DNA of 64,000 nt, from assembly GCA_023250515.1 (NCBI GenBank), contig JAHFAO010000002.1, forward strand, positions 2,361 through 66,360, written 5' to 3'. Positions within the stretch are counted from its first letter, which is position 1. Every line of letters starts with the position of its first letter. Positions 1 to 64,000 of this stretch are shown here, one piece after another. The notes beneath the pieces are model-generated. The model ran no database searches. It was not told the origin of the DNA and saw only the letters and a program-made list of their open reading frames with translations. The position numbers were made by a program, and so were the translations under genes. Origin of the DNA: Deltaproteobacteria bacterium (GTDB lineage: Bacteria; Desulfobacterota; Binatia; UBA9968).

Positions 1-77
1 AAACGAGATAGTAGGCTACGACGCAGAGAACCAGAAGATTGAGATAGCTTCGGAGGCCAAGCTGTACAACCCATTGC

Positions 78-896
78 TTAATTCCTCTCTCCAATGGGCT
101 CTCCTTTCGGCTTCCTTTTGGTCAGAATCCACACATAGGTAGGGATGAAAAAATAGAGGTGACGCAGGAGAGTGAGAGGAAGGCGAGTCAATAGGCTCTT
201 TTCAGGAATAACATCCTCCGCATGGAACCTTTTCGGCTGGGTAATGATTTTAAGCGTGTAGTCCTCTACTGAAAAACGAGACACGAGCCGTTTGAGCTGC
301 CTCAGATTTAACAATTCCTCATAGTAGACTTCAGCTTTACCTGTAACTCTTACATAGAGGTTGGAAAGGAATCTTGGCAGCCAGGAAAGAAAATAGAGAT
401 TGTAGTGCGGCTCCCGGATGATGAACCAGGTCGCCGCAGTAAAATAGCAAAAGCCGTCCTCTTTCAACACCCTATGGATCTCATCGAGAAGGCGCTGGGC
501 ACTGGGGACATGCTCATAGACATGGTTGCAGATCACTACATCAATGCTGCCGTCTTGCAAAGGAATCCTCATACTGTCGGCTAGCAGGTAAAGGATATTA
601 TATCCGGCATGCTGTTTTTGGGCTTGTGAGATCGCCTCACGATCAATGTCAAAGGCAATGACCCGCCTAAATAGAGGGGAAAGAAACTGCGAGAAACTGC
701 CCGCAGCACAACCAATATCTAGACAGGTATACTGTGCTGGATCGTTTCCTGCATAGTCGAGAATAACGGCGGCGACTTTATCGGCCTTTAGCTTTCTCCC
801 TGCAGGATCCAGGATAACAGGGGCCTGCTTTGAAAAACTATATTGGTATCCTTTGCCTGCCACAAGGTTTGTTAAGAAAGCTTCTGAGGCCGACAA
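78..896 (-). CDS. Class I SAM-dependent methyltransferase
   Basis: 272-aa ORF. SAM motif I 'CLDIGCAAGSF' and post-II 'VVICNHVYEHV' (Methyltransf_11-like). TTG start overlaps the end of the upstream ORF by 25 nt. Confidence 0.75.
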   Translation of the reverse strand: MSASEAFLTNLVAGKGYQYSFSKQAPVILDPAGRKLKADKVAAVILDYAGNDPAQYTCLDIGCAAGSFSQFLSPLFRRVIAFDIDREAISQAQKQHAGYNILYLLADSMRIPLQDGSIDVVICNHVYEHVPSAQRLLDEIHRVLKEDGFCYFTAATWFIIREPHYNLYFLSWLPRFLSNLYVRVTGKAEVYYEELLNLRQLKRLVSRFSVEDYTLKIITQPKRFHAEDVIPEKSLLTRLPLTLLRHLYFFIPTYVWILTKRKPKGEPIGERN

Positions 897-1687
897 AGCG
901 TGATAAAACCAATTCCTTTAGGATGGTAAAGTAAATGACGGTCGGTCAGATAAGCAGCGCCTCTCACGAGTCGATTAAGCCAACGAATTATCCATTGACT
1001 CGGACTCTTCTCACCCATTACCTGGATCTGTGTAATCCCTCGCTTACCCAAAAATCGCTTTTTCATGCGAAGTAGGAGTCTTAAAGAGGGGTAGCCATAA
1101 CACCAAAAGAGCTCGGGACGAAGACTGGCATCGGCCAACAAGACCTTCAGTTGGGCCTCAGTGTATCGGCGGATGTGATGAGCGATGACGTCCTCCTCAG
1201 ACCAGAGGGAAGGATCTGCAGGAACCGTAATAAGGAAACCCCCCCCTTCCTTGATCCACCGCATCATTCTCTGTAGAAGGGCTAGGGGTTCCTCCAGATG
1301 TTCAAGCACCTCAGAACATAGGATCAAATCGAATTTTTGATCTGGGGTGAACGTCTCAAGCGAAGCCACAATACCTCTAAAGAATGGGCGTTTTTCTGCT
1401 GTCAGATCCTTTTCAGCTTGAGCAATAGCGTAAGGGGAGATGTCAACTCCGTCAACCCGGTAGCCCATGTCGATCAGTGGTCCGATGTATTCTCCCGTGC
1501 CGCATCCGATATCAAGGCACCGATAACCTTCTCTTCCTGGAGGCACAAGCCGAAGGAGGAGAGATTTTCTCAAAGCATGTATAGGAGAGCCGAGATCATG
1601 GGATATCTTCCAGCCTCTATGAAGCCCTTGATATTTGTCATCTGTAGGGGTTGACAAGTGACTCACCTGCTTTTCCATCATCCCCAA
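872..1687 (-). CDS. Class I SAM-dependent methyltransferase
   Basis: 271-aa ORF with 'CLDIGCGTGEY' and 'ILCSEVLEHLEEP' motifs. Sits 5 nt downstream of the GT4 gene. Confidence 0.8.
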   Translation of the reverse strand: MGMMEKQVSHLSTPTDDKYQGLHRGWKISHDLGSPIHALRKSLLLRLVPPGREGYRCLDIGCGTGEYIGPLIDMGYRVDGVDISPYAIAQAEKDLTAEKRPFFRGIVASLETFTPDQKFDLILCSEVLEHLEEPLALLQRMMRWIKEGGGFLITVPADPSLWSEEDVIAHHIRRYTEAQLKVLLADASLRPELFWCYGYPSLRLLLRMKKRFLGKRGITQIQVMGEKSPSQWIIRWLNRLVRGAAYLTDRHLLYHPKGIGFITLCRPQKLS

Positions 1688-1692
1688 TTTCT

Positions 1693-2892
1693 CTAAGATG
1701 CTTTTTCTAACTCCTGATAAAGAGAAATATATCTTCGAGCAACATCATCCCATGTAAGGCCTAATCGTAAAATCATCTCTCGTCCTGCTCTGCCCATTTT
1801 TTCTCGTCTGAGTGGGTCGTTGAGGAGCTCACTGATCGCCTTTGCTAGCGCACGCGAATCCCGTGGCGGGACAAGGAGACCGTTTTCTCCATGAGCCACA
1901 ATCTCGCTAGTGCCCGGGATGTCAGTGGCCACCACCGGAAGCCCGGCAGCTAATGCCTCCAGAACGACATTTGGCCTCCCTTCATAAAGACTAGGCAACA
2001 CGAGAAGATCGGCACACCGAAGCCATTCCGGGATATCCCTAGGCGGGACTGAGCCAACAAAGACTCCTGAGCTGCCTAACCCTTGCTGGCAAGCTATTTT
2101 CTCCAACATCGCCCTTTCCTGCCCATCTCCAATAATAGCCAGCACTGGATTGCTATTTTGTTGGAGCACCTCACCCATGGCTTCAATGAGATATTTCACT
2201 CCCTTCCGCTCAATGAGACTGCCTACGTATAGAATCAGTTTTGCCTTCTCTGGCAACCCATTCTTTGCGCGCAATAAGAGACGATCGTGAGAAACGAAAC
2301 GGTTCAGGTCTACCCCATTAGGAATGACCCGAATATTGTCCACAGAGAATCCGTAGGATCGAAGCTTTGCCTTAAAGTAGTCATTGACCGATACAACGGC
2401 ATCAGCGTGGCTGACGGTTCTCTTTGCCAGAGTACGCATAAAACTGCTGCGCTCCACCCATTGCACATCCGTTCCCCAGAGAGTCACAACTGTAGGCCGT
2501 GGGGAAAAAAACTTGAGGGGCAACGTCAAGACGGCGTTTTGCAGCCAATGAAAGTGAAGGACATCAACATGACGAGAACGATAGAGGGCATGGGCAAAAA
2601 AAGAGAGCAAAAAAAAGGGCAGCATCATGGTGAGCCATGGATGGCTTTTGATGGCCGCTGGAATTCCGCCTGGGGCATAAGCAATTTTTTCATAACGACT
2701 AAAAAAGTAAGGAAAGCGATAGATATTTACTCCATCTCTCGTCACGAAAGCAGCGTCGGTGCCTCCACGAGGGGCAATAACCTCCACATGACATCCCTGA
2801 CGCACCAGAGAGCAGGCCAAACTGTGGATAAAAACTCCTGCTGAGTCCTCAGGGAAGCGGGGATAAGAAGACGTAAGAAAACAGACCCTCAT
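1693..2892 (-). CDS. Glycosyltransferase family 4 (GT-B, retaining)
   Basis: 399-aa ORF. C-terminal EX7E region 'YEGRPNVVLEALAAGLPVVATD' and N-terminal 'MRVCFLTSSYP' are typical of GT4/RfaB-like enzymes. Confidence 0.85.
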   Translation of the reverse strand: MRVCFLTSSYPRFPEDSAGVFIHSLACSLVRQGCHVEVIAPRGGTDAAFVTRDGVNIYRFPYFFSRYEKIAYAPGGIPAAIKSHPWLTMMLPFFLLSFFAHALYRSRHVDVLHFHWLQNAVLTLPLKFFSPRPTVVTLWGTDVQWVERSSFMRTLAKRTVSHADAVVSVNDYFKAKLRSYGFSVDNIRVIPNGVDLNRFVSHDRLLLRAKNGLPEKAKLILYVGSLIERKGVKYLIEAMGEVLQQNSNPVLAIIGDGQERAMLEKIACQQGLGSSGVFVGSVPPRDIPEWLRCADLLVLPSLYEGRPNVVLEALAAGLPVVATDIPGTSEIVAHGENGLLVPPRDSRALAKAISELLNDPLRREKMGRAGREMILRLGLTWDDVARRYISLYQELEKAS

Positions 2893-2894
2893 AT

Positions 2895-3608
2895 CTATCC
2901 CTTCGGCTTCTCTGCGACTAGTTGGTAATTCAGAGCAAAAATTCCGCCCTTGTCTATCCTGCGATCGAGAATGACAATACCGCGTGACATTACTAGGTTA
3001 AGAAAATGGACCATTCTCCGTATGCCAGGGATCATTCCAAAAAGACTCAGAAAGACCGTAGAAAACGTATGGCCAAGAAAGGAGAGGAGGCTCCCAACGG
3101 GGTTTAGCGACAAAATCCTAAAGCCGCTCTCCTCGCAAAGAAGCCGAAGTCCGTACTCTGTGAATCTAAAGTAGTCATGAGGCGCTTCATGGATGCGGCT
3201 AAGGTGGGGAGTGGTTAAGATGAGCCGGCCCCCTTTTTTCATGACGCGCCACAACTCCTTTAAAGCGAGCTGGGGATGGGGAACATGTTCCAGTACTTGT
3301 GTGCAGAGAACAGTATCGGCAATCTCATCTTTAAAGGGAAGGCGTTCAATGTGGCCAAGACAATCTAGATGCGCTGAGCGGACAGAAATATCTAAGGAAA
3401 AATAGTGATCGACAAGTGAACTGAGACTCTCTTGATAGGGTGAAACGCCTGCCCCTATATCCAAAAGCAGACCAGAGGCGTAACGAAGAAGCAGCCCACT
3501 GAGGTTATCCCGCTCTAACAGTAGGGCGGCTGATAAAAAGGGATATTGGCCATCCGGTGAAGCTAAGCGAAGCCTATTTTTTCTGATTATTTCTACGAAG
3601 CCCATCAC
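2895..3608 (-). CDS. SAM-dependent methyltransferase
   Basis: 237-aa ORF with 'LLLDIGAGVSPY' and 'VLCTQVLEHVPHP' (Methyltransf_11-like). Abuts the GT2 stop (3608/3609). Confidence 0.75.
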   Translation of the reverse strand: MMGFVEIIRKNRLRLASPDGQYPFLSAALLLERDNLSGLLLRYASGLLLDIGAGVSPYQESLSSLVDHYFSLDISVRSAHLDCLGHIERLPFKDEIADTVLCTQVLEHVPHPQLALKELWRVMKKGGRLILTTPHLSRIHEAPHDYFRFTEYGLRLLCEESGFRILSLNPVGSLLSFLGHTFSTVFLSLFGMIPGIRRMVHFLNLVMSRGIVILDRRIDKGGIFALNYQLVAEKPKG

Positions 3609-4517
3609 TCAGCGTGCCTCGTCTCCGCCGGGCGCGACAGGATGAGTATCAGAAGAAGTGAGCCGTTCCATCCTCAAGAGGGCAATCTGCTCGGAAACCA
3701 AGCCCATCATAAAGATAATTACCGACGTGGTCAAAAGGAAAACAGCCATGTTGGTAAAACGATTCTGGGTGATATAGGTATAAAAATAATAGCCGATTCC
3801 TGTGAGGAAGAAAAAAGCACTAACGGGTAAAAACACGCGGAAGGGAGAGAAGAGCGTAGCAATCTTGGTGATGATCAGCAAAAAACGAATGCCATCCGCA
3901 AGCAAACTGATCTTGCTTTGGCCGCTTCGGTAGAGGGTTTGAATCGGGACGTATTTGACGGTTAGACCGGAGCGGAGAAAGGCTAAAGTCAGGGTTGATG
4001 GATAGGAGAAGGTATTGGGAAGAAGATCAATAAATCTCAGGGCATCCTTGCGTGAGAGAACCCGAAAACCAGAGGTCAGATCTTCCACTTTAAACTTTGT
4101 AATGTAGGAGGCGAAGGCATTATAGATCTGGTTGGCCAAGAAACGATGAACCCGCAGCTTCGATCCTTTGACCCGTGCCCCAACAACCATATGGTAGCAG
4201 TTGGCTTCGGCCAAAAGGAGAGGGATATCCTCGGGCTGATGCTGCCCATCGCCATCCATGAAAACCAACAACTTCCCCCGCGCGACCCTGATCCCGCTTC
4301 TGATGGCAGCCCCGTTCCCAATATTGTAAGGATGGCGGATGAGCTTAACGTTTCTCTTCTCAGCAATATCGCCACAGCCGTCTGTGGAGCCGTCGTCCAC
4401 TACAATTACCTCTGCCCTCGGAAGACCCAAGGACAGAAGCCGATCCAAGAGCGCCGCCAAGTTTTTGGCCTCATTGAAAACCGGAAGGATGATGGAAATG
4501 TCACAGCGGTCAGCCAT
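3609..4517 (-). CDS. GT2 polyprenyl-phosphate glycosyltransferase (GtrB/ArnC/DPM1-like)
   Basis: 302-aa ORF with 'ISIILPVFNE', 'VVDDGSTDG' and 'MDGDGQH' plus two C-terminal hydrophobic helices. Start overlaps the GT-C stop by 8 nt. Confidence 0.85.
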   Translation of the reverse strand: MADRCDISIILPVFNEAKNLAALLDRLLSLGLPRAEVIVVDDGSTDGCGDIAEKRNVKLIRHPYNIGNGAAIRSGIRVARGKLLVFMDGDGQHQPEDIPLLLAEANCYHMVVGARVKGSKLRVHRFLANQIYNAFASYITKFKVEDLTSGFRVLSRKDALRFIDLLPNTFSYPSTLTLAFLRSGLTVKYVPIQTLYRSGQSKISLLADGIRFLLIITKIATLFSPFRVFLPVSAFFFLTGIGYYFYTYITQNRFTNMAVFLLTTSVIIFMMGLVSEQIALLRMERLTSSDTHPVAPGGDEAR

Positions 4518-6285
4518 GGATTTGAAAAAGAGAATAACCTCTAGCTCGGTAAAGCCCTCTCAAATGAATCTTGGCGAAAGAACCCCAGATTTCCCACTGG
4601 TCGGCGGTTAGATTGTTGGCCAAAAATCTTTTAAATAGATCTTCCCGAATCAAGAGGTGAGTGAGACCTTTCTCTTGGAGCCTTATCTTTATCTCGTCTT
4701 GATTTTGGGCTTTCTGGATCATATCCAAAAGAAAGGAGGCATTATCTCCGGCATCATAGAAATAGTCCCGCTCGCAATAATACACCCTTCTGCCCATGAA
4801 AATAAAGTAGACCCTCGCCGTATCAGGGAGATTTTGGTTGATGTATTGCAGGGCAGGATAGTCAGGCAACATCCGGGTCAGATAGGCCTCCCGACTCTCT
4901 CTCCCTTTGAGGTAATCCATCGGTGAGACTGCATGAAAGTAGTTCCAGAGATAGACTCCGTTCAGTGCCAAGAGGAAAATTACCACAGTGAAAAGGAAGG
5001 ATGGGTGGACTACTCTCAAATAGACGTTATGGATTCCGTAGACAAGCAGGACTACCAGCGGAGGCACGATGGGCAGGATGTAGCGGATACGGAGTTCTGT
5101 GAGAAAGAAGGCGTAAAGAAAATAGAAAAGGGCAAAACCAAAGAGAATCCTTTTTTCCTCCACCCACTTTCCCTTAAAGGACCAGGGGAGAAATAGGATG
5201 AGGATCGGGTTCAGCACCCCATCAAAAAATTGTGGTTGGTCATCCTGGCCAGAAAAAAAAACCCGTAGCGGTAAGGCGATTATCTGCCACAGGGTTTCCC
5301 CGTAGAGCAGCTCGCGCCTGGCAAAGATCCCTAGCCCCGCCTCCCCTCCAGCTTCGCCCCCACCACCAAAGAGATTGAGGAAAAAAGGAAATAGCGGATT
5401 CCCAGTCCAGATCAGATTTTTTAAAAACCACGGGCTAACTGGGATGAAAACCATAATGAGAAAAAGAGTGATCGCGCCGGCCGTCTCCATCCTATTCCTC
5501 CGCTCTCCCCTTTCCATGATGATGACCAAAAGAAAAAAGAGCAGCAAAAAGACCAGGAGACCATTAGGTTTAGTGGCGATTGCAAACCCTGCTGACAGGC
5601 CCGCAAGGATCAGCCACCGTTTATCCTCAGTTGCCTCCATCCAGCGCAGGAGACAAAGCAAAGAGGCCGTGGAATAAAATGTGACTCCTAGATCCACATA
5701 GGCCCAATGGCTCAGGCGGAGGATTGCCGGCGTAAAGATGAAGAAGAAAACACCCAGGAGACCGTAGATCGAGCTCAGCCGCCGAGCAAGGTAAGCATAA
5801 AGCAGGAGGGCTGTCAGAAAACCGTAAAGGCCGTGGATGAGCTTCGGCGCGGAATCCCATCCCCATTTGACAAACGGCGCGTAAAGCATATCGAGGAGCA
5901 TGGGATAATAAGAGTGGAGGGCAAAGGGGATCTCTATTATCCTGCCCGCTTGGAGATAGAGCTTGGGAATGGCAAGATGATGGATCAGCTCATCGCGCGC
6001 TACGGGAGGAACAAAAGCGAGGGCAAACTCGGCAAGCAAGACCAGCAAGATCAAGAACCAGATAAGAATCCCTAGCCGACTCTTATCCAGCATGAAGAGG
6101 AAAAAAATATAAAGAAAAAAAAGTGCCGCTAAAAACACGAAAGAAGCGACGATTGTATTCAGAAGGGAATTGTCTATATGGCCGCTCACTCCGGCAATAA
6201 AATAGAGGGTAGAGGTCAATCCCAGAAAGCAGCCAAGGAAGCAGGTGCGGTAGAGCAGAAGAGAGAAACGATCCTGCGGCATCAC
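4510..6285 (-). CDS. Polytopic membrane glycosyltransferase, GT-C fold (ArnT/PMT, GT39/GT83-like)
   Basis: 591-aa ORF with many hydrophobic helices over about 450 aa, an acidic first-loop motif 'ARDELIHH' and a soluble C-terminal domain. ATGA start/stop overlap with the upstream hydrolase. Lies immediately before the polyprenyl-P GT2. Confidence 0.7.
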   Translation of the reverse strand: MMPQDRFSLLLYRTCFLGCFLGLTSTLYFIAGVSGHIDNSLLNTIVASFVFLAALFFLYIFFLFMLDKSRLGILIWFLILLVLLAEFALAFVPPVARDELIHHLAIPKLYLQAGRIIEIPFALHSYYPMLLDMLYAPFVKWGWDSAPKLIHGLYGFLTALLLYAYLARRLSSIYGLLGVFFFIFTPAILRLSHWAYVDLGVTFYSTASLLCLLRWMEATEDKRWLILAGLSAGFAIATKPNGLLVFLLLFFLLVIIMERGERRNRMETAGAITLFLIMVFIPVSPWFLKNLIWTGNPLFPFFLNLFGGGGEAGGEAGLGIFARRELLYGETLWQIIALPLRVFFSGQDDQPQFFDGVLNPILILFLPWSFKGKWVEEKRILFGFALFYFLYAFFLTELRIRYILPIVPPLVVLLVYGIHNVYLRVVHPSFLFTVVIFLLALNGVYLWNYFHAVSPMDYLKGRESREAYLTRMLPDYPALQYINQNLPDTARVYFIFMGRRVYYCERDYFYDAGDNASFLLDMIQKAQNQDEIKIRLQEKGLTHLLIREDLFKRFLANNLTADQWEIWGSFAKIHLRGLYRARGYSLFQIHG

Positions 6286-7289
6286 TCGCGCCCGTCTCTC
6301 TGTTTAAGCCATCGTCCGATAACGGGAAAAATCTCCTGCTTGGACTTCCTGCCCAAGATTAAATCGATGTGCCCATAGGCCGCTGAATCCTTGGAGCCAG
6401 GCCCAAAAATCCTGAGCGTGCGATCCGCCGATCCCACTGAACGATGCACGGCCCGTATTGCCTCCGGTGGTGCCAGCGTATCTTTTTCTCCTCCAATCAG
6501 CAGAAGAGGTAATTGGACCTTATCAAGGTTTTTCCAATAGCTGAAATCTCCTTTGGCAGAAACAAACTCCCCCCGTCTGATCATCAGCAGCAGGTGATCT
6601 AAAACCCCAGGGTTGATCTCTGTAAGGGTATCTTCCAACAACTTCTCTTTGACCTCGTCTTCGATATTTTCCGGATTATAAAAAAGCCGCTCAATCTTAG
6701 GCACGAGCGGGATAAGCAGCCTCCCGAGAAAAGGGCCGTTTAAGGAAAGGAATATCTTCTTCAGGGTCGGACTTTCCTCCAGCTTAAGCAGCCTCTTCAA
6801 CGGCTCCTGGTGAGGATGGGTAAAGGTAGCCGGCGATCCGATGGTCACCAAAGCGTTGAGCCCTGAGCCTCCCTTCTTCCCAAGGTAACCGTAGGCAAGA
6901 AGCCCCCCCATCTCATAGCCAACCCAATTGATTTTAGAGCTACGGCTCTCTTTTTGAATGTAGCGGATCACTGCAGAAAGATCCTTGTCAATCATGTCAT
7001 CCAGATTCCAGCTCTTCGGGGTGCCTTTAAGAGGATTGAGGCTCCGTCCGGCACCTCGAAAAGAGAGATTCCAAACATCAAACCCCTCTTTAGCGAGGTA
7101 CTGGCCTAGGCTGTGATCCTCATCGAGGTTTAAGAAGAGGCTGTTGACGAAGAACCCATGGCTGAGGACTACGGGCAAGCGGCGTTGTGCCTTCTTCCCT
7201 ATACGCAGCCTCTCCAAAGCAAGCTCAAACTTCCCGTCGGTCACGGCCCAGTGAAGCTCCCGTGAGATGAACGGAGCCTCTCCGGACAT
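6282..7289 (-). CDS. Alpha/beta-hydrolase fold protein (lipase-like N-terminus) with atypical nucleophile elbow
   Basis: 335-aa ORF. 'VVLSHGFFVNS...GFDVWNLSFRGAGRS' resembles the oxyanion region. The elbow reads 'WVGYEMGG' (Glu where Ser is expected). Candidate acid is 'GEKDTLAP' and candidate His is 'AYGHIDLI'. Confidence 0.75.
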   Translation of the reverse strand: MSGEAPFISRELHWAVTDGKFELALERLRIGKKAQRRLPVVLSHGFFVNSLFLNLDEDHSLGQYLAKEGFDVWNLSFRGAGRSLNPLKGTPKSWNLDDMIDKDLSAVIRYIQKESRSSKINWVGYEMGGLLAYGYLGKKGGSGLNALVTIGSPATFTHPHQEPLKRLLKLEESPTLKKIFLSLNGPFLGRLLIPLVPKIERLFYNPENIEDEVKEKLLEDTLTEINPGVLDHLLLMIRRGEFVSAKGDFSYWKNLDKVQLPLLLIGGEKDTLAPPEAIRAVHRSVGSADRTLRIFGPGSKDSAAYGHIDLILGRKSKQEIFPVIGRWLKQRDGRE

Positions 7290-7360
7290 GGCGTTGGGAA
7301 CGGAGAAGAAAAAAAGAGAAAAGAGGTAAAACAGAGAAAACTTAGGGCAAGACGTTTTTC

Positions 7361-7609
7361 CTAATCCTTTCTTTCAATAATGGCAACCACGGAGTTGAAG
7401 TGAACAATCTCCCCTTCTTTGGCCCAGACTTCGCTCAGTAGCCCAGCATCGGGGGCCTCAATCTCCACATTGACCTTGTCAGTCTCGACCTCGAGCAGCG
7501 GTTCTCCCTTCTGAACTGCCTCCCCTTTATGCTTAAACCACCGCGAGACCTTAACCTCGTCGCTCTCATCGCTTGACCCCAGACGGGGGATAACCACCTC
7601 CTTTTTCAT
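7361..7609 (-). CDS. Free-standing lipoyl (biotinyl/lipoyl attachment) domain protein
   Basis: 82-aa ORF. 'LLEVETDKVNVEIEAPDAGLL' matches the E2-type lipoyl-lysine motif (ETDK), not the biotin AMKM motif. SD GAGGTGA lies 5 nt upstream. Confidence 0.75.
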   Translation of the reverse strand: MKKEVVIPRLGSSDESDEVKVSRWFKHKGEAVQKGEPLLEVETDKVNVEIEAPDAGLLSEVWAKEGEIVHFNSVVAIIERKD

Positions 7610-7631
7610 CCGGCATCACCTCAAGATTTCC

Positions 7632-8219
7632 TCACGCCGCGAAATCATAGAGAGAGGCTAACTTTAGGGAGTTACGCATCAGCTCCATCCATGTGTGAAG
7701 ATTTTTGTAGCTGTCTGGGACTTCATACTTGATCACCGTGTAGAGATAGTGGAGCTGGGTAAAGATGGCGATATCAGCAACGGTCATCCGGTCGAAGATA
7801 AACCTCTTTCCAGTAAATAACTGATCCAAGCTCTGAAAATGCACTGCTAGCTCTTTCTCCGCCTCTTTGCGCGCCTCCGCGCTCTCTGCCCGACGCATCA
7901 AGTGCATTGCATGGATCAAAACCTCATCAGACCAGTCCTCCAATATGAGGCAGAGGCCTTTGTCTGAGACCCCGCTAGGGTAGATGGTGTTCTGGGGATA
8001 TTTTTTTTCCAAAAAAGCAGAGATATAGGTAGAATCAATAATGCATTGACCATGGTAGTCCATCACCGGGACTTTTCTTTGACCGGATAATTCGATCAGG
8101 GACTTGCGGTCGTCTTTCTTCACATCGACCACTTCATAGGGAACATCTTTTAACGCAAGAACGATCCTCACCTTCTCGCAAAACATGGAAGTCTGTGACT
8201 GATAAAGTTTTATCGCCAT
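7632..8219 (-). CDS. Glutathione S-transferase / glutaredoxin-2-like protein
   Basis: N-terminal thioredoxin-like 'KLYQSQTSMFCEKVRIVLALKDVPYEVVDV...RKVPVM' followed by a helical C-domain. I use the internal ATG at 8219 (GGAGGA SD 7 nt upstream) rather than the ORF-track start at 8300. Confidence 0.6.
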   Translation of the reverse strand: MAIKLYQSQTSMFCEKVRIVLALKDVPYEVVDVKKDDRKSLIELSGQRKVPVMDYHGQCIIDSTYISAFLEKKYPQNTIYPSGVSDKGLCLILEDWSDEVLIHAMHLMRRAESAEARKEAEKELAVHFQSLDQLFTGKRFIFDRMTVADIAIFTQLHYLYTVIKYEVPDSYKNLHTWMELMRNSLKLASLYDFAA

Positions 8220-8444
8220 AGTCGTGTCCTCCTTTACTTTAGAATAGGAAAAGAATATCAGTTTTTGAGTATAAAGCCATTCTTTTTTAAAAAACTCCAT
8301 GGGTAGGGACTAGAGAAGGATTCTAGAAGGGCTGTATGGTCCTTGCAAGGAAATTCCTACCTCGGTAGAGTTGACTTGTCTTTTTTATTGATTGTGGTAG
8401 TCGTAGAGCCGCCTGATAGGAGAAAAAAAGAAGGAGGGTTGGTC

Positions 8445-9407
8445 ATGAAGTCGTTAAAGCCGCTTGTCTTTGTATGGATGGTTTTAGGAGCTCCCCTGGC
8501 TGAGCCACCACAGTCCTACGCCTATCCAGAGCGCCCGCTAAAGTTAATCATCCCCTGGCCTGCGGGTGGTGACACCGACATTATCCTTAGAATCGTTGCC
8601 AACGGAGTGCAGAAGCACTTGGGCCAGCCAGTCGTTCCCACCAACATAGGGGGTGCTTCGGGCACGAAGGGGGCTGCGGAGGCAAGAAAGTCACCCCCTG
8701 ACGGCTACACCATCTACGCGGTACACGATTATATCCACACAACACATTATACTGGCGTATCTGACATTAATTACTGGGACTTTGAGCCCATCTGCCTAGC
8801 CACCTCTACCCAGTCAATCCTCACCGCCTCGCCCAAGACGCCGTGGAAGAATTTCAAAGAGATGGTGGAGGATGCCAAGAAGAGGCCTGAACAGATCGCT
8901 GTCGGCGTAACGCTGGGATCGCGGACCCATTTCTTCCCTGCTTGGATTGCGAATGAGGCCAAGATCAAATTCAAATACGTGAGCTATGAAGGAACGGCGC
9001 AGAGGACCACGGCGCTGCTCGGAGGCCACGTGGATATGGGGGAAAGCAACCTCACGCAGCACGACAAGGTTAAGGCCGGGCAGCTCAAATTTCTCGCCAT
9101 CTCGGCGGAGAAGCGCCACCCGGAGGTCCCCGATGTCCCGACCCTCAAGGAGGTGGGGGTCAACGTTGTCTATCCGACCAATCGCGGGCTCATGGCGCCG
9201 AAGGGGACGCCGGAAGCCGTTCTGGCAAAACTGGAAGATGCTTGTGCAAAGGCCACCAAAGACCCCGAATTCGCCGCCCAGATGCAGAAGCAGGCTACCG
9301 ATGTCTATTTTCTCGGGCGCAGAGAGTTTGCGCGGTTTCAAAAGGAGCTGGACGACAAAACCAAGAGCTTGGCAGTGGACCTGGGATTGCTTAAAACAAA
9401 GAAGTGA
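8445..9407 (+). CDS. tctC: Tripartite tricarboxylate transporter substrate-binding protein (TctC/Bug family)
   Basis: Signal peptide 'MKSLKPLVFVWMVLGAP', then 'YPERPLKLIIPWPAGGDTD...GASG' typical of the Bug/TctC family. ATG at 8445 has an AAGGAGG SD. Confidence 0.85.
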   Translation: MKSLKPLVFVWMVLGAPLAEPPQSYAYPERPLKLIIPWPAGGDTDIILRIVANGVQKHLGQPVVPTNIGGASGTKGAAEARKSPPDGYTIYAVHDYIHTTHYTGVSDINYWDFEPICLATSTQSILTASPKTPWKNFKEMVEDAKKRPEQIAVGVTLGSRTHFFPAWIANEAKIKFKYVSYEGTAQRTTALLGGHVDMGESNLTQHDKVKAGQLKFLAISAEKRHPEVPDVPTLKEVGVNVVYPTNRGLMAPKGTPEAVLAKLEDACAKATKDPEFAAQMQKQATDVYFLGRREFARFQKELDDKTKSLAVDLGLLKTKK

Positions 9408-15864: not shown

Positions 15865-17928
15865 TTATTCTGCTCTTTCCTCAACCCCGTAGCCCTTCAT
15901 ACCCAGAAACCCATATTTTTCGAGCCGGTGCCTTAAAGATCTGTAATTTATCCCTAGAATTTCAGCAGCTCTCTTTTGCACCCCGTCAGATCTTTTCAAG
16001 GCCCCCAGGAGTAGGCACTTCTCATGGGTCGCGAGTTCTTCATCCAGAGACAACCCTTTTTTGTTGAAGAAGTTATCTGCTCCTTCGGGGGCTGTCTTTT
16101 CAAAGAGTCCAAACTCTTCTTCAATCGGGACTCCTTTGATTTGGGGTGGTAGGTCATCCTCAGTGAGGATATTCTTATTTGTCACCGCCACCGCATGCTC
16201 GATAATGTTCTCCAATTCCCGGATGTTCCCCGGGTAAGCATAGTTCATAAGGCACATAAGCGCCTCACTGGAGATTTCATCGACCTGCTTGTTATGAGCC
16301 GCAGCGAATTTACGAACAAAATAGCTCGTTAGCGCCGGGATATCCTCTTTTCTGCTACGCAGGGGGGGCAGCGTCATCTGAACCACATTGAGACGGTAAA
16401 ATAGGTCTTCCCGAAAGCGCCCCTTCTCCACCTCCTTACGCAGCTCCTTGTTGGTGGCAGAAATCAACCGGACATCGACCTTGATCTGCTTGCTGCCCCC
16501 GACTGGGGTAAAGGACTTCTCTTGGAGGACTCTCAGGAGTTTGACCTGAAGGTGGAGGGGAAGCTCCGCAACTTCATCTAAAAATATGCTGCCCCCATCG
16601 GCCTGCTTGAAAAGCCCGGCATGGTCCGAAACTGCGCCCGTGAAGGCACCACGGACGTGACCAAAGAGTTCGCTCTCAATCAGGTTCTCTGGGATAGCTC
16701 CGCAGTTGACTGCCACAAAGGGTTGACCTCCCCGTGGACCATTAAAATGGATCGCCCGCGCCACCAATTCCTTCCCGGTTCCGCTCTCCCCGGTGATTAA
16801 GACGTTGGTGTCGGTAGCAGCTATTTTTTGAACGAGACGGTAGATCTTATCCACTCCACCCCCTCGGCCTACGACTCCTTCAAAGTGAAACGCGGACTTG
16901 GCCTCGTCACTTTTATCACTAGTCAACTCTCGCTCCCTCGCCCTTCGAATCTCCTCTTCCAAACGCATTTTTTCTTCAAGTTCTCTCTGCCTCGTGACGT
17001 CTTCAAAGATCGAGACAAAACCGATAGTGTGCTCAGTAGCGTCACTCAAAGGCGCCAGAGTCAATCGCAATTGCTTATTACGTCCCTGCGGATCGGCAAA
17101 TGTAATTTCGTCTACGCTGACCCTCTTCGTTCCCTGGAATCCATCGAAATTATACGTGAGACTGGGAAAAATACTGCTTAGTTTTTTTCCCCTAACTGTC
17201 TCTTCTTCAAGCGAGGTAAGGGTTTGGGCCTGAGCGTTGAAGTAGGTGATATGTCCCTTGATATCGGTGGTGGCAACGCCCCTTCCCACGCCTTGAATAA
17301 GGGCCTCCTTTAGGGCCTCCAGTTCAAGGTAGGCTTTTTGTTTCTCTCTGAGGAGGCGTTCCGCTTCATCGAGCTTACGGGCGAGGAATCCGCTCAACCA
17401 GGCAATGATAAGAAAGGTTGGTACGTTAAGCGTCAGACCCATGATAAAGGGATTGAAGGTTGAGATCCAACTTCCAAACAATCGGTAGTGACTCCAGAGA
17501 AGTAGACCGGTATAACAAATGCTGGAGAATCCTGCGGTGAGAAATGCCCCCCGATAGAACAATAAAATAGCACTATTCATTATGGTCAGGTTGTAAAGAA
17601 ATGGGAAGGGGCTCTCGATGCCTCCCGTGAAGAAGACGGTGCCGGTGACCAGGAGGACATCAAAACCTATTTGTGTGTAAGCAAAGAAACCAAGGTTCTT
17701 AATCCAGGGAAGGATAAGGGCCGAGCCTATGGAAATGATATAGGCGGCAATGAGGGGAACCTGAAGGAAACGGGATAACTCAATTCCTCCTTCCCCCTTG
17801 AAATAATTAAAGAGCGCAGTAGAGCCTAGAAAAAAGGAGAGTATGACTACTCTTAGCAAGAGCAGCCATTTGATCCTTTGGGTCAGCTCTCTATTTTCTT
17901 CGTCCAAAGCTCGGTTTCCAAGGTTCAC
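15865..17928 (-). CDS. Membrane-anchored sigma-54-dependent transcriptional activator (PilS-like TM sensor + PAS + AAA+ + Fis-type HTH, no receiver or kinase)
   Basis: 687-aa ORF. Residues about 20-190 form about six hydrophobic helices including 'FFTGGIESPFPFLYNLTI'. These are followed by a coiled coil, a PAS-like region, Walker A 'GESGTGKE', the 'GAFTGA' sigma-54 contact loop and the C-terminal HTH 'AAEILGINYRSLRHRLEKYG'. Confidence 0.85.
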   Translation of the reverse strand: MNLGNRALDEENRELTQRIKWLLLLRVVILSFFLGSTALFNYFKGEGGIELSRFLQVPLIAAYIISIGSALILPWIKNLGFFAYTQIGFDVLLVTGTVFFTGGIESPFPFLYNLTIMNSAILLFYRGAFLTAGFSSICYTGLLLWSHYRLFGSWISTFNPFIMGLTLNVPTFLIIAWLSGFLARKLDEAERLLREKQKAYLELEALKEALIQGVGRGVATTDIKGHITYFNAQAQTLTSLEEETVRGKKLSSIFPSLTYNFDGFQGTKRVSVDEITFADPQGRNKQLRLTLAPLSDATEHTIGFVSIFEDVTRQRELEEKMRLEEEIRRARERELTSDKSDEAKSAFHFEGVVGRGGGVDKIYRLVQKIAATDTNVLITGESGTGKELVARAIHFNGPRGGQPFVAVNCGAIPENLIESELFGHVRGAFTGAVSDHAGLFKQADGGSIFLDEVAELPLHLQVKLLRVLQEKSFTPVGGSKQIKVDVRLISATNKELRKEVEKGRFREDLFYRLNVVQMTLPPLRSRKEDIPALTSYFVRKFAAAHNKQVDEISSEALMCLMNYAYPGNIRELENIIEHAVAVTNKNILTEDDLPPQIKGVPIEEEFGLFEKTAPEGADNFFNKKGLSLDEELATHEKCLLLGALKRSDGVQKRAAEILGINYRSLRHRLEKYGFLGMKGYGVEERAE

Positions 17929-17956
17929 TGAAACATGAAGCGTGGCACGTTAACTC

Positions 17957-19177
17957 TTATGAGATTAAGGAGCCCATTTGAAAGATCGGCAGATACATTG
18001 AAATCACCAATCCTCCAAGGATAACCCCCAGCACCACCATGATCACTGGCTCCATAAGGGCCGTGAGGTTGGCCACGGCGTTATCCACCTCCTCCTCATA
18101 GAACTCCCCTACTTTTTTAAGCATGGCGTCCAGGGCGCCTGTGTTCTCTCCGATATTAACCATATGGCAAACCATGGGGGGAAAAATTTTACTTTCCGCT
18201 AACGGTTCTGATACGGTTTTTCCTTGGCTAATGCTGACACGGGCATCCATAACGGCCTTTTCGACCACCTTATTCCCCGCAGTTCTAGCCGTTATCGCCA
18301 GGCCATCCAGGATGGGTACCCCAGAGCTTAGAAGGATCGACATGTTCTGTGAAAAACGGGCCACCGCAACCTTGCGGAGAAGGTCTCCCACTATCGGAAG
18401 CCTAAGTAAGACACTGTCAATCCTGAACTTTCCCTGCTCCGTTTTATAGTACATACGGATGGCAACAACGATTGCGGCGATGACCCCCAACAGGTAGGGG
18501 AAATAGGCGCGAAACCAGTTACTTATGTTGATCGTTATCTGAGTGGGAGCGGGGAGGGCTTTACCCATACCCCCATAAAGCTCAGCGAATACGGGGATGA
18601 CATAGATGAGTAAGACCGCCACTACCGCCACCGCCACTACAATGATCGTGCAGGGATAGATCATTGCGCCTTTCACCTTTTTCTTGAGCTTATTGGCCTT
18701 CTCTATGAAAAGGGCAATTCGGTTGAGGATGGTGTTCAAGACACCACCCACCTCCCCCGCTGCGACCATATTGACATAGAGATCATCGAAGGCCTTTGGA
18801 TGTTTCTTCAGGGCATCGGCCAGTGTAAGGCCCCCCTCGACATCTTCCTTGATCGTACGGATGGTGTTTCGGAAAACCTTATTTTCTGTCTGCTGGCTCA
18901 GAATATCGAGGCATTGAACGATGGGGAGCCCAGCATCGATCATAGTAGCGAATTGACGGGTGAAGATCATTACATCATAAGGCTTGATCTTTGCCCCGAA
19001 TCCAGGGATGGTGATTTCCTTCTTTAACCCCTTCCCTTTTTCCTGAACCCGCGCAGGTATCGGTCTGATCCTTCGGCTCCTAAGATGCGCAAAAACTGCC
19101 TCCTGGCTGACAGCTTCCAGCTCGCCCTTGAGGACCATTCCCTGTGCAGTTCTTCCTTCCCACACGAATACAGGCAT
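17957..19177 (-). CDS. pilC: Type IV pilus platform protein PilC (GspF family)
   Basis: Two GspF repeats ('FTRQFATMIDAGLPIVQCL', 'RFSQNMSILLSSGVPILDGL') and three TM segments. ATG at 19177 has an AAGGAAG SD and is preferred over the TTG at 19198. Confidence 0.9.
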   Translation of the reverse strand: MPVFVWEGRTAQGMVLKGELEAVSQEAVFAHLRSRRIRPIPARVQEKGKGLKKEITIPGFGAKIKPYDVMIFTRQFATMIDAGLPIVQCLDILSQQTENKVFRNTIRTIKEDVEGGLTLADALKKHPKAFDDLYVNMVAAGEVGGVLNTILNRIALFIEKANKLKKKVKGAMIYPCTIIVVAVAVVAVLLIYVIPVFAELYGGMGKALPAPTQITINISNWFRAYFPYLLGVIAAIVVAIRMYYKTEQGKFRIDSVLLRLPIVGDLLRKVAVARFSQNMSILLSSGVPILDGLAITARTAGNKVVEKAVMDARVSISQGKTVSEPLAESKIFPPMVCHMVNIGENTGALDAMLKKVGEFYEEEVDNAVANLTALMEPVIMVVLGVILGGLVISMYLPIFQMGSLIS

Positions 19178-19242
19178 AAAAGCTTCCTTTTTATTCAATA
19201 GCTAATGACACTATTCCCTTGTTCCTTCACCACTTAAATTAT

Positions 19243-20970
19243 TTAAATGCCCAGAGAAAAAACCGATCCAAACCCTTTGTCCGAATCTGTTACCCGAACC
19301 GTCTCTTCAATAGTCGTAAGCCCCTCACGGAGTTTTCGAATCGCACTCATTCTAAGAGTGCTCGTTCCCAGCTTCACCGCCTCTCGCTTCAGATCACCAG
19401 CGGAGACCCCCTTCAGGATTAATTCCTTCAGAGCGTCATGCATGACCATCACCTCGTAGATCGCGACTCGTCCTTTATACCCTGTTTTGTTACAGTTAGG
19501 ACAACCTTTTCCGTGAAAGGTGGGAAAACCTGCGCTCACATCTGCGGGATCGACGCCGATGTTGACCAGGGCCTCTGGGTTAACCTCCGCCGGCTCCTTG
19601 CAACGGGCGCAGATCTTGCGCACCAATCTCTGCGCGGCAATAATATTGATCGACGAAGTAAGCAGAAAAGGCTCTACCCCCATATTGATCAGGCGGTCTA
19701 CAGTAGAGGGGGCATCGTTGGTATGGAGAGTACTGAGTACCAGATGGCCGGTTAGGGCCGCCTTAACCGCGATTTGAGCTGTTTCCAGGTCGCGGATCTC
19801 TCCCACCATGATAATGTCCGGATCTTGACGGAGAAAGGATCTGAGACAGGCAGCAAAATTAAGACCTATCTCATCGCGAACCTGTACCTGGTTAATCCCC
19901 ATGAGATTATACTCGACCGGATCTTCAGCGGTAGAAATGTTAACGTCTGGTTTGTTCAGTTCTGAAAGGGCAGAGTAAAGGGTGGTCGATTTGCCGCTAC
20001 CCGTAGGACCGGTGATAAGGATCATCCCGTAGGGCTTATGGATCGCCTCCTGAAAGTCCCTAATGGTTTTTGTATCGAAGCCGAGCTTGGACATATCCAG
20101 TTGGAGGTTGGATTTGTCGAGGAGCCGCATGACGACCTTTTCTCCGAAAAGGGTGGGCAGCACGGAGACCCGAATATCCAGCTCTTGACCGCGACCCATC
20201 TTCAGCTTGATCCGCCCATCTTGAGTCAGTCGCCTCTCGGCGATGTCGAGGTCAGCCATTACCTTGAGCCGTGAGACTAAAGGATTTTTGAGTCTCAGGG
20301 GAGGATTCATGATATCATAGAGGACCCCATCCACGCGAAACCGTATCCGGAAGATCTTTTCGTATGGCTCGATGTGAATGTCGCTCGCCCCGCGTTTTGC
20401 CGCATCGGCCAAAACGGCATTGACCAAGGTGACCACAGGGGCCTCCATGGTGGCCTCTTTGAGCTCTTGGAGGTCGACTTGCTCCTCACCATGGATAACC
20501 TCCATCTCGTTATCGCCTAACTTTTTCAGAACTTCGTCGTAACTGACCGCACCGAAGCGCTTCTCCAGTAGCTTCTTTATCTCCGAACTAGAGGCCAGAA
20601 CAACCTTTACCCCGTAGCCAGTGATGAACTTGATCTCATTGACCGCCATCAGATCTGTCGGGTCGGTCATGGCCACAGTCAAAGTGGAGCCAAGGAGTTT
20701 AAGAGGGATGATCTGATGTTTCTGGACCAGGTGGGTGGGAACTAGGCTAAAAATCGAATCCTCGATCTCGGCATTATCTAGTTCGACCTTTTCGATGCCG
20801 AACTGTCCGGCGAGAAATTGCGTGAGCTCGTCCTCAGTAGTAAAGCCAAGGCGAACCAGCTCCTGGACAAGGTTTGAGCCATTGGTCTTCTCCTTTTCCA
20901 GGGCGTCGTTGAGTTGCTCGCGGGTGATGACCTTTCCCCGGACCAAGAGCTCACCTATACGAGGCTCCAT
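19243..20970 (-). CDS. pilB: Type IV pilus assembly ATPase PilB (GspE family)
   Basis: N-terminal T2SSE_N domain, Walker A 'GPTGSGKSTT', 'GEIRD', 'TGHLVLSTLHTN' and a tetracysteine motif (CARC...CPNC). Confidence 0.9.
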   Translation of the reverse strand: MEPRIGELLVRGKVITREQLNDALEKEKTNGSNLVQELVRLGFTTEDELTQFLAGQFGIEKVELDNAEIEDSIFSLVPTHLVQKHQIIPLKLLGSTLTVAMTDPTDLMAVNEIKFITGYGVKVVLASSSEIKKLLEKRFGAVSYDEVLKKLGDNEMEVIHGEEQVDLQELKEATMEAPVVTLVNAVLADAAKRGASDIHIEPYEKIFRIRFRVDGVLYDIMNPPLRLKNPLVSRLKVMADLDIAERRLTQDGRIKLKMGRGQELDIRVSVLPTLFGEKVVMRLLDKSNLQLDMSKLGFDTKTIRDFQEAIHKPYGMILITGPTGSGKSTTLYSALSELNKPDVNISTAEDPVEYNLMGINQVQVRDEIGLNFAACLRSFLRQDPDIIMVGEIRDLETAQIAVKAALTGHLVLSTLHTNDAPSTVDRLINMGVEPFLLTSSINIIAAQRLVRKICARCKEPAEVNPEALVNIGVDPADVSAGFPTFHGKGCPNCNKTGYKGRVAIYEVMVMHDALKELILKGVSAGDLKREAVKLGTSTLRMSAIRKLREGLTTIEETVRVTDSDKGFGSVFSLGI

Positions 20971-20997
20971 TAAAAAAATTCCTTTCTTAAAAGTCTA

Positions 20998-21026
20998 ATT
21001 ATCTTAGAAATGACCCTTTTTGTCAA
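20998..21026 (-). promoter_or_regulatory. Candidate sigma-70 promoter for pilB
   Basis: The minus strand reads TTGACA-N17-GATAAT, ending about 28 nt upstream of the pilB ATG. Confidence 0.4.
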
Positions 21027-21107
21027 TTTCCGCCAAGCGATTTTTGTAAATCAAGTGTCTCTTGGAGCGCTTCTGGAGAGGAGACAATCGAAAATGACGT
21101 GATTTGG

Positions 21108-23825
21108 CTAGCCTTCTTTCAAAGCGGCTTGGGCTGCCGCCAACTTGGCTATCGGCACACGAAAGGGAGAGCAACTAACATAATCTAGCCCGATCTCATG
21201 GCAGAAAGCGACGGATCTAGGGTCACCGCCATGTTCACCACAGATGCCAATTTCAAGGTTCTTCCGTGCTTTTCGTCCCTTTCCCACTGCCATGCGCATT
21301 AGGGCACCAACCCCATCTTGGTCGATAGTTACAAAGGGATCTTCCGGAAGAAGTCCTTGGACAACATAACTGGGCAGAAACTTGCCCGCGTCATCCCGCG
21401 AAAGACCCAAACAAGTCTGCGTCAAGTCATTGGTTCCAAAGGAGAAAAACTCTGCCTCCTGGGCAATCTCGTCAGCCAAGAGGCAAGCCCGAGGAAGCTC
21501 GATCATAGTTCCAATGAGATACCGAACTCTAACACCGTAAGCCTTCATTACTTCTTGAGCGACCCGCTCCACGATTTCACGTTGCACATGTAGTTCCTGG
21601 CGCGACCCTACTAAAGGGATCATTACCTCAGGGAAAGGATTTTTTCCATCCCTGCGTAGTTCACAGGATGCCTCGAAGATAGCTTGGGTCTGCATCTCCG
21701 TTATTTCCGGATATGAAATACCCAAGCGACAGCCACGATGTCCAAGCATGGGGTTGAATTCCTGTAGAACTTTAACCTTGTTCTTGAGCGTCTCAACGGG
21801 CACATCCATAATCTTTGCGAGGTCTTTGATTTCTTCTTCTGTTTTGGGCAGAAATTCATGCAGAGGAGGGTCCAAGGTACGGATCGTGACGGGGAGATTC
21901 CCCATGATTTCGAGGATGCCTTTAAAGTCCTGCTTCTGAAATGGCAGGAGTTTGGCCAAGGCTCGGCGACGACCCAATTCGTCCTCCGCTAGAATCATCT
22001 CCCGTATCGCCCGGATTCGGTCTCCCTCAAAAAACATGTGTTCTGTACGGCACAAGCCGATCCCTTCTGCTCCAAACACCTTAGCTATCCGAGCCTGATC
22101 CGGCTGATCCGTATTGGTTCGGACACCGATCTTGCGCGCTGAATCCGCCCATTTCATGAGCTTGGAAAACTGCTGATATATACGAGAGGCCTTAGGACTC
22201 AGAGGCCCCCCAAGCAGGACTTGGAGGACCTCCGAGGGAAAGGTCTGAATCTCGCCTCGGATCACCTCTCCCGTGGTTCCATCCACAGAGATCCAGTCTC
22301 CCTCTTTCAAAAGGGTTTCTTCGACGCGCATCTCCCGCTTGCCGTAGTCAACGTTAACCGCCTCACAGCCGACCACGCAAACTTTGCCCATTTGTCGTGC
22401 TACAAGGGCTGCGTGTGAGGTCATTCCACCTCGGGCCGTGAGGATCGCTTGAGCTGCGTCCATACCGCGGACGTCGTCGGGGCTGGTCTCAGTGCGGCAT
22501 AGAATTACACGCTCTCCGCGCTGCTTCCATGCCTCTGCGTCCTCTGCATGGAAAACGATGCGACCGGTGGCGGCACCGGGGCCGGCAGGCAGACCTTTTG
22601 CTAGGATACGTCCTTCTTTGGCGGCCCGTTCCTTATCCGCCTGATCGAAGATGGGACGCAGAAGCTGGTTGAGCTGATCCGGCTCGATGCGAAGCAGAGC
22701 CTGCTCCTTCGGGATAATCCGTTCTTCGACCATATCCACTGCGATTCGGACGGCGGCAAAACCAGTACGCTTTCCTGTCCGGGTCTGGAGCATCCAAAGC
22801 TTGCCACCTTCAATAGTAAACTCGATGTCTTGCATCTCCTTGTAGTGTCTCTCCAAAATCTTACAGATGCGCTCAAGCTTTCCATAGCTCTCGGGCATGA
22901 CCTCCTTAAGCTCCTTAATCGGCCGCGGCGTACGGATGCCGGCCACTACATCCTCGCCTTGGGCATTGACCAGGAACTCGCCGTAGAAGCGTTTTTCACC
23001 CGTGGCAGGATCGCGCGTGAAGGCCACACCGGTAGCACAACTCTCGCCCATATTCCCAAACACCATGGTCTGCACGTTGACCGCAGTCCCCCAAGTATGC
23101 GGGATGTGGTACAGCTCCCGGTATGCAATGGCGCGATCGTTGTTCCATGAGCCGAATACTGCACCGATGGCATCCCAAAGCTGTTCATAAGGATTTTCGG
23201 AGAACTCTTTCGCCAGTCTCGTCCTTATCTCTGCTTGAAACTCGTCTACAAGTTCCTTCAGATCCTCAGCGTTGAGTTCGGTGTCAAAATGAACGCGACG
23301 CGCTTCTTTTTTACGCTCTAGGATAACCTCGAATGGATCGCGCTCTTGGTTATCCTTCGGCTTAAGCCCTAAAACAACATCGCCATACATCTGGACAAAG
23401 CGACGATAAGAATCATAGGCAAAGCGGGGATTCTGGGTGCGGGCGATGAGGCCCTGAACCGTTTGATCATTGAAACCCAGGTTCAAAACCGTGTCCATCA
23501 TCCCAGGCATCGATTCGCGCGCCCCGGACCGGACCGACACCAATAGAGGATTCTCTGGATCGCCAAACCGCCTTCCCATGATCTTCTCGACTCTTCTGAG
23601 AGCGGCCATGATCTCCCCTTTGAGCCCCTTCGGATAATGGCGCCGGTGCGCATAATAATAAGTGCACACCTCTGTGGTGATCGTGAAGCCGGGCGGGACT
23701 GAAACTCCGATGCGTGTCATCTCGTGGAGGCCGGCACCTTTCCCTCCCAGGAGTTCTCGCATAGCCGCTTTTCCCTCGGCCTTGCCATCGCCGAAAAAAT
23801 AAACATATTTTTTTCGCCTACTCAT
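21108..23825 (-). CDS. ppdK: Pyruvate, phosphate dikinase
   Basis: 905-aa ORF with '[10 protein letters not shown]', the phosphohistidine region '[16 protein letters not shown]' and a C-terminal PEP-utilising TIM barrel ('[11 protein letters not shown]'). Confidence 0.95.
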
Positions 23826-23897
23826 CTCTCCTCTCCAGGTCAGGCTCTTCGATACGACTTCTAATGAGTTTTTTCAAGTCAACAAGCCGAAAAAGCA

Positions 23898-24665
23898 TCA
23901 AGCAAAGGAGAATGTTTCGAGAAAGGGGGCTGACTTTAACTCCTTATTGAGTTGAAATTGGATGAAGCGGAGCAGAGCGGAGCGACCTTCCTTTAAAACA
24001 GATGGAAGAAAGGAAAGGTGGCGGGCGAGGATGCTGTTCGCCTTCTGAAGCTCTGCGAGTACATAAAGCGCCTCGCGGGATAGGGGGACAGCCTCTTTCC
24101 TGAAGGTGGAACAGGACTCGCAAAGGATGCCGCCATCGCGCGGGCTGAAGCGCCATTTAGCCTGAAGATCGGGTGCCCAATTTTTTCCACAGCGACGGCA
24201 GTGCTCCAACATCGGCTGGTAACCCGATAGTTTTAGCAGCTTCAGCTCAAAAAAAGTTAGAAAAGGTAGAGAGGTTCCCCTGTCTTCTATGAAAATTAGC
24301 CCTTCCCTTAGATGTTCAAAGAGCAGCCGGTTCTCCTCACGCTCACCCGCAAGCCCATCTGTGACCTCCATGAGATAGGAGGCATGAGCGATCTTCTCCA
24401 GACTCACGGTCAGACCTTTAAACGCCCGGATCAAGTCGCAGGCATGAACAAAAGCCAAGGTACTGTGAGGCCGATCCTGGAAGCTGAGGTTTACCAGAGA
24501 GAATGGCTCCAGCGTGTTAACAAATCTTTTGCGCGAGCGCTTGGCCCCCTTGGCAATGCCAGTGACCTTACCGTGGTCCTCGGTGAGGAATGAAACAATC
24601 TTGTCGGACTCGCCAAAGGGCCAAGAGCGCAGCACTATGGCCTTGGTTACACAGGGAGGATGCAT
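23898..24665 (-). CDS. recO: DNA repair protein RecO
   Basis: An OB-fold N-terminus 'KAIVLRSWPFGESDKIVSFLTEDHGKVTGIAKGA' and a C-terminal Zn motif 'CRRC...CESC'. The internal ATG at 24665 is used as the start. Confidence 0.8.
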   Translation of the reverse strand: MHPPCVTKAIVLRSWPFGESDKIVSFLTEDHGKVTGIAKGAKRSRKRFVNTLEPFSLVNLSFQDRPHSTLAFVHACDLIRAFKGLTVSLEKIAHASYLMEVTDGLAGEREENRLLFEHLREGLIFIEDRGTSLPFLTFFELKLLKLSGYQPMLEHCRRCGKNWAPDLQAKWRFSPRDGGILCESCSTFRKEAVPLSREALYVLAELQKANSILARHLSFLPSVLKEGRSALLRFIQFQLNKELKSAPFLETFSFA

Positions 24666-24754
24666 GGTTGGGTTTATTTTAAAAAGAGGTTTAACACTTT
24701 TTATAAAAACGCGCAAACTCTTTAAAAATCAATAAGTTTTTTTAGGACCGACCC

Positions 24755-24783
24755 TTGACAAAGAGAAGAGGGGTGGTTAGATT
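24755..24783 (+). promoter_or_regulatory. Candidate sigma-70-type promoter for grpE-dnaK
   Basis: TTGACA (24755-24760), 17-nt spacer, TAGATT (24778-24783), about 40 nt upstream of the grpE ATG. Confidence 0.4.
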
Positions 24784-24822
24784 TTCATGCATTCCTTCCT
24801 CTAGAAGGGATCACTTTCGAGC

Positions 24823-25428
24823 ATGGACGAGCAAAGCAAAAAAGGGAATGAAGAGGTAGTGAAGGAGCCTCCTGAGAAAGCCTCTAAACAGGAAATACTA
24901 GGGGAGGTCTCCGCCTCGGAGTTGGAGATGCTCCGTCGCCAGATGGAGGCCAAGGAGCTGGAGGCTAGGGAAAATTATGACCGCTTCCTCCGCCAAGTGG
25001 CAGAGCTGGAAAACCTTAAGAAACGAACGGCTCGAGAAAAGGAGGAGGCAATCCGTTATGCCAATGAGAGCCTTATCAAGGATCTTCTCCCAGTCTTGGA
25101 TAATCTGGAGCGAGCGGTCGATCACGCAAAGGGAGGGGGGAACGGAAAGCCGCTCCTGGAAGGGATCGAGATGGTTCTTAAGGGATTCCTCGATGTCTTA
25201 AATAAACATGGGGTGACACAGATATCGTCCAAGGGGGAACCTTTCGACCCGGAAAAACATGAGGCCATTGCTCGGATAGAAAGTGGAGAGCATGAGCCAA
25301 ACACCGTCGTAGAAGAACACCACAAGGGATATTACCTGCTCGACCGCCTTATTCGACCTTCATTGGTTAGTGTCGCCAAGGAGAAAAAAGAAGAGGAGGA
25401 GATTGAAAAAGGCGACAAGGATGATTAA
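24823..25428 (+). CDS. grpE: Nucleotide exchange factor GrpE
   Basis: Coiled-coil N-terminus, 'RYANESLIKDLLPVLDNLERA' and 'FDPEKHEA' motifs. Located immediately upstream of dnaK. Confidence 0.9.
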   Translation: MDEQSKKGNEEVVKEPPEKASKQEILGEVSASELEMLRRQMEAKELEARENYDRFLRQVAELENLKKRTAREKEEAIRYANESLIKDLLPVLDNLERAVDHAKGGGNGKPLLEGIEMVLKGFLDVLNKHGVTQISSKGEPFDPEKHEAIARIESGEHEPNTVVEEHHKGYYLLDRLIRPSLVSVAKEKKEEEEIEKGDKDD

Positions 25429-25473
25429 ATAAAAAAGTTTTGTAGCTCTAAACCCCTTAGCTAGGAGACTGAA

Positions 25474-27396
25474 ATGGCTAAAGTGATCGGTATTGATCTA
25501 GGAACAACAAATTCCTGTGTGGCAATCATGGAGGGAGGCGACCCGAATGTGATTGCTAATGCTGAGGGAAGCCGGACCACACCCTCAGTAGCTGCCTTCG
25601 CGGACAGCGGAGAGCGATTAGTTGGGCAAATTGCTAAAAGACAGGCCATCACCAATCCGGAGAATACTATCTTTGCCGTCAAGCGGCTTATCGGGCGCCG
25701 TTATGATGATCCTATGGTCCAGAAAGCCATGAAAGTCCTGCCATACAAAATTGTCAGAGCGGACAACGGAGATGCCTGGGTAGAAATCAGGGGAAAGCAC
25801 TATAGTCCAGCGGAGATATCCGCTTTTATTCTTCAGAAGATGAAGCAGACAGCGGAGGATTACCTGGGAGAGAAGGTGACTGAGGCTGTGATTACTGTTC
25901 CCGCTTATTTCAATGACAGCCAAAGGCAGTCGACCAAGGATGCCGGGCGCATCGCAGGTCTAAACGTGTTAAGGATCATCAATGAGCCCACAGCCGCCTC
26001 TCTGGCGTATGGGTTAGACAAGAAGAAGGACGAGAAGATAGCTGTTTTTGATCTCGGTGGGGGTACCTTTGATATCTCCATTCTGGAGTTGGGAGACGGA
26101 GTCTTTGAGGTCAAGGCAACTAACGGTGACACCTTTCTAGGAGGAGAGGATTTTGATCAAAGGGTAATCGATTATTTAGCTGACGAATTTAAGAAGGACC
26201 AAGGCATTGACCTGCGCAAGGATCGGATGGCCCTGCAGCGTTTGAAGGAGGCGGCGGAAAAGGCCAAATGCGAGCTCTCTTCCTCGATGGAAACGGACAT
26301 TAACCTTCCTTTTATTACCGCAGACCAGCATGGGCCAAAGCATCTCAACATGAAACTGACGCGCTCCAAACTGGAGGCCCTCTGTGCCGACTTAATCGAC
26401 AAGACCGAAGGACCTTGCCGTCAAGCTCTTAGGGACGCTGGCTTAACCCCTAGTGATATCAATGAGGTCATCTTAGTCGGAGGGATGACACGGATGCCTG
26501 CAGTTCAAGAAAGGGTGAAAAAGCTCTTCGCTAAGGATCCACATAAGGGGGTCAACCCGGATGAAGTCGTGGCCGTGGGGGCAGCGATTCAGGCAGCAGT
26601 GCTCAAAGGGGAAGTCAAAGATGTCCTCCTCCTCGATGTAACTCCTTTGTCTCTTGGAATAGAGACCCTGGGGGGCGTCTTTACCAAGCTGATAGAGCGT
26701 AATACAACGATCCCTACACGGAAGGGTCAGATCTTTTCAACCGCCCAAGACAACCAGACAGCAGTCTCTATCCGCGTCTTCCAGGGTGAGAGAGAGATGG
26801 CAGCGGGAAACAAGCTCTTAGGTCAATTCGATCTCGTAGGAATTCCCCCTGCACCCAGGGGAATGCCCCAGATTGAGGTGACCTTCGACATTGATGCGAA
26901 TGGGATTGTGCATGTGTCGGCAAAAGATCTGGGAACTGGGAAGGAGCAATCGATTAAGATCACCGCGTCGAGTGGTCTCGGCGAAGAAGAGATCAAACGG
27001 ATGGTTAAAGATGCAGAGGCCCATGCCTCTGAGGACAAGAAACACAAAGAGACAGTGGAGGCCCGCAACCAACTGGACTCCCTCATCTATACCACCGAAA
27101 AATCCCTTAGGGAATACTCTGGAGAGCTGGATGCTGGGGTCAAAGAAAATATAGAAGCGGCGCTGGAAAAGGCCAAAAAGACACTGGAGAGCCAGGACGT
27201 CGAAGCAATCCGCTCTGCGGCTGAGGAGCTAACTCGGTCCTCCCATAAGCTTGCGGAGGCGATGTATGCCAAAGCCTCCAAGCAACAGTCTTCACAACAA
27301 GAGTCGCCTGCTAATCAGCAGGGTCAGACAACAGACGGAAAGGGTAAGAGAAAGGAAGATGTCGTGGACGCCGATTTCGAGGAGGTTAAGGACTAA
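25474..27396 (+). CDS. dnaK: Molecular chaperone DnaK (Hsp70)
   Basis: Contains 'GIDLGTTNS', 'DLGGGTFD' and '[11 protein letters not shown]'. 640 aa. Confidence 0.97.
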
Positions 27397-27433
27397 AGGA
27401 GTGAAGAGGACACTCAGTTTTCGTTCTTCCGAG

Positions 27434-27474
27434 AAGGCCCCTGCTTCCTTATGCATTGAGGAGAGGGGCTTTTT
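27434..27474 (+). terminator. Intrinsic (probably partial) terminator after dnaK
   Basis: AAGGCCCCT pairs with AGGGGCTTT around a structured loop and is followed by TTTT. It lies between dnaK and dnaJ. Confidence 0.55.
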
Positions 27475-27508
27475 CGTTATATTATAAGAATGATCGAGAG
27501 GTTCATCG

Positions 27509-28621
27509 TTGAACGGAAAAAGGGATTATTACGAGCTGCTTGGCCTGAATCGAAGCGCTAGTGGCGAGGAGATCAAGAAAGCCTACCGCAAGCTGGCTCT
27601 AAAGTATCATCCTGACCGAAACCCTGGCGACAAACGGGCAGAAGAGCAATTTAAGGAGATTTCAGAGGCCTATCAAGTCCTCACGGATCCGGAGAAGAGA
27701 GTTCAATACGATCAGTTTGGACACTCAGCCTTTGGAGACGGAGGTCCGTTCAGAGGAGGGTTTGATTTCGCGACTGGTTTTGAAGATATCTTTGGAGATA
27801 TCTTCGGAGAGTTTTTTGGAGCAGGGACAACCAGGCGCCGGACCCGAACCAGGGGGGAAGATCTTCGCTATAATCTTGATATTACTTTTGAAGAGGCGGT
27901 CCTTGGAACTGCGAAGAAGATTAAGATCCCTAGGCAGGCCCCCTGTGATAGCTGCCGTGGAAGCGGCTCCAAACCAGGTTCTTCACCTCGAACCTGCCCT
28001 GCATGCCGAGGCAGGGGTCAAGTTAGCTTCCAACAAGGTTTCTTCAATGTCTCCCGGACCTGCAGCCAATGCCGCGGCGAGGGAACCACTATTAGCGATC
28101 CCTGTAGCTCCTGCAACGGCGCTGGACGGGTGCGCAAGCTTCACACGCTCAGCGTCAAGATTCCTCCCGGGGTGGATACCGGCTCTCGGCTTAAGCTCAG
28201 GGGAGAGGGAGAGAGCGGCACCTCGGGTGGGCTTCCAGGGGATCTCTATGTGGTGATTCAGGTAGAGCCTCATCCCCTCTTCATCCGTGATGGTCTGGAT
28301 ATTATCTGCGAGGTTCCTATTAGCTTTGTTCAGGCAGCCTTGGGGACGGATATCGACGTGCCTACCTTGGAGGGAAAGGTCAAAATGAAGATTCCCCCGG
28401 GGACCCAATCGGGAAAAGTCTTCCGCTTGAAAGGAAAGGGCGTTAGAGATGTCCAGGGGTATCATCAGGGAGATCAACACGTTAGGGTGATTCTGGAAAC
28501 ACCCACGCATCTTACACCGCGACAGAAGGAGCTTTTAAAAGAGTTCGCGGAACTTGGGGGACAGGAAGTCCACCCACTGTCGAAAGGTTTTTTTGACAAA
28601 GTCAAGCAAATATTTGGATAA
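27509..28621 (+). CDS. dnaJ: Co-chaperone DnaJ (Hsp40)
   Basis: J domain 'DYYELLG...YHPDRNP', a G/F region and four CxxCxGxG repeats. TTG start. Confidence 0.95.
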
Positions 28622-28747
28622 GGAACCATTCATAGCTCCTTTGCTTATCCATTTTCCTCATTTGCTTTCCTGTTTGGCTCTTGGGCCCGAAGGATTTTTG
28701 TTTACCCGCGCTAGTGTAATTAAATACAAAAAAAGGACCGAAAACTT

Positions 28748-31252
28748 ATGAGCGAAACACAATGGAACGTCGAGAATCAAGAAGGAAAGGGATCCCACGT
28801 AGAGATCCCTGAGGTACTCCCGCTGCTACCTACTCGCGACATCGTGATCTATCCCTACATGATGCTTCCGCTCTTCGTTGGGAGAGATGTGTCGATCCGC
28901 GCGGTCGAGGAATCTCTCTCCCGGGACCGTCTGATCTTCTTGGTGGCGCAAAAGAATTCATCCGAAGATAATCCTACTCCTGATGGCATCTATCGGATAG
29001 GAACCGTGGCCTCTATCATGCGCATGCTCAAGTTGGCCGATGGTCGGGTGAAGGTCCTGGTGCAGGGGTTGTCCAAAGGCGAAGTAGAAAGTTATCTTCG
29101 ACAGCGACCGTTTTTCGAGGTGAAAATCCTTAAAGTGATGGAACCCGCTCTCCAGGAGGCCTCAATCGAGGTAGAGGCCTTAATGCGCAATGTCAAGGAA
29201 AAAATTGAGCAGATCCTCAATCTCAAAAATCTTCCCCCGGAAATCGTTATGGTGACTGACAACATCAGTGACCCAGGAGTGCTAGCGGATCTGGTCGCTT
29301 CCAACCTGCGCCTGAAGATCGAGGAAAGCCAGGGTATCCTAGAGATCTTCGACCCAGTGGCTCGACTGAAAAAGGTTAACGAGCTCCTCAGCCGCGAGCT
29401 GGAGCTCTCGACCGTGCAGGCCCGCATCCAAAATCAGGCCAAGGAGGAGATGAGCAAGACTCAACGGGACTATTTCTTGCGGGAACAGCTCAAGCAAATC
29501 CACCAGGAATTGGGTGAGGGGGACGAGCGGTCGGAGGAGATGCATGAGCTTAAGAAACAGATGGAAAAGGCCAAGATGCCTCCTGAGGTGAAGCGTGAGG
29601 CCGAGAAGCAACTCAAGCGACTGGAACAGATGCATCCTGAGTCTTCTGAGGCATCTCTGGTCCGCGCTTACTTGGACTGGCTTGTGGATCTGCCATGGAG
29701 CAAAAAGACCAAGGACAACCTAAATATTCAAAAGGCCAAGGGGGTCCTCGATGAGGACCATTACAATCTGGAAAAGGTCAAGGAGCGGATCCTGGAATAC
29801 CTAGCCGTGAACAAGTTAAGGCGGAAGATTAAAGGCCCCATCCTCTGTTTTGTTGGACCTCCAGGGGTCGGCAAAACCTCCCTGGGGAAATCGATCGCCC
29901 GCGCCCTCGGGAGAAATTTTGTTAGGATTTCCTTGGGAGGAATCCGTGACGAGGCGGAGGTCCGCGGACACAGGCGGACTTACGTAGGAGCCTTGCCGGG
30001 AAGAATCATCCAGGGGATCAAGCAGGCCAAGTCTAACAATCCTGTTTTTATGCTTGATGAGATCGATAAGGTGGGAACTGACTTCCGTGGCGATCCATCG
30101 GCGGCGCTCTTAGAGGTTTTGGATCCAGAGCAGAACCATGCCTTCAGCGATCATTATCTCAATCTCCCGTTCGACCTTTCCAATGTCCTCTTTATCTGTA
30201 CAGCCAATCTTTTGGATCCAGTTCCACCGGCGCTTGCTGACCGCATGGAGGTCATTCAACTCTCTGGGTATACTAACGAAGAGAAGCTCGAGATTGCCCG
30301 TAAATTTCTCATCCCCAAACAACTGGAGGACAACGGGATCTCTACCAGCATTTTGGAGATCTCTAATGACGCAGTGCTACGAATCATTGCACAGTACACC
30401 AAGGAGGCTGGGCTGAGGAATTTGGAACGAGAGATTGCCTCTATTTGTCGTAAGGTGGCGCGAAAGATCGCGGACGGGAAAAAAGATCTCACCCGTGTGA
30501 CGCGTGCGAATCTCCATCTATTTTTAGGGCCGCCTAAATTCCTTCCCGAAGCTGAACAGGAGCAGCACGAGGTCGGGGTCGCAACTGGTCTGGCCTGGAC
30601 GAGCGCAGGCGGAGAGGTGCTCTACGTCGAGGCCTCCCTCTCCAAGGGTCGAGGGAACCTTACCCTGACTGGGCAGTTAGGTGAGGTGATGAAGGAATCC
30701 GCCCAGGCAGCCGTGAGCTATGCCCGTTCCCATGCAAAAAAGTTGGGCATCGAAGAAGATTTTTACCAAAAGTTGGATATCCATATCCATGTTCCCGCGG
30801 GGGCCATTCCTAAGGACGGACCTTCGGCCGGCATCACCATGGCTGCTGCTTTAATCTCTGCCCTTACTAGACGTGCGGTAAGTCGGGATGTAGCGATGAC
30901 CGGAGAAATTACTTTAAGGGGGAGGGTCCTACCCGTAGGAGGTTTGAAGGAAAAATGCCTTGCAGCCTTTCGAGCGGGAATCCGGAGGATCGTCATTCCC
31001 GACAGGAATCAAAAGGATCTAGAGGAGATTCCCAAGCCGCTTCGACGGAAACTCGGTCTAGTTTCGGCCAAAAACATGTCGGATGTTCTGAAGGTGGCTC
31101 TCCTAGATAAAACTAAGATAAGGAAAAAAAAATCTGCTGGGGTTTTTACTTCGGCCAGAAAATCAAAGCCGACTAAAGGGAAACGGTGGAGGCGAAGGGA
31201 AAAACCGCAAGAGAAAGTGCGTAGGGAAAGGGTGATACCCCTTAGGGCATAG
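28748..31252 (+). CDS. lon: ATP-dependent Lon protease (LonA)
   Basis: LON N-domain, Walker A 'GPPGVGKTS' and the protease Ser-Lys dyad region '[11 protein letters not shown]'. Has an unusually basic C-terminal tail. Confidence 0.95.
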
Positions 31253-32245
31253 ATGAGATTGAACGAGCTGGGGGAGTTCGGTCTAATAGAGAGAATTCGT
31301 AAGGCCACCCCAAAAGGTCAGGGGGTGCGCCTGGGAATTGGGGATGATGCGGCATGGTTAGAGTGCAGGAACCGTTCGTTCCTGATCACATCGGATGTCT
31401 TGATCGAGGGTGTTCACTTTAATCTCAAATGGTCCACATTTTATGATCTGGGTTATAAGACACTTGCAGTAAACCTAAGTGACCTTGCGGCCATGGGAGG
31501 GAGTCCTGCCTACCTCGTGCTTTCGTTGGGAATTCCGGTTGACTTCAAGACCAAGGATATAGAAGAATTTTATCGTGGGATTAGGGCCCTTGCGTCCCAA
31601 AGTGGTGTGGCCCTGGTGGGAGGGGACACTAGTGCCTCGAAGCGTTTTTTCATTAGTGCCTTCCTGGTCGGCTATGCCCCTCATCGACCGATCACTCGAA
31701 GCGGTGGGAAGGTAGGAGATGATCTTTATGTGACTGGGACATTAGGAGACTCCGCCCTGGGACTTGAACTCCTGAAGAAGAAGGAAGAATCCAATGAGGA
31801 TAAGGCCGCCTATCTCATTGCCCGCCACCGTTTTCCAACTGCCCGTCTAAAGGCAGGAACTTTTTTAGCCCAAGAGAAACTGGCTAATGCCATGATCGAC
31901 GTCAGCGATGGGCTACTTCAGGATTTAGGCCACCTCTGCAAAGCCAGCGGGATTGGTGCGGTTGTCTGGCAGGAGGCATTGCCTCTCTCTTCTGCCTATC
32001 GGTCTTATGCAGGGCGAAAAGGGACCCTCTACGCCCTTACGGGAGGGGAAGATTACGAACTCCTGTTTTGCCTGCGCCGGCGGAATCGAACTCGTCTGGA
32101 AAAGATCAAGAAGCGGTTGGGGGTGTCCATAACCCGCATCGGGAAGTGCGTTCCCTCCCGTGAAGCGATAAAAGTCCTCGATGGCAAAGGAAGCCCGCTG
32201 TCTATTTCGGTGCTGGGCCACGACCACTTCAAAAGCAAACTCTAG
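31253..32245 (+). CDS. thiL: Thiamine-monophosphate kinase
   Basis: 'LGEFGLIERIRK...GIGDDAA' and 'GGDTS' (AIR synthase-related fold). ATG immediately follows the lon stop codon. Confidence 0.85.
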   Translation: MRLNELGEFGLIERIRKATPKGQGVRLGIGDDAAWLECRNRSFLITSDVLIEGVHFNLKWSTFYDLGYKTLAVNLSDLAAMGGSPAYLVLSLGIPVDFKTKDIEEFYRGIRALASQSGVALVGGDTSASKRFFISAFLVGYAPHRPITRSGGKVGDDLYVTGTLGDSALGLELLKKKEESNEDKAAYLIARHRFPTARLKAGTFLAQEKLANAMIDVSDGLLQDLGHLCKASGIGAVVWQEALPLSSAYRSYAGRKGTLYALTGGEDYELLFCLRRRNRTRLEKIKKRLGVSITRIGKCVPSREAIKVLDGKGSPLSISVLGHDHFKSKL

Positions 32246-32324
32246 TCTCTGCCTCTCTTAAGATTATGGCAAGAGTTAATGATCCCGTGCTAGCGCGCCG
32301 CTTCGAAGGATCGGGAGAATACGG

Positions 32325-33074
32325 ATGGATGCAGAGCTTCTAACAAAGCTTTTAGAAAGAGTCCGCGGGGGCAAGATAACCGTCGAGCGAGCGCTAGAGC
32401 GACTGCGCCATCTTCCCTTTGAGGATCTCGGTTTTGCCAAGGTGGACCATCATCGAGCGATCAGACAAGGATTCCCTGAGGTCATCATGGGAGAAGGAAA
32501 AGCAGCAACTGAGATCGCTGCGATTGCACGGGCGATGCAGAAAAGACGCGTGAACGTGCTCATCACGCGCCTTTCTTCCGAAAAGATGTCTGCAGTTAGA
32601 AAACAAATAAGGGGACTCCGTTATCATCCAGGTGCGCGGGCAGCGACTTGGGTTGGAAAGCTGATCCGTATGCGGGGAAGGGGTCTTATCTTGGTCATTT
32701 GCGCTGGCACGTCGGATATTCCCGTCGCGGAAGAGGCCGCCCTGACCGGGGAGATGATGGGCAATCGGGTGGAACGACTCTTTGATGTCGGGGTGGCTGG
32801 AATCCATCGTCTTTTAGAGAACCATGACAGACTTTCCTCGGCCTCCGTGCTGGTCGTTGTCGCGGGGATGGAAGGAGCCTTGCCGAGCGTGGTGGCGGGG
32901 CTCGTCGATAAGCCGGTGATTGCCGTCCCCACGAGTGTAGGGTACGGTGCCAGCTTCCAGGGCGTCTCCGCCCTTTTGGGGATGCTAAACTCCTGTGCTG
33001 CTGGAGTAACAGTAGTGAACATCGATAATGGATTTGGAGCAGGCTTTGCAGCAAGCCTTATCAATCGAGTATAA
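32325..33074 (+). CDS. larB: Nickel-pincer cofactor biosynthesis protein LarB (PurE-like carboxylase/hydrolase)
   Basis: '[22 protein letters not shown]' N-domain plus a PurE-like '[14 protein letters not shown]...[16 protein letters not shown]' C-domain. Confidence 0.8.
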
Positions 33075-33085
33075 ATTCAAGACCT

Positions 33086-33400
33086 ATGCAGTGTTTCCAC
33101 TGCGCCAGGGAGGTGAAGGAGACGACGCATACCCCAAAGGGCTACCGGGTGGATTACTATCTGCTCCATACGGGCAGGACGGAGTGGACATTCCTTAAGG
33201 ACCCCAAAGATGACTTGCTCCCGCTTCGCTACCTCAGGCTGACCCAACCAGTGGACATTATAAGCTGCGCTGATTGTTATGCTAAGCCACAGATCAAAAA
33301 GCGGTTGGAAGACGACTTCAACGGTTGGAAATCTTTCTTCGATGAAAAACAGATAGAGGGTTCGGAAAAAAACTCTATCCCTAGGTCCGATCATGGATGA
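33086..33400 (+). CDS. Hypothetical Zn-ribbon-like protein
   Basis: 104-aa ORF with CxxC ('CFHC') and CxxC ('CADC'). Co-directional with larB and overlaps the archease start by 8 nt. No SD. A competing antisense ORF exists. Confidence 0.45.
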   Translation: MQCFHCAREVKETTHTPKGYRVDYYLLHTGRTEWTFLKDPKDDLLPLRYLRLTQPVDIISCADCYAKPQIKKRLEDDFNGWKSFFDEKQIEGSEKNSIPRSDHG

Positions 33401-33818
33401 CAAAAAAAAATACCGTATTTTGAACCGTTCCTCAGACTTGGTCATTAAGGTCTTTGGCAAGACGCAAGCGGAGCTTTTTGCTAACTCGGCCTTTGCCCTT
33501 TTTGACCTCATGACGGATGTCGAGAAGGTTCAAGTGCGAGACCACCTCCCTCTAGAGGTTGAAGGGGTGGATCGCAATGACTTAATGGTAAACTGGATGC
33601 GAGAACTCCTCTATCTTTTTCAGGGGAGTGGATATCTCCTTAGGGATTTTCAAATCCGTGACGTCAAGGAAAATTATGTCCGATGCGAAGTTAGCGGGGA
33701 AAAATTTGATCCCGATCGTCATGAGATCCAGCGGGACATCCGTTCTGTAGCCTATCATCAAAGCCGGATGGAGAAGACCGGAGATCAGTGGACAGCCCAG
33801 CTGATCTTCGAGCTTTGA
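33393..33818 (+). CDS. Archease family protein
   Basis: 141 aa. 'VFGKTQAELFANSAFALFDLMTD' and C-terminal 'IRSVAYHQ' match archease blocks. The N-terminal (D/E)HTAD-type signature reads 'NRSSD'. Confidence 0.75.
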   Translation: MDDKKKYRILNRSSDLVIKVFGKTQAELFANSAFALFDLMTDVEKVQVRDHLPLEVEGVDRNDLMVNWMRELLYLFQGSGYLLRDFQIRDVKENYVRCEVSGEKFDPDRHEIQRDIRSVAYHQSRMEKTGDQWTAQLIFEL

Positions 33819-33823
33819 TAAAA

Positions 33824-35227
33824 ATGGCAAAGGCGATGGACAGTGAATACGAGGGGACTGCCCTCATAGCCGACCCCATTCACCGCTATATTCAGTTCAC
33901 CGTTCCGGGTCAAAAAAGAGAAGTGACGGAGAAGGACATCATTGATTCCCCTTGGGTTCAGAGACTCCGCTATATTTACCAGCTCCAGAGCGCTCGCTGG
34001 GTTTATCCTTCGGCCGAGCACAGCCGGTTCCAACATTCCCTAGGAGCCATGCATCTTGCGGGAGAGTTTGCCAAGCACCTTTACCCGTCGCTCCAACGGG
34101 TTTTGGGAAACGAGTGCCCCTCCGCTCCTCTTATTGAAGAGTATATGAGAATGACCGGACTCCTTCATGACGTGGGACATGGTCCCTTTGGCCATTTCTT
34201 CGATGACAATTTTTTGCACGATTTCAAAATCACCCACGAGGATATAGGCCAAGCCATTATTCAGGAGAAGCTCGGGGAATTGATTCGACAAATACGGCGC
34301 AGCCCAAGCGGGGCCTTTGCCCCAGGAGAAGAGTTGAGACCAGAGGATATCGCCTATCCCATCAAAAAGAACGGCAAGGACGATCAACGCAAACCCAAGT
34401 GGGTCAGGCTTCTCCAACCCCTAACCAGCGGGATTTTTACCTTCGATAACCTGGATTATGTTTCAAGGGACTCTTACATGTGCGGCGTGGCCGTAGGACC
34501 AGTGGATCGAGAGCGACTCATTCACTATACTTTTTTTTCCCCTAAAGGGCTCACTCTCCACAAGGCCGGTAACGGCGCCCTGACGATGTTCTTAAATGCC
34601 CGGCTATACCTCTACACCAACGTCTATTATCACCGCACGACCCGGGCCATCGATCTCCACCTTAGGGAGATATTCCCGGAGACCATGCGGCTGATCTTTC
34701 CCGGCAACCCCCTGGAGCATATGGAAGACTACCTCCACCTCACAGATTGGTCCCTTTTGGCTGAGGTTTCCCGCTGGCGCCATAGTGAGGGACAAAACGA
34801 AGCATTGGCACGAGAATGGGGAAGGATCCTGGGTCGCGATATCAAATGGAAGATGGCCTACGACCGGACCCTATCGTTAAACGAGCTCCGCTACGGTATG
34901 GCCCTGATTCAGGACACTGATTGGGAGAAACGAATTAGGGCCTCGCTTCCCCCATCCGCTCATGATCTGGTATTTCGGGTAGACATGGCGACGCAAGATC
35001 CTAGGCCAGAGAGCCCTTTTGCCATGGGAAAGAAGCAGATCTACATCTTTGATCCATCCACCGGAGAAATCGCAAAGGAGTCTCTTTCCGAGCTCTTCGA
35101 GTTTATCCCTTCGAAGGTGGTGCAGTTTCGGGTCTTTGCACTGGACCACGAAAGCGATCATCTGCTTGCTGAAGTGGCCGAAGCGACTTTGAAGGGCGGA
35201 GTGCCTGCAATCAAAACAAGTGTCTGA
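33824..35227 (+). CDS. HD-domain phosphohydrolase (dGTPase/SAMHD1-like superfamily)
   Basis: 'HSRFQHSLGAMHLA' and 'LLHDVGHGPFGHFFD' HD motifs. ATG at 33824 lies just after the archease stop. An alternative start at 33788 is possible. Confidence 0.8.
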   Translation: MAKAMDSEYEGTALIADPIHRYIQFTVPGQKREVTEKDIIDSPWVQRLRYIYQLQSARWVYPSAEHSRFQHSLGAMHLAGEFAKHLYPSLQRVLGNECPSAPLIEEYMRMTGLLHDVGHGPFGHFFDDNFLHDFKITHEDIGQAIIQEKLGELIRQIRRSPSGAFAPGEELRPEDIAYPIKKNGKDDQRKPKWVRLLQPLTSGIFTFDNLDYVSRDSYMCGVAVGPVDRERLIHYTFFSPKGLTLHKAGNGALTMFLNARLYLYTNVYYHRTTRAIDLHLREIFPETMRLIFPGNPLEHMEDYLHLTDWSLLAEVSRWRHSEGQNEALAREWGRILGRDIKWKMAYDRTLSLNELRYGMALIQDTDWEKRIRASLPPSAHDLVFRVDMATQDPRPESPFAMGKKQIYIFDPSTGEIAKESLSELFEFIPSKVVQFRVFALDHESDHLLAEVAEATLKGGVPAIKTSV

Positions 35228-35280
35228 TCGGCTAATCCTCCTAAGAACTCTCAGTAGTCTGCTTGACACACCGTCGGACT

Positions 35281-35303
35281 TCATGTAACCATTGGTTACA
35301 TGA
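35281..35303. promoter_or_regulatory. 23-bp perfect palindrome, candidate operator of the LexA-like repressor
   Basis: TCATGTAACC-ATT-GGTTACATGA has 10-bp perfect arms. The right arm contains the repressor's own ATG (35300). TTGACA at 35263-35268 lies 17-18 nt upstream of a weak -10. Confidence 0.5.
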
Positions 35304-35845
35304 GGCCTAAAGAATTTAAGAAAATACGCCGAAAAGGCCTGGGTCTCACCCAACAAGAGTTGGCTTCAAAGCTCCATACGACGCGAATGACTATTACCCG
35401 ATACGAAGGCGGGACGAGGCGCATTCCCGGCGTGGTAGAAGTGGCCATCAAACAAATGGCTTTATCGCCGCGCATCCCCTTGGTCGGAATCGTGGCCGCC
35501 GGGAACCCTATAGAGCCCGTGCCTCAGACAGAGTTAGTTGATGTCCCCGCATCGATGGCGCGAGGTGGAGAAAATTTTGCTCTCAGCGTCACGGGGGAAT
35601 CCATGCGCGATGAGGGAATTTTGCCGGGTGACCTCGTGATTGTTCACAAACAGTCCACGGCCCAAAACGGGCAGACGGTTGTTGCCCTGGTAAACCGGGA
35701 AGCCACCATCAAAAAGTATTACCAGAAAGCAGATTGCGTTGAGCTTCGTCCCGCTAACCCTGTGATGAAACCAATCATTGTAACGCCTGAAGATGAGTTC
35801 AGAATCCAAGGGGTTGTTGTCGGAGTCATTCGCTACTGTAAGTAG
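35300..35845 (+). CDS. LexA-like autocleaving repressor with XRE-type HTH (HTH_XRE + peptidase S24)
   Basis: N-terminal 'LGLTQQELASKLHTTRMTITRYEGG' (XRE HTH). LexA-type cleavage site 'VAAGNP', Ser 'GESM' and Lys 'ATIKKY'. Confidence 0.8.
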   Translation: MRPKEFKKIRRKGLGLTQQELASKLHTTRMTITRYEGGTRRIPGVVEVAIKQMALSPRIPLVGIVAAGNPIEPVPQTELVDVPASMARGGENFALSVTGESMRDEGILPGDLVIVHKQSTAQNGQTVVALVNREATIKKYYQKADCVELRPANPVMKPIIVTPEDEFRIQGVVVGVIRYCK

Positions 35846-35860
35846 CGTTACCCACATCCG

Positions 35861-37153
35861 ATGAGGCACCCTGTCAGATTTGAAATGGATCGGCAGATTG
35901 TTTGTTTCCAAATCCCATCCTTTGGAATCGCTCTAGCTCGGCTGAGGAATCCCTCCCTCAGGGACTGGCCGGTGGCGATCGCGCCGACGCATGTCCCGCG
36001 CGCAGTCCTGTATGAGGTATCGAGCGAAGCGAGGAAGAATGGCCTCTCTCCTGGCATGCCAGTGGATCAAGCCCGCTGGCTTTGCTCATCCCTGCAACTC
36101 ATCCCTCCCGATCCCCGAGGCGTCCGTTCGGCGGACCAATATCTCCTCGAAGTGAGCGGCCGATTCGCGCCGGTTTGGGAGCCGGTCAGTCCTGGCCATC
36201 TTTATTTGGATCTGACCGGGACAACCCGTCTTTTCGGCCGCGCTGTTGATACCGCGGCCCGAATTGAACGCGAGGTCATGGAGCGCCACGGCTTGAGCGG
36301 CGTCATGGGTCTAGGAAGCAACAAGCTCGTTTCCGGCATTGCCGCTACCCTCGTTCAACCCCTGGAACTCTACGATGTTAGTCCGGGCTCGGAGAGAACA
36401 TTTTTGGCACCCTTGCCCGCGACCCTGCTCCCGGAATTCGGCCGCCTATATGCCGCAAAAACACAAGAGGTCTTAGCCACTCTGGACGATCTCAATCTCA
36501 AAACACTCGGGGAGATTGCTGAGATTCCACTCTTCCATCTCGAACTCGTCCTCGGACCTCAAGCGAGACTCCTGCGTCAATGGGCTCTCGGTATCGATCC
36601 TTCCCCCGTATGGCCTCCGGTTCGGCGTCCCTCTCTTGAAGTCTCCCACATCTTGGATACGGACGAAGTAGATGATGACCGATTGCTTGGCCTTCTGTAC
36701 AGCCTATTGGAAAGGCTGTGCCAGAAGCTCCGACGACAATTGCAGGCTTGTCGGCGTCTCACGCTCACCTTGGGGCACAGCGATGGCATTGAGATTACCA
36801 AGCATCAAACTTTCAATCCCGGCACTTACTGGGAGGCTGATATCTATCCTCGCCTGCAGCAGCTCTTCATTCGTTCCTTTCAACGCCGGGTTCGACTCAG
36901 GAGCGTGAGGATCGGTGCGGAGGCCCTGGGGATCGTGGAGAAACAGTTGTCTCTTTTCGAAGAAGAACCATCTGAGGAACAGATAAAGCATGTCCGGAGG
37001 CAACGCCTTGCTTTGGCGCTCGATCGGTTGCGCGATCGCTTCGGCGACCGCGCGGTCTGGTGGGGGCACAGGCAGTCCGGAGTTTCGGGTTGCGAGTTCC
37101 GAGTTAAAAACTCATACCCGAAACTCGGTACTCCAAAACTCGTAACTCACTAA
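35861..37153 (+). CDS. imuB: ImuB-like Y-family polymerase homologue (catalytically inactive)
   Basis: Y-family fold blocks are present ('LYLDLTGTTRLFG', 'GLGSNKLVSGIAA'). The DinB catalytic 'DMD' and 'DE' positions read 'QIP' and 'GH'. Lies between the LexA-like gene and dnaE2. Confidence 0.75.
   Translation: MRHPVRFEMDRQIVCFQIPSFGIALARLRNPSLRDWPVAIAPTHVPRAVLYEVSSEARKNGLSPGMPVDQARWLCSSLQLIPPDPRGVRSADQYLLEVSGRFAPVWEPVSPGHLYLDLTGTTRLFGRAVDTAARIEREVMERHGLSGVMGLGSNKLVSGIAATLVQPLELYDVSPGSERTFLAPLPATLLPEFGRLYAAKTQEVLATLDDLNLKTLGEIAEIPLFHLELVLGPQARLLRQWALGIDPSPVWPPVRRPSLEVSHILDTDEVDDDRLLGLLYSLLERLCQKLRRQLQACRRLTLTLGHSDGIEITKHQTFNPGTYWEADIYPRLQQLFIRSFQRRVRLRSVRIGAEALGIVEKQLSLFEEEPSEEQIKHVRRQRLALALDRLRDRFGDRAVWWGHRQSGVSGCEFRVKNSYPKLGTPKLVTH
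37080..37150 (+). repeat. Hairpin plus tandem-repeat element inside the imuB 3' end
   Basis: An 11-bp perfect stem GAGTTTCGGGT (37080-37090) / ACCCGAAACTC (37116-37126) with an inner GAGTT/AACTC stem. Followed by tandem AAACTCGGTACTCC / AAACTCGTAACTCA (37121-37149). Confidence 0.7.
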
Positions 37154-37165
37154 TTAAAACCGACC

Positions 37166-40100
37166 ATGTCCTCCTTTATCCATTTGCATGTCCACTCACA
37201 CTACTCGGCGATGCGCGGCGTCTCATCCTTGGAAGCGCTCTGTCAGGCGGCTCATGCCCAAGGTGCGGATACCCTTGCCTTGACGGACACCAACGGCCTG
37301 TATGGGGCCATCCGGTTTCTAGAGATTGCCCGTCAGAACGGGCTGAGACCCATTCTGGGCGCGGAGCTGACCCAAGGGTCTCATCGCGCCGTACTTGTAG
37401 TCAAAACCGCTGAGGGGTATGCCAACCTCTGCTGGCTTTTATCGGCTCGACATTGCGATGACTCCTTTGACTTTATCAGCGCGATGGCCCAACACCGGAA
37501 GGGCTTGTTTTTGCTCTCCGATGATGCGCAGGCCCTCACGGCCTGGAAAAAAGAGTCGCCCGAGGACCTTTATGTAGAGCTAACGCCCGGCGCAATGATG
37601 CATCAAGCCTTGGCTTTCAGCCGCCGGGCCAAGCTCCCACCCGTAGCCACCAATAGAGTCCATTTCGTGAGTCCCGATGAATTCCTCCTCCATCGCCTCC
37701 TCCGGGCCATCGCCTTGAATACTACGCTCTCGCGCCTTCCAAAGGCTGCCTGCTGCCTGCCCCATCACTGGCTTGCTCCAAAGTCGGTTTTAGAGCGAAA
37801 GTTCCCTCATGTCCCCGAGGCCCTTGCGAATACCAGACGCATTGCCGAGGCATGCCAGACCGAATGGAATTTTAAGGAGACAATCTTCCCGGCGTTTCGC
37901 CGGTTGCCGGACAGCCAGGCCTTCACGTTACTTCGAGACAAGACTTATGCCGGCGCCGCCTGGCGCTATGGGGTTATAAGCCCCGCGGTTCGAGAGCGGA
38001 TCGAGCACGAGTTGGCCATTATCCAAAAGAAACGTTTTGCCCACTACTTTCTAGTGGTGGAGGAGATCGTCCGACACGCGCCTCTGACCTGTGGCCGGGG
38101 TTCTGCCGCCGCGTCGATTGTGGCCTACTGCTTGGGAATTACTCATGTGGACCCAATCCGGCATCGGCTCTTCTTTGAACGCTTTCTGAATACCGGGCGA
38201 AACGATCCCCCAGATATTGACATTGATTTTCCCTGGGATGAACGGGACTCCATTCTAGACTGGGTCTTCGCTCAATATGGGGCTGACCGCGCCGCCATGG
38301 TGGCGAATCAAAACACCCTGGGACTCAGGGCCGCCATCCGTGAGGTGGCGAAAGTCTATGGGATGATCCCGGAGGAGATCGGCCGGCTCGCGCCGCGCAT
38401 CCTGCGACAAATAGATCTATTACGGTTGGCAGAAAGCACGCCTTCCCGCGCCTGGGCAGAGTCTCTTTGCCGAGACATCCAGATCAAGGAGCCGTGGCCC
38501 GAGATTCTCAACCTGGCCGTCCAAGCGGAAGGTCACTTTCGGCATCTCGCCCTTCACTGTGGGGGCATTGTGATCGTCCCGGATGAGATTCGAAGGTACG
38601 TGCCAGTGGAGATCGCGGCTAAAGGCGTCCCGGTGGTCCAGTGGGAGAAGGATCAGGTTGAAGAGGCCGGTCTCGTTAAGATCGACCTCTTGGGGAATCG
38701 CTCGCTCGCAGTCATCCGCGACGCGCTTGCGGCTATAGAACGGACCGGCGGCTACCGGCTGGACTATGCGACCTGGGACCCGCTCACGGACGAGAGGACC
38801 AAGGACCTAATCAGACGAGGAGAGACTATAGGCTGCTTCTATGTTGAGTCGCCGGCTACGCGACTGCTGCTTAAAAAGCTTTGGAACCGCATGCCAGAGG
38901 ACCGAAAGGCACAAGCGGATGTTTTTGAATACCTGGTCATGGTCTCATCTCTTGTCCGGCCTGCTGCGATTTCTTTCGTTCAGGAGTTCGTCCGGCGGGC
39001 CCATGGAGAAAGGTATCAACCCTTGCACCAGGTGTTGGAGCAGGTCCTCAACGAGACGTATGGAATCATGGTGTACCAGGAAGATGTCACCAAGGTAGCG
39101 ATGGCACTGGCAGGATTCTCGCTGGAGGATGCCGATCAGTTACGGAAGGTCCTGAGCAAAAAGCATAAGGAGCGACAGCTCAGGGATTATCGCGTCCAGT
39201 TCTACCGCGGTGCCCTGGCTCGCGGCGTGCCTCTTCCTACCATCGAGGCCATCTGGCCTATGATCATGAGCTTCGCCGGCTACAGCTTTTGCAAACCCCA
39301 TTCGGCAAGCTATGCGCAGGTCTCATTCAAGTGCGCCTACCTCAAGGTCTACTATCCGGCCGAGTTTATGGCCTCGGTCATTAGCAATGAGGGTGGTTTC
39401 TATCCGACATTCGCCTATCTCTCCGAAGCCCGCCGGCTGGGGCTAACAGTCCTTCCTCCGGACATCAACGCGAGCGACTGGGCCTATACTGGCGCTGGGC
39501 AGATCATTCGGGTCGGCTTAATGCAAATCAGAGGCCTTAAGCGCTCATTGGTCGATCGGTTGATAGCAGAGCGCAACGCGACCGGCCCTTTTCGCTCATT
39601 TCAGGACTTTTGCTCGCGAACGCGGCCTGAACCAGCCCAGGCTCGCCTCTTAATTAAAGCAGGATGCTTCGATCGGGTGTCTGAAGGACTAACGCGGCCG
39701 GCGCTCCTTTGGCGGATGTATGGCTGCCCAGATGGCCAGCTCTCTGGTACCCTCCCTATTCCTAAGGACTATTCAGAGGACCAGAAGCTTCAGCATGAGA
39801 TCGAGATCTTTGGTTTTCCTCTCAGCCGACACCCGCTGCAGCTCTACAGCCCAAATCTAGAAGGACTGCAGTGCATTCCGGCCGTGGAAATGGGTCGGCA
39901 TGGGGGGCGACATATAACGATGATTGGCTGGCTGATAACAGAGAAATTAACCCAGACCAAAGAGGGTGATCCGATGGAGTTCGTGACCTTCGAGGACACC
40001 ACAATGCTTTACGAGACCACCTTCTTCCCCGACGTCTACCGCCGCTCCTGCCACCTCCTTACCCCAAATAGGCCGTATATTTTGCGCGGTCTCGTCGAGG

Positions 40101-40219
40101 AGGAGTTCGGAGCGATCACGCTAACGGTCCGGCACATCGAGCGTCTGGATATGCGGGCTAAGAGTTGTTATGCTGACCGAAGAGAAGATTTTTCCTCTCA
40201 AGCCTCAAAATGGATTTGA
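37166..40219 (+). CDS. dnaE2: Error-prone DNA polymerase III alpha homologue DnaE2 (ImuC)
   Basis: 1017 aa. PHP domain 'FIHLHVHSHYS', polymerase core 'PDIDIDF' and a C-terminal OB domain. Shorter than DnaE1 and sits downstream of imuB. Confidence 0.9.
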   Translation: MSSFIHLHVHSHYSAMRGVSSLEALCQAAHAQGADTLALTDTNGLYGAIRFLEIARQNGLRPILGAELTQGSHRAVLVVKTAEGYANLCWLLSARHCDDSFDFISAMAQHRKGLFLLSDDAQALTAWKKESPEDLYVELTPGAMMHQALAFSRRAKLPPVATNRVHFVSPDEFLLHRLLRAIALNTTLSRLPKAACCLPHHWLAPKSVLERKFPHVPEALANTRRIAEACQTEWNFKETIFPAFRRLPDSQAFTLLRDKTYAGAAWRYGVISPAVRERIEHELAIIQKKRFAHYFLVVEEIVRHAPLTCGRGSAAASIVAYCLGITHVDPIRHRLFFERFLNTGRNDPPDIDIDFPWDERDSILDWVFAQYGADRAAMVANQNTLGLRAAIREVAKVYGMIPEEIGRLAPRILRQIDLLRLAESTPSRAWAESLCRDIQIKEPWPEILNLAVQAEGHFRHLALHCGGIVIVPDEIRRYVPVEIAAKGVPVVQWEKDQVEEAGLVKIDLLGNRSLAVIRDALAAIERTGGYRLDYATWDPLTDERTKDLIRRGETIGCFYVESPATRLLLKKLWNRMPEDRKAQADVFEYLVMVSSLVRPAAISFVQEFVRRAHGERYQPLHQVLEQVLNETYGIMVYQEDVTKVAMALAGFSLEDADQLRKVLSKKHKERQLRDYRVQFYRGALARGVPLPTIEAIWPMIMSFAGYSFCKPHSASYAQVSFKCAYLKVYYPAEFMASVISNEGGFYPTFAYLSEARRLGLTVLPPDINASDWAYTGAGQIIRVGLMQIRGLKRSLVDRLIAERNATGPFRSFQDFCSRTRPEPAQARLLIKAGCFDRVSEGLTRPALLWRMYGCPDGQLSGTLPIPKDYSEDQKLQHEIEIFGFPLSRHPLQLYSPNLEGLQCIPAVEMGRHGGRHITMIGWLITEKLTQTKEGDPMEFVTFEDTTMLYETTFFPDVYRRSCHLLTPNRPYILRGLVEEEFGAITLTVRHIERLDMRAKSCYADRREDFSSQASKWI

Positions 40220-40378
40220 AGCGCAAAGCAGGGTCAGCGAGATCGGCAAGAGAGTGAAGACCGATGCTGAGGGCTAGCCTGCTCCGAGTTGACATAACCG
40301 CTCAATATCCGCTACTCTTCCACATATTTCCACTCGTTTATCTGTCAGCATTTTGGGCTTGTCCTAGCCATCAAGGTA

Positions 40379-41584
40379 ATGCTTAGAAAAAATATAGAAG
40401 TCCCACTCCTGGACCTCAAGGCGCAATATCGTCGGATACGGGCTGAAGTTAGCCAGGCTATCGATGAGGTCTTGGAATCGCAGCAATTTATACTGGGATC
40501 TAAGGTCCAGCGATTTGAGGAACAGGCGGCCTCCTATCTCCAATCTGATGCGGCCATTGGGGTCGCTTCTGGAAGCGACGCCTTGCTCCTGTCTCTCATG
40601 GCGCTTGGTATTGGTGCTGGCGATGCGGTCCTAGTTCCCACCTTCACCTTTTTCTCCACGGCATCGTCTATTGCGCGCCTCGGGGCCATGCCAATTTTCC
40701 TCGACATCGATCCAGAGAACTATTTGATCGATCCAAAATCGGTAGAGGCCTTTCTCAAAGAGCGTTGTAGACCACACCCCGATGGGCAAGGTCTGATGGA
40801 GCCAAAGAGCCGCAGCAGAATTAGAGCTATCTTGCCGGTCCATCTCTTCGGCCAATGTTGCTCCATGACACCTCTCCTTTCTCTCGCACAAAAGCATCAC
40901 CTCCACATTGTAGAAGATGTCGCCCAGGCCTTTGGTGCCCGTGCTCTTCTGTCCCAAAGGGTCTCTAAGCCTGTCGGGACCATCGGCGATTTGGGGTGCT
41001 TCTCTTTTTTCCCCACCAAGACCTTGGGCGGAATGGGAGATGGGGGACTTGTGGCAACTGACAAGAAAGATTTAGCCGATAAGGTTCGAATGCTTAGAGT
41101 CCATGGGCAAGGCTCGAGGTATCATCACCTTGCAGTAGGCCTCAATTCTCGCCTGGATGCGATTCAAGCTGCCATCCTTGCGGTTAAGCTGCGCTATCTA
41201 GATCAGTGGTGTGAAGAGAGAATCCAGCGTGCCCATCTCTACCAAAATCTTTTCTCAGGAACGGGCCTTGTGAGAGATAAGATCATTAGCCTTCCTGCAC
41301 CGGGCAACGAGAGATCCCACGTCTTTAATTACTACGTGATTCGCGTCCAACAGAGGGACGATCTTAAGCAGTATCTGAGAGGGCATGGGATTCAAACCGA
41401 GGTCTATTATCCTCTTCCGCTGCACCTTCAGCCCTGTTTTGCTCACCTTGGCCACCGCCAAGGCGATTATCCCAACTCCGAACTAGCCACCTCACAGGTC
41501 CTCGCCCTGCCGATGTATCCGGAGCTAACTTCAGAACAGCAGGAGATTGTCGTCCAGAAGATCAAAGATTTTTACCGCAAGTAA
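40379..41584 (+). CDS. DegT/DnrJ/EryC1/StrS-family PLP-dependent sugar aminotransferase
   Basis: 'QFILGSKVQRFEEQAASY', 'FSFFPTKTLGGMGDGG' (PLP lysine region) and 'VHGQ...YHH..VGLNSRLD'. Confidence 0.9.
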   Translation: MLRKNIEVPLLDLKAQYRRIRAEVSQAIDEVLESQQFILGSKVQRFEEQAASYLQSDAAIGVASGSDALLLSLMALGIGAGDAVLVPTFTFFSTASSIARLGAMPIFLDIDPENYLIDPKSVEAFLKERCRPHPDGQGLMEPKSRSRIRAILPVHLFGQCCSMTPLLSLAQKHHLHIVEDVAQAFGARALLSQRVSKPVGTIGDLGCFSFFPTKTLGGMGDGGLVATDKKDLADKVRMLRVHGQGSRYHHLAVGLNSRLDAIQAAILAVKLRYLDQWCEERIQRAHLYQNLFSGTGLVRDKIISLPAPGNERSHVFNYYVIRVQQRDDLKQYLRGHGIQTEVYYPLPLHLQPCFAHLGHRQGDYPNSELATSQVLALPMYPELTSEQQEIVVQKIKDFYRK

Positions 41585-41638
41585 GGGAAAGCTTGCACAC
41601 GCTAGAAAACTAATCTAGAAATCCTTCAAGGAGGCATC

Positions 41639-42757
41639 GTGGCAAAGGCATCACAGCAGGAAACACCACTCCATCAGGACGGGAGAAAGACAAGCTACGA
41701 CAAGTGGGTTGAGTCTGAGGGGATTCCTATCGTCAAGACCTTTTTTGTGGACGACATACGAAGCGTGAAACTGGAGTGGTGGGAGCGCAAGGGAGGCTAT
41801 GGCGCGTTTCTCCAAATGGAGGGCGCCGGACAAGTCAACAACTGCTACATCTGTGAGATTCCACCGGGTAAGAGCCTAAAGCCCCAAAGGCATCTTTTTG
41901 AAGAGACCATCTACATTGTGAGCGGACGAGGGGCGACCACTATATGGAACCATAATGAAGAGAAGCAAACCTTCGAATGGCAAAGCGGCTCCCTTTTTTC
42001 TCCTCCCCTCAATGCTTGGCACCAGCATTTCAACGGCAGCGGAGATGAGCCTGTCCGCTACTTGGCCGTCACTACCGCCCCAACGATGCTCAATCTCCTC
42101 CACAATTTGGATTTCATTTTCAAAAACAGCTTTCCATTTGAGGATCGGTTCGATGGAAGGGAAGGCTACTTCAACGGCCAAGGGGTTCTCTATGCAGGAG
42201 CCTATAAAGGTTTCACGTTCGCCGGCAATGTCTGGGAAACCAACTTTGTGCCCGATGTGCGCAGTTTCAAACTGATGGACTACAGAGAGCGCGGTGCAGG
42301 AGGAAGCAACATCAAGTTCGAGTTATCGGAAAACACCACCGCGTGCCACATCTCGGAATTTCCCGTGGGCACCTACAAAAAAGCGCACCGCCATGGGCCG
42401 GGGGCACATGTCATTATCTTAAGCGGTCGGGGCTACTCCTTGATCTGGCCAGAAGGGGAACCGATTAAGAAATACGATTGGCACGAAGGAAGCATGGTGG
42501 TTCCGCCGGAAAACTGGTGGCATCAGCATTTCAACACGGGAAGAGAGCCGGCTCGTTACTTGGCCCTTAGGGCCTTTGGCAGCAAAAAGTACCGCGGCGT
42601 TGGCAAACGCTACAAGGGGACAGTGGATCGGAAGCAGGGTGGCGACCAGATCGAATATGAGGACGAAGATCCAATGGTGCGCAAGCTATTTGAAGAAGCC
42701 CTGGCACAGCAAGGTGTTAAGAGCAAGATGGAAAAATACTACCAAAAAAATCTATGA
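41639..42757 (+). CDS. Bicupin protein (gentisate-dioxygenase-like architecture, function unknown)
   Basis: Two cupin barrels: 'IPPGKSLKPQRHLFEETIYIVSGRG...WHQHFN' and 'FPVGTYKKAHRHGPGAHVIILSGRG...WHQHFN'. GTG start with an AAGGAGG SD. Confidence 0.6.
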   Translation: MAKASQQETPLHQDGRKTSYDKWVESEGIPIVKTFFVDDIRSVKLEWWERKGGYGAFLQMEGAGQVNNCYICEIPPGKSLKPQRHLFEETIYIVSGRGATTIWNHNEEKQTFEWQSGSLFSPPLNAWHQHFNGSGDEPVRYLAVTTAPTMLNLLHNLDFIFKNSFPFEDRFDGREGYFNGQGVLYAGAYKGFTFAGNVWETNFVPDVRSFKLMDYRERGAGGSNIKFELSENTTACHISEFPVGTYKKAHRHGPGAHVIILSGRGYSLIWPEGEPIKKYDWHEGSMVVPPENWWHQHFNTGREPARYLALRAFGSKKYRGVGKRYKGTVDRKQGGDQIEYEDEDPMVRKLFEEALAQQGVKSKMEKYYQKNL

Positions 42758-43329
42758 AGGACGCTATCGTCAAAGCCTTCGAGGAGAGCGTTCAAGCAAA
42801 AAAGTCCTTCCTTAAGGAAAACCTTGACAACCTTATCACGGTAATCGAGCTGATTGCCCAGGCTTTCCTTCGAGGCAACAAATTCCTCATCTTCGGGAAT
42901 GGGGGCAGCGCCGCGGACGCGCAGCATATCGCCGCTGAATTCGTAAACCGCTTTCGTATTGAAAGGCCCCCCCTACCGGCCCTGGCCCTGACCACAGATA
43001 CCTCGACCATCACCAGCATCGCCAATGACTACGATTATAAAGAGATCTTTGCCAAGCAGATAAAGGCTTTGGGGAAGGAGGGGGATGTGGCCCTTGCCAT
43101 TTCCACGAGTGGCAATGCTGCCAATGTGCTGGCGGCCATCGATACCTGTAAGAAACTCAAGATCATTACCATTGGTCTAACCGGTGGCAACGGAGGAAAG
43201 ATGGCCCAGAGAGTGGACCATTTACTGCGTGTTTCTGAGGCTAAGAACACGGCCCGCATCCAGGAAACCCATATCCTGGTAGGCCACGTCATCTGCGAGA
43301 TGGTGGACCAAAAGCTCTTTTCAGCATAA
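42754..43329 (+). CDS. gmhA: SIS-domain sedoheptulose-7-phosphate isomerase (GmhA-like)
   Basis: 'FGNGGSAADAQHIAAEFVNRF' and 'ISTSGNAANV'. ATGA overlap with the bicupin stop codon. Confidence 0.8.
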   Translation: MKDAIVKAFEESVQAKKSFLKENLDNLITVIELIAQAFLRGNKFLIFGNGGSAADAQHIAAEFVNRFRIERPPLPALALTTDTSTITSIANDYDYKEIFAKQIKALGKEGDVALAISTSGNAANVLAAIDTCKKLKIITIGLTGGNGGKMAQRVDHLLRVSEAKNTARIQETHILVGHVICEMVDQKLFSA

Positions 43330-43342
43330 AGCCCTCACACCG

Positions 43343-44290
43343 ATGGGTAAGAAAACCTTTAGGCCTCTAAACTTTTCCAAGGTCCGAACCTATCCTCTTA
43401 AGAAACGCTTCAGCAAAGTCCGCCAATCCCTCTTAGGAAAGAAAGTTAGGAAAGGCGCCCGACTCCGCTCTTTTATCAAAGGTCTGCCGGACATTCTTGC
43501 CGCTGAAAACCTCAAAGAAATCGCCCGCAAAATCGCCCGGGCTCATCGAGGTGACAAAACTATTCTTGTGGGGATGGGCGCTCATCCGATCAAAGTCGGG
43601 CTTAGTCCTTTGATCATAGATTTTATGGAAAGAGGAATTGTAAGTGCCGTGGCCATGAATGGCGCCGGCATCATCCATGACTTTGAGCTCGCCTTTATGG
43701 GCGAGACCTCCGAAGATGTCGCATCCAGTCTTAAGGATGGGAGCTTTGGGATGGCCGAGGAGACTGGGGCCTTTTTGAATCGGGCCATCACCAAGGGTTA
43801 TGACCAGAGGCAAGGAATCGGTGCGGCTGCAGGTGAGGCGATCCTTAAAGCTCGCCTTCCGCACCATCGGCTGAGCATCCTCGCCGCTGGAGCGAGATTA
43901 GGGATCCCGGTTACGGTTCACGTGGGGATCGGCACAGACATTATCCACATGCACCCCGAGGTAGACGGCAAAGCCCTAGGTGAAGGGAGCCTCTTGGATT
44001 TTCGTACCCTCACCTCAGTCGTGGCCACACTGGGGGACGGGGTTTTTCTCAACTTGGGCTCAGCGGTAATCCTACCCGAGGTTTTCCTAAAGACGCTGAG
44101 TTTAGCCCGTAACTTAGGTTCCCGCGTGCGCAACCTTACCACGGTTAACCTCGACTTTCTTCCGCACTACCGCCCCCTCACCAACGTCGTCACGCGGCCC
44201 ACACTAGAGAGCGGCAAGGGATATCACCTAACCGGCCATATGGAAATCATGGTCCCGCTTCTGTTCGCGTCGGTGTTGGAGGAGCTGTAA
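43343..44290 (+). CDS. Deoxyhypusine synthase-like (DHS family) protein, function unknown
   Basis: 315 aa. 'GIVSAVAMNGAGIIHDFELAFMG' and 'GIPVTVHVGIGTDIIH' resemble the DHS 'STGAN..HD...A.G' and 'IPV....TD' blocks. Assigned from memory only. Confidence 0.45.
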   Translation: MGKKTFRPLNFSKVRTYPLKKRFSKVRQSLLGKKVRKGARLRSFIKGLPDILAAENLKEIARKIARAHRGDKTILVGMGAHPIKVGLSPLIIDFMERGIVSAVAMNGAGIIHDFELAFMGETSEDVASSLKDGSFGMAEETGAFLNRAITKGYDQRQGIGAAAGEAILKARLPHHRLSILAAGARLGIPVTVHVGIGTDIIHMHPEVDGKALGEGSLLDFRTLTSVVATLGDGVFLNLGSAVILPEVFLKTLSLARNLGSRVRNLTTVNLDFLPHYRPLTNVVTRPTLESGKGYHLTGHMEIMVPLLFASVLEEL

Positions 44291-44360
44291 GTGCTGAGCT
44301 ATGAGGGGACTGAGTTATGAGAAAACTGCCCTCAGCACTCATTACCCAGTCCTAGCTTGT

Positions 44361-45032
44361 ATGAACACTTCCCAGAGGGAGCTAATGCGCGTCTACCACC
44401 GCCTTTATCGCTACTACGGAGATCTCCAGTGGTGGCCAGGTGAGAGTCCCTTAGAGATCTCTGTGGGCGCCATCCTGACGCAAAATACTGCCTGGGCAAA
44501 TGTGGAAAAAGCGATCAAACGACTCAAAGAGACTCATTCTCTAAGCGTCAAAGCCTTAAGTCACCTACCTCACAAGCGCCTAGCCCGTCTCATCAAATCT
44601 GCTGGTTACTTTAATGTGAAGGCAAACCGGCTTAAGAACTTCATCTCCTTCCTTCAAGGCCGTTACGGGGGCAGTCTAAAAAAAATGTTCCAAACAAAGA
44701 CTGATCGCCTGCGGACAGAGCTGCTCTCCGTCAATGGGATTGGGCCGGAAACGGCTGATTCCATCCTGCTCTACGCGGGCGACAAGGCCATCTTTGTAAT
44801 CGACGCCTACAGCAAAAGAATACTCTCACGCCATGGGGTTATGCATTACAAAAAAAGTTACGAAGAATTCCAACAACCCTTTCTTAAACACCTTCCCCGC
44901 GATGTTTACCTTTACAACCAATACCACGCCCTGTTGGTTAATATAGGAAAAGATTTCTGCCGAAGCCGGCCGCTCTGTGACGTCTGCCCCCTCAATGGCT
45001 GGCGCGGTGTCCCTCCGCTACGGACTGCCTAA
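44361..45032 (+). CDS. Endonuclease III-related HhH-GPD protein with C-terminal Fe-S Cys cluster
   Basis: 'WWPGESPLEISVGAILTQNTAW', HhH 'LLSVNGIGPETADSILLY' and C-terminal 'CRSRPLCDVCPL'. Confidence 0.75.
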   Translation: MNTSQRELMRVYHRLYRYYGDLQWWPGESPLEISVGAILTQNTAWANVEKAIKRLKETHSLSVKALSHLPHKRLARLIKSAGYFNVKANRLKNFISFLQGRYGGSLKKMFQTKTDRLRTELLSVNGIGPETADSILLYAGDKAIFVIDAYSKRILSRHGVMHYKKSYEEFQQPFLKHLPRDVYLYNQYHALLVNIGKDFCRSRPLCDVCPLNGWRGVPPLRTA

Positions 45033-45114
45033 GGTTGGATACTTCGAAGCAGTAGGTTAAAATTGTTGGTGATGGGTGGAAAGCAAGGGGGGCTTCTCTA
45101 AATCCCATGCAGGT

Positions 45115-46236
45115 ATGAAGGTTTTGGGACTCATTACCGTCTCCCTCGCCTTTTGCATCGCAATTTCAGCCTGTAATGTCGCCTCTTACCATCCTGCGAA
45201 TCTTGAAAACCTTCGCAGCCTCAAGCCGCCGTTCGATGTCGAGGCACGGCGCGTCGCGTTTGGCAAGCCGGTCTCGAGGTTCGATTGCCCGCCGCCCCCT
45301 ACCCCTGTGCGTGATCTAGAATTCGGCGGCTTTTACATCCCGGGCTCGAGCTCGTCGGAGGTTGACCCTAAGGCATTGGATACCTACCGTAAGGCGACAA
45401 GGCCTATCGTCGCCTACGAAAACTTCATCACACAGGTGAGCGATTCCTATCTCCGCAGTAATCCAGCTGAGGGCTCTCTCGCGCGGTGTGTTTTGGACTG
45501 GCTTTATACATGGGCCAAAGGAAGTGCCATGCTCGGCGCCGCCTCGCAGCAGGGCGGCTTCGTCCGCAAGTGGGGGCTTGTTCCGGTTTCGGCTTCCTAT
45601 CTCAAGATCCGGGAAGACAAGAGTCTGGACAAGCCCAGGAAAATAGCGGTGGAGGAATGGATCGGTCGCTGGGCTTGGGTAGTGAAAACCGACTATTCCA
45701 CAGAGACACACAGAGCGAGCCGCAGAAACAACCATCTCTACTGGGCTAGCCTTGCGGCAACCCTGGCCGCCGTGGCCCTGAACAACCGCGATCTGCTTGA
45801 CTGGGGGGTTGCCCAATACCACTTTGCCCTCACGCAAATTCAAGCCGACGGCACGTTGCCGCTTGAGCTTGCCCGCAGGAGCAAGGCGCTCCATTATCAC
45901 CTGTTTTCGATCCCCCCGCTCGTGCTCGTCGCCGAGACCGCAGCGCAAAACGGCTTCGATCTCTATGCCGAACGCGACGGCGCACTGCACAAACTCATCC
46001 GGCGCACGGTTGCAGGGCTCGATGATCCCGCCTATTTCGAGCGCCTCACCGGCGAAAAACAAACCTGGGTGGGGAGACTTGACGGCGGCAAGCTGGCTTG
46101 GATAGAGGCATATTACGCCAGATTTCGAGACAAGGCGCCCGAAAAATGGATCGTGAAGTTTCGACCCCTTGTGAACCGCCAAGTCGGCGGCGACGCGACG
46201 CTTCTTTACGGCCTTCCGAAGCTTGCTCGGGATTAA
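45115..46236 (+). CDS. Alginate lyase family (PL5/AlgL-like) lipoprotein
   Basis: Lipoprotein signal 'MKVLGLITVSLAFCIAISAC'. 'RRNNHLYWASLA' matches the AlgL NNHSYW catalytic motif. Locally GC-rich. Confidence 0.65.
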   Translation: MKVLGLITVSLAFCIAISACNVASYHPANLENLRSLKPPFDVEARRVAFGKPVSRFDCPPPPTPVRDLEFGGFYIPGSSSSEVDPKALDTYRKATRPIVAYENFITQVSDSYLRSNPAEGSLARCVLDWLYTWAKGSAMLGAASQQGGFVRKWGLVPVSASYLKIREDKSLDKPRKIAVEEWIGRWAWVVKTDYSTETHRASRRNNHLYWASLAATLAAVALNNRDLLDWGVAQYHFALTQIQADGTLPLELARRSKALHYHLFSIPPLVLVAETAAQNGFDLYAERDGALHKLIRRTVAGLDDPAYFERLTGEKQTWVGRLDGGKLAWIEAYYARFRDKAPEKWIVKFRPLVNRQVGGDATLLYGLPKLARD

Positions 46237-46292
46237 CACCCATCCGTTGTCCTCTGTCAGCCCCCAAAAAATGGCAGGCAATTATTTTTTTC

Positions 46293-46322
46293 TTGTCATT
46301 TTTCTCTTCATCGGTCTATATT
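46293..46322 (+). promoter_or_regulatory. Candidate sigma-70 promoter for the EndoQ-like gene
   Basis: TTGTCA-N18-TATATT ends 15 nt before the ATG at 46338. Confidence 0.3.
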
Positions 46323-46337
46323 CTCTTGAACTATCCT

Positions 46338-47594
46338 ATGCGCATTATCGCAGACCTCCACATCCATTCACGGTACAGCCGTGCCTGCAGCCAAGATATG
46401 GAGGTCACCACCCTGGCTCGATGGGCGCGGATCAAAGGAGTCAACCTCTTAGGGACTGGAGACTTCACCCACCCGCTCTACCTTGCCGAACTAAAGGCCA
46501 AACTGGAGATGAGCGATGGTGGACTCCTGCGCGTCAAGGGAGATCGCGAAGGGCCCTATTTTATTCCCACGGTGGAGGTGAACAACATCTACCACCAGGC
46601 GGGTCGGCTGCGTAAGATTCATACTCTGATTGTCGCTCCGAACCTCGAGATCGTGGAAAAAATCAACCACAGGCTCCGCTCGCGGGGGAACCTCAGTGCC
46701 GATGGACGTCCCACCTTCACATTTCCAGCCAAAGATTTGGTTAAGCTTGTCCTGGACCTCTGTAGCGATTGCCTTCTTATCCCAGCCCATGCCTGGACTC
46801 CTTGGTTCTCTATCTTCGGCTCCAACTCTGGCTTTGACTCTCTGGAAGAATGCTTCCAGGAAGAGACTAAGAACATCTATGCCATTGAGACCGGTCTCTC
46901 CTCCGATCCGGCAATGAACTGGCGCCTTTCCACCCTTGACCGGATCACGTTGATCTCCAATTCAGACGCTCATTCCCCGCGGAAGATCGCGCGCGAGGCG
47001 AATGTCTTTGACTGCTTGCCAACCTATAAAGAGATTGCTCAGACCCTAAAGAGCCATGATCCGGAAAAGTTTCTTTTTACCATCGAGTTTTTTCCTGAGG
47101 AGGGAAAATACCACTACGACGGCCACCGTAATTGTGGCATAAGATGGAACCCCACCGTAACTAAAAGCCATAAAAGCGTCTGCCCTGTATGCGGTGCCAA
47201 GGTCACGGTGGGGGTGTTGCACCGGGTGTACGACCTAGCAGACCGAGAAGAGGGCTATACCCCTACGCGCGCCGTTCCTGCCAAACATCTGGTGCCCCTA
47301 GAAGAGATCCTCGCCGATGCGCTCGAGGCCAAACCAGGAACCAAGACAGTGAATAGAGAATATGAAAGACTCACGGGGCTCTTTGGCTCGGAGCTCCAGA
47401 TTCTGCTTGAAGTTGACGAGGAAGAGCTTAAGAACAATAGTCCACCGCGTGTTTGGGAGAGGATCCTTAAGGTACGACGCGAGGAGGTGAAGGTAGAGCC
47501 GGGCTATGACGGGGTCTATGGAAAAATTTCCCTCTCCCGTTCTCAGGCAGAGCTTCCGGCCCAAGCTGCTGCAGGCCAGTTAGAACTTCTTTAA
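46338..47594 (+). CDS. Endonuclease Q-like PHP-domain nuclease (TIGR00375-type)
   Basis: Starts 'MRIIADLHIHSRYSRACS' (PHP His cluster), with 'SNSDAHSP' and a Zn finger 'CPVCGAKVTVGVLHRV'. The upstream ORF-track extension overlaps the lyase gene and is discarded. Confidence 0.65.
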   Translation: MRIIADLHIHSRYSRACSQDMEVTTLARWARIKGVNLLGTGDFTHPLYLAELKAKLEMSDGGLLRVKGDREGPYFIPTVEVNNIYHQAGRLRKIHTLIVAPNLEIVEKINHRLRSRGNLSADGRPTFTFPAKDLVKLVLDLCSDCLLIPAHAWTPWFSIFGSNSGFDSLEECFQEETKNIYAIETGLSSDPAMNWRLSTLDRITLISNSDAHSPRKIAREANVFDCLPTYKEIAQTLKSHDPEKFLFTIEFFPEEGKYHYDGHRNCGIRWNPTVTKSHKSVCPVCGAKVTVGVLHRVYDLADREEGYTPTRAVPAKHLVPLEEILADALEAKPGTKTVNREYERLTGLFGSELQILLEVDEEELKNNSPPRVWERILKVRREEVKVEPGYDGVYGKISLSRSQAELPAQAAAGQLELL

Positions 47595-47660
47595 AAATCC
47601 ACGTTTGTAGTCCCACTTTACCGTCTTGTGTTTTTTCGTTACATTGGATCGGGAACATCC

Positions 47661-48449
47661 ATGGAAGCAAGGCTTATTACTCTGGTTACGGACTTCGGCC
47701 TCAAGGACCCTTTTGTCGGCATCATGAAGGGGGTCATTTTGGGGATCAATGCCAATGCGCACATTATTGATCTGAGCCACGGGATCCCCCCCCAAGACCT
47801 CATGGCCGGTGCCTTAGTCCTGCGCCACTCTGCACCATTCTTCCCCCGGGGAACCATCCATGTATCGGTTGTGGATCCGGGAGTGGGGACAAAGAGGCGC
47901 CCCTTACTGGTCGAGTCAGATGGGAACTTCTTCATCGGACCAGACAACGGCGTCCTCAGCCTGGTCCTAGAGGCAAAAGTCGCTAGCCAAATAATCCATC
48001 TTTCCAATGAAACCTATCACCTGAAGCCGACCAGTGTGACCTTTCATGGGAGAGACATCTTTGCCCCCGTCGCCGCCTACCTCTCCTTAGGTATCCCGCC
48101 CCAAGATCTTGGAACCAGGGTCAAGGGTCTTGAAAGGCTTCCTTGGCCCAAAGTCATCCAAGCAGATGGCGCTATCCAAGGTGAGGTCGTCTACATCGAC
48201 AGCTTTGGCAACTTGATCACCAATATCCATGAGCATGACATCATGGGACTCCAACCAGAGAACTTGACGGTTTCTATCGGCAGCCTCACTACCCATGGGC
48301 TTGCGCCAAACTATGCAACTAGCATGGAGGGAGAATATATCGCCTTGATCAATAGCTGGGATCTCCTGGAGATCTCCCTGTTTAAACGGAATGCCTGTAT
48401 TCAGAGCGGGGTAAAAATTGGCGATGAGGTCTACGTACGAAAGGGCTAG
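47661..48449 (+). CDS. SAM hydroxide adenosyltransferase / SAM hydrolase (DUF62, fluorinase-chlorinase superfamily)
   Basis: 'ITLVTDFGLKDPFVGIMKGVI', 'VVDPGVG' and 'IDSFGNLITN'. Confidence 0.75.
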   Translation: MEARLITLVTDFGLKDPFVGIMKGVILGINANAHIIDLSHGIPPQDLMAGALVLRHSAPFFPRGTIHVSVVDPGVGTKRRPLLVESDGNFFIGPDNGVLSLVLEAKVASQIIHLSNETYHLKPTSVTFHGRDIFAPVAAYLSLGIPPQDLGTRVKGLERLPWPKVIQADGAIQGEVVYIDSFGNLITNIHEHDIMGLQPENLTVSIGSLTTHGLAPNYATSMEGEYIALINSWDLLEISLFKRNACIQSGVKIGDEVYVRKG

Positions 48450-48455
48450 TCCCCT

Positions 48456-49454
48456 ATGAACGATGCGACCCTACAGCGGAGTGTGAGTTTATTGTCTGTG
48501 CGAAGACCGATAAGAAAAATTTGGCTTCACCTCCTCCTCTTCCTTCTCACGCTTGTCACCACTACCATCGCAGGGGCATTACAGAACGGGGTGAACCCCA
48601 TTACCGACCCCTGGCAGATCTCCTCGGGCTTGCCCTTTGCCATAACGTTAATGACTATCCTTCTCGTCCATGAAATGGGTCACTACTTCATGTCGCGCTA
48701 CCACAGGGTGGACGCGACCCTTCCCTACTTCATCCCCGCCCCGCCAATTCCTTTCATTATCGGTACCTTTGGAGCGTTCATAAGAATGAAGTCTGCTCCG
48801 CGCGACCGCCGTTCCTTATTTGATGTCGCCGCTGCCGGGCCTCTGGCCGGACTAGTCTTGGCCGTACCTGCAGTGATCGTAGGCCTCCAACTCTCTACTA
48901 TCTCGCCGGAGCCGGGAACCGGTGGAGGTATTTCTCTGGGGTCCTCCCTTCTCCTTAGCTTTCTGAGCAAGATTACCCTCGGTCTTCTTCCCGACGAGGC
49001 CAATATCATCATGCACCCCATCGGCTTTGCTGGTTGGATCGGCCTTCTGGTAACCGCTATGAATCTCCTACCAGTGGGTCAGCTAGATGGCGGCCATGTG
49101 ATATATGCTCTCTTCGGCCAGAGATACATCTGGGTCTCGCGCCTGGCTTTAGTGTCCATTCTCTTATTGGGTCTTCTGCGCTGGTGGGATGGCTGGTTAA
49201 TCTGGGGGCTCCTTCTCCTCTTCATGGGTGTCCGCCATCCACCGTCGTTGGACCCATACACTCCCTTGGACACGAAGAGAAAATTCATGGGTTGGTTTAT
49301 GTTGGCAATCCTCGCTGTCACCTTTATTCCCGCCCCCTTCTCCATTGAGGAACCTAAGGTCTATGATGAGCGCCCCATCCCAAAACCCAAGTCTCCCCCT
49401 TTGGAGTTGATCAACTATCAGGGCGAGCCGCCCGACGTAGGAGGCCTCCCATGA
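48456..49454 (+). CDS. Site-2 protease family (M50) membrane metalloprotease
   Basis: 'LVHEMGHYF' (HExxH) and 'NLLPVGQLDGGH' in a polytopic membrane protein. Confidence 0.8.
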   Translation: MNDATLQRSVSLLSVRRPIRKIWLHLLLFLLTLVTTTIAGALQNGVNPITDPWQISSGLPFAITLMTILLVHEMGHYFMSRYHRVDATLPYFIPAPPIPFIIGTFGAFIRMKSAPRDRRSLFDVAAAGPLAGLVLAVPAVIVGLQLSTISPEPGTGGGISLGSSLLLSFLSKITLGLLPDEANIIMHPIGFAGWIGLLVTAMNLLPVGQLDGGHVIYALFGQRYIWVSRLALVSILLLGLLRWWDGWLIWGLLLLFMGVRHPPSLDPYTPLDTKRKFMGWFMLAILAVTFIPAPFSIEEPKVYDERPIPKPKSPPLELINYQGEPPDVGGLP

Positions 49455-49912
49455 GTAGCCGACTTTCCTGGCATCAATATTTTATGACCATCACGCGACA
49501 GGTGGCAGAGCGTTCCACCTGCAATCGAGCCAAAGTTGGCGCGGTAATCGTGCGCGACAAGAATATCCTAGCCACAGGCTACAATGGTGCGCCCGCCGGA
49601 ATGCCCCATTGCACAGACGTGGGGTGCCTCATCTACCAATCGAAGACCCCCAACGGCGATACTGAAGAGAATTGCTTTCGCACGATCCACGCGGAGATAA
49701 ATGCAATCGCCCAAGCGGCAAAGAACGGCTCCAGCATCAAAGACGCCTCAATCTACCTCACCCACACTCCCTGCATCCACTGCGTCAAGGTGCTCGTCAA
49801 TACGGGGATCAAGGAGATCTACTATGAGAGCCCTTACAAACTCCACACGTTAGGAGAGATTCTGCAACACACTCACGTCCACATGGAGAAGGTGGACCTG
49901 CCACAAAAATAA
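49451..49912 (+). CDS. dCMP deaminase (ComEB/CMP-dCMP deaminase zinc-binding family)
   Basis: 'HAEINAI' and 'PCIHCVK' zinc motifs. 153 aa. ATGA overlap with the M50 gene. Confidence 0.9.
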   Translation: MSSRLSWHQYFMTITRQVAERSTCNRAKVGAVIVRDKNILATGYNGAPAGMPHCTDVGCLIYQSKTPNGDTEENCFRTIHAEINAIAQAAKNGSSIKDASIYLTHTPCIHCVKVLVNTGIKEIYYESPYKLHTLGEILQHTHVHMEKVDLPQK

Positions 49913-49945
49913 AAAGGGAGGCGAGGATTTCTCTCTCCTCCCTTT
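49913..49945. terminator. Bidirectional intrinsic terminator between dCMP deaminase and atpE
   Basis: AAAGGGAGG (49913-49921) and CCTCCCTTT (49937-49945) form a 9-bp perfect stem with a 15-nt loop. U-rich tracts occur on both strands. Confidence 0.65.
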
Positions 49946-49965
49946 CTACTATTGGCCCCTCTCAG

Positions 49966-50289
49966 CTAAATCTTACCTTGAAGGGCATAGGCAATTATCA
50001 AGGCATAGATGGCAAGTGCCTCGATGAAGGCTAAACCAAGAATGAGAGGGGTAAATATCCTGTCAGCCGCATTAGGATTGCGCCCAATACTTTCCATCGC
50101 AGCAGCTGCCATGCGCCCCTGACCCAGAGCGGCACCGAAGGCAGCCAAACCGATGGCCAGGCCAGCGGCGATCGCAATACCAGCTTTTGCCCCGAAACCA
50201 GCCTCAGTTGCATCAGCCGCAGCCAAGGCTACGCCAGAGGGGAATAAGACCAACGCCAGCGCGCATAAACATAAGAGAAGCCTCTTCAT
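49966..50289 (-). CDS. atpE: F0 ATP synthase subunit c with N-terminal signal-like extension
   Basis: 'GLAAFGAALGQG...RNP...LGLAFIEALAIYAL' forms the c-ring hairpin with a carboxylate Glu. It is preceded by 'MKRLLLCLCALALVLFPSGVALAAA'. Confidence 0.9.
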   Translation of the reverse strand: MKRLLLCLCALALVLFPSGVALAAADATEAGFGAKAGIAIAAGLAIGLAAFGAALGQGRMAAAAMESIGRNPNAADRIFTPLILGLAFIEALAIYALIIAYALQGKI

Positions 50290-50362
50290 CCCTTACCTCC
50301 TTTCCAGCGGATTTAAGCTCGTCCTCCCCTCTCTCCTCATCCTCTCCACTTGAGCTGTCCGC

Positions 50363-51058
50363 CTAATGCTCATGGCTAATTGCCATGGCGACATAAATCA
50401 CACTTAATAGGGTAAAGACCAAGGCCTGAATTACTGAGACCAAGGCCCCTAATCCATAAAACAGTACCGGGATGCCCACCTTGGTCAATTCGGTAAAGAT
50501 CTCCACCACCAAGTGGTCCCCGAACAGGTTACCAAATAAACGCAGGCCGAGAGAGACGGGTCGTACCAGATGGGAAATGCCTTCCAAGACAAGAAAAAAC
50601 GGGGCCAGAAACAGTACTGGACCCATAAATTGCTTGACGTATCTAATCCCATGCTCCCGGATACCAAAATAATGATAGGCACAGAACGAGACCAGCCCTA
50701 ATCCCAAGGTGGTGTTAAGATTGTTGGTCGGAGGTGAAAAGCCAGGGAGAAGACCAAAAAGGTTCGCGGCTAGAATAAAGATGAAAAAGCTACCAAAGAG
50801 GTGAACGTACTTGCGCCCCTTCTTGCCAATAATGCTGTCGCTCAAGCCTGCCACAAACTCCACCACGAGTTCCATCAGGTTCCTTAGACTAAGACCTTCT
50901 GCGGGGACCACCGGATCCTTAGACTGTAAGAGGGATCGCCTAGCGAGATAAGCTAGGACGATGAGGATGACCATAACCAGCAAGGCCGTCAGGGTGTGCT
51001 GCGGAAGAAACTTCAAAGCGGACGGTAGTACGTCATACCACATGAATGGATGTTCCAT
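50363..51058 (-). CDS. atpB: F0 ATP synthase subunit a
   Basis: 231 aa and polytopic. 'LGLRLFGNLFGDH' contains the conserved stator Arg. Confidence 0.9.
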   Translation of the reverse strand: MEHPFMWYDVLPSALKFLPQHTLTALLVMVILIVLAYLARRSLLQSKDPVVPAEGLSLRNLMELVVEFVAGLSDSIIGKKGRKYVHLFGSFFIFILAANLFGLLPGFSPPTNNLNTTLGLGLVSFCAYHYFGIREHGIRYVKQFMGPVLFLAPFFLVLEGISHLVRPVSLGLRLFGNLFGDHLVVEIFTELTKVGIPVLFYGLGALVSVIQALVFTLLSVIYVAMAISHEH

Positions 51059-51070
51059 TTACTCAGCTCC

Positions 51071-51439
51071 CTATTGAACCGCCCACAACCTCTCCATGAT
51101 AATCGCCACAAGAAGAGACGAAGTCCCGACGGCAAAAGAGAGAGCGTCTAACTGGACTCGCAAGAAAAAGCCCGAGACCACCCCCAAAAAAAGGCCGAAC
51201 TTTAGAAGCAGCAAAAAGATTCCTGCCCGGACCTTTCCCTTAGTGGCAAAGGGGGCGAGAACCCATCGCACGCCACAACTTAAGAACAAGAAATTCACCC
51301 CCATGAATAATCCCCCTAACAAAAGAGCCCAAAGTTCAACGACCTGCAGGGATACTAGTATGGATCCTATGCTCACAAGCAAAAACGCGTGCCACAGTTC
51401 AATCCACAAGACTGTAGATCCCCAGGATTCACCCTTCAT
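51071..51439 (-). CDS. atpI: ATP synthase protein I-like small membrane protein
   Basis: 122-aa protein with four hydrophobic helices, directly upstream of atpB. TAAATG junction with atpZ. Confidence 0.5.
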   Translation of the reverse strand: MKGESWGSTVLWIELWHAFLLVSIGSILVSLQVVELWALLLGGLFMGVNFLFLSCGVRWVLAPFATKGKVRAGIFLLLLKFGLFLGVVSGFFLRVQLDALSFAVGTSSLLVAIIMERLWAVQ

Positions 51440-51730
51440 TTATCCTTTATCCTTACTAGAAAAACGCTTCAGCAATTGCACTAACCGGATAAAGGCTCCG
51501 GCCAAAGCTAACAGTGTGACTGTAGTCGTAAGCGAAGGCGATGTTTCAAAATAGAGATCCAACAGGTAACCTAAAAACATGCCGCCGATTACGGTGCTCG
51601 GAAACTCAAGCCCGATGGCGGCATACTTGCCAACTTTGACAAAAAGGGGACCCTCTTTCCCCTCTCTTCTATCAAGGTCCCATTTCTGTCGCACCGAAAA
51701 TTCTCTATCATGCGATCCTGAGCGGTTCAA
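51440..51730 (-). CDS. AtpZ/AtpR-like F0F1-associated small membrane protein
   Basis: 'AAIGLEFPSTVIGGMFLGYLLD' matches the ATPase_gene1 pattern. I place the start at TTG 51730 (GGAGGAGG SD 7 nt upstream, TTGA overlap with the hemL stop) rather than TTG 51754. Confidence 0.6.
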   Translation of the reverse strand: MNRSGSHDREFSVRQKWDLDRREGKEGPLFVKVGKYAAIGLEFPSTVIGGMFLGYLLDLYFETSPSLTTTVTLLALAGAFIRLVQLLKRFSSKDKG

Positions 51731-53019
51731 CCTCTGGCCTCCTCCTTCGCCCAATCCTCAAAGGCCTGAACGGTTTTCTCCAAATCGTTCGGCCCATGGG
51801 CAAGGGAGAGAAAGGCCGCTTCAAAGGGAGATGGGGGGAAGTAAACTCCACGGCTAAGCATTCCATGGAAGAACCGGGCGAAACGTTCTTTATCGCAGCG
51901 CCGGGCCTCCGCGGCATCCCGGACTCGCTCGACGGCAAAAAAGAGTGTCAGCATAGACCCAACTCGGTTGACTATACCTTTAATATCGTACTTCCTCAGA
52001 ATAGCCTCAAACCCTTCTTGAACCATCCTTCCCTTTTCTTCCAGCTCCTGGTAAACCCCGCCGCGAGAGAGCTCTCTTAAAGTGACAAGCCCGGCGGTCA
52101 CAGCTAAGGGATTGCCAGAAAGCGTGCCGGCCTGGTACACCGGGCCTTCGGGGGCTAGAAGATCCATGATTTCCTGGCTACCTCCAAATGCCCCCAACGG
52201 AAGACCACCACCTAATATCTTTCCCAAGCAGGTGAGATCTGGTGTAACCCTGTATAACTCCTGAGCCCCCCCGGGGGCAACACGGAACCCTGTTATGACC
52301 TCATCGAAGATCAACAGCGCCGCGTGCTTCCGGGCAAGCTTCCTAACGGCTGGTAGAAACTCCGATGATGGTGGAATCACCCCCATATTTCCACAGATAG
52401 GCTCGACAATCACAGCGGCGACGGAATCAGAATTTTTCGCAAAAGCAGCCTCCACACCACTCACGTCATTAAAAGGGATGACGAGAGTTTCTGCCGCGAA
52501 GCTCGGCGGGACCCCAGGACTATCTGGAAGAGATAGGTTTGCCACGCCGGAGCCAGCCCTGGCTAGCAACCCATCTGCATGTCCGTGGTAACAGCCATCA
52601 AACTTGATGATTTTGTTCCGTTTCGTAAAGGCGCGTGCCAGACGGATTGCACTCATCGTCGCTTCAGTGCCCGAATTAACCAGTCTTAATTTCTCAATTG
52701 AGGCAACTTGTTCACAAACTAACTCCGCCAGCTCGACTTCCCCTTTGGTTGGTGCCCCAAACGTTGTGCCTGCTTCCAAGGCTTCTTTCAGCGCGGTCAC
52801 AATTTTGGGATGGGCATGCCCTAGAATAAGGGGCCCCCAAGAGGCTAGAAAATCGAGGTATCCGTTCCCGTCTACATCGAAAACATAGGCTGCCTCCCCC
52901 CGCGTGATGAACCGAGGAGAGTCGCCTACAGCTTGCCAAGCGCGGACCGGACTGTTCACCCCTCCCGGGATTTTTTTTCGCGCTCGTTTGAAAAGTTCTT
53001 TGGATATTGTGAAACCCAT
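51727..53019 (-). CDS. hemL: Glutamate-1-semialdehyde 2,1-aminomutase
   Basis: 'LFKRARKKIPGGVNSPVRAW' and 'DEVITGFR'. The internal ATG at 53019 is used as the start. Confidence 0.93.
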   Translation of the reverse strand: MGFTISKELFKRARKKIPGGVNSPVRAWQAVGDSPRFITRGEAAYVFDVDGNGYLDFLASWGPLILGHAHPKIVTALKEALEAGTTFGAPTKGEVELAELVCEQVASIEKLRLVNSGTEATMSAIRLARAFTKRNKIIKFDGCYHGHADGLLARAGSGVANLSLPDSPGVPPSFAAETLVIPFNDVSGVEAAFAKNSDSVAAVIVEPICGNMGVIPPSSEFLPAVRKLARKHAALLIFDEVITGFRVAPGGAQELYRVTPDLTCLGKILGGGLPLGAFGGSQEIMDLLAPEGPVYQAGTLSGNPLAVTAGLVTLRELSRGGVYQELEEKGRMVQEGFEAILRKYDIKGIVNRVGSMLTLFFAVERVRDAAEARRCDKERFARFFHGMLSRGVYFPPSPFEAAFLSLAHGPNDLEKTVQAFEDWAKEEARG

Positions 53020-53345
53020 GGATAAAAGTTCCCTAACATCCGACCTCATATGTGTCAAGGTCGCTTGAGTTGCGCGCGTAAAATTTTTGCACAATTTTTT
53101 TCTTGCAATGGAGAATGAAAAGGATTATGAAGTTCTCCTCGCGCCTGAGTGTAAAAAAATTTGTATTGCTGTTAGAAATCTGAACGACGCAAAATGTTGG
53201 TCCTGATCCTTCATCTTAGCAGCCGACTCTCTTTTGTTCCACGCTCTGTAGTTATTCTTATCTTAACTCTCTCCACAAAGGGACCCTGTTCATACCCATG
53301 TTAAATCTTAACTGTAAGACAAGGATCTGTTTTAGGATTTTCCAG

Positions 53346-53365
53346 TTGTCCACAGCTGTGGATAA
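53346..53365. promoter_or_regulatory. Pair of convergent DnaA boxes upstream of dnaA
   Basis: TTGTCCACA (53346-53354, one mismatch) and TGTGGATAA (53357-53365, perfect reverse complement of TTATCCACA), separated by 2 nt. Confidence 0.7.
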
Positions 53366-53430
53366 CCCTGTTTATAACTGTCTTTCCCTTTTAAAAAACA
53401 TATACTTAGCTTGGAAACGCGAGGCCACAT

Positions 53431-54756
53431 ATGGATGAGTTGTGGGAAGCGGCTTTAAAGCAACTCCGCGAGCGGTTGGGAAACCAGAACTTTGAGACGT
53501 GGATTCAACCCATTAGTGTGCGCGAGAGGCACGGTGAGCAGATCCATCTCGAAGTCCCAAATAAGTTTTTCCGTGATTGGTTACTCGAGCATTTCCTCAA
53601 GTCCATTGAGGAAACTCTTTCTATTCTGTCTCGTCAGACCGTGAAGGTTTCCATTAGCATCAACCAACAATTGGACACAAGCAGGGTTATAGAAAAGAGA
53701 GCTGGGCGGGAGAAATATCAGCCTATAAGAATCAGTAGCCTCGTCCCGAAATACAACTTTGAAAATTTTGTTGTTGGCGCCAGTAATCAATTTGCCCATG
53801 CTGCCTCTCTAGCAGTAGCTAACCAACCAGGAGAACATTACAATCCTCTCTTTATATACGGGGGGGTAGGGCTGGGTAAAACCCATTTGATCAACGCCAT
53901 CGGCCACAGGATTTTAGAGAGGCGTCCAGCGCTGAAGGTCCTCTACCTTAGCTCGGAGTCCTTCATGAATGAGCTTATAGCGTCACTCAGGAGAGATAAA
54001 ATGGACGAGTTTAAAACTCGCTTTCGGAACATGGATGCTCTGATCCTAGATGACATACAGTTCATCGCAGGTAAGGAAAGAACGCAAGAAGAGTTCTTTC
54101 ATACGTTCAACTCGCTTTATGAATCTCACAAGCAGATAATCCTCACCTCAGATAAGTTTCCCAAGGAAATCCCAGAGTTGGAGGATCGACTCAGGAACCG
54201 CTTCGAATGGGGCCTGATTGCGGATATACAAGCACCAGATATGGAGACGAGGGTCGCAATCTTGCAGAAGAAAGCCGAGCAGGAGGGTGTCCCGTTGCCC
54301 CATGAGGTGGCTCTCTTTTTAGCGACGCATATAGATTCCAACGTAAGGGAGCTAGAGGGTTCTCTCACCCGTTTAGGGGCCTTTGCATCCTTGACCAAGG
54401 CACCCATCACGGTCGATTTAGCCAAGGAGGTGCTTCAGAATACCCTTAAGGGAGCTCAGAGAGAGGTTACGATAGAAAACATTCAAAAGACTATTTGCGA
54501 TTATTTCAATATAAAGGTGGGAGATCTCAAAGCGAAAAGAAGGACCAAAGATATTGCCTTACCAAGACAGGTCGCTATGTATCTCTGCCGGAAATACACA
54601 TCAACTTCCTTCCCTGCGATCGGTTACAAGTTTGGCGGCAGGGACCACTCCACGGTAATTCATGCCTCCAGAACTATCGAGAAGAGAATAAAGGAAGATC
54701 CACACATGCAGGCAACCGTCGAAAAGTTAGAGAAAAATTTACAGCTGAAAAGATAA
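53431..54756 (+). CDS. dnaA: Chromosomal replication initiator DnaA
   Basis: Walker A 'GGVGLGKTHL', 'LILDDIQF' and a C-terminal DNA-binding 'FGGRDHSTVIHA'. Confidence 0.97.
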   Translation: MDELWEAALKQLRERLGNQNFETWIQPISVRERHGEQIHLEVPNKFFRDWLLEHFLKSIEETLSILSRQTVKVSISINQQLDTSRVIEKRAGREKYQPIRISSLVPKYNFENFVVGASNQFAHAASLAVANQPGEHYNPLFIYGGVGLGKTHLINAIGHRILERRPALKVLYLSSESFMNELIASLRRDKMDEFKTRFRNMDALILDDIQFIAGKERTQEEFFHTFNSLYESHKQIILTSDKFPKEIPELEDRLRNRFEWGLIADIQAPDMETRVAILQKKAEQEGVPLPHEVALFLATHIDSNVRELEGSLTRLGAFASLTKAPITVDLAKEVLQNTLKGAQREVTIENIQKTICDYFNIKVGDLKAKRRTKDIALPRQVAMYLCRKYTSTSFPAIGYKFGGRDHSTVIHASRTIEKRIKEDPHMQATVEKLEKNLQLKR

Positions 54757-54757
54757 T

Positions 54758-54962
54758 TGGGGATAAACTGTGGGTAGCAAGAGGGAAGGTGTGAATAAAA
54801 TGTCTTAGCAACGTTATTTTAATATCTTGCCGTGAAAAGTCAGCAAATTAAAAATTGTTAACCACAACCGAACACGTTCTCTAGATTAGGTATTTCACCC
54901 TTTTGAACATTATTCACAGCCCTACTATTACTAGTAAATCTAATAATAATTAGAAGATATAC
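54758..54962. other. Candidate oriC module (DnaA-box cluster plus AT-rich unwinding tract) in the dnaA-dnaN spacer
   Basis: Four 9-mers, each one mismatch from TTATCCACA or its complement: TGGGGATAA 54758, TGTGAATAA 54790, TTAACCACA 54858, TTATTCACA 54910. Followed by the AT-rich stretch 54921-54962. Confidence 0.55.
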
Positions 54963-54974
54963 TTAGGAGGGTTT

Positions 54975-56078
54975 ATGGAGTTCAAAGCTAAGCGAGGAGA
55001 TCTTCTCGCAACGCTTTATTGGGCACAAGGTATCGTTGAACGTCGCAATACTATGCCTATTTTGGCCAATGTACTCATTGAATCCAACAAGGGGAATATT
55101 CGAATAACGGCGACAGACCTTGAAGTCGGGGTAAGAGGCAGTTTTGATGGTGAAGTATCTCAAGAAGGAATGGTTACTGTTAATGCAAAGAAATTATACG
55201 AAATTGTTCGCGAAGCTCCCGAGGAAACACTTCAATTAAAACGACTAGAAAATGAGTGGGTGGAGATTAAAAGCGGGAAATCGATTTTTAAGATCGTAGG
55301 CATGGATTCTCGGGAGTTTCCCCAGTTTCCTAAGTTTGACGGAGAAAAGCTATCTGCTACACCAGCAAGCGTTATCAAGGAAATGATTGAAAAAACTATT
55401 TTTTCTGTCTCTACGGACGAGACTCGTTACAGTCTGAACGGGGTCTTTATAGAAGAAAGAGGAGAGGGTAAGGTCCGGATGGTTTCAACGGATGGACATC
55501 GTTTGTCCTTAATCGAGAGGGGAATAGGGTCTCTGGGGTTAGAAAAGGGAGTCATTCTTCCGCGCAAAGGTCTCGGGGAACTTAGAAAACTTTTAGAGGG
55601 AGCCGAAGGGGTAGTCTCTATCGGGTTTAAAGAAAATATGGGGTTGGTTATCAAAGACAATGTAGAGCTTTTTATGCGTCTCATTGAGGGCGATTTCCCA
55701 GATTATAGTAAGGTAATACCCAAAGATAATCCCCATTTAGTGAAAATGGAACAAGAGATACTCCTGCAAGTCCTTCGACGGGTCTCTATCCTCTCGAGTG
55801 AGCGGTATAAAGGAGTTAAGATGGAACTCAAAGAAGGCAGGATATCGATCTCGGCGAACAACCCGGATCTGGGAGAGGCAGTTGAAGAAATCGATGTAGA
55901 CTATCGAGGAAGACTATTAACTGTTGGGTTTAATGCCCGCTACCTCATTGATGTCCTTAGTGTGCTGGGGACTGCCGGAGATGTAGAGTTCCAGCTTAGG
56001 GATGAGCTCAGCCCGAGCCTCATTAGAAAGGAAGGTGATGAAGGGTACCTCTATGTCGTTATGCCGATGAGGCTCTAG
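54975..56078 (+). CDS. dnaN: DNA polymerase III beta sliding clamp
   Basis: 367 aa with three-domain clamp pattern 'PILANVLIE', 'ATDLEV' and C-terminal 'YVVMPMRL'. AGGAGG SD upstream. Confidence 0.95.
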   Translation: MEFKAKRGDLLATLYWAQGIVERRNTMPILANVLIESNKGNIRITATDLEVGVRGSFDGEVSQEGMVTVNAKKLYEIVREAPEETLQLKRLENEWVEIKSGKSIFKIVGMDSREFPQFPKFDGEKLSATPASVIKEMIEKTIFSVSTDETRYSLNGVFIEERGEGKVRMVSTDGHRLSLIERGIGSLGLEKGVILPRKGLGELRKLLEGAEGVVSIGFKENMGLVIKDNVELFMRLIEGDFPDYSKVIPKDNPHLVKMEQEILLQVLRRVSILSSERYKGVKMELKEGRISISANNPDLGEAVEEIDVDYRGRLLTVGFNARYLIDVLSVLGTAGDVEFQLRDELSPSLIRKEGDEGYLYVVMPMRL

Positions 56079-56087
56079 CGATGAAAT

Positions 56088-56951
56088 CTAGCTTCTATAT
56101 TTTGAGTCAAGAGCGTATTTTTCCTCCAAGCCCACGATGTCGTGAAACTCATTGAACGAAATGAGGCAGTCAAGAATCCCTTGAGTCGTACCCCGCGCAC
56201 GTAAAGCCGAATAGACGTCCTGCAGAGCCTTCGCCGAAGCGTAGAGGGGGCCTAGCGGCCAGACAACTAATTGAAATCCGAGCTCTCGTAGCTCGTCCGG
56301 CCCCATAAGTGGGGTGACGCCCCGCTCAATCATGTTCGCAACAAGCGGGCCGGGAACGTGGCGAGCGATTTCTCGCATTTCCTCTTTACTTTCCGGTGCT
56401 TCGATGAAGACCGCATCCACCCCGGCTTCACTAAAGGCAATACCGCGATCAATTGCGTCCTTAAGTCCTAAGGCCTGACGTGCATCGCTGCGGGCAACTA
56501 TAAAAAGATCCCCTTCTTCTCGTGCCTGGATGGCCGCAGCGAGTTTCTTTAGATACTCTTCGAGGGGAATAACCTGTTTTCCTCTCATGTGACCACACCG
56601 CTTAGGCCAAACTTGGTCCTCTAGAAACATGCCAGCCGCGCCGGCGTGGATAAGCTCCTTTACAGTACGCATAACGTTGATCGCGTTACCGTATCCCGTA
56701 TCGGCATCGACAATCACGGGATTTTCTACCGTGCCACAAATTCGCTGCGCCGCCGTCAGCATCTCTGTTTGAGTGAGAAGTCCAAAGTCTGGTTCTCCCA
56801 GTAGAGTAGCAGAGAGGCTGTATCCAGTAATGAAAATTACCTCAAACCCGGTTCGCGAAGCTATCCGAGCGCTGAGGCAATCATAGACCCCGGGCATGAG
56901 GAGGAGTCCTTCTTTCTTTAAGAAGTCACGGATTCGTTGCGCCTTGTTCAT
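56088..56951 (-). CDS. Isocitrate lyase/PEP mutase family enzyme (methylisocitrate lyase / carboxyvinyl-carboxyphosphonate phosphorylmutase-like)
   Basis: 'PGVYDCLSARI', 'DADTGYGN' and the family signature 'KRCGH'. Confidence 0.8.
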   Translation of the reverse strand: MNKAQRIRDFLKKEGLLLMPGVYDCLSARIASRTGFEVIFITGYSLSATLLGEPDFGLLTQTEMLTAAQRICGTVENPVIVDADTGYGNAINVMRTVKELIHAGAAGMFLEDQVWPKRCGHMRGKQVIPLEEYLKKLAAAIQAREEGDLFIVARSDARQALGLKDAIDRGIAFSEAGVDAVFIEAPESKEEMREIARHVPGPLVANMIERGVTPLMGPDELRELGFQLVVWPLGPLYASAKALQDVYSALRARGTTQGILDCLISFNEFHDIVGLEEKYALDSKYRS

Positions 56952-57047
56952 AATCCCTCCTATATACTACCTATATGAAGAATGATTAAAATAAAATAAC
57001 ATTATACTTAATAAAATTAAGATCTTTAGCTTCTTTATAAAAAGGGC

Positions 57048-57076
57048 TTGACAATTACTTAGAATTAACGTATGAA
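57048..57076 (+). promoter_or_regulatory. Candidate sigma-70 promoter for the Lrp-family gene
   Basis: TTGACA-N17-TATGAA in an AT-rich divergent intergenic region. Confidence 0.35.
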
Positions 57077-57115
57077 ATCAAGGCAATAACCAAAAGAAAG
57101 CTAATAAAATTAACT

Positions 57116-57640
57116 TTGCCAGACAGCATTGATATAAAAATTCTCTCGATCCTTCAATACCACGGACGTCGCCACCTTGCGGAGATTGCTAAGGAGGTGA
57201 ATCTTTCACCACCGGCCGTTATGGAACGAGTAAAGAAGCTAGAAGCACGCGGCATCATCAAAAGTTACCACGCCGTTGTTGATGCGAAAAAGGTAGGTAA
57301 AAATATCACGGCTTTTATTGGAGTGTCCATAAGTCACCAGCGCCATATTGAAAGTTTTTGCTTGCAGATGGCGGGCAGGGAAGATGTCCTTGAATGTCAT
57401 CATGTAACAGGGGATGAAAGCTTTATTCTTAAAGTGAAGACGGCCGATACGGCATCCCTCGAAAAACTCCTCGCTGAAATCCGCTCGATGGAGGGAGTAT
57501 CACGGACTGTGACCAAAGTGGTTCTGTCGACTTCGAGAGAAACGCAGGTTCTCTCGTTAGAAAAGGCGATTCAGGAATCCGCCGAGACGAGCAAGGCCTT
57601 GGGGATGGAGAAGAAAACAGGCGACTCACGGGCACCTTGA
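57116..57640 (+). CDS. Lrp/AsnC family transcriptional regulator
   Basis: 'DIKILSILQYHGRRHLAEIAKEVNLSPPAVMERVKKLE' HTH plus a RAM/AsnC_trans_reg C-domain. TTG start. Confidence 0.85.
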   Translation: MPDSIDIKILSILQYHGRRHLAEIAKEVNLSPPAVMERVKKLEARGIIKSYHAVVDAKKVGKNITAFIGVSISHQRHIESFCLQMAGREDVLECHHVTGDESFILKVKTADTASLEKLLAEIRSMEGVSRTVTKVVLSTSRETQVLSLEKAIQESAETSKALGMEKKTGDSRAP

Positions 57641-57657
57641 GGAAGAAATAGCTTTTT

Positions 57658-60600
57658 ATGGGGCTTAACTTTCCAATTCTGAAAAATTCCCTTTACAACG
57701 CGGAGTTCGAACACGACGCCTGTGGGGTCGGTTTCATTGCGGACATTGGGGGAAACAAAAGCCACAAGATTCTTGTCCACGGGATACGCTCGGTCATCAA
57801 TCTCACCCACAGGGGCGCCGTGGATGCGGACGCGAAAACCGGGGATGGCGCGGGTGTGCTCACCCAAATTCCCCCTAGGCTTTTTGCCAAAGAGCTGGAA
57901 AGGCTGGGATCGCATTTAAGCGATTCTAATGACCTTGGGATCGGGATGATTTTCCTGCCCCGCAAGGACCCAGAAGCCCAGAAGATCTCGAAGGCCATTA
58001 TTGAGAACGCAATCCGACAGCAGGGCCTTATCTTCCTCGGCTGGAGAGAGGTCCCGGTGAACGCCGATGAACTTGGCGAAAAGGCAAGGGAGACTCAACC
58101 TGAGATCCAGCAGGCGCTAATCGGGAAGCTGGGGGGAGTCGACAGTGAAAAATTCGAGCGCACGCTTTATCTCACTCGCAAGGTGATTGAGCGCGAGGCA
58201 ACAAGCCACGGCCTAACCGATCTCTACATCCCGTCTTTTTCCCACCGGACTGTGGTCTATAAGGCTCTGGTCGTGGCGCCTCAACTAGAGCGCTTTTATC
58301 TCGATCTCGCCAACCCTGACTTCGAAACCTCTCTTTGCCTCTTTCACCAGCGCTATAGCACGAATACGTTCCCAACATGGTCCCTAGCCCAACCTATGCG
58401 CATGCTTGGCCACAACGGTGAGATCAATACCCTTAAGGGAAACCGCAACTGGATGCATGCGAGAGAAGCCGAGATGGGGTCGGGGGTGTGGGGCGGCAAG
58501 ATAGAGAAGCTTAAACCCATTATTACTGAAGGGGGAAGCGACTCGACTAGCCTTGACAATACGCTGGAGCTGCTAACCCTATCTGGAAGGACCATCCTAC
58601 ACTCAACGTTAATGCTTATTCCCGAGGCCTATCAGCGAATGCCGCACATGGATGGCGAACTGCGTAACCTTTATGAATATCTCTCTTGCATCAGCGAACC
58701 CTGGGATGGTCCGGCAGCTTTGGCCTTTTCCGACGGCGTCATCGTGGGAGCGGTGCTCGACCGCAATGGGCTCAGACCGGCACGTTATAAGATCACAAAG
58801 GAGGGTGTCATCATCATGGCCTCTGAAGTGGGGGTTCTAGAGATCCCGGACTCACAGGTCATTGAGAAAGGGAGACTGGGTCCAGGGCATATGATCGCCG
58901 TGGATACTGCTCGGGGCAGACTGTTACGGAATGACGAGATCAAAAAGGAGGTTGCCCGGCAGAAGCCTTACGGTCAGTGGCTGAAAGAGAATCTCTTGCG
59001 TGTGGATGCACATGCCTTGAATCAGGAAGAGCCGTGCTCCACCATGGAGCCGGTAGAACTGGTTCGCCACCAAAAGGCCTTTGGTTATGCTGAAGAAGAG
59101 TTGGAGGTCATTATCTCTCCCATGGTCACGGACGCCAAAGAGCCGGTCGGATCCATGGGCGATGACACGCCGCTTTCTGTCCTATCAAAGAGGCCCAGGC
59201 TCCTTTACACCTACTTTAAACAGCTCTTTGCCCAGGTTACCAATCCTCCCATAGACTCCCTGCGGGAAGAGTTGGTGATGTCACTCAACACGGCCCTGGG
59301 CTATCGCCGGAGCCTTTTGGAAGAGACACCCGAACATGCCAGGCAGATCAAGTTCTCTAGCCCGATCCTGAGCCAGCAGGAGATGGAGTGGCTCAAAGGG
59401 TTGCCTGAAAGCATGACCCGTGGAAGCAACGGCCAGCCGGTCCTCACCTCGGCGCTGCTGCTAGCCCTCTTCCCCGCTGCGGAAGGAGCCCAGGGCCTGG
59501 AAGCGGCCCTGGAAAAGCTGTGTCAGGCCGCGGTCCAGGCCGTTGATGAGGGGAAGAGTATCCTGATCCTTAGCGACCGAGGCGTGAGTTCAATACGTGC
59601 CCCCATTCCCATGCTCCTTGCCGTCGGAGCGGTGCATCACCATTTGATTCGGCAGGGAAAGAGGATGAGAGCGAGCCTCGTGGTCGAAACCGGCGAAGCA
59701 AGAGAGGAACACCACTTCGCGTGCCTGCTCGGTTACGGCGCGAGCATGATCCATCCCTATGTGACCTTTGAGACTATTCTCCGCCTGTTAGAGAACGGCT
59801 CGGAAAATGGTGACGGCATCAATGGACTGGACGCCCGAAGAGCGCTGCAGAATTATAAGAAGGCTATCGAGCACGGGATCTTGAAGATCATGTCCAAGAT
59901 GGGGATTTCAACCCTCTCGAGCTATCGCGGCGCGCAGATCTTCGAGGCGATAGGAATCAACAAGGGTGTCATCGATAAGTATTTTACGGGGACGGCGTCA
60001 CGGATCGAGGGAGCCGGCTTGGGCGAGATTGCGGCGGAGGTGCTGAAATTTCACCAAGCCGCTTTCGGCATCGCTCAACCTAGACTGCAGCAAGAAGGTT
60101 TCTACCGTTACCGCAAAACCGGTGAATACCACGCTTTTAACCCGGACGTCTTTAAGTCCATGCATAAGATGGTGAAAAGTGGCGCGCCCAAGGATTACCA
60201 GACCTACGCCAAGGCTGTCGATGAGCGTCCGCCGACAACGATACGCGATCTCTTGAGATTCAGGCCGAGAAAGCCGATTCCGATCGAAGAGGTGGAGCCG
60301 ATCGAGGGAATCCTGAAGCGCTTCACCACGGGTTCGATTTCCCACGGTGCACTCGGTCGCGAGGCTCATGAAACCCTGGCTATCGCGATGAACCGTCTAG
60401 GAGCAAAGAGCGGCAGCGGTGAAGGGGGAGAGGACCCGTCGCGCTACCACCGTAAACCCAACGGAGATTGGGCCAATAGCGCCATCAAGCAGGTAGCTTC
60501 AGCACGCTTCGGCGTCACACCCGAATATTTGGCATCTGCCATCGAGCTGGAGATTAAGATGGCGCAGGGATCGAAGCCAGGCGAGGGGGGCCAACTGCCT

Positions 60601-62232
60601 GGCCATAAGGTCTCTGTTGAGATCGCCAATATCCGTCACTCCGTCCCCGGGGTTGCGCTCATTTCGCCTCCACCACACCACGATATTTACAGCATTGAGG
60701 ATTTAGCCCAGCTCATCTATGACCTGAAGCAGTCCAATCCGCGCGCTAAGGTTGCGGTGAAGCTTGTTGCCGAGGCAGGCGTGGGAACGATTGCGGCGGG
60801 TGTCGCCAAAGCCTATGCCGACGTGATCCAGATCTCAGGGCACGACGGAGGCACCGGGGCCTCGCCTGTGGGCTCGATCAAGAACGCGGGGATGCCGTGG
60901 GAACTAGGCCTGGCCGAAACTCAACAGGTATTGGTTTTGAACAATCTCCGCGAGCGAGTGATTCTCCGGACCGATGGCGGCTTCAGAACCGCCCGAGATG
61001 TCATCATGGGCGCCATCCTCGGTGCCGAGCAGTACGGCTTCGGCACTGCTGCCGTGGTGGCGATGGGCTGCGTTATGGCGCGCCAGTGCCATCTCAACAC
61101 CTGTCCTGTTGGGGTGGCGACACAAAACCCCGAACTTCGGGCGAAGTTCCCCGGCACTCCGGAGATGGTGGTAAACTTTTTTACGCTTATCGCTCAGGGC
61201 GTCCGGCGCATGCTTGCGGAACTCGGGTTCAGAAAAATGGAAGAGGTCATAGGCCGCGTTGATCTGTTGGAGCAGAAACCCGTGGAGGATCCCTCTAAGG
61301 CCATGAAGCTAGACTTAACCCCGATCCTGGCGGCGGTAGACCCTACCTGGACACGGCCCAGGTATCACACCCGGGAGAGAAACGACCGGAAGGATAAGCC
61401 TCTCGACGAAAGGATTCTGAAGGATGCCAAGGAGGCGCTGGAAGGAAACGGCTCGGTCGAGCTATTCTACAAAGTCCGCAACATCCACCGCGCTGTAAGC
61501 ACGCGTGTGGCCGGGGAGGTTGCGCATCGGTATGGGGATACAGGACTACCTCCCGGAACGATCCAGTGCCATTTTGAGGGGAGTGCGGGGCAGAGCTTTG
61601 GCGCCTTCTGTATTCGTGGACTCAGACTTTTCCTGAATGGAGAGGCCAATGACTACGTTGGGAAGGGGATGGGTGGGGGGGAGATCATCATCCGACCAGG
61701 GAAAGGCGCGCGGTTCCGTTCGCACGAGAACGTCATCATCGGCAATACTGTCATGTACGGTGCCACCGGGGGATTCCTCTATGTCGCGGGAAGGGCCGGA
61801 GAGCGCTTCTGCGTGCGCAATAGTGGCGCTATTGCGGTGATTGAGGGCGTGGGAGACCACGGTTGTGAGTATATGACGGGCGGGGTGGTCGTGGTCCTAG
61901 GCGAGACTGGACGTAACTTCGGTGCCGGTATGACCGGAGGCTTAGCCTATGTGCTTGATGAAAGGGAAGAGTTTGCACTGAAATATAACCCTCAGCTCGT
62001 CGGGTTGGAACGGGTAGGGAGCGGGGAAGACCGCGACCTGCTGCGGAACCTTATCCTAAGACATCAGGACTTAACCAAGAGCCAAAGGTCAAAGGAGATC
62101 TTGGCTCGTTGGGACCATTACCTGCCGCTTTTCTGGAAGGTCTCACCTCTCTCAGAAGCGGGGAGGCTGTCCATTGCCAAGATCAGCCAGCTTATGGAAG
62201 AGCCCTCCGAGGAAGTCACCGCAACAGCTTAG
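57658..62232 (+). CDS. gltB: Glutamate synthase large subunit
   Basis: 1524 aa. Ntn amidotransferase 'HDACGVGF', an FMN/3Fe-4S central domain and a C-terminal GXGXG beta-helix ('GGEIIIRP'). Confidence 0.95.
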   Translation: MGLNFPILKNSLYNAEFEHDACGVGFIADIGGNKSHKILVHGIRSVINLTHRGAVDADAKTGDGAGVLTQIPPRLFAKELERLGSHLSDSNDLGIGMIFLPRKDPEAQKISKAIIENAIRQQGLIFLGWREVPVNADELGEKARETQPEIQQALIGKLGGVDSEKFERTLYLTRKVIEREATSHGLTDLYIPSFSHRTVVYKALVVAPQLERFYLDLANPDFETSLCLFHQRYSTNTFPTWSLAQPMRMLGHNGEINTLKGNRNWMHAREAEMGSGVWGGKIEKLKPIITEGGSDSTSLDNTLELLTLSGRTILHSTLMLIPEAYQRMPHMDGELRNLYEYLSCISEPWDGPAALAFSDGVIVGAVLDRNGLRPARYKITKEGVIIMASEVGVLEIPDSQVIEKGRLGPGHMIAVDTARGRLLRNDEIKKEVARQKPYGQWLKENLLRVDAHALNQEEPCSTMEPVELVRHQKAFGYAEEELEVIISPMVTDAKEPVGSMGDDTPLSVLSKRPRLLYTYFKQLFAQVTNPPIDSLREELVMSLNTALGYRRSLLEETPEHARQIKFSSPILSQQEMEWLKGLPESMTRGSNGQPVLTSALLLALFPAAEGAQGLEAALEKLCQAAVQAVDEGKSILILSDRGVSSIRAPIPMLLAVGAVHHHLIRQGKRMRASLVVETGEAREEHHFACLLGYGASMIHPYVTFETILRLLENGSENGDGINGLDARRALQNYKKAIEHGILKIMSKMGISTLSSYRGAQIFEAIGINKGVIDKYFTGTASRIEGAGLGEIAAEVLKFHQAAFGIAQPRLQQEGFYRYRKTGEYHAFNPDVFKSMHKMVKSGAPKDYQTYAKAVDERPPTTIRDLLRFRPRKPIPIEEVEPIEGILKRFTTGSISHGALGREAHETLAIAMNRLGAKSGSGEGGEDPSRYHRKPNGDWANSAIKQVASARFGVTPEYLASAIELEIKMAQGSKPGEGGQLPGHKVSVEIANIRHSVPGVALISPPPHHDIYSIEDLAQLIYDLKQSNPRAKVAVKLVAEAGVGTIAAGVAKAYADVIQISGHDGGTGASPVGSIKNAGMPWELGLAETQQVLVLNNLRERVILRTDGGFRTARDVIMGAILGAEQYGFGTAAVVAMGCVMARQCHLNTCPVGVATQNPELRAKFPGTPEMVVNFFTLIAQGVRRMLAELGFRKMEEVIGRVDLLEQKPVEDPSKAMKLDLTPILAAVDPTWTRPRYHTRERNDRKDKPLDERILKDAKEALEGNGSVELFYKVRNIHRAVSTRVAGEVAHRYGDTGLPPGTIQCHFEGSAGQSFGAFCIRGLRLFLNGEANDYVGKGMGGGEIIIRPGKGARFRSHENVIIGNTVMYGATGGFLYVAGRAGERFCVRNSGAIAVIEGVGDHGCEYMTGGVVVVLGETGRNFGAGMTGGLAYVLDEREEFALKYNPQLVGLERVGSGEDRDLLRNLILRHQDLTKSQRSKEILARWDHYLPLFWKVSPLSEAGRLSIAKISQLMEEPSEEVTATA

Positions 62233-62282
62233 CTCCGCCCATCAGCTCCTCAGGCTTTGATCTACCGCAAGAGCTTCGTAGC

Positions 62283-62996
62283 TCAGAAATTCTCTACATA
62301 GGGGCGGATATCGATCTCGTGCGTCCAGGCATTTCTGGGCTGCTTGAAGGCGTGGATGATGGCGTCGGCAATAGCGTCGGGAGGAATCACTGTTTCTGTT
62401 GCCCGGTTCGGATCCCGGGCGCGGAGCCTGGGGGTATCGATCTGTCCGTCCACGATCACGTGGACTATATGAATCCCTTTGGGGTGAAATTCGCGGGCGA
62501 GCGATTGGCCCAGAATGCGTAGCGAGGATTTCGCAATGGCAAGAGGAGCAAAGCCGGCACGGCCGCGCAGGGATGCTGTGGCACCGGTTAAAGAGATAAA
62601 ACCGTGGCCGGCCTTAAGCATGTCCGGAATGACGGCCTGGGCCAGATGGACCGCACCCATCGTCCCAACCTCGAACGATTGGCGGATCACTTCCGGGTCA
62701 AGATCGAGAAAATTCCCCCGGCCAAAACCGCTTGCGTTGTAAGCCAGGATAGCAATTGTCCCAAGCTCTGAACGAATTTTATCTACGGCCTGAAAGGCTG
62801 CCTTACGGTTAGTAACATCCACAGGCACCACTAGCGCTTTCCCTTTATTAGCCCGGATCTGGGCCGCAACAGACTCGCTGGATTCGGATCGGCGTGAGAG
62901 AAGGCCAACCGAGTAGCCCTCTCTACTGAAGGCGCGAGCGAGGGATGCTCCCAGCCCAGGACCTACCCCGGCGACAATAGCTGTCTCCATATGCAT
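62283..62996 (-). CDS. Short-chain dehydrogenase/reductase (SDR)
   Basis: 'AIVAGVGPGLGASLARAF' Rossmann motif and 'NASG'. 237 aa. Confidence 0.85.
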   Translation of the reverse strand: MHMETAIVAGVGPGLGASLARAFSREGYSVGLLSRRSESSESVAAQIRANKGKALVVPVDVTNRKAAFQAVDKIRSELGTIAILAYNASGFGRGNFLDLDPEVIRQSFEVGTMGAVHLAQAVIPDMLKAGHGFISLTGATASLRGRAGFAPLAIAKSSLRILGQSLAREFHPKGIHIVHVIVDGQIDTPRLRARDPNRATETVIPPDAIADAIIHAFKQPRNAWTHEIDIRPYVENF

Positions 62997-63958
62997 TAGC
63001 CCTGCGTGCTTTTGACGAACAACTCTTCTGTGGGGATCCTGCTCCGAATAAGGCCTTGTTCATAGGAATATTGAATAAGGGTTTCCAAATTTTTCCTATT
63101 AGCCCCACCTAGACCGTAGACCCATGGATCTTTGCCTAAAATCTCTTCCTGCTCCTCTAGCGCGTGACTAAACCAGGCAAGCGGAACCCGCCTGGGGTTT
63201 TCCATTCTTTCATAGGCTATCTCTTTCGCGCGATCAAATGCCTGCATTAGATTGGTCGCGACCCATGGGTACTGATCAACGATCTCTTGCTTGATGGCAG
63301 TGGTATGCATAATCGGGAAGATGCCCGTCCTCCTAAAGTAATCAAGCTCTAGTTCCTTGTAGTTTTCGAAGAGCCGTCTCACTCCCTTGTCCCGATCTAA
63401 AATTGGCTGGATCAATTCTGGGTGGATTAAAGCATCCAGATTTCCGTCTAACAGCATTTTCACCACGTTTTTTCCTGGCTGAATTCGCTGAAGTACGAGG
63501 TCTTTGGATGGAGTAAATTCCACGTCCTCCTCATCTTGAGTAAACCAATTCATTTTTTTATGAGGAACCTGGTAATCGTGCTCTAGAATACCCCGAATCC
63601 AGAGGTTGCTTGTAACCTGAAAAGTGCGCAGGCCTACCTTTCTGCCAATCAGGTCTGGGGGTTTCTCGATCCCCTTGGTGGCATTAAGAAAGATAAAGCC
63701 GTGGCGGAATCTCCGGTGGAGAAAGACGGGTATGGCCGTGAGGGGTTGGCCCGTGTCTTTAGCCAATAGATAATTGGACATGGAAAGCTCGCAGACGTCG
63801 AACTCGCGGTTGCGGATCATCCGCCAGTGACGAATATCCGAGTTCATGTTTGTCAGGACCGTGAGTTCAATGCCGTCAGGCTTTACGCTCCCGTCCATGA
63901 GCGCGCGCACGATTTCGTAATCCCCGCAGGCTAAGGTCAAATGGAGTTTTTTAGACAT
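62996..63958 (-). CDS. 4,5-dihydroxyphthalate decarboxylase-like / NMT1-type periplasmic-binding-fold protein
   Basis: The N-terminus 'LTLACGDYEIVRALMDGSVKPDGIELTVL...FDVCELSMSNYL' resembles proteins annotated as PhtD-like. Assigned from memory only. Confidence 0.5.
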   Translation of the reverse strand: MSKKLHLTLACGDYEIVRALMDGSVKPDGIELTVLTNMNSDIRHWRMIRNREFDVCELSMSNYLLAKDTGQPLTAIPVFLHRRFRHGFIFLNATKGIEKPPDLIGRKVGLRTFQVTSNLWIRGILEHDYQVPHKKMNWFTQDEEDVEFTPSKDLVLQRIQPGKNVVKMLLDGNLDALIHPELIQPILDRDKGVRRLFENYKELELDYFRRTGIFPIMHTTAIKQEIVDQYPWVATNLMQAFDRAKEIAYERMENPRRVPLAWFSHALEEQEEILGKDPWVYGLGGANRKNLETLIQYSYEQGLIRSRIPTEELFVKSTQG

Positions 63959-64000
63959 GCGGGCTTTTTATCACGGATTACATAGGTTTTTCAAATAAGT

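What the first reader, a model, noticed from the sequence alone, without database searches (positions are those of the whole stretch)
15865..17928. One-polypeptide 'PilS-PilR': PilS-like 6-TM sensor and PAS domain fused directly to a sigma-54 AAA+/HTH output, with no kinase core or receiver
- Seen in sequence: the 687-aa protein begins with about six hydrophobic helices, including 'DVLLVTGTVFFTGGIESPFPFLYNLTIMN'. It continues through a coiled coil and one PAS-like domain, then runs straight into a sigma-54 activator module (GESGTGKE, GAFTGA) and a Fis-type HTH.
- Seen in sequence: there is no H-box/HATPase region and no Asp receiver domain. The gene occupies the slot between pilC and pilA that the separate pilS and pilR genes fill in Geobacter, Myxococcus and Pseudomonas.
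- Established knowledge: PilS-PilR controls sigma-54-dependent pilA transcription. The PilS transmembrane segments have been reported to sense pilin in the inner membrane.
- Inference: membrane pilin levels may be coupled directly to sigma-54 open-complex formation without phosphotransfer. That would require a membrane-tethered enhancer-binding protein acting on DNA at the membrane (ToxR/CadC-like topology), which is unusual for this family.
Basis: partly seen in the sequence, partly recalled or inferred. Interest (0 to 1): 0.7.

Follow-up and report, generated by a model that had tools for sequence, protein, structure and literature searches.

The report
Membrane-anchored one-protein PilS–PilR pilin regulator
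A single 687-residue protein joins the membrane sensor half of the pilus kinase PilS to the sigma-54 activator half of PilR, with no kinase or receiver between them. It sits beside a pilin gene with a conserved sigma-54 promoter and is conserved across the uncultured Binatia, so it probably controls pilin transcription from the membrane without phosphotransfer.

Summary
The gene is on the minus strand (15865-17928, GTG start, 687 aa).

- **Architecture.** Pfam gives 6TM_PilS (aa 10-192), PAS (207-316), Sigma54_activat plus AAA lid (356-598) and HTH_8 (634-672). There is no HisKA, HATPase or REC.
- **Junction.** BLAST maps aa 3-322 onto PilS 1-333 and aa 333-678 onto PilR 130-458, so only about 10 residues are unaccounted for.
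- **Position.** The gene lies between pilC and a pilin gene, where canonical loci carry pilS-pilR.
- **Conservation.** About 45 complete species-level genomes (Binatia-type MAGs) and more than 200 protein clusters have the same fusion. dN/dS is 0.08-0.16, and every module is under purifying selection.
- **Enhancer.** Downstream of the stop codon lie conserved TTTGTCA boxes, an IHF-like site and a -24/-12 promoter (TGGCCC-N5-TTGCT; 41 of 42 loci), followed by the pilin gene.

Most likely this is a membrane-integral one-component PilSR that activates sigma-54-dependent pilA. Pilin sensing by the membrane domain is inferred, not shown.

There is a precedent: Neisseria gonorrhoeae Rsp, a PilS-PilR fusion described in 2000 as a functionless remnant. 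I found no description of a conserved, apparently functional family.

Verdict: a new variant of a known kind, of moderately high interest.

The parts
15865..17928 (-). Fused PilS-PilR-like gene ('X'), 687 aa, GTG start. One polypeptide: 6TM_PilS - PAS - signalling helix and short tether - sigma-54 AAA+ - Fis-type HTH.
   Evidence: Identical to database protein P0083. AlphaFold model with mean pLDDT 82.
17353..17901 (-). PilS-like six-helix membrane domain (aa 10-192). Conserved polar residues: R26, Q86, D90, T101-G102, S106-P107-F108, Y112, Y139.
   Evidence: Pfam PF25323, E 1.3e-19, full model coverage. Hydropathy. AF2 helices with pLDDT 80-93. The residues are conserved in 79 fused proteins and shared with canonical PilS kinases.
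16981..17310 (-). PAS domain (aa 207-316).
   Evidence: Pfam PAS, PAS_9 and PAS_4. AF2 beta-sheet 217-310.
16864..16980 (-). Junction (aa 317-355). A conserved helix (about aa 312-340, ELEEKVRLEEE motif) followed by a variable, low-confidence tether of about 15 aa. This is where DHp/CA of PilS and REC of PilR are missing.
   Evidence: BLAST: X 3-322 = PilS 1-333 and X 333-678 = PilR 130-458. Consensus. AF2 pLDDT below 50 at 337-345.
16135..16863 (-). Sigma-54 interaction AAA+ domain with lid (aa 356-598). Walker A GESGTGKE, Walker B FLDE and the GAFTGA loop are all intact.
   Evidence: Pfam E 1.6e-71. PDB sequence hits NifA, FleQ, ZraR, NtrC1 at E 1e-70 to 1e-80. Foldseek TM-score (target-normalised) 0.9 to the LuxO, FlrC and FleQ AAA+ domains.
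15913..16029 (-). Fis-type helix-turn-helix DNA-binding domain (aa 634-672).
   Evidence: Pfam HTH_8, E 7e-11. Present in 71 of 71 family members scanned.
15799..15834 (-). Candidate upstream activator sequence: two TTTGTCA-type boxes, TTTGACAC at 15827-15834 and TTTTGTCAC at 15799-15807. Across orthologous loci the boxes sit at fixed offsets of +7, +32 and +60 after the stop codon. The window lacks the +7 box.
   Evidence: Alignment of 41 loci. TGACAA/TTGTCA is present in 30 of 41 loci against 3.2 expected, z = 15, at fixed positions.
15737..15764 (-). IHF-like site(s) between the boxes and the promoter: TAACTAGCTGGTT at 15752-15764 (positional homologue, 2 mismatches) and TAAGAAGTTTATT at 15737-15749 (1 mismatch to YAANNNNTTGATW).
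   Evidence: 21 of 41 loci match with at most 1 mismatch, against a shuffle mean of 3.3 and maximum of 9. Most sit about 83-97 bp upstream of the -24 element.
15665..15680 (-). Sigma-54 (-24/-12) promoter TGGCCCGGTTTTTGCT upstream of the pilin gene.
   Evidence: One mismatch to TGGCAC-N5-TTGCW. 41 of 42 loci with a pilin have a GG-N10-GC element (3 or fewer mismatches to that consensus), most about 170-210 bp after the X stop codon.
15142..15537 (-). Type IV major pilin gene. Prepilin MNRLRLRAEGG|FTLIELLVV..., with E5 and P22 present in the mature protein and a Thr/Ser-rich C-terminal part.
   Evidence: Pfam N_methyl. Sequence and Shine-Dalgarno AAGGAG before the ATG at 15537. Orthologues.
17957..20970 (-). 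pilC (17957-19198, T2SSF) and pilB (19243-20970, T2SSE), directly upstream on the same strand.
   Evidence: Pfam. The same order is seen in related loci.

Best explanation
[quoted passage not shown] It is a polytopic inner-membrane protein, with both N- and C-termini in the cytoplasm and six helices. Its PilS-type membrane domain and PAS domain are wired through a conserved signalling helix and a short flexible tether to a PilR-type sigma-54 AAA+ activator and Fis-type HTH.

**Proposed action.**
- It binds the TTTGTCA boxes that begin a few bases after its own stop codon.
- With IHF-assisted DNA bending, it contacts sigma-54 RNA polymerase at the TGGCCC-N5-TTGCT promoter.
- It uses ATP hydrolysis to open the pilin promoter.
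- The signal controls assembly or activity of the AAA+ ring directly, through the membrane-PAS-helix relay, with no His-Asp phosphotransfer. This resembles the way the receiver and coiled coil of NtrC1/DctD gate ring assembly.
- By analogy with PilS, the signal is most likely the stock of unassembled pilin in the inner membrane.

**Shown.**
- The architecture
- The absence of kinase and receiver
- The synteny
- The conserved promoter and enhancer
- Purifying selection on every module

**Inferred.**
- That X is the pilA activator
- That it acts while membrane-bound
- That pilin is the signal
- The sign of regulation (high pilin means off)
For: **Architecture.**
- Five domains are present; no HisKA, HATPase or REC.
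- At family level, 71 of 71 members have Sigma54_activat and HTH_8, 70 of 71 have 6TM_PilS, and no REC or kinase family appears among the families listed.

**Junction.** X 3-322 aligns to PilS 1-333 and X 333-678 to PilR 130-458, at 47-54% identity to PilR.

**Membrane domain.**
- Hydropathy supports it.
- The AF2 helices are confident.
- The polar intramembrane residues R26, Q86, D90, TGG..SPF, Y112 and Y139 are shared with canonical PilS kinases.

**Synteny.**
- Canonical loci read pilC-pilS-pilR-pilin and aroE-pilB-pilT-pilC-pilS-pilR.
- Fused loci read (ppdK/aroE)-pilB-(pilT)-pilC-X-pilin.

**Regulatory DNA.**
- The -24/-12 promoter is in the window and in 41 of 42 loci.
- The conserved TTTGTCA boxes have z = 15.
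- The IHF-like site occurs in 21 of 41 loci against 3.3 expected.

**Function retained.**
- The ORF is intact in about 45 species-level genomes.
- dN/dS is 0.08-0.16 overall; 6TM 0.08-0.24, PAS 0.07-0.17, AAA+ 0.04-0.09.

**No partner system nearby.** There is no other PilS, PilR or EBP-like ORF in the window. There is no kinase core or receiver next to any fused gene in about 790 kb of related flanks.

**Output module is PilR-type.**
- The best non-fused relatives are REC-AAA-HTH proteins that JGI labels PilR, at 58-64% identity.
- They interleave with fused clades in a neighbour-joining tree.

**Pilin features.** The pilin keeps E5 and P22.

**Established knowledge.** PilS has six membrane segments that interact with PilA for pilin autoregulation, and PilR activates pilA with sigma-54 (PMC6058289, PMC11960060, citing Kilmury & Burrows 2016).
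Against: - Nothing here is experimental. All genomes are from uncultured bacteria.
- rpoN was not found in the window, and the whole genome could not be searched for rpoN or for a separate pilSR.
- A sigma-54 activator has to form a hexamer and reach a promoter. Doing so while carrying 36 membrane helices is unprecedented for this family. All solved EBPs are soluble, and a Clostridiales EBP survey (PMC6615313) reports that most EBP sensory domains lack membrane regions.
- The window lacks the first of the three conserved boxes, and its positional IHF-like site has 2 mismatches.
- No strong Shine-Dalgarno sequence precedes the GTG start.
- The only described analogue, gonococcal Rsp, reportedly has no role in pilE transcription (PMC6528607).
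- The motif statistics use related sequences, so the z-scores overstate independence.
Confidence: 0.6

Rival explanations
1. Membrane sequestration and release. The 6TM domain only parks the activator at the membrane, where it is off. The active species is a soluble PAS-AAA+-HTH or AAA+-HTH fragment, released by regulated proteolysis or made from an internal start.
For: - A bEBP held inactive at the membrane by a partner protein is documented: RedR2-BtdS (PMC10084136).
- Some membrane transcription regulators are controlled by proteolysis: the reference list of PMC10269533 cites studies of TcpP degradation and of an FtsH-regulated S. aureus factor.
- The junction contains a variable, low-confidence tether of about 15 aa that could be a cleavage site.
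- In L001-L003 a nonsense codon leaves a separate 392-aa AAA+-HTH ORF that gene callers accept.
- From general knowledge, N-terminally truncated EBPs are often constitutively active.
Against: - There is no conserved internal Met. M321 in the window protein is Val in the consensus.
- No protease gene is conserved in the locus.
- The membrane domain keeps the same conserved polar residues as signalling PilS kinases and is under purifying selection, dN/dS 0.08-0.24. That is more than an anchor would need.
- The nonsense allele coincides with a transposase between X and the pilin, so that locus looks like it is decaying.
Confidence: 0.15
2. Same activator, different signal. X activates pilA from the membrane, but the input is read by the cytoplasmic PAS domain (redox state, a metabolite or another ligand), or by the membrane domain sensing something other than pilin. 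In that case the membrane domain mainly provides localisation or dimerisation.
For: - PAS is retained in 65 of 71 members, with conserved residues N231, G303 and D310.
- The PilS membrane domain has also been linked to polar targeting (title of Ethier & Boyd 2000, cited in PMC6058289).
- No direct evidence for pilin binding exists here.
Against: - A few members lack a detectable PAS domain but keep 6TM_PilS, for example P0234 and P0384.
- The strict adjacency to the pilin gene, and the retention of the PilS-type intramembrane polar residues and of pilin E5 and P22, fit pilin sensing.
Confidence: 0.15
3. Evolutionary relic. Like gonococcal Rsp, the fusion is a decaying remnant of pilS-pilR with no present function, or pilA is controlled by another system.
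For: [quoted passage not shown] 2000, as cited in PMC6528607 and PMC10269533).
- One lineage (L001-L003) carries a nonsense codon, and L059 appears disrupted.
Against: - The gene is intact and full-length in about 45 species-level genomes and more than 200 protein clusters.
- dN/dS is about 0.1 in every module.
- Walker A, Walker B and GAFTGA are intact.
- A sigma-54 promoter with boxes and an IHF-like site is conserved next to it.
- No canonical pilSR lies nearby.
Confidence: 0.03

Closest known systems
PilS-PilR two-component system (P. aeruginosa; the Geobacter/Myxococcus-type pilC-pilS-pilR-pilA loci; uncultured examples L067 and L068)
   Same: - The same 6TM_PilS and PAS sensor, and the same sigma-54 AAA+ and HTH_8 output.
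- The same genomic slot between pilC and the pilin gene.
- The same kind of target: a -24/-12 pilin promoter with upstream TGTC-containing boxes.
- The intramembrane polar residues are shared.
   Different: - The whole phosphotransfer core is missing: DHp and CA of PilS (about 230 aa) and REC of PilR (about 130 aa).
- The signal must therefore pass mechanically within one chain.
- The activator is tethered to the membrane.
Neisseria gonorrhoeae Rsp (fusion of nps/pilS and npa/pilR; Carrick, Fyfe & Davies 2000)
   Same: A single ORF combining the PilS membrane N-terminus with a PilR C-terminus. It is listed among transmembrane transcription regulators (PMC10269533).
   Different: - Rsp is described as a remnant in a species whose pilE uses a sigma-70 (RpoD) promoter, and is reported to have no role in pilE transcription (PMC6528607).
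- It is not next to the pilin gene: it follows parC.
- Here the fusion is conserved over a whole class-level lineage, is under purifying selection, and is paired with an intact sigma-54 enhancer and promoter.
- I could not retrieve the Rsp sequence to compare the fusion points.
ToxR/CadC/TcpP-type transmembrane transcription regulators
   Same: One polypeptide that is both membrane sensor and DNA-binding activator. The target DNA has to come to the membrane.
   Different: - Those have one membrane helix, a periplasmic sensor and an OmpR-type winged helix, and act on sigma-70 promoters.
- X has six helices, an intramembrane or cytoplasmic sensor and an ATP-driven AAA+ ring, and acts on sigma-54.
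NtrC1/DctD/NtrC4 class of enhancer-binding proteins (regulatory domain and helical linker gate AAA+ ring assembly)
   Same: - The AAA+ domain is 41-48% identical, with target-normalised Foldseek TM-scores up to 0.89 for the isolated AAA+ domains.
- A conserved helix immediately precedes the AAA+ domain, where those proteins have the regulatory coiled coil.
   Different: The upstream module is a membrane-PAS unit rather than a phosphorylatable receiver. Whether regulation is negative (as in NtrC1) or positive is unknown.
PspF-PspA and RedR2-BtdS (membrane-linked control of a soluble bEBP in trans)
   Same: The activity of a sigma-54 activator is coupled to the state of the inner membrane.
   Different: There the coupling is through a separate protein and the activator itself is soluble. 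Here the membrane module is covalently attached.

Membership tests
Bacterial enhancer-binding protein (sigma-54 activator) | AAA+ sigma-54 interaction domain with Walker A, Walker B and the GAFTGA loop | tested here: met
   Pfam Sigma54_activat E 1.6e-71 and AAA_lid_14. GESGTGKE, FLDE and GAFTGA are present. PDB and Foldseek matches to NtrC1, ZraR, FleQ and LuxO.
Bacterial enhancer-binding protein (sigma-54 activator) | C-terminal DNA-binding HTH and a sigma-54 (-24/-12) target promoter with upstream sites | tested here: met
   HTH_8 at aa 634-672. Promoter TGGCCCGGTTTTTGCT at 15665-15680, conserved in 41 of 42 loci. Conserved boxes and an IHF-like site. Actual binding was not tested.
Bacterial enhancer-binding protein (sigma-54 activator) | Equivalog of a named EBP (NtrC, NifA, PrdR, AtoC, ZraR and others) | tested here: not met
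   All NCBIfam hits fall far below their cut-offs. The best is PrdR, 389 bits against a cut-off of 795.
PilS sensor histidine kinase | Six-helix PilS-type membrane domain followed by PAS | tested here: met
   PF25323 with full-length match. 29-33% identity to PilS 1-333. 117 of the 150 nearest representative proteins are PilS-type kinases.
PilS sensor histidine kinase | DHp (HisKA, phospho-acceptor His) and catalytic HATPase_c domains | tested here: not met
   No Pfam hit at E<=1. Neither family appears among those listed for the 71 members. The alignment to PilS stops at residue 333, before the H-box.
PilR response regulator (NtrC family) | N-terminal receiver (REC) domain with phospho-acceptor Asp | tested here: not met
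   No Response_reg hit. The alignment to PilR starts at PilR residue 130, after REC.
PilR response regulator (NtrC family) | PilR-type AAA+/HTH output encoded next to, and acting on, the pilin gene | tested here: inconclusive
   47-54% identity to PilRs of canonical loci. REC-type proteins that JGI labels PilR are the closest non-fused relatives and nest among fused clades in a neighbour-joining tree without bootstrap support. Adjacency and promoter are conserved. Activation of pilA was not tested.
Transmembrane transcription regulators (one-component, ToxR/CadC-like in topology) | Membrane-spanning segment(s) and a DNA-binding domain in one polypeptide | tested here: met
   Predicted only: 6TM domain and HTH_8 in one ORF. 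It is not homologous to ToxR or CadC (no Trans_reg_C hit).
Rsp-type PilS-PilR chimera (N. gonorrhoeae) | Single ORF with the PilS membrane N-terminus and a PilR C-terminus | tested here: met
   Met by architecture, as Rsp is described in PMC10269533 and PMC6528607.
Rsp-type PilS-PilR chimera (N. gonorrhoeae) | Common descent with, or the same fusion point as, Rsp | not testable with these tools

The most novel reading that the evidence does not exclude
A sigma-54 enhancer-binding protein works as an integral membrane protein.

- Dimers of a six-helix PilS-type sensor read the pilin stock within the bilayer. They license or block assembly of a membrane-anchored AAA+ hexamer.
- The hexamer opens the pilin promoter at the membrane.
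- The enhancer begins a few bases after the regulator's own stop codon, and the flanking genes (pilC, pilA) also encode membrane proteins. Co-translational membrane insertion may therefore keep the target DNA within reach of the tethered activator.
- This would be the first membrane-integral bEBP. It would also be a natural, phosphorylation-free read-out of PilS transmembrane signalling, and it may have arisen more than once.
Probability: 0.4. Interest if true: 0.75.

Novelty: new variant of a known kind. Interest (0 to 1): 0.6.

Why it matters
**For sigma-54 biology.** Enhancer-binding proteins are treated as soluble cytoplasmic machines. In the literature I could search, the link between these activators and the membrane always runs through a separate kinase or partner protein. 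A conserved family in which the AAA+ activator is itself a polytopic membrane protein raises a question: how does a hexameric ATPase assemble and reach a promoter from the membrane? Membrane-anchored AAA+ hexamers such as FtsH show from general knowledge that it is physically possible.

**For pilus biology.** It offers a minimal version of pilin autoregulation. The PilS membrane domain is wired straight to transcription, which would make the long-standing question of what that domain senses, and how it signals, testable without kinase-phosphatase bookkeeping.

**For evolution.**
- It shows how a two-component system can collapse into a one-component one by losing exactly the phosphotransfer core.
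- It recasts gonococcal Rsp: the fused architecture need not be a dead end.

**For annotation.** These proteins are currently labelled 'PilR response regulator', 'ZraR' or 'sigma-54 interacting regulator', all of which hide the architecture.

Tried and rejected
- **Hidden receiver or kinase in the linker: rejected.** There are no Pfam hits at E<=1. Only about 10 residues lie between the PilS-like and PilR-like alignments. AF2 shows a helix followed by a short disordered tether.
- **Remnant or pseudogene, as for Rsp: rejected** for this family on conservation and dN/dS. Individual decayed alleles do exist: L001-L003 carry an in-frame stop inside PAS plus a transposase, and L059 appears disrupted.
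- **Second regulator nearby: not found.**
  - The window has no other EBP, PilS or PilR-like ORF.
  - The related flanks have no kinase core or receiver, except L061, which is an ordinary pilS-pilR locus of a Gemmatimonadales MAG.
- **rpoN in the window: not found** by RpoN-box search. This is uninformative for the genome.
- **First AF2 run** (alignment mixed with kinases) modelled the AAA+ half badly. It was repeated with fused proteins only.
- **Exact-sequence look-up** of the window protein in the contig index failed, although the identical protein P0083 is in the protein collection.
- **Literature.** Five of the ten full-text searches looked for membrane-integral or transmembrane bEBPs or PilS-PilR fusions.
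  - They found no description of such a family.
  - They did find the Rsp precedent.
  - Kilmury & Burrows 2016 (PMC4889343) is not held, so its details are cited second-hand.
- **PDB.** Nothing matches the 6TM-PAS half by sequence. The top 50 Foldseek hits are all AAA+ domains.
- **Taxonomic spread outside Binatia** could not be settled. NCBI MAG labels are inconsistent (Deltaproteobacteria, Syntrophobacter, Planctomycetales, Chloroflexota and others), and the DNA patterns used in that scan were specific to the main family.


Full report

Yes. The ORF at 15865-17928 is on the minus strand, starts with GTG and encodes 687 aa.

Pfam finds:
- 6TM_PilS (PF25323), aa 10-192, covering positions 2-188 of the 189-position model, E 1.3e-19
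- One PAS domain, aa 207-316
- Sigma54_activat, aa 356-518, E 1.6e-71
- AAA_lid_14, aa 524-598
- HTH_8, aa 634-672

No HisKA, HATPase_c or Response_reg hit appears even at E<=1. NCBIfam places it in no named equivalog; the best is PrdR at 389 bits against a cut-off of 795.

Hydropathy confines hydrophobic segments to aa 22-180. An AlphaFold model built on 79 fused homologues (mean pLDDT 82) shows:
- Membrane helices 2-43, 45-75, 79-100, 110-151 and 159-213. The 110-151 helix covers two hydrophobic stretches around the invariant Y-R-G at 125-127. The last helix continues without a break into the PAS domain.
- A PAS beta-sheet, 217-310
- A helix, 312-340
- A linker of about 15 residues with low confidence
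- A standard AAA+ domain
- A second floppy linker, 600-616
- The HTH

With a K/R-rich N-terminus, K77 and R126 in the short cytoplasmic turns, and a K/R-rich segment after the last helix, the positive-inside rule fits an N-in, six-helix, C-in topology. That is my reading. A dedicated topology predictor was not available.

**2. Where exactly is the join?**

I fetched two canonical loci whose PilS kinases are the nearest non-fused relatives of the N-terminal half:
- L067: pilC-pilS-pilR-pilin
- L068 (Nitrospiria): aroE-pilB-pilT-pilC-pilS-pilR

BLAST aligns X 3-322 with PilS 1-333 (29-33% identity) and X 333-678 with PilR 130-458 (47-54% identity). Only about ten residues are unaccounted for. 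So X equals PilS minus its DHp and catalytic domains, plus PilR minus its receiver.

The similarity to PilS runs through the helix that normally leads into the H-box (FEDVTRQRELEEKM... against FQDLTHIREMEEEM...) and then stops. X has no histidine there.

**3. Context**

On the same strand lie recO, ppdK, pilB, pilC, X, a type IV pilin and a GT-C-type glycosyltransferase.

The pilin most likely starts at the ATG at 15537. It has the Shine-Dalgarno sequence AAGGAG and the leader MNRLRLRAEGG|FTLIELL, and E5 and P22 are present.

No other ORF in the 64 kb window resembles PilS, PilR or any EBP.

**4. Is it a one-off?**

No.
- **Full-length search.** It returned 120 listed clusters (at 90% identity), all 652-725 aa with the same domain set, 66-100% identical. 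They carry labels such as Candidatus Binatia, 'Deltaproteobacteria bacterium' MAGs, or JGI's KO label 'PilR'.
- **Species-representative genomes.** A scan gave 60 loci, almost all Binatia-type MAGs. About 45 genes are complete and all are fused.
- **N-terminal half against 1.8 billion representatives.** Of the 150 nearest proteins, 117 are PilS-type kinases and 11 carry the AAA+ module. Eight of those 11 are full-length fused clusters only 33-36% identical to X in the N-terminal half.
- **Context of the distant clusters.** The three I looked up also lie pilB-(pilT)-pilC-X-pilin.
- **Profile of the distant members.** It found roughly 90 more fused clusters. After them come ordinary REC-AAA-HTH proteins that JGI labels PilR, 58-64% identical to one fused protein's C-terminal half.
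- **Tree.** In an unbootstrapped neighbour-joining tree of the AAA+-HTH module, these REC-type PilRs nest among fused clades. This suggests the output is PilR-derived and hints at more than one fusion or fission event. I treat it as a lead only.
- **Family-level Pfam scan.** 71 of 71 members have Sigma54_activat and HTH_8, 70 of 71 have 6TM_PilS and 65 of 71 have PAS. No receiver or kinase family is among those listed.

**5. Is it functional?**
- dN/dS between the window gene and five orthologues is 0.08-0.16 overall. Values are low in each module where dS is not saturated: 6TM 0.08-0.24, PAS 0.07-0.17, AAA+ 0.04-0.09.
- Walker A, Walker B and GAFTGA are intact.
- Polar residues inside the membrane domain are invariant or nearly so in 79 fused proteins and are shared with the kinases. 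They are R26, Q86, D90, T101-G102, S106-P107-F108, Y112 and Y139. This argues that the membrane domain signals in the same way.
- Two decayed alleles exist. One genome, seen in three assemblies, has an in-frame stop inside PAS and a transposase between X and the pilin. L059 appears disrupted.

**6. The DNA between X and the pilin gene**

The window has TGGCCCGGTTTTTGCT at 15665-15680 on the minus strand, one mismatch from TGGCAC-N5-TTGCW. Matches with up to two mismatches are no more frequent in the window than by chance (29 against 26 expected). The value of this site therefore comes from its position and conservation.
- In 41 of 42 loci that include the pilin gene, a GG-N10-GC element (3 or fewer mismatches to the consensus) precedes the pilin motif. 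In most loci it lies 170-210 bp after the X stop codon and 175-235 bp before the motif.
- Aligning the upstream parts shows three TTTGTCA-type boxes at fixed offsets of +7, +32 and +60 after the stop codon. The hexamer TGACAA/TTGTCA occurs in 30 of 41 loci against 3.2 expected. The window has the second and third boxes, at 15827-15834 and 15799-15807.
- Around +100, a match to the IHF consensus YAANNNNTTGATW with at most one mismatch occurs in 21 of 41 loci against 3.3 expected.

This is the classical layout of enhancer, IHF bend and -24/-12 promoter. From memory, the P. aeruginosa PilR sites also contain a TGTC core (Jin, Ishimoto & Lory 1994); I could not check this. The sequences are related, so the statistics overstate independence. 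The surrounding bases have diverged freely, however.

**7. How it most likely works**

*Shown:* the architecture, the loss of the phosphotransfer core, the synteny with pilS-pilR, the conserved sigma-54 enhancer and promoter, and purifying selection.

*Inferred:*
- X binds the boxes through its HTH.
- It assembles its AAA+ domains into a ring and remodels sigma-54 holoenzyme at the pilin promoter.
- The membrane-PAS-helix unit gates ring assembly or ATPase activity directly. By analogy, the receiver and coiled coil of NtrC1/DctD hold the AAA+ domains in an inactive dimer.
- The likeliest input is the pool of unassembled pilin in the inner membrane. In P. aeruginosa the six membrane segments of PilS interact directly with PilA, and excess membrane pilin lowers PilR activity (PMC6058289, PMC11960060, citing Kilmury & Burrows 2016).
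- A tethered hexamer is physically plausible. FtsH and FtsK/SpoIIIE are membrane-anchored AAA+/RecA-type rings (general knowledge).
- The membrane-to-PAS-to-AAA+-to-HTH order puts the DNA-binding end furthest from the bilayer.
- The enhancer starts a few bases after X's own stop codon, between genes for membrane proteins. Co-translational insertion could therefore keep the locus near the membrane. This is speculation.

*My confidence in each step:*

| Step | Confidence |
|---|---|
| X is the pilA activator | about 0.85 |
| X acts while membrane-bound | about 0.6 |
| Pilin is the signal | about 0.5 |

**8. Rivals**
- **(a) Release model.** The membrane domain only parks the activator, and a cleaved or internally initiated soluble fragment is the active form. 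A precedent for membrane sequestration of a bEBP in trans is RedR2-BtdS (PMC10084136). Against it: there is no conserved internal start, no conserved protease gene, and the membrane domain is conserved like a signalling module.
- **(b) Different signal.** The input is read by the PAS domain or by the membrane domain. This cannot be excluded.
- **(c) Relic, like Rsp.** This is contradicted by conservation and selection.

**9. What is known**
- The closest system is PilS-PilR itself.
[quoted passage not shown] - Rsp is said not to affect pilE transcription (PMC6528607). A 2023 survey of transmembrane transcription regulators lists it as a PilS-PilR chimera (PMC10269533).
- The EBP papers I could read treat EBPs as soluble, and the Clostridiales survey states that most EBP sensory domains lack membrane regions (PMC6615313).
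- My full-text searches found no account of a conserved membrane-integral EBP family.
- Absence from this library is not proof of absence. Databases already hold these proteins under generic names, and Pfam has a 6TM_PilS model.

**10. Verdict**

It is a new variant of a known kind: a two-component PilSR collapsed into a one-component, membrane-integral sigma-54 activator. It is conserved across Binatia and some other lineages, with an isolated and supposedly defunct precedent in the gonococcus.

Interest is 0.6. It is unusual for the EBP field and a useful handle on PilS signalling. It remains a prediction in uncultured organisms, and the mechanism rests on analogy.

Noticed in passing
window 12985-15072 (-), directly downstream of the pilin gene; also L001 12437-14839 and L065 11217-14112: A large GT-C-type membrane glycosyltransferase follows the pilin gene. 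In the window it matches TMEM260-like and more weakly PMT_2 (below Pfam's cut-off), with weak TPR matches, and is 695 aa. Related loci carry a different GT-C enzyme downstream of the pilin: YfhO in L001, directly after it; TMTC_DUF1736/TPR in L065, after two intervening genes. The pilin's C-terminal part is Thr/Ser-rich (NPTNNVTTTATDGTSTFTLTA). This suggests pilin O-glycosylation by interchangeable GT-C enzymes.
   Followed up: partly
window ~15545-15600 (-), 5' leader of the pilin mRNA: An almost pure purine tract of about 55 nt (GGTGGGAAAGAAGGGAAGAAAGAAAAAAAGGAAAGAAAGAACAAAGAAAGGAG) precedes the pilin start codon. Purine fraction is 0.97 over 40 nt here and in L038, 0.93 in L016, and 0.55-0.82 in the other 39 orthologous leaders. 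Function unknown.
   Followed up: partly
L001/L002/L003 8001-10022 (same organism in three assemblies, including contigs of 4.0 and 6.17 Mb): The orthologue carries an in-frame stop (Gln to stop) inside the PAS domain. This splits it into a 278-aa 6TM/PAS ORF and a 392-aa AAA+-HTH ORF. A Transposase_mut gene sits between it and the pilin gene. It is either a decaying locus or a natural soluble truncation.
   Followed up: partly
L059 (CAWERH010000057.1) 5893-6705: The X orthologue appears disrupted. The ORF ends after about 224 residues past the N-terminal motif, and the AAA+ part is found in three separate tblastn pieces. This is a frameshift or a long-read assembly error.
   Followed up: no
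window 15538-15621 (-): The mechanical ORF list starts the pilin at a GTG at 15621, adding a Lys/Glu-rich 28-aa extension. That extension is simply the purine tract translated. The ATG at 15537, with a proper Shine-Dalgarno sequence, matches all orthologues.
   Followed up: yes
protein P0204: A 4799-aa protein matched the PAS part of the query in 30 separate stretches, so it is a giant multi-PAS protein. Not examined.
   Followed up: no
window 17929-17956 (-), pilC-X intergenic: Only 28 nt separate the pilC stop from the GTG start of X, and no recognisable Shine-Dalgarno sequence is present. A 3-codon mini-ORF (ATG TTT CAG TGA) overlaps the GTG. This suggests translational coupling or low-level expression of X.
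   Followed up: no
loci L004-L063 record titles: MAGs carrying near-identical versions of this Binatia-type locus are labelled in NCBI as Planctomycetales, Syntrophobacter, Chloroflexota, Verrucomicrobiia, Udaeobacter, Eisenbacteria and Acidiferrales. These are probably binning or naming errors rather than real spread.
   Followed up: no

What the first reader, a model, noticed from the sequence alone, without database searches (positions are those of the whole stretch)
35263..35845. Non-canonical LexA-like repressor (XRE HTH + S24) whose start codon lies inside a 23-bp perfect palindrome, probably on a leaderless transcript
- Seen in sequence: TCATGTAACC-ATT-GGTTACATGA (35281-35303) has 10-bp perfect arms, and the ATG at 35300 is part of the right arm. 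I found no second copy of TGTAACC-N3-GGTTACA in the window.
- Seen in sequence: TTGACA (35263-35268) lies 17-18 nt upstream of a weak -10 (TAACCA/AACCAT). That places a transcription start at about the ATG. There is no SD, and a stop codon closes the frame at 35264-35266.
- Seen in sequence: the protein keeps the LexA self-cleavage set (AAG site, GESM Ser, IKK Lys). Its DNA-binding domain is an XRE-type HTH rather than the LexA winged helix.
- Established knowledge: imuB-dnaE2 cassettes are normally SOS/LexA-regulated. To my recollection, XRE-type non-canonical LexA proteins have been described in Bacteroidetes.
- Inference: this is a dedicated, damage-cleavable repressor with a previously uncatalogued operator. 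By occluding the promoter and start site it would autoregulate the mutasome operon.
Basis: partly seen in the sequence, partly recalled or inferred. Interest (0 to 1): 0.6.

Follow-up and report, generated by a model that had tools for sequence, protein, structure and literature searches.

The report
XRE-headed LexA repressor and its operator
A small self-cleaving LexA-type repressor, with a phage-style DNA-binding head in place of the usual LexA one, sits in front of an error-prone DNA polymerase operon; the palindrome that covers its promoter and start codon is almost certainly its own binding site, so this is a new variant of a well-known damage switch.

Summary
**Observation: confirmed.**
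- TCATGTAACC-ATT-GGTTACATGA lies at 35281-35303.
- ATG 35300 starts a 181-aa protein with a four-helix XRE HTH and a LexA-type S24 domain. A67-G68, S101 and K138 are invariant in relatives.
- An ImuB-like Y-family gene and dnaE2 follow.

**Interpretation: supported by comparative evidence.**
- All 64 own-promoter sites examined carry TTGACA, 14-15 nt, then TGTAACC-ATT-GGTTACA. In 54 of them the A of the ATG is the last operator base.
- Operator variants change both arms together, and they track residues in or just after the recognition helix.
- In three genomes the regulator and the polymerase genes are separated. There, the regulator-less imuB-like gene has its own copy of the same promoter and operator.
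- No further good site was found genome-wide, so the regulon is essentially this cassette.

**Host and distribution.**
- The host is probably a Binatia MAG that also has canonical lexA genes.
- The family is mainly Nitrospirales: 53 of 101 genomes sampled have it, against 12 of 101 with a canonical LexA head.

**Not shown.** Binding, RecA-stimulated cleavage and the leaderless start are inferred.

**Prior record.** The scan's first readers noted similar cassettes on other DNA. I found no published description. Pipelines simply annotate the protein as LexA.

**Verdict:** new variant of a known kind.

The parts
35263..35268 (+). -35 hexamer TTGACA of the cassette promoter
   Evidence: Read. At 63 of 64 own-promoter sites a TTGAC(A/T/G) hexamer lies upstream of the TGT of the palindrome, 14-15 nt away in 61 of them (16 and 18 nt in two). 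In the remaining locus, L015, the script looked too close to the gene; the same TTGACA-N15 arrangement sits about 290 bp upstream.
35284..35292 (+). Probable extended -10 (TGT + AACCAT), embedded in the left half of the operator
   Evidence: Spacing to the -35 is 18 nt (17 where the gap is 14). A2, A5 and T6 of the hexamer are kept in the ACC, ACG, GACC and GACA operator variants. This is inferred: the plain consensus scan did not call it.
35281..35303 (.). Operator palindrome TCATGTAACC-ATT-GGTTACATGA; the conserved core is TGTAACC-ATT-GGTTACA at 35284-35300
   Evidence: Perfect palindrome. The core is conserved at 64 of 64 own-promoter sites, with symmetric two-arm changes at arm positions 2, 4 and 7. 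It is also present before regulator-less imuB-like genes.
35299..35302 (+). Predicted transcription start (C35299/A35300) and ATG start codon, giving a leaderless or near-leaderless mRNA
   Evidence: The start is 7-8 nt after the last base of the proposed -10. In 54 of 64 sites the A of the ATG is the last operator base, and in 7 the ATG lies 2 nt further. Exceptions are a 17-nt leader with a Shine-Dalgarno sequence (L068), a 27-nt leader (L049) and a ~290-bp insertion (L015). Inferred; there are no RNA data.
35300..35845 (+). Gene for the 181-aa XRE-HTH / LexA-type S24 repressor. HTH is residues 1-55 (35300-35464). Cleavage site A67-G68 is 35498-35503, Ser101 is 35600-35602 and Lys138 is 35711-35713
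   Evidence: AF2 model with pLDDT 87.6 shows four N-terminal helices followed by a beta-rich domain. Foldseek places the C-terminal domain closest to LexA.
35861..37153 (+). ImuB-like Y-family polymerase homologue, the first controlled gene, 15 nt after the repressor stop
   Evidence: Pfam IMS and IMS_C. It follows the regulator in about 48 of 68 orthologous loci.
37166..40219 (+). DnaE2-type error-prone polymerase, the last gene of the cassette
   Evidence: Pfam PHP, DNA_pol3_alpha, finger and HHH_6 domains. NCBIfam error-prone DNA polymerase subfamily hit at 590 bits, below its 939-bit cut-off. Conserved downstream in orthologous loci.

Best explanation
This is a three-gene, self-repressed DNA-damage switch.

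**The repressor.** The first gene encodes a chimeric LexA: a four-helix XRE/CI-type helix-turn-helix head joined directly to a LexA-type S24 self-cleaving dimerisation domain.

**Repression.** A dimer binds the 17-bp core TGTAACC-ATT-GGTTACA. The left half of that site contains the -10 element of a TTGACA promoter. Its last base is the A of the repressor's ATG. A bound repressor therefore blocks RNA polymerase at the only promoter of the operon (repressor, ImuB-like protein, DnaE2).

**Induction.** After DNA damage, RecA filaments would stimulate cleavage at Ala67-Gly68 by the Ser101/Lys138 dyad. The head separates from the dimerisation domain, the operator is vacated and the operon is transcribed.

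**The transcript.** It most likely begins at or one base before the AUG. The repressor would then be translated from a leaderless mRNA, as lambda cI is from PRM (from my own knowledge).

**Reset.** New repressor re-closes the switch once RecA activation ends.

**Scope.** The regulon is essentially the cassette itself. In this genome it runs beside a separate canonical LexA system.

**Shown here:**
- the sequence anatomy;
- conservation of the promoter and operator;
- symmetric operator changes that track HTH residues;
- operator copies in trans before separated imuB-like genes;
- conserved catalytic residues.

**Inferred:** binding, RecA-dependent cleavage, the transcription start and co-transcription of the three genes.
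For: 1. **Anatomy.**
2. **C-terminal domain.** It aligns to E. coli and Thermotoga LexA at E 1e-22 to 1e-24. AAG, Ser and Lys are in register and invariant in 25 relatives. By Foldseek, E. coli LexA C-terminal domains match with TM 0.67-0.80 at 38-42% identity, against 17-27% for lambda CI.
3. **Head.** The AF2 model has four helices, at 3-14, 18-24, 29-37 and 44-54. Pfam finds HTH_3 and no LexA_DNA_bind. The full length matches the CI-type family phrog_4.
4. **Conservation.** The promoter and operator are present at 64 of 64 own-promoter sites, while the 14-15 nt between the -35 and the palindrome vary freely. They are also present in G023, the one relative of the host that has the gene.
5. 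**Symmetric changes.**
   - Arm position 7 is C:G in 48 loci, G:C in 14 and A:T in 2.
   - Position 4 is A:T in 58 and G:C in 6.
   - Position 2 is G:C in 63 and A:T in 1.
   - All of these are symmetric in 64 of 64.
   - On a tree built from the C-terminal domain alone, the ACG class needs at least two origins.
6. **Protein and operator co-variation.**
   - ACG operators always go with G-T/A/I-H-K/R after the recognition helix (14 of 14). This includes L050, which otherwise keeps the TTRMTITRYE helix of the ACC class.
   - GAC operators always go with TRRS(I/V)IRYED (6 of 6).
   - TGTATCC goes with LKRLAVTRYE.
   - TATAACC goes with TTLTTIGRYE.
7. **Split systems.** In G047, G046 and G048 a stand-alone regulator coexists with a regulator-less imuB-like gene. 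That gene is preceded by TTGACA-N15-TGTAACCATTGG(A/C)TACA.
8. **Paralogue pairs.** G046 and G049 each carry two regulators with different operators.
9. **Genome-wide sites.** At <=1 mismatch the operator occurs only at these promoters in five large genomes. It is not at recA.
10. **Partner and precedent.** recA is present in the host genome. P. putida lexA2-imuA-imuB-imuC is a LexA-type repressor co-transcribed with, and regulating, its own mutagenesis operon (PMC5261740).
Against: - There is no binding, cleavage or transcript data.
- The consensus promoter scan found nothing. The -10 is only 3 of 6 as a plain hexamer and relies on a TGn extension.
- If read-through from the co-directional upstream gene occurs, the palindrome would fold as an RNA hairpin of about -21 kcal/mol over the AUG. 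Some post-transcriptional role therefore cannot be excluded.
- Co-variation rests on about six lineage-level switches, not on many independent events.
- Several genomes keep the regulator without any detectable imuB-like gene (G002, G004, G050-G052). The regulator may therefore have a role beyond the cassette, or be a relic there.
- A 1-mismatch site lies upstream of a solute-binding protein gene on contig C27. I read it as chance.
Confidence: 0.8

Rival explanations
1. The palindrome works as RNA or single-stranded structure, not as a protein operator. It would be a hairpin that hides the start codon of a leadered transcript, or that terminates the upstream HD-hydrolase gene.
For: As RNA the region folds at -21.1 kcal/mol (z = -4.4) with the AUG inside the stem. 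The upstream gene is co-directional and ends 54 nt before the palindrome. Symmetric arm changes would also preserve a hairpin.
Against: - The TTGACA at a fixed 14-15 nt puts the left arm inside the promoter, so it would not be transcribed from it.
- No T-run follows, and no terminator was called.
- Upstream genes differ between loci, yet the element is constant.
- Ten of 64 sites carry an asymmetric arm position 5 (A:A or A:C), which would weaken a stem.
- The variants track amino acids in the adjacent HTH. A hairpin does not predict that.
- The same element with the same promoter spacing stands 50-85 nt ahead of regulator-less imuB-like genes.
Confidence: 0.05
2. The palindrome is the binding site of another regulator, for instance one of the canonical LexA proteins of this genome. 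The XRE-S24 protein would bind elsewhere or not at all.
For: The genome has three open frames with the LexA winged-helix head. imuB-dnaE2 cassettes are normally LexA-controlled (PMC6511836, PMC3919608).
Against: - The two canonical lexA genes on contig C246 have their own, different palindromes at their promoters. Those motifs do not occur near the cassette.
- Three large Nitrospirales genomes have the same operator but no LexA_DNA_bind domain and only this one S24 protein.
- Operator variants follow the HTH sequence of the linked protein.
Confidence: 0.04
3. It is a CI-type immunity repressor of a degraded prophage or other mobile element. In that case the polymerase genes are cargo, and the palindrome is a remnant phage-type operator rather than part of a cellular damage response.
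For: - The full-length architecture matches the phage CI-type family phrog_4 at E 1.7e-25.
- The gene is sporadic among the host's relatives: only 1 of 40 has the full-length protein.
- The family crosses phyla (Nitrospirota, Binatia, records labelled Syntrophobacteraceae and Methylomirabilis).
- In one genome an operator copy abuts an IS91-type transposase.
- The cassette has slightly higher GC than its flanks.
Against: - No integrase, cro-like or phage structural gene is adjacent. The neighbours are an HD hydrolase and sugar-modifying enzymes.
- There is a single operator, not a multi-operator switch.
- The C-terminal domain is much closer to LexA than to CI.
- Linkage to imuB-like/dnaE2 is stable across about 48 loci.
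- This rival concerns origin more than present function, and it is compatible with the main explanation.
Confidence: 0.08

Closest known systems
Canonical LexA (E. coli, Thermotoga; TIGR00498)
   Same: The S24 C-terminal domain has the Ala-Gly site and Ser/Lys dyad, at 38-42% identity to the E. coli LexA C-terminal domain. The model scores over the NCBIfam lexA cut-off. The palindromic operator overlaps its own promoter, giving negative autoregulation.
   Different: The N-terminal winged helix (PF01726) is replaced by a four-helix XRE HTH. The protein is shorter (181 aa) with almost no linker. The operator TGTAACC-N3-GGTTACA is unlike the LexA boxes I know. The regulon appears limited to one operon and does not include recA.
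Non-canonical LexA proteins of the Bacteroidetes (Sanchez-Osuna et al. 2021, PMC8565304)
   Same: An S24 repressor with a four-helix CI-like head instead of the LexA winged helix. It binds a fixed-spacer dyad and is linked to error-prone polymerase genes.
   Different: Per the paper, those proteins form a family restricted to the Bacteroidetes. [quoted passage not shown] Here the C-terminal domain is plainly LexA-like, no extra helix is modelled, the motif differs and the regulon is the cassette only.
P. putida lexA2-imuA-imuB-imuC(dnaE2) operon (PMC5261740)
   Same: A second, dedicated LexA-type repressor is co-transcribed with the mutagenesis cassette it controls, alongside a general LexA elsewhere in the genome.
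   Different: LexA2 is, to my knowledge, a canonical winged-helix LexA, and that cassette includes imuA. Here there is no imuA, the head is XRE-type and the start is probably leaderless.
Lambda CI repressor and CI-type phage repressors (phrog_4)
   Same: HTH_XRE + S24 architecture and RecA-stimulated self-cleavage. The operator overlaps the promoter. From my own knowledge, cI mRNA from PRM is leaderless and starts at the AUG.
   Different: There is no prophage context and only a single operator. The C-terminal domain is only 17-27% identical to CI, and the target genes are cellular polymerases.
HdiR (Lactococcus/Streptococcus) and UmuDAb (Acinetobacter), as discussed in PMC8565304
   Same: S24-family proteins other than canonical LexA that repress damage-inducible genes, including error-prone polymerase genes.
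   Different: According to that paper, HdiR clusters with Streptococcus phage repressors and UmuDAb clusters with UmuD. The present family has a LexA-type C-terminal domain and a different host range. I did not compare sequences directly.

Membership tests
Canonical LexA (TIGR00498 / PF01726 + PF00717) | N-terminal winged-helix LexA_DNA_bind domain | tested here: not met
   Pfam gives HTH_3, HTH_19 and HTH_31 at residues 8-47 and no PF01726. The TIGR00498 match covers only profile positions 56-201. The AF2 model shows four helices and no wing.
Canonical LexA (TIGR00498 / PF01726 + PF00717) | S24 C-terminal domain with Ala-Gly cleavage site and Ser/Lys dyad | tested here: met
   A67-G68, S101 and K138 align to E. 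coli A84-G85, S119 and K156 and are invariant in 25 relatives. Peptidase_S24 E-value is 1.4e-29.
Canonical LexA (TIGR00498 / PF01726 + PF00717) | Score over the curated equivalog cut-off | tested here: met
   125.5 bits against a cut-off of 110.95. This is why pipelines name relatives 'transcriptional repressor LexA'.
Canonical LexA (TIGR00498 / PF01726 + PF00717) | RecA-stimulated self-cleavage | not testable with these tools
   recA is present in the genome. Cleavage itself needs biochemistry.
LexA in the functional sense of PMC8565304 (chromosomal repressor of a canonical SOS network) | [quoted passage not shown] | tested here: not met
   At <=1 mismatch the operator occurs only at its own promoter or imuB-like promoters in five large genomes. 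One further 1-mismatch site, probably chance, lies in the host genome. recA promoters have no site; the best matches have 5-6 of 14 mismatches. Only translesion-type genes are covered.
Bacteroidetes non-canonical LexA (PMC8565304) | Four-helix CI-like head plus S24 domain | tested here: met
Bacteroidetes non-canonical LexA (PMC8565304) | Binding motif GGA-N5-TTC or CTAA-N5-TTAG | tested here: not met
   The conserved motif is TGTAACC-ATT-GGTTACA and its symmetric variants.
Bacteroidetes non-canonical LexA (PMC8565304) | Separate S24 clade restricted to Bacteroidetes, with an extra C-terminal helix | tested here: not met
   Relatives come from Nitrospirota, Binatia and a few other labels. The C-terminal domain is closest to LexA. 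The model has only the short catalytic-serine helix at 101-105 in that domain. No joint tree with Bacteroidetes proteins was built.
Phage CI-type repressor (phrog_4) | HTH_XRE + S24 architecture | tested here: met
   phrog_4 E-value 1.7e-25 over residues 7-179.
Phage CI-type repressor (phrog_4) | Prophage context (integrase, cro/antirepressor, lytic genes, multiple operators) | tested here: not met
   The neighbours are an HD hydrolase, an ImuB-like protein, DnaE2 and a DegT aminotransferase. There is a single operator.
LexA-regulated imuA-imuB-dnaE2 cassette (PMC6511836, PMC3919608) | imuA (RecA-like), imuB and dnaE2 together under an S24 repressor | tested here: inconclusive
   The Y-family homologue and dnaE2 are present and linked. 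No imuA lies between the repressor and imuB, and the genome has no second strong RecA-like gene. It may instead belong to the ImuA-less DnaE2B-iPolY-RecA type of PMC12926913. I did not classify the polymerase.
UmuD | S24 protein without a DNA-binding head that partners a Y-family polymerase after cleavage | tested here: not met
   It has an HTH head. The UmuD models score 73 bits against a cut-off of 110. Partnering cannot be tested here.

The most novel reading that the evidence does not exclude
The protein is bifunctional. Intact, it represses the operon. After self-cleavage at Ala67-Gly68, its freed LexA/UmuD'-like C-terminal dimer joins the ImuB-like protein and DnaE2 as the missing small subunit of this imuA-less mutasome, as UmuD' does for UmuC. 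One cleavage event would then both switch on and assemble the polymerase. A second, more likely, novel point is that in most Nitrospirales this chimera is the only LexA-type protein, and the S24-controlled 'SOS regulon' is a single operon.
Probability: 0.1. Interest if true: 0.8.

Novelty: new variant of a known kind. Interest (0 to 1): 0.6.

Why it matters
**A third route to a LexA-like switch.**
- It adds to canonical LexA and the CI-derived Bacteroidetes repressors.
- Here a LexA cleavage and dimerisation domain is re-headed with an XRE helix-turn-helix.

**A defined operator.** It comes with natural specificity variants. At least five symmetric operator types are each paired with distinct recognition residues, and in some genomes two pairs sit side by side. 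That gives a ready-made system for studying how repressor-operator pairs diverge and insulate from one another.

**Relevance to the nitrite-oxidising Nitrospirales.**
- Of 101 genomes sampled, 53 have this protein and only 12 have a canonical LexA head.
- Annotation pipelines call it 'LexA'.
- Its regulon nevertheless appears to be just the error-prone polymerase operon.
- That changes what one should expect of the damage response and of stress-induced mutagenesis in these organisms.

**A simple test case for leaderless translation.** The start codon lies inside the operator, which ties transcription start, translation start and repression to the same 20 bp.

Tried and rejected

- Full-text searches for the operator sequence, and for Nitrospira + LexA + dnaE2, found no description of this system.

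**Leads set aside.**
- Wider regulon in the host genome: the only other good site (TGTAACC-CTT-GGTTACT, contig C27) lies ahead of a solute-binding protein gene. About 0.2 exact 12-base matches are expected by chance in 3.6 Mb. A reversed control pattern gave more loose hits than the real one (148 vs 82). I rejected it as chance.
- Canonical LexA control of the cassette: the palindromes at the two canonical lexA promoters do not recur near the cassette. Those motifs are my own guesses from two promoters.
- DdiA of Myxococcus (an XRE regulator of dnaE2): the paper does not mention an S24 or peptidase domain, and DdiA activates dnaE2. It is not the same kind of protein.
- Terminator or RNA hairpin reading: see the rivals.
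- L015 first looked like an orthologue without the palindrome. The promoter and operator are in fact 290 bp upstream, separated from the gene by an insertion.
- Phycisphaerae hits L082-L093 are ordinary LexA matched through the S24 domain, and were left out.
Full report
**1. The observation**

The sequence is as described.
- TTGACA lies at 35263-35268.
- The perfect palindrome TCATGTAACC-ATT-GGTTACATGA lies at 35281-35303. Read another way, it has 11-bp arms around T35292.
- ATG 35300-35302 sits in the right arm.
- An in-frame TGA at 35264-35266 and the lack of any in-frame start codon before 35300 fix this ATG as the start.
- There is no purine-rich Shine-Dalgarno sequence.
- The window holds no second copy.

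On its own the palindrome is only mildly unusual. The window has two loci with perfect palindromes of arms >=10 bp, and this one is counted in two registers. Markov simulations gave a mean of 0.43. The simple promoter scanner called nothing here.

**2. The genes**

The ORF 35300-35845 encodes 181 aa.
- Pfam finds HTH_3 at 8-43 and Peptidase_S24 at 60-174.
- The NCBIfam lexA model scores above its cut-off, but only over its C-terminal two-thirds.
- Against solved structures only residues 53-178 match LexA. A67-G68, S101 and K138 are in register with E. coli A84-G85, S119 and K156.
- An AlphaFold model (pLDDT 87.6) gives four N-terminal helices, then the beta-rich domain with almost no linker.
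- By Foldseek the C-terminal domain is closest to LexA (38-42% identity to the E. coli C-terminal domain). It is further from UmuD' and much further from lambda CI.
- The full-length architecture matches the CI-type phage repressor family phrog_4.

So the protein has a LexA tail and an XRE/CI-type head. Downstream follow an ImuB-like Y-family gene (35861-37153) and dnaE2 (37166-40219).

**3. The host**

- The genome is a MAG of 343 contigs, 86% complete.
- A flanking gene's 90% cluster includes a 'Candidatus Binatia bacterium' protein.
- On a tree of the C-terminal domain, the window groups with Binatia-labelled relatives.
- The genome has recA.
- It also has three open frames with the canonical LexA head, two of them in tandem on contig C246. 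Each of those two has its own, different promoter palindrome.
- Of 40 related genomes only one (G023) has the full-length XRE-S24 protein. The others match only through ordinary LexA.

The cassette is therefore an extra, sporadically distributed module here, and it was probably acquired horizontally.

**4. Relatives and the operator**

A scan of one genome per species returned 271 stretches encoding relatives. Of the best 80, 68 are orthologues, almost all from Nitrospirales MAGs, at 56-75% identity.

I extracted the 60-120 nt before each start.
- Every own-promoter site has the same layout: TTGAC(A/T/G), then 14-15 variable nucleotides in 61 of 64 cases, then TGTAACC-ATT-GGTTACA or a variant.
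- In 54 of 64 sites the A of the ATG is the last base of the palindrome.
- In 7 sites the ATG is 2 nt further on.
- L068 has a 17-nt leader with a clear Shine-Dalgarno sequence, and L049 has a 27-nt leader.
- In L015 a ~290-bp insertion, flanked by ACACGG(A/G)CTTGTCCC repeats, separates the gene from the promoter and operator.
- G023, the host's relative, has the same layout.

The contrast between the invariant hexamer and palindrome and the freely varying spacer is a classic phylogenetic footprint.

**5. Evidence that the linked protein binds it**

*(a) Changes are symmetric.*
- Arm position 7 is C:G in 48 loci, G:C in 14 and A:T in 2.
- Position 4 is A:T in 58 and G:C in 6.
- Position 2 is G:C in 63 and A:T in 1.
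- All of these are symmetric in 64 of 64.
- Position 5 tolerates asymmetry in 10 loci.
- On a tree built from the C-terminal domain only, the ACG type needs at least two origins and the others one each.

*(b) Variants track the head domain.*
- ACC operators go with TTRMTITRYE-x-G-(T/M)-R-R.
- All 14 ACG operators have His in place of the first Arg after the helix. This includes L050, whose helix is otherwise of the ACC type.
- All six GAC operators have TRRS(I/V)IRYED.
- TGTATCC goes with LKRLAVTRYE.
- TATAACC goes with TTLTTIGRYE.

*(c) Split systems.* About 15 loci have the regulator and operator but no polymerase genes within 3 kb.
- In G047, G046 and G048 an imuB-like gene lies elsewhere. 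It is preceded at 50-85 nt by TTGACA-N15-TGTAACCATTGG(A/C)TACA, without a regulator gene.
- This is the arrangement expected for a trans-acting repressor.

*(d) Paralogue pairs.* G046 and G049 each hold two regulators with different operators. That is consistent with insulated pairs.

*(e) Genome-wide sites.* In five large genomes, sites with <=1 mismatch occur only at these promoters. The exception is one copy in G002 that abuts an IS91-type transposase. It is probably the stump of a lost polymerase operon, since G002 has no imuB-like gene.

**6. Promoter geometry and the leaderless start**

- With the TTGACA fixed, the best -10 is AACCAT (35287-35292), 18 nt downstream and preceded by TG at 35284-35285. 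That makes it an extended -10.
- The A2, A5 and T6 positions survive in the ACC, ACG, GACC and GACA variants.
- A start 7-8 nt later falls on C35299 or A35300. The mRNA would then begin at, or one base before, the AUG.
- This fits four observations: the fixed position of the ATG, the absence of any room for a ribosome-binding site, the universal ATG, and the one relative (L068) that has both a leader and a Shine-Dalgarno sequence.
- It remains an inference.
- If read-through transcripts from the upstream gene exist, the palindrome would hide the AUG in a -21 kcal/mol hairpin. Only the promoter-proximal transcript would then be translatable.

**7. Mechanism proposed**

- The dimer binds the operator and occludes the -10 and the start site.
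- DNA damage leads to RecA filaments, then self-cleavage at A67-G68, then loss of cooperative binding and transcription of the repressor, the ImuB-like gene and dnaE2.
- New repressor resets the switch.

Shown here:
- the anatomy;
- the conservation;
- the co-variation;
- the trans copies of the operator;
- the catalytic residues.

Inferred: binding, cleavage, the transcription start and co-transcription.

**8. Comparison with known systems**

- The logic is that of LexA autoregulation. More specifically it resembles the P. putida lexA2-imuA-imuB-imuC operon, where a dedicated second LexA is co-transcribed with its cassette (PMC5261740).
- The head swap resembles the non-canonical LexA proteins of the Bacteroidetes (PMC8565304). 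[quoted passage not shown] None of that holds here.
- The imuA-less gene set may correspond to the DnaE2B-iPolY-RecA modules of PMC12926913 and PMC6511836. I did not classify the polymerases.
- The leaderless, operator-embedded start recalls lambda cI at PRM (my own knowledge).
- DdiA of Myxococcus is not the same kind: the paper does not mention an S24 domain, and DdiA activates dnaE2.

**9. The wider picture in Nitrospirales**

- Three large Nitrospirales genomes have no LexA winged-helix domain, and this protein is their only S24 peptidase.
- Their recA promoters carry no operator.
- In an even sample of 101 Nitrospirales genomes >=90% complete, 12 have a canonical LexA head over the Pfam cut-off. 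By contrast 53 have this protein, 20 of them in two or three copies.
- These are samples, not proof of absence.
- Databases hold more than 1000 clusters of the family at 90% identity, and where a name is given it is simply 'repressor LexA'.

**10. Novelty and prior notes**

- I found no paper describing this family, its operator or its leaderless arrangement.
- First-stage readers of this scan noted look-alike cassettes or repressors in three other genomes. One of them describes the same start-codon palindrome. The look-up showed no follow-up on any of them.
- I rate it a new variant of a known kind. The switch logic is classical. The chassis, the operator and the restricted regulon are new, and the natural specificity variants make it experimentally attractive.

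Noticed in passing
G000 contig C246 (loci L003 ~1462-1481 and L002 ~1470-1496): The host has two canonical lexA genes in tandem, each with a different perfect palindrome at its promoter. One is ATATCAACA-TT-TGTTGATAT, just after a TTGACA. The other is ATGATAACT-N9-AGTTATCAT, whose right arm overlaps that gene's ATG, so it may also be a leaderless, operator-embedded start.
   Followed up: partly
L015:2675-3003: In one Nitrospirota relative, a ~290-bp insertion separates the promoter, operator and 'ATGAC' from the repressor gene. It is flanked by near-identical ACACGG(A/G)CTTGTCCC repeats and looks like a small mobile element inserted at the start codon.
   Followed up: partly
L097:1470-3016 (genome G002): A second operator copy (ATGTAACCATTGGCTACAT, with a degenerate -35 TTGCCC) is followed directly by an IS91-family transposase gene (Y2_Tnp + Zn_Tnp_IS91). 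No imuB-like gene was found in that genome, so this may be the remnant of a lost polymerase operon.
   Followed up: partly
L135 and L137 (genome G046); L050 and L143 (genome G049): Two paralogous regulator and operator pairs coexist in one genome: TGTAACC..GGATACA with TGTATCC..GGATACA, and TGTAACG..CGTTACA with TATAACC..GGTTATA. L143 also has a degenerate second site (TATAACCGTTGGTAATA) immediately upstream of the main one.
   Followed up: partly
Nitrospirales genome sample: Most sampled Nitrospirales genomes show no canonical LexA DNA-binding domain (12 of 101 over the cut-off), while 53 of 101 have the XRE-headed protein. The genomes with neither that are listed are small, about 1.8-3.3 Mb.
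   Followed up: partly
window 27782-27805: This is the only other perfect palindrome in the window with arms of 10 bp or more: GAAGATATCT-TTGG-AGATATCTTC. I did not examine it.
   Followed up: no
G000 contig C27:10524-10540 (L010 ~1500-1516): TGTAACC-CTT-GGTTACT, one mismatch from the operator core, lies about 100 bp upstream of an ABC-type solute-binding protein gene. It is probably chance.
   Followed up: partly
window 35846-35860 and 37154-37165: The gaps before the imuB-like gene and dnaE2 are short (15 and 12 nt) and lack obvious Shine-Dalgarno sequences, as another first-stage note on this window also says. How these two genes are translated is open.
   Followed up: no
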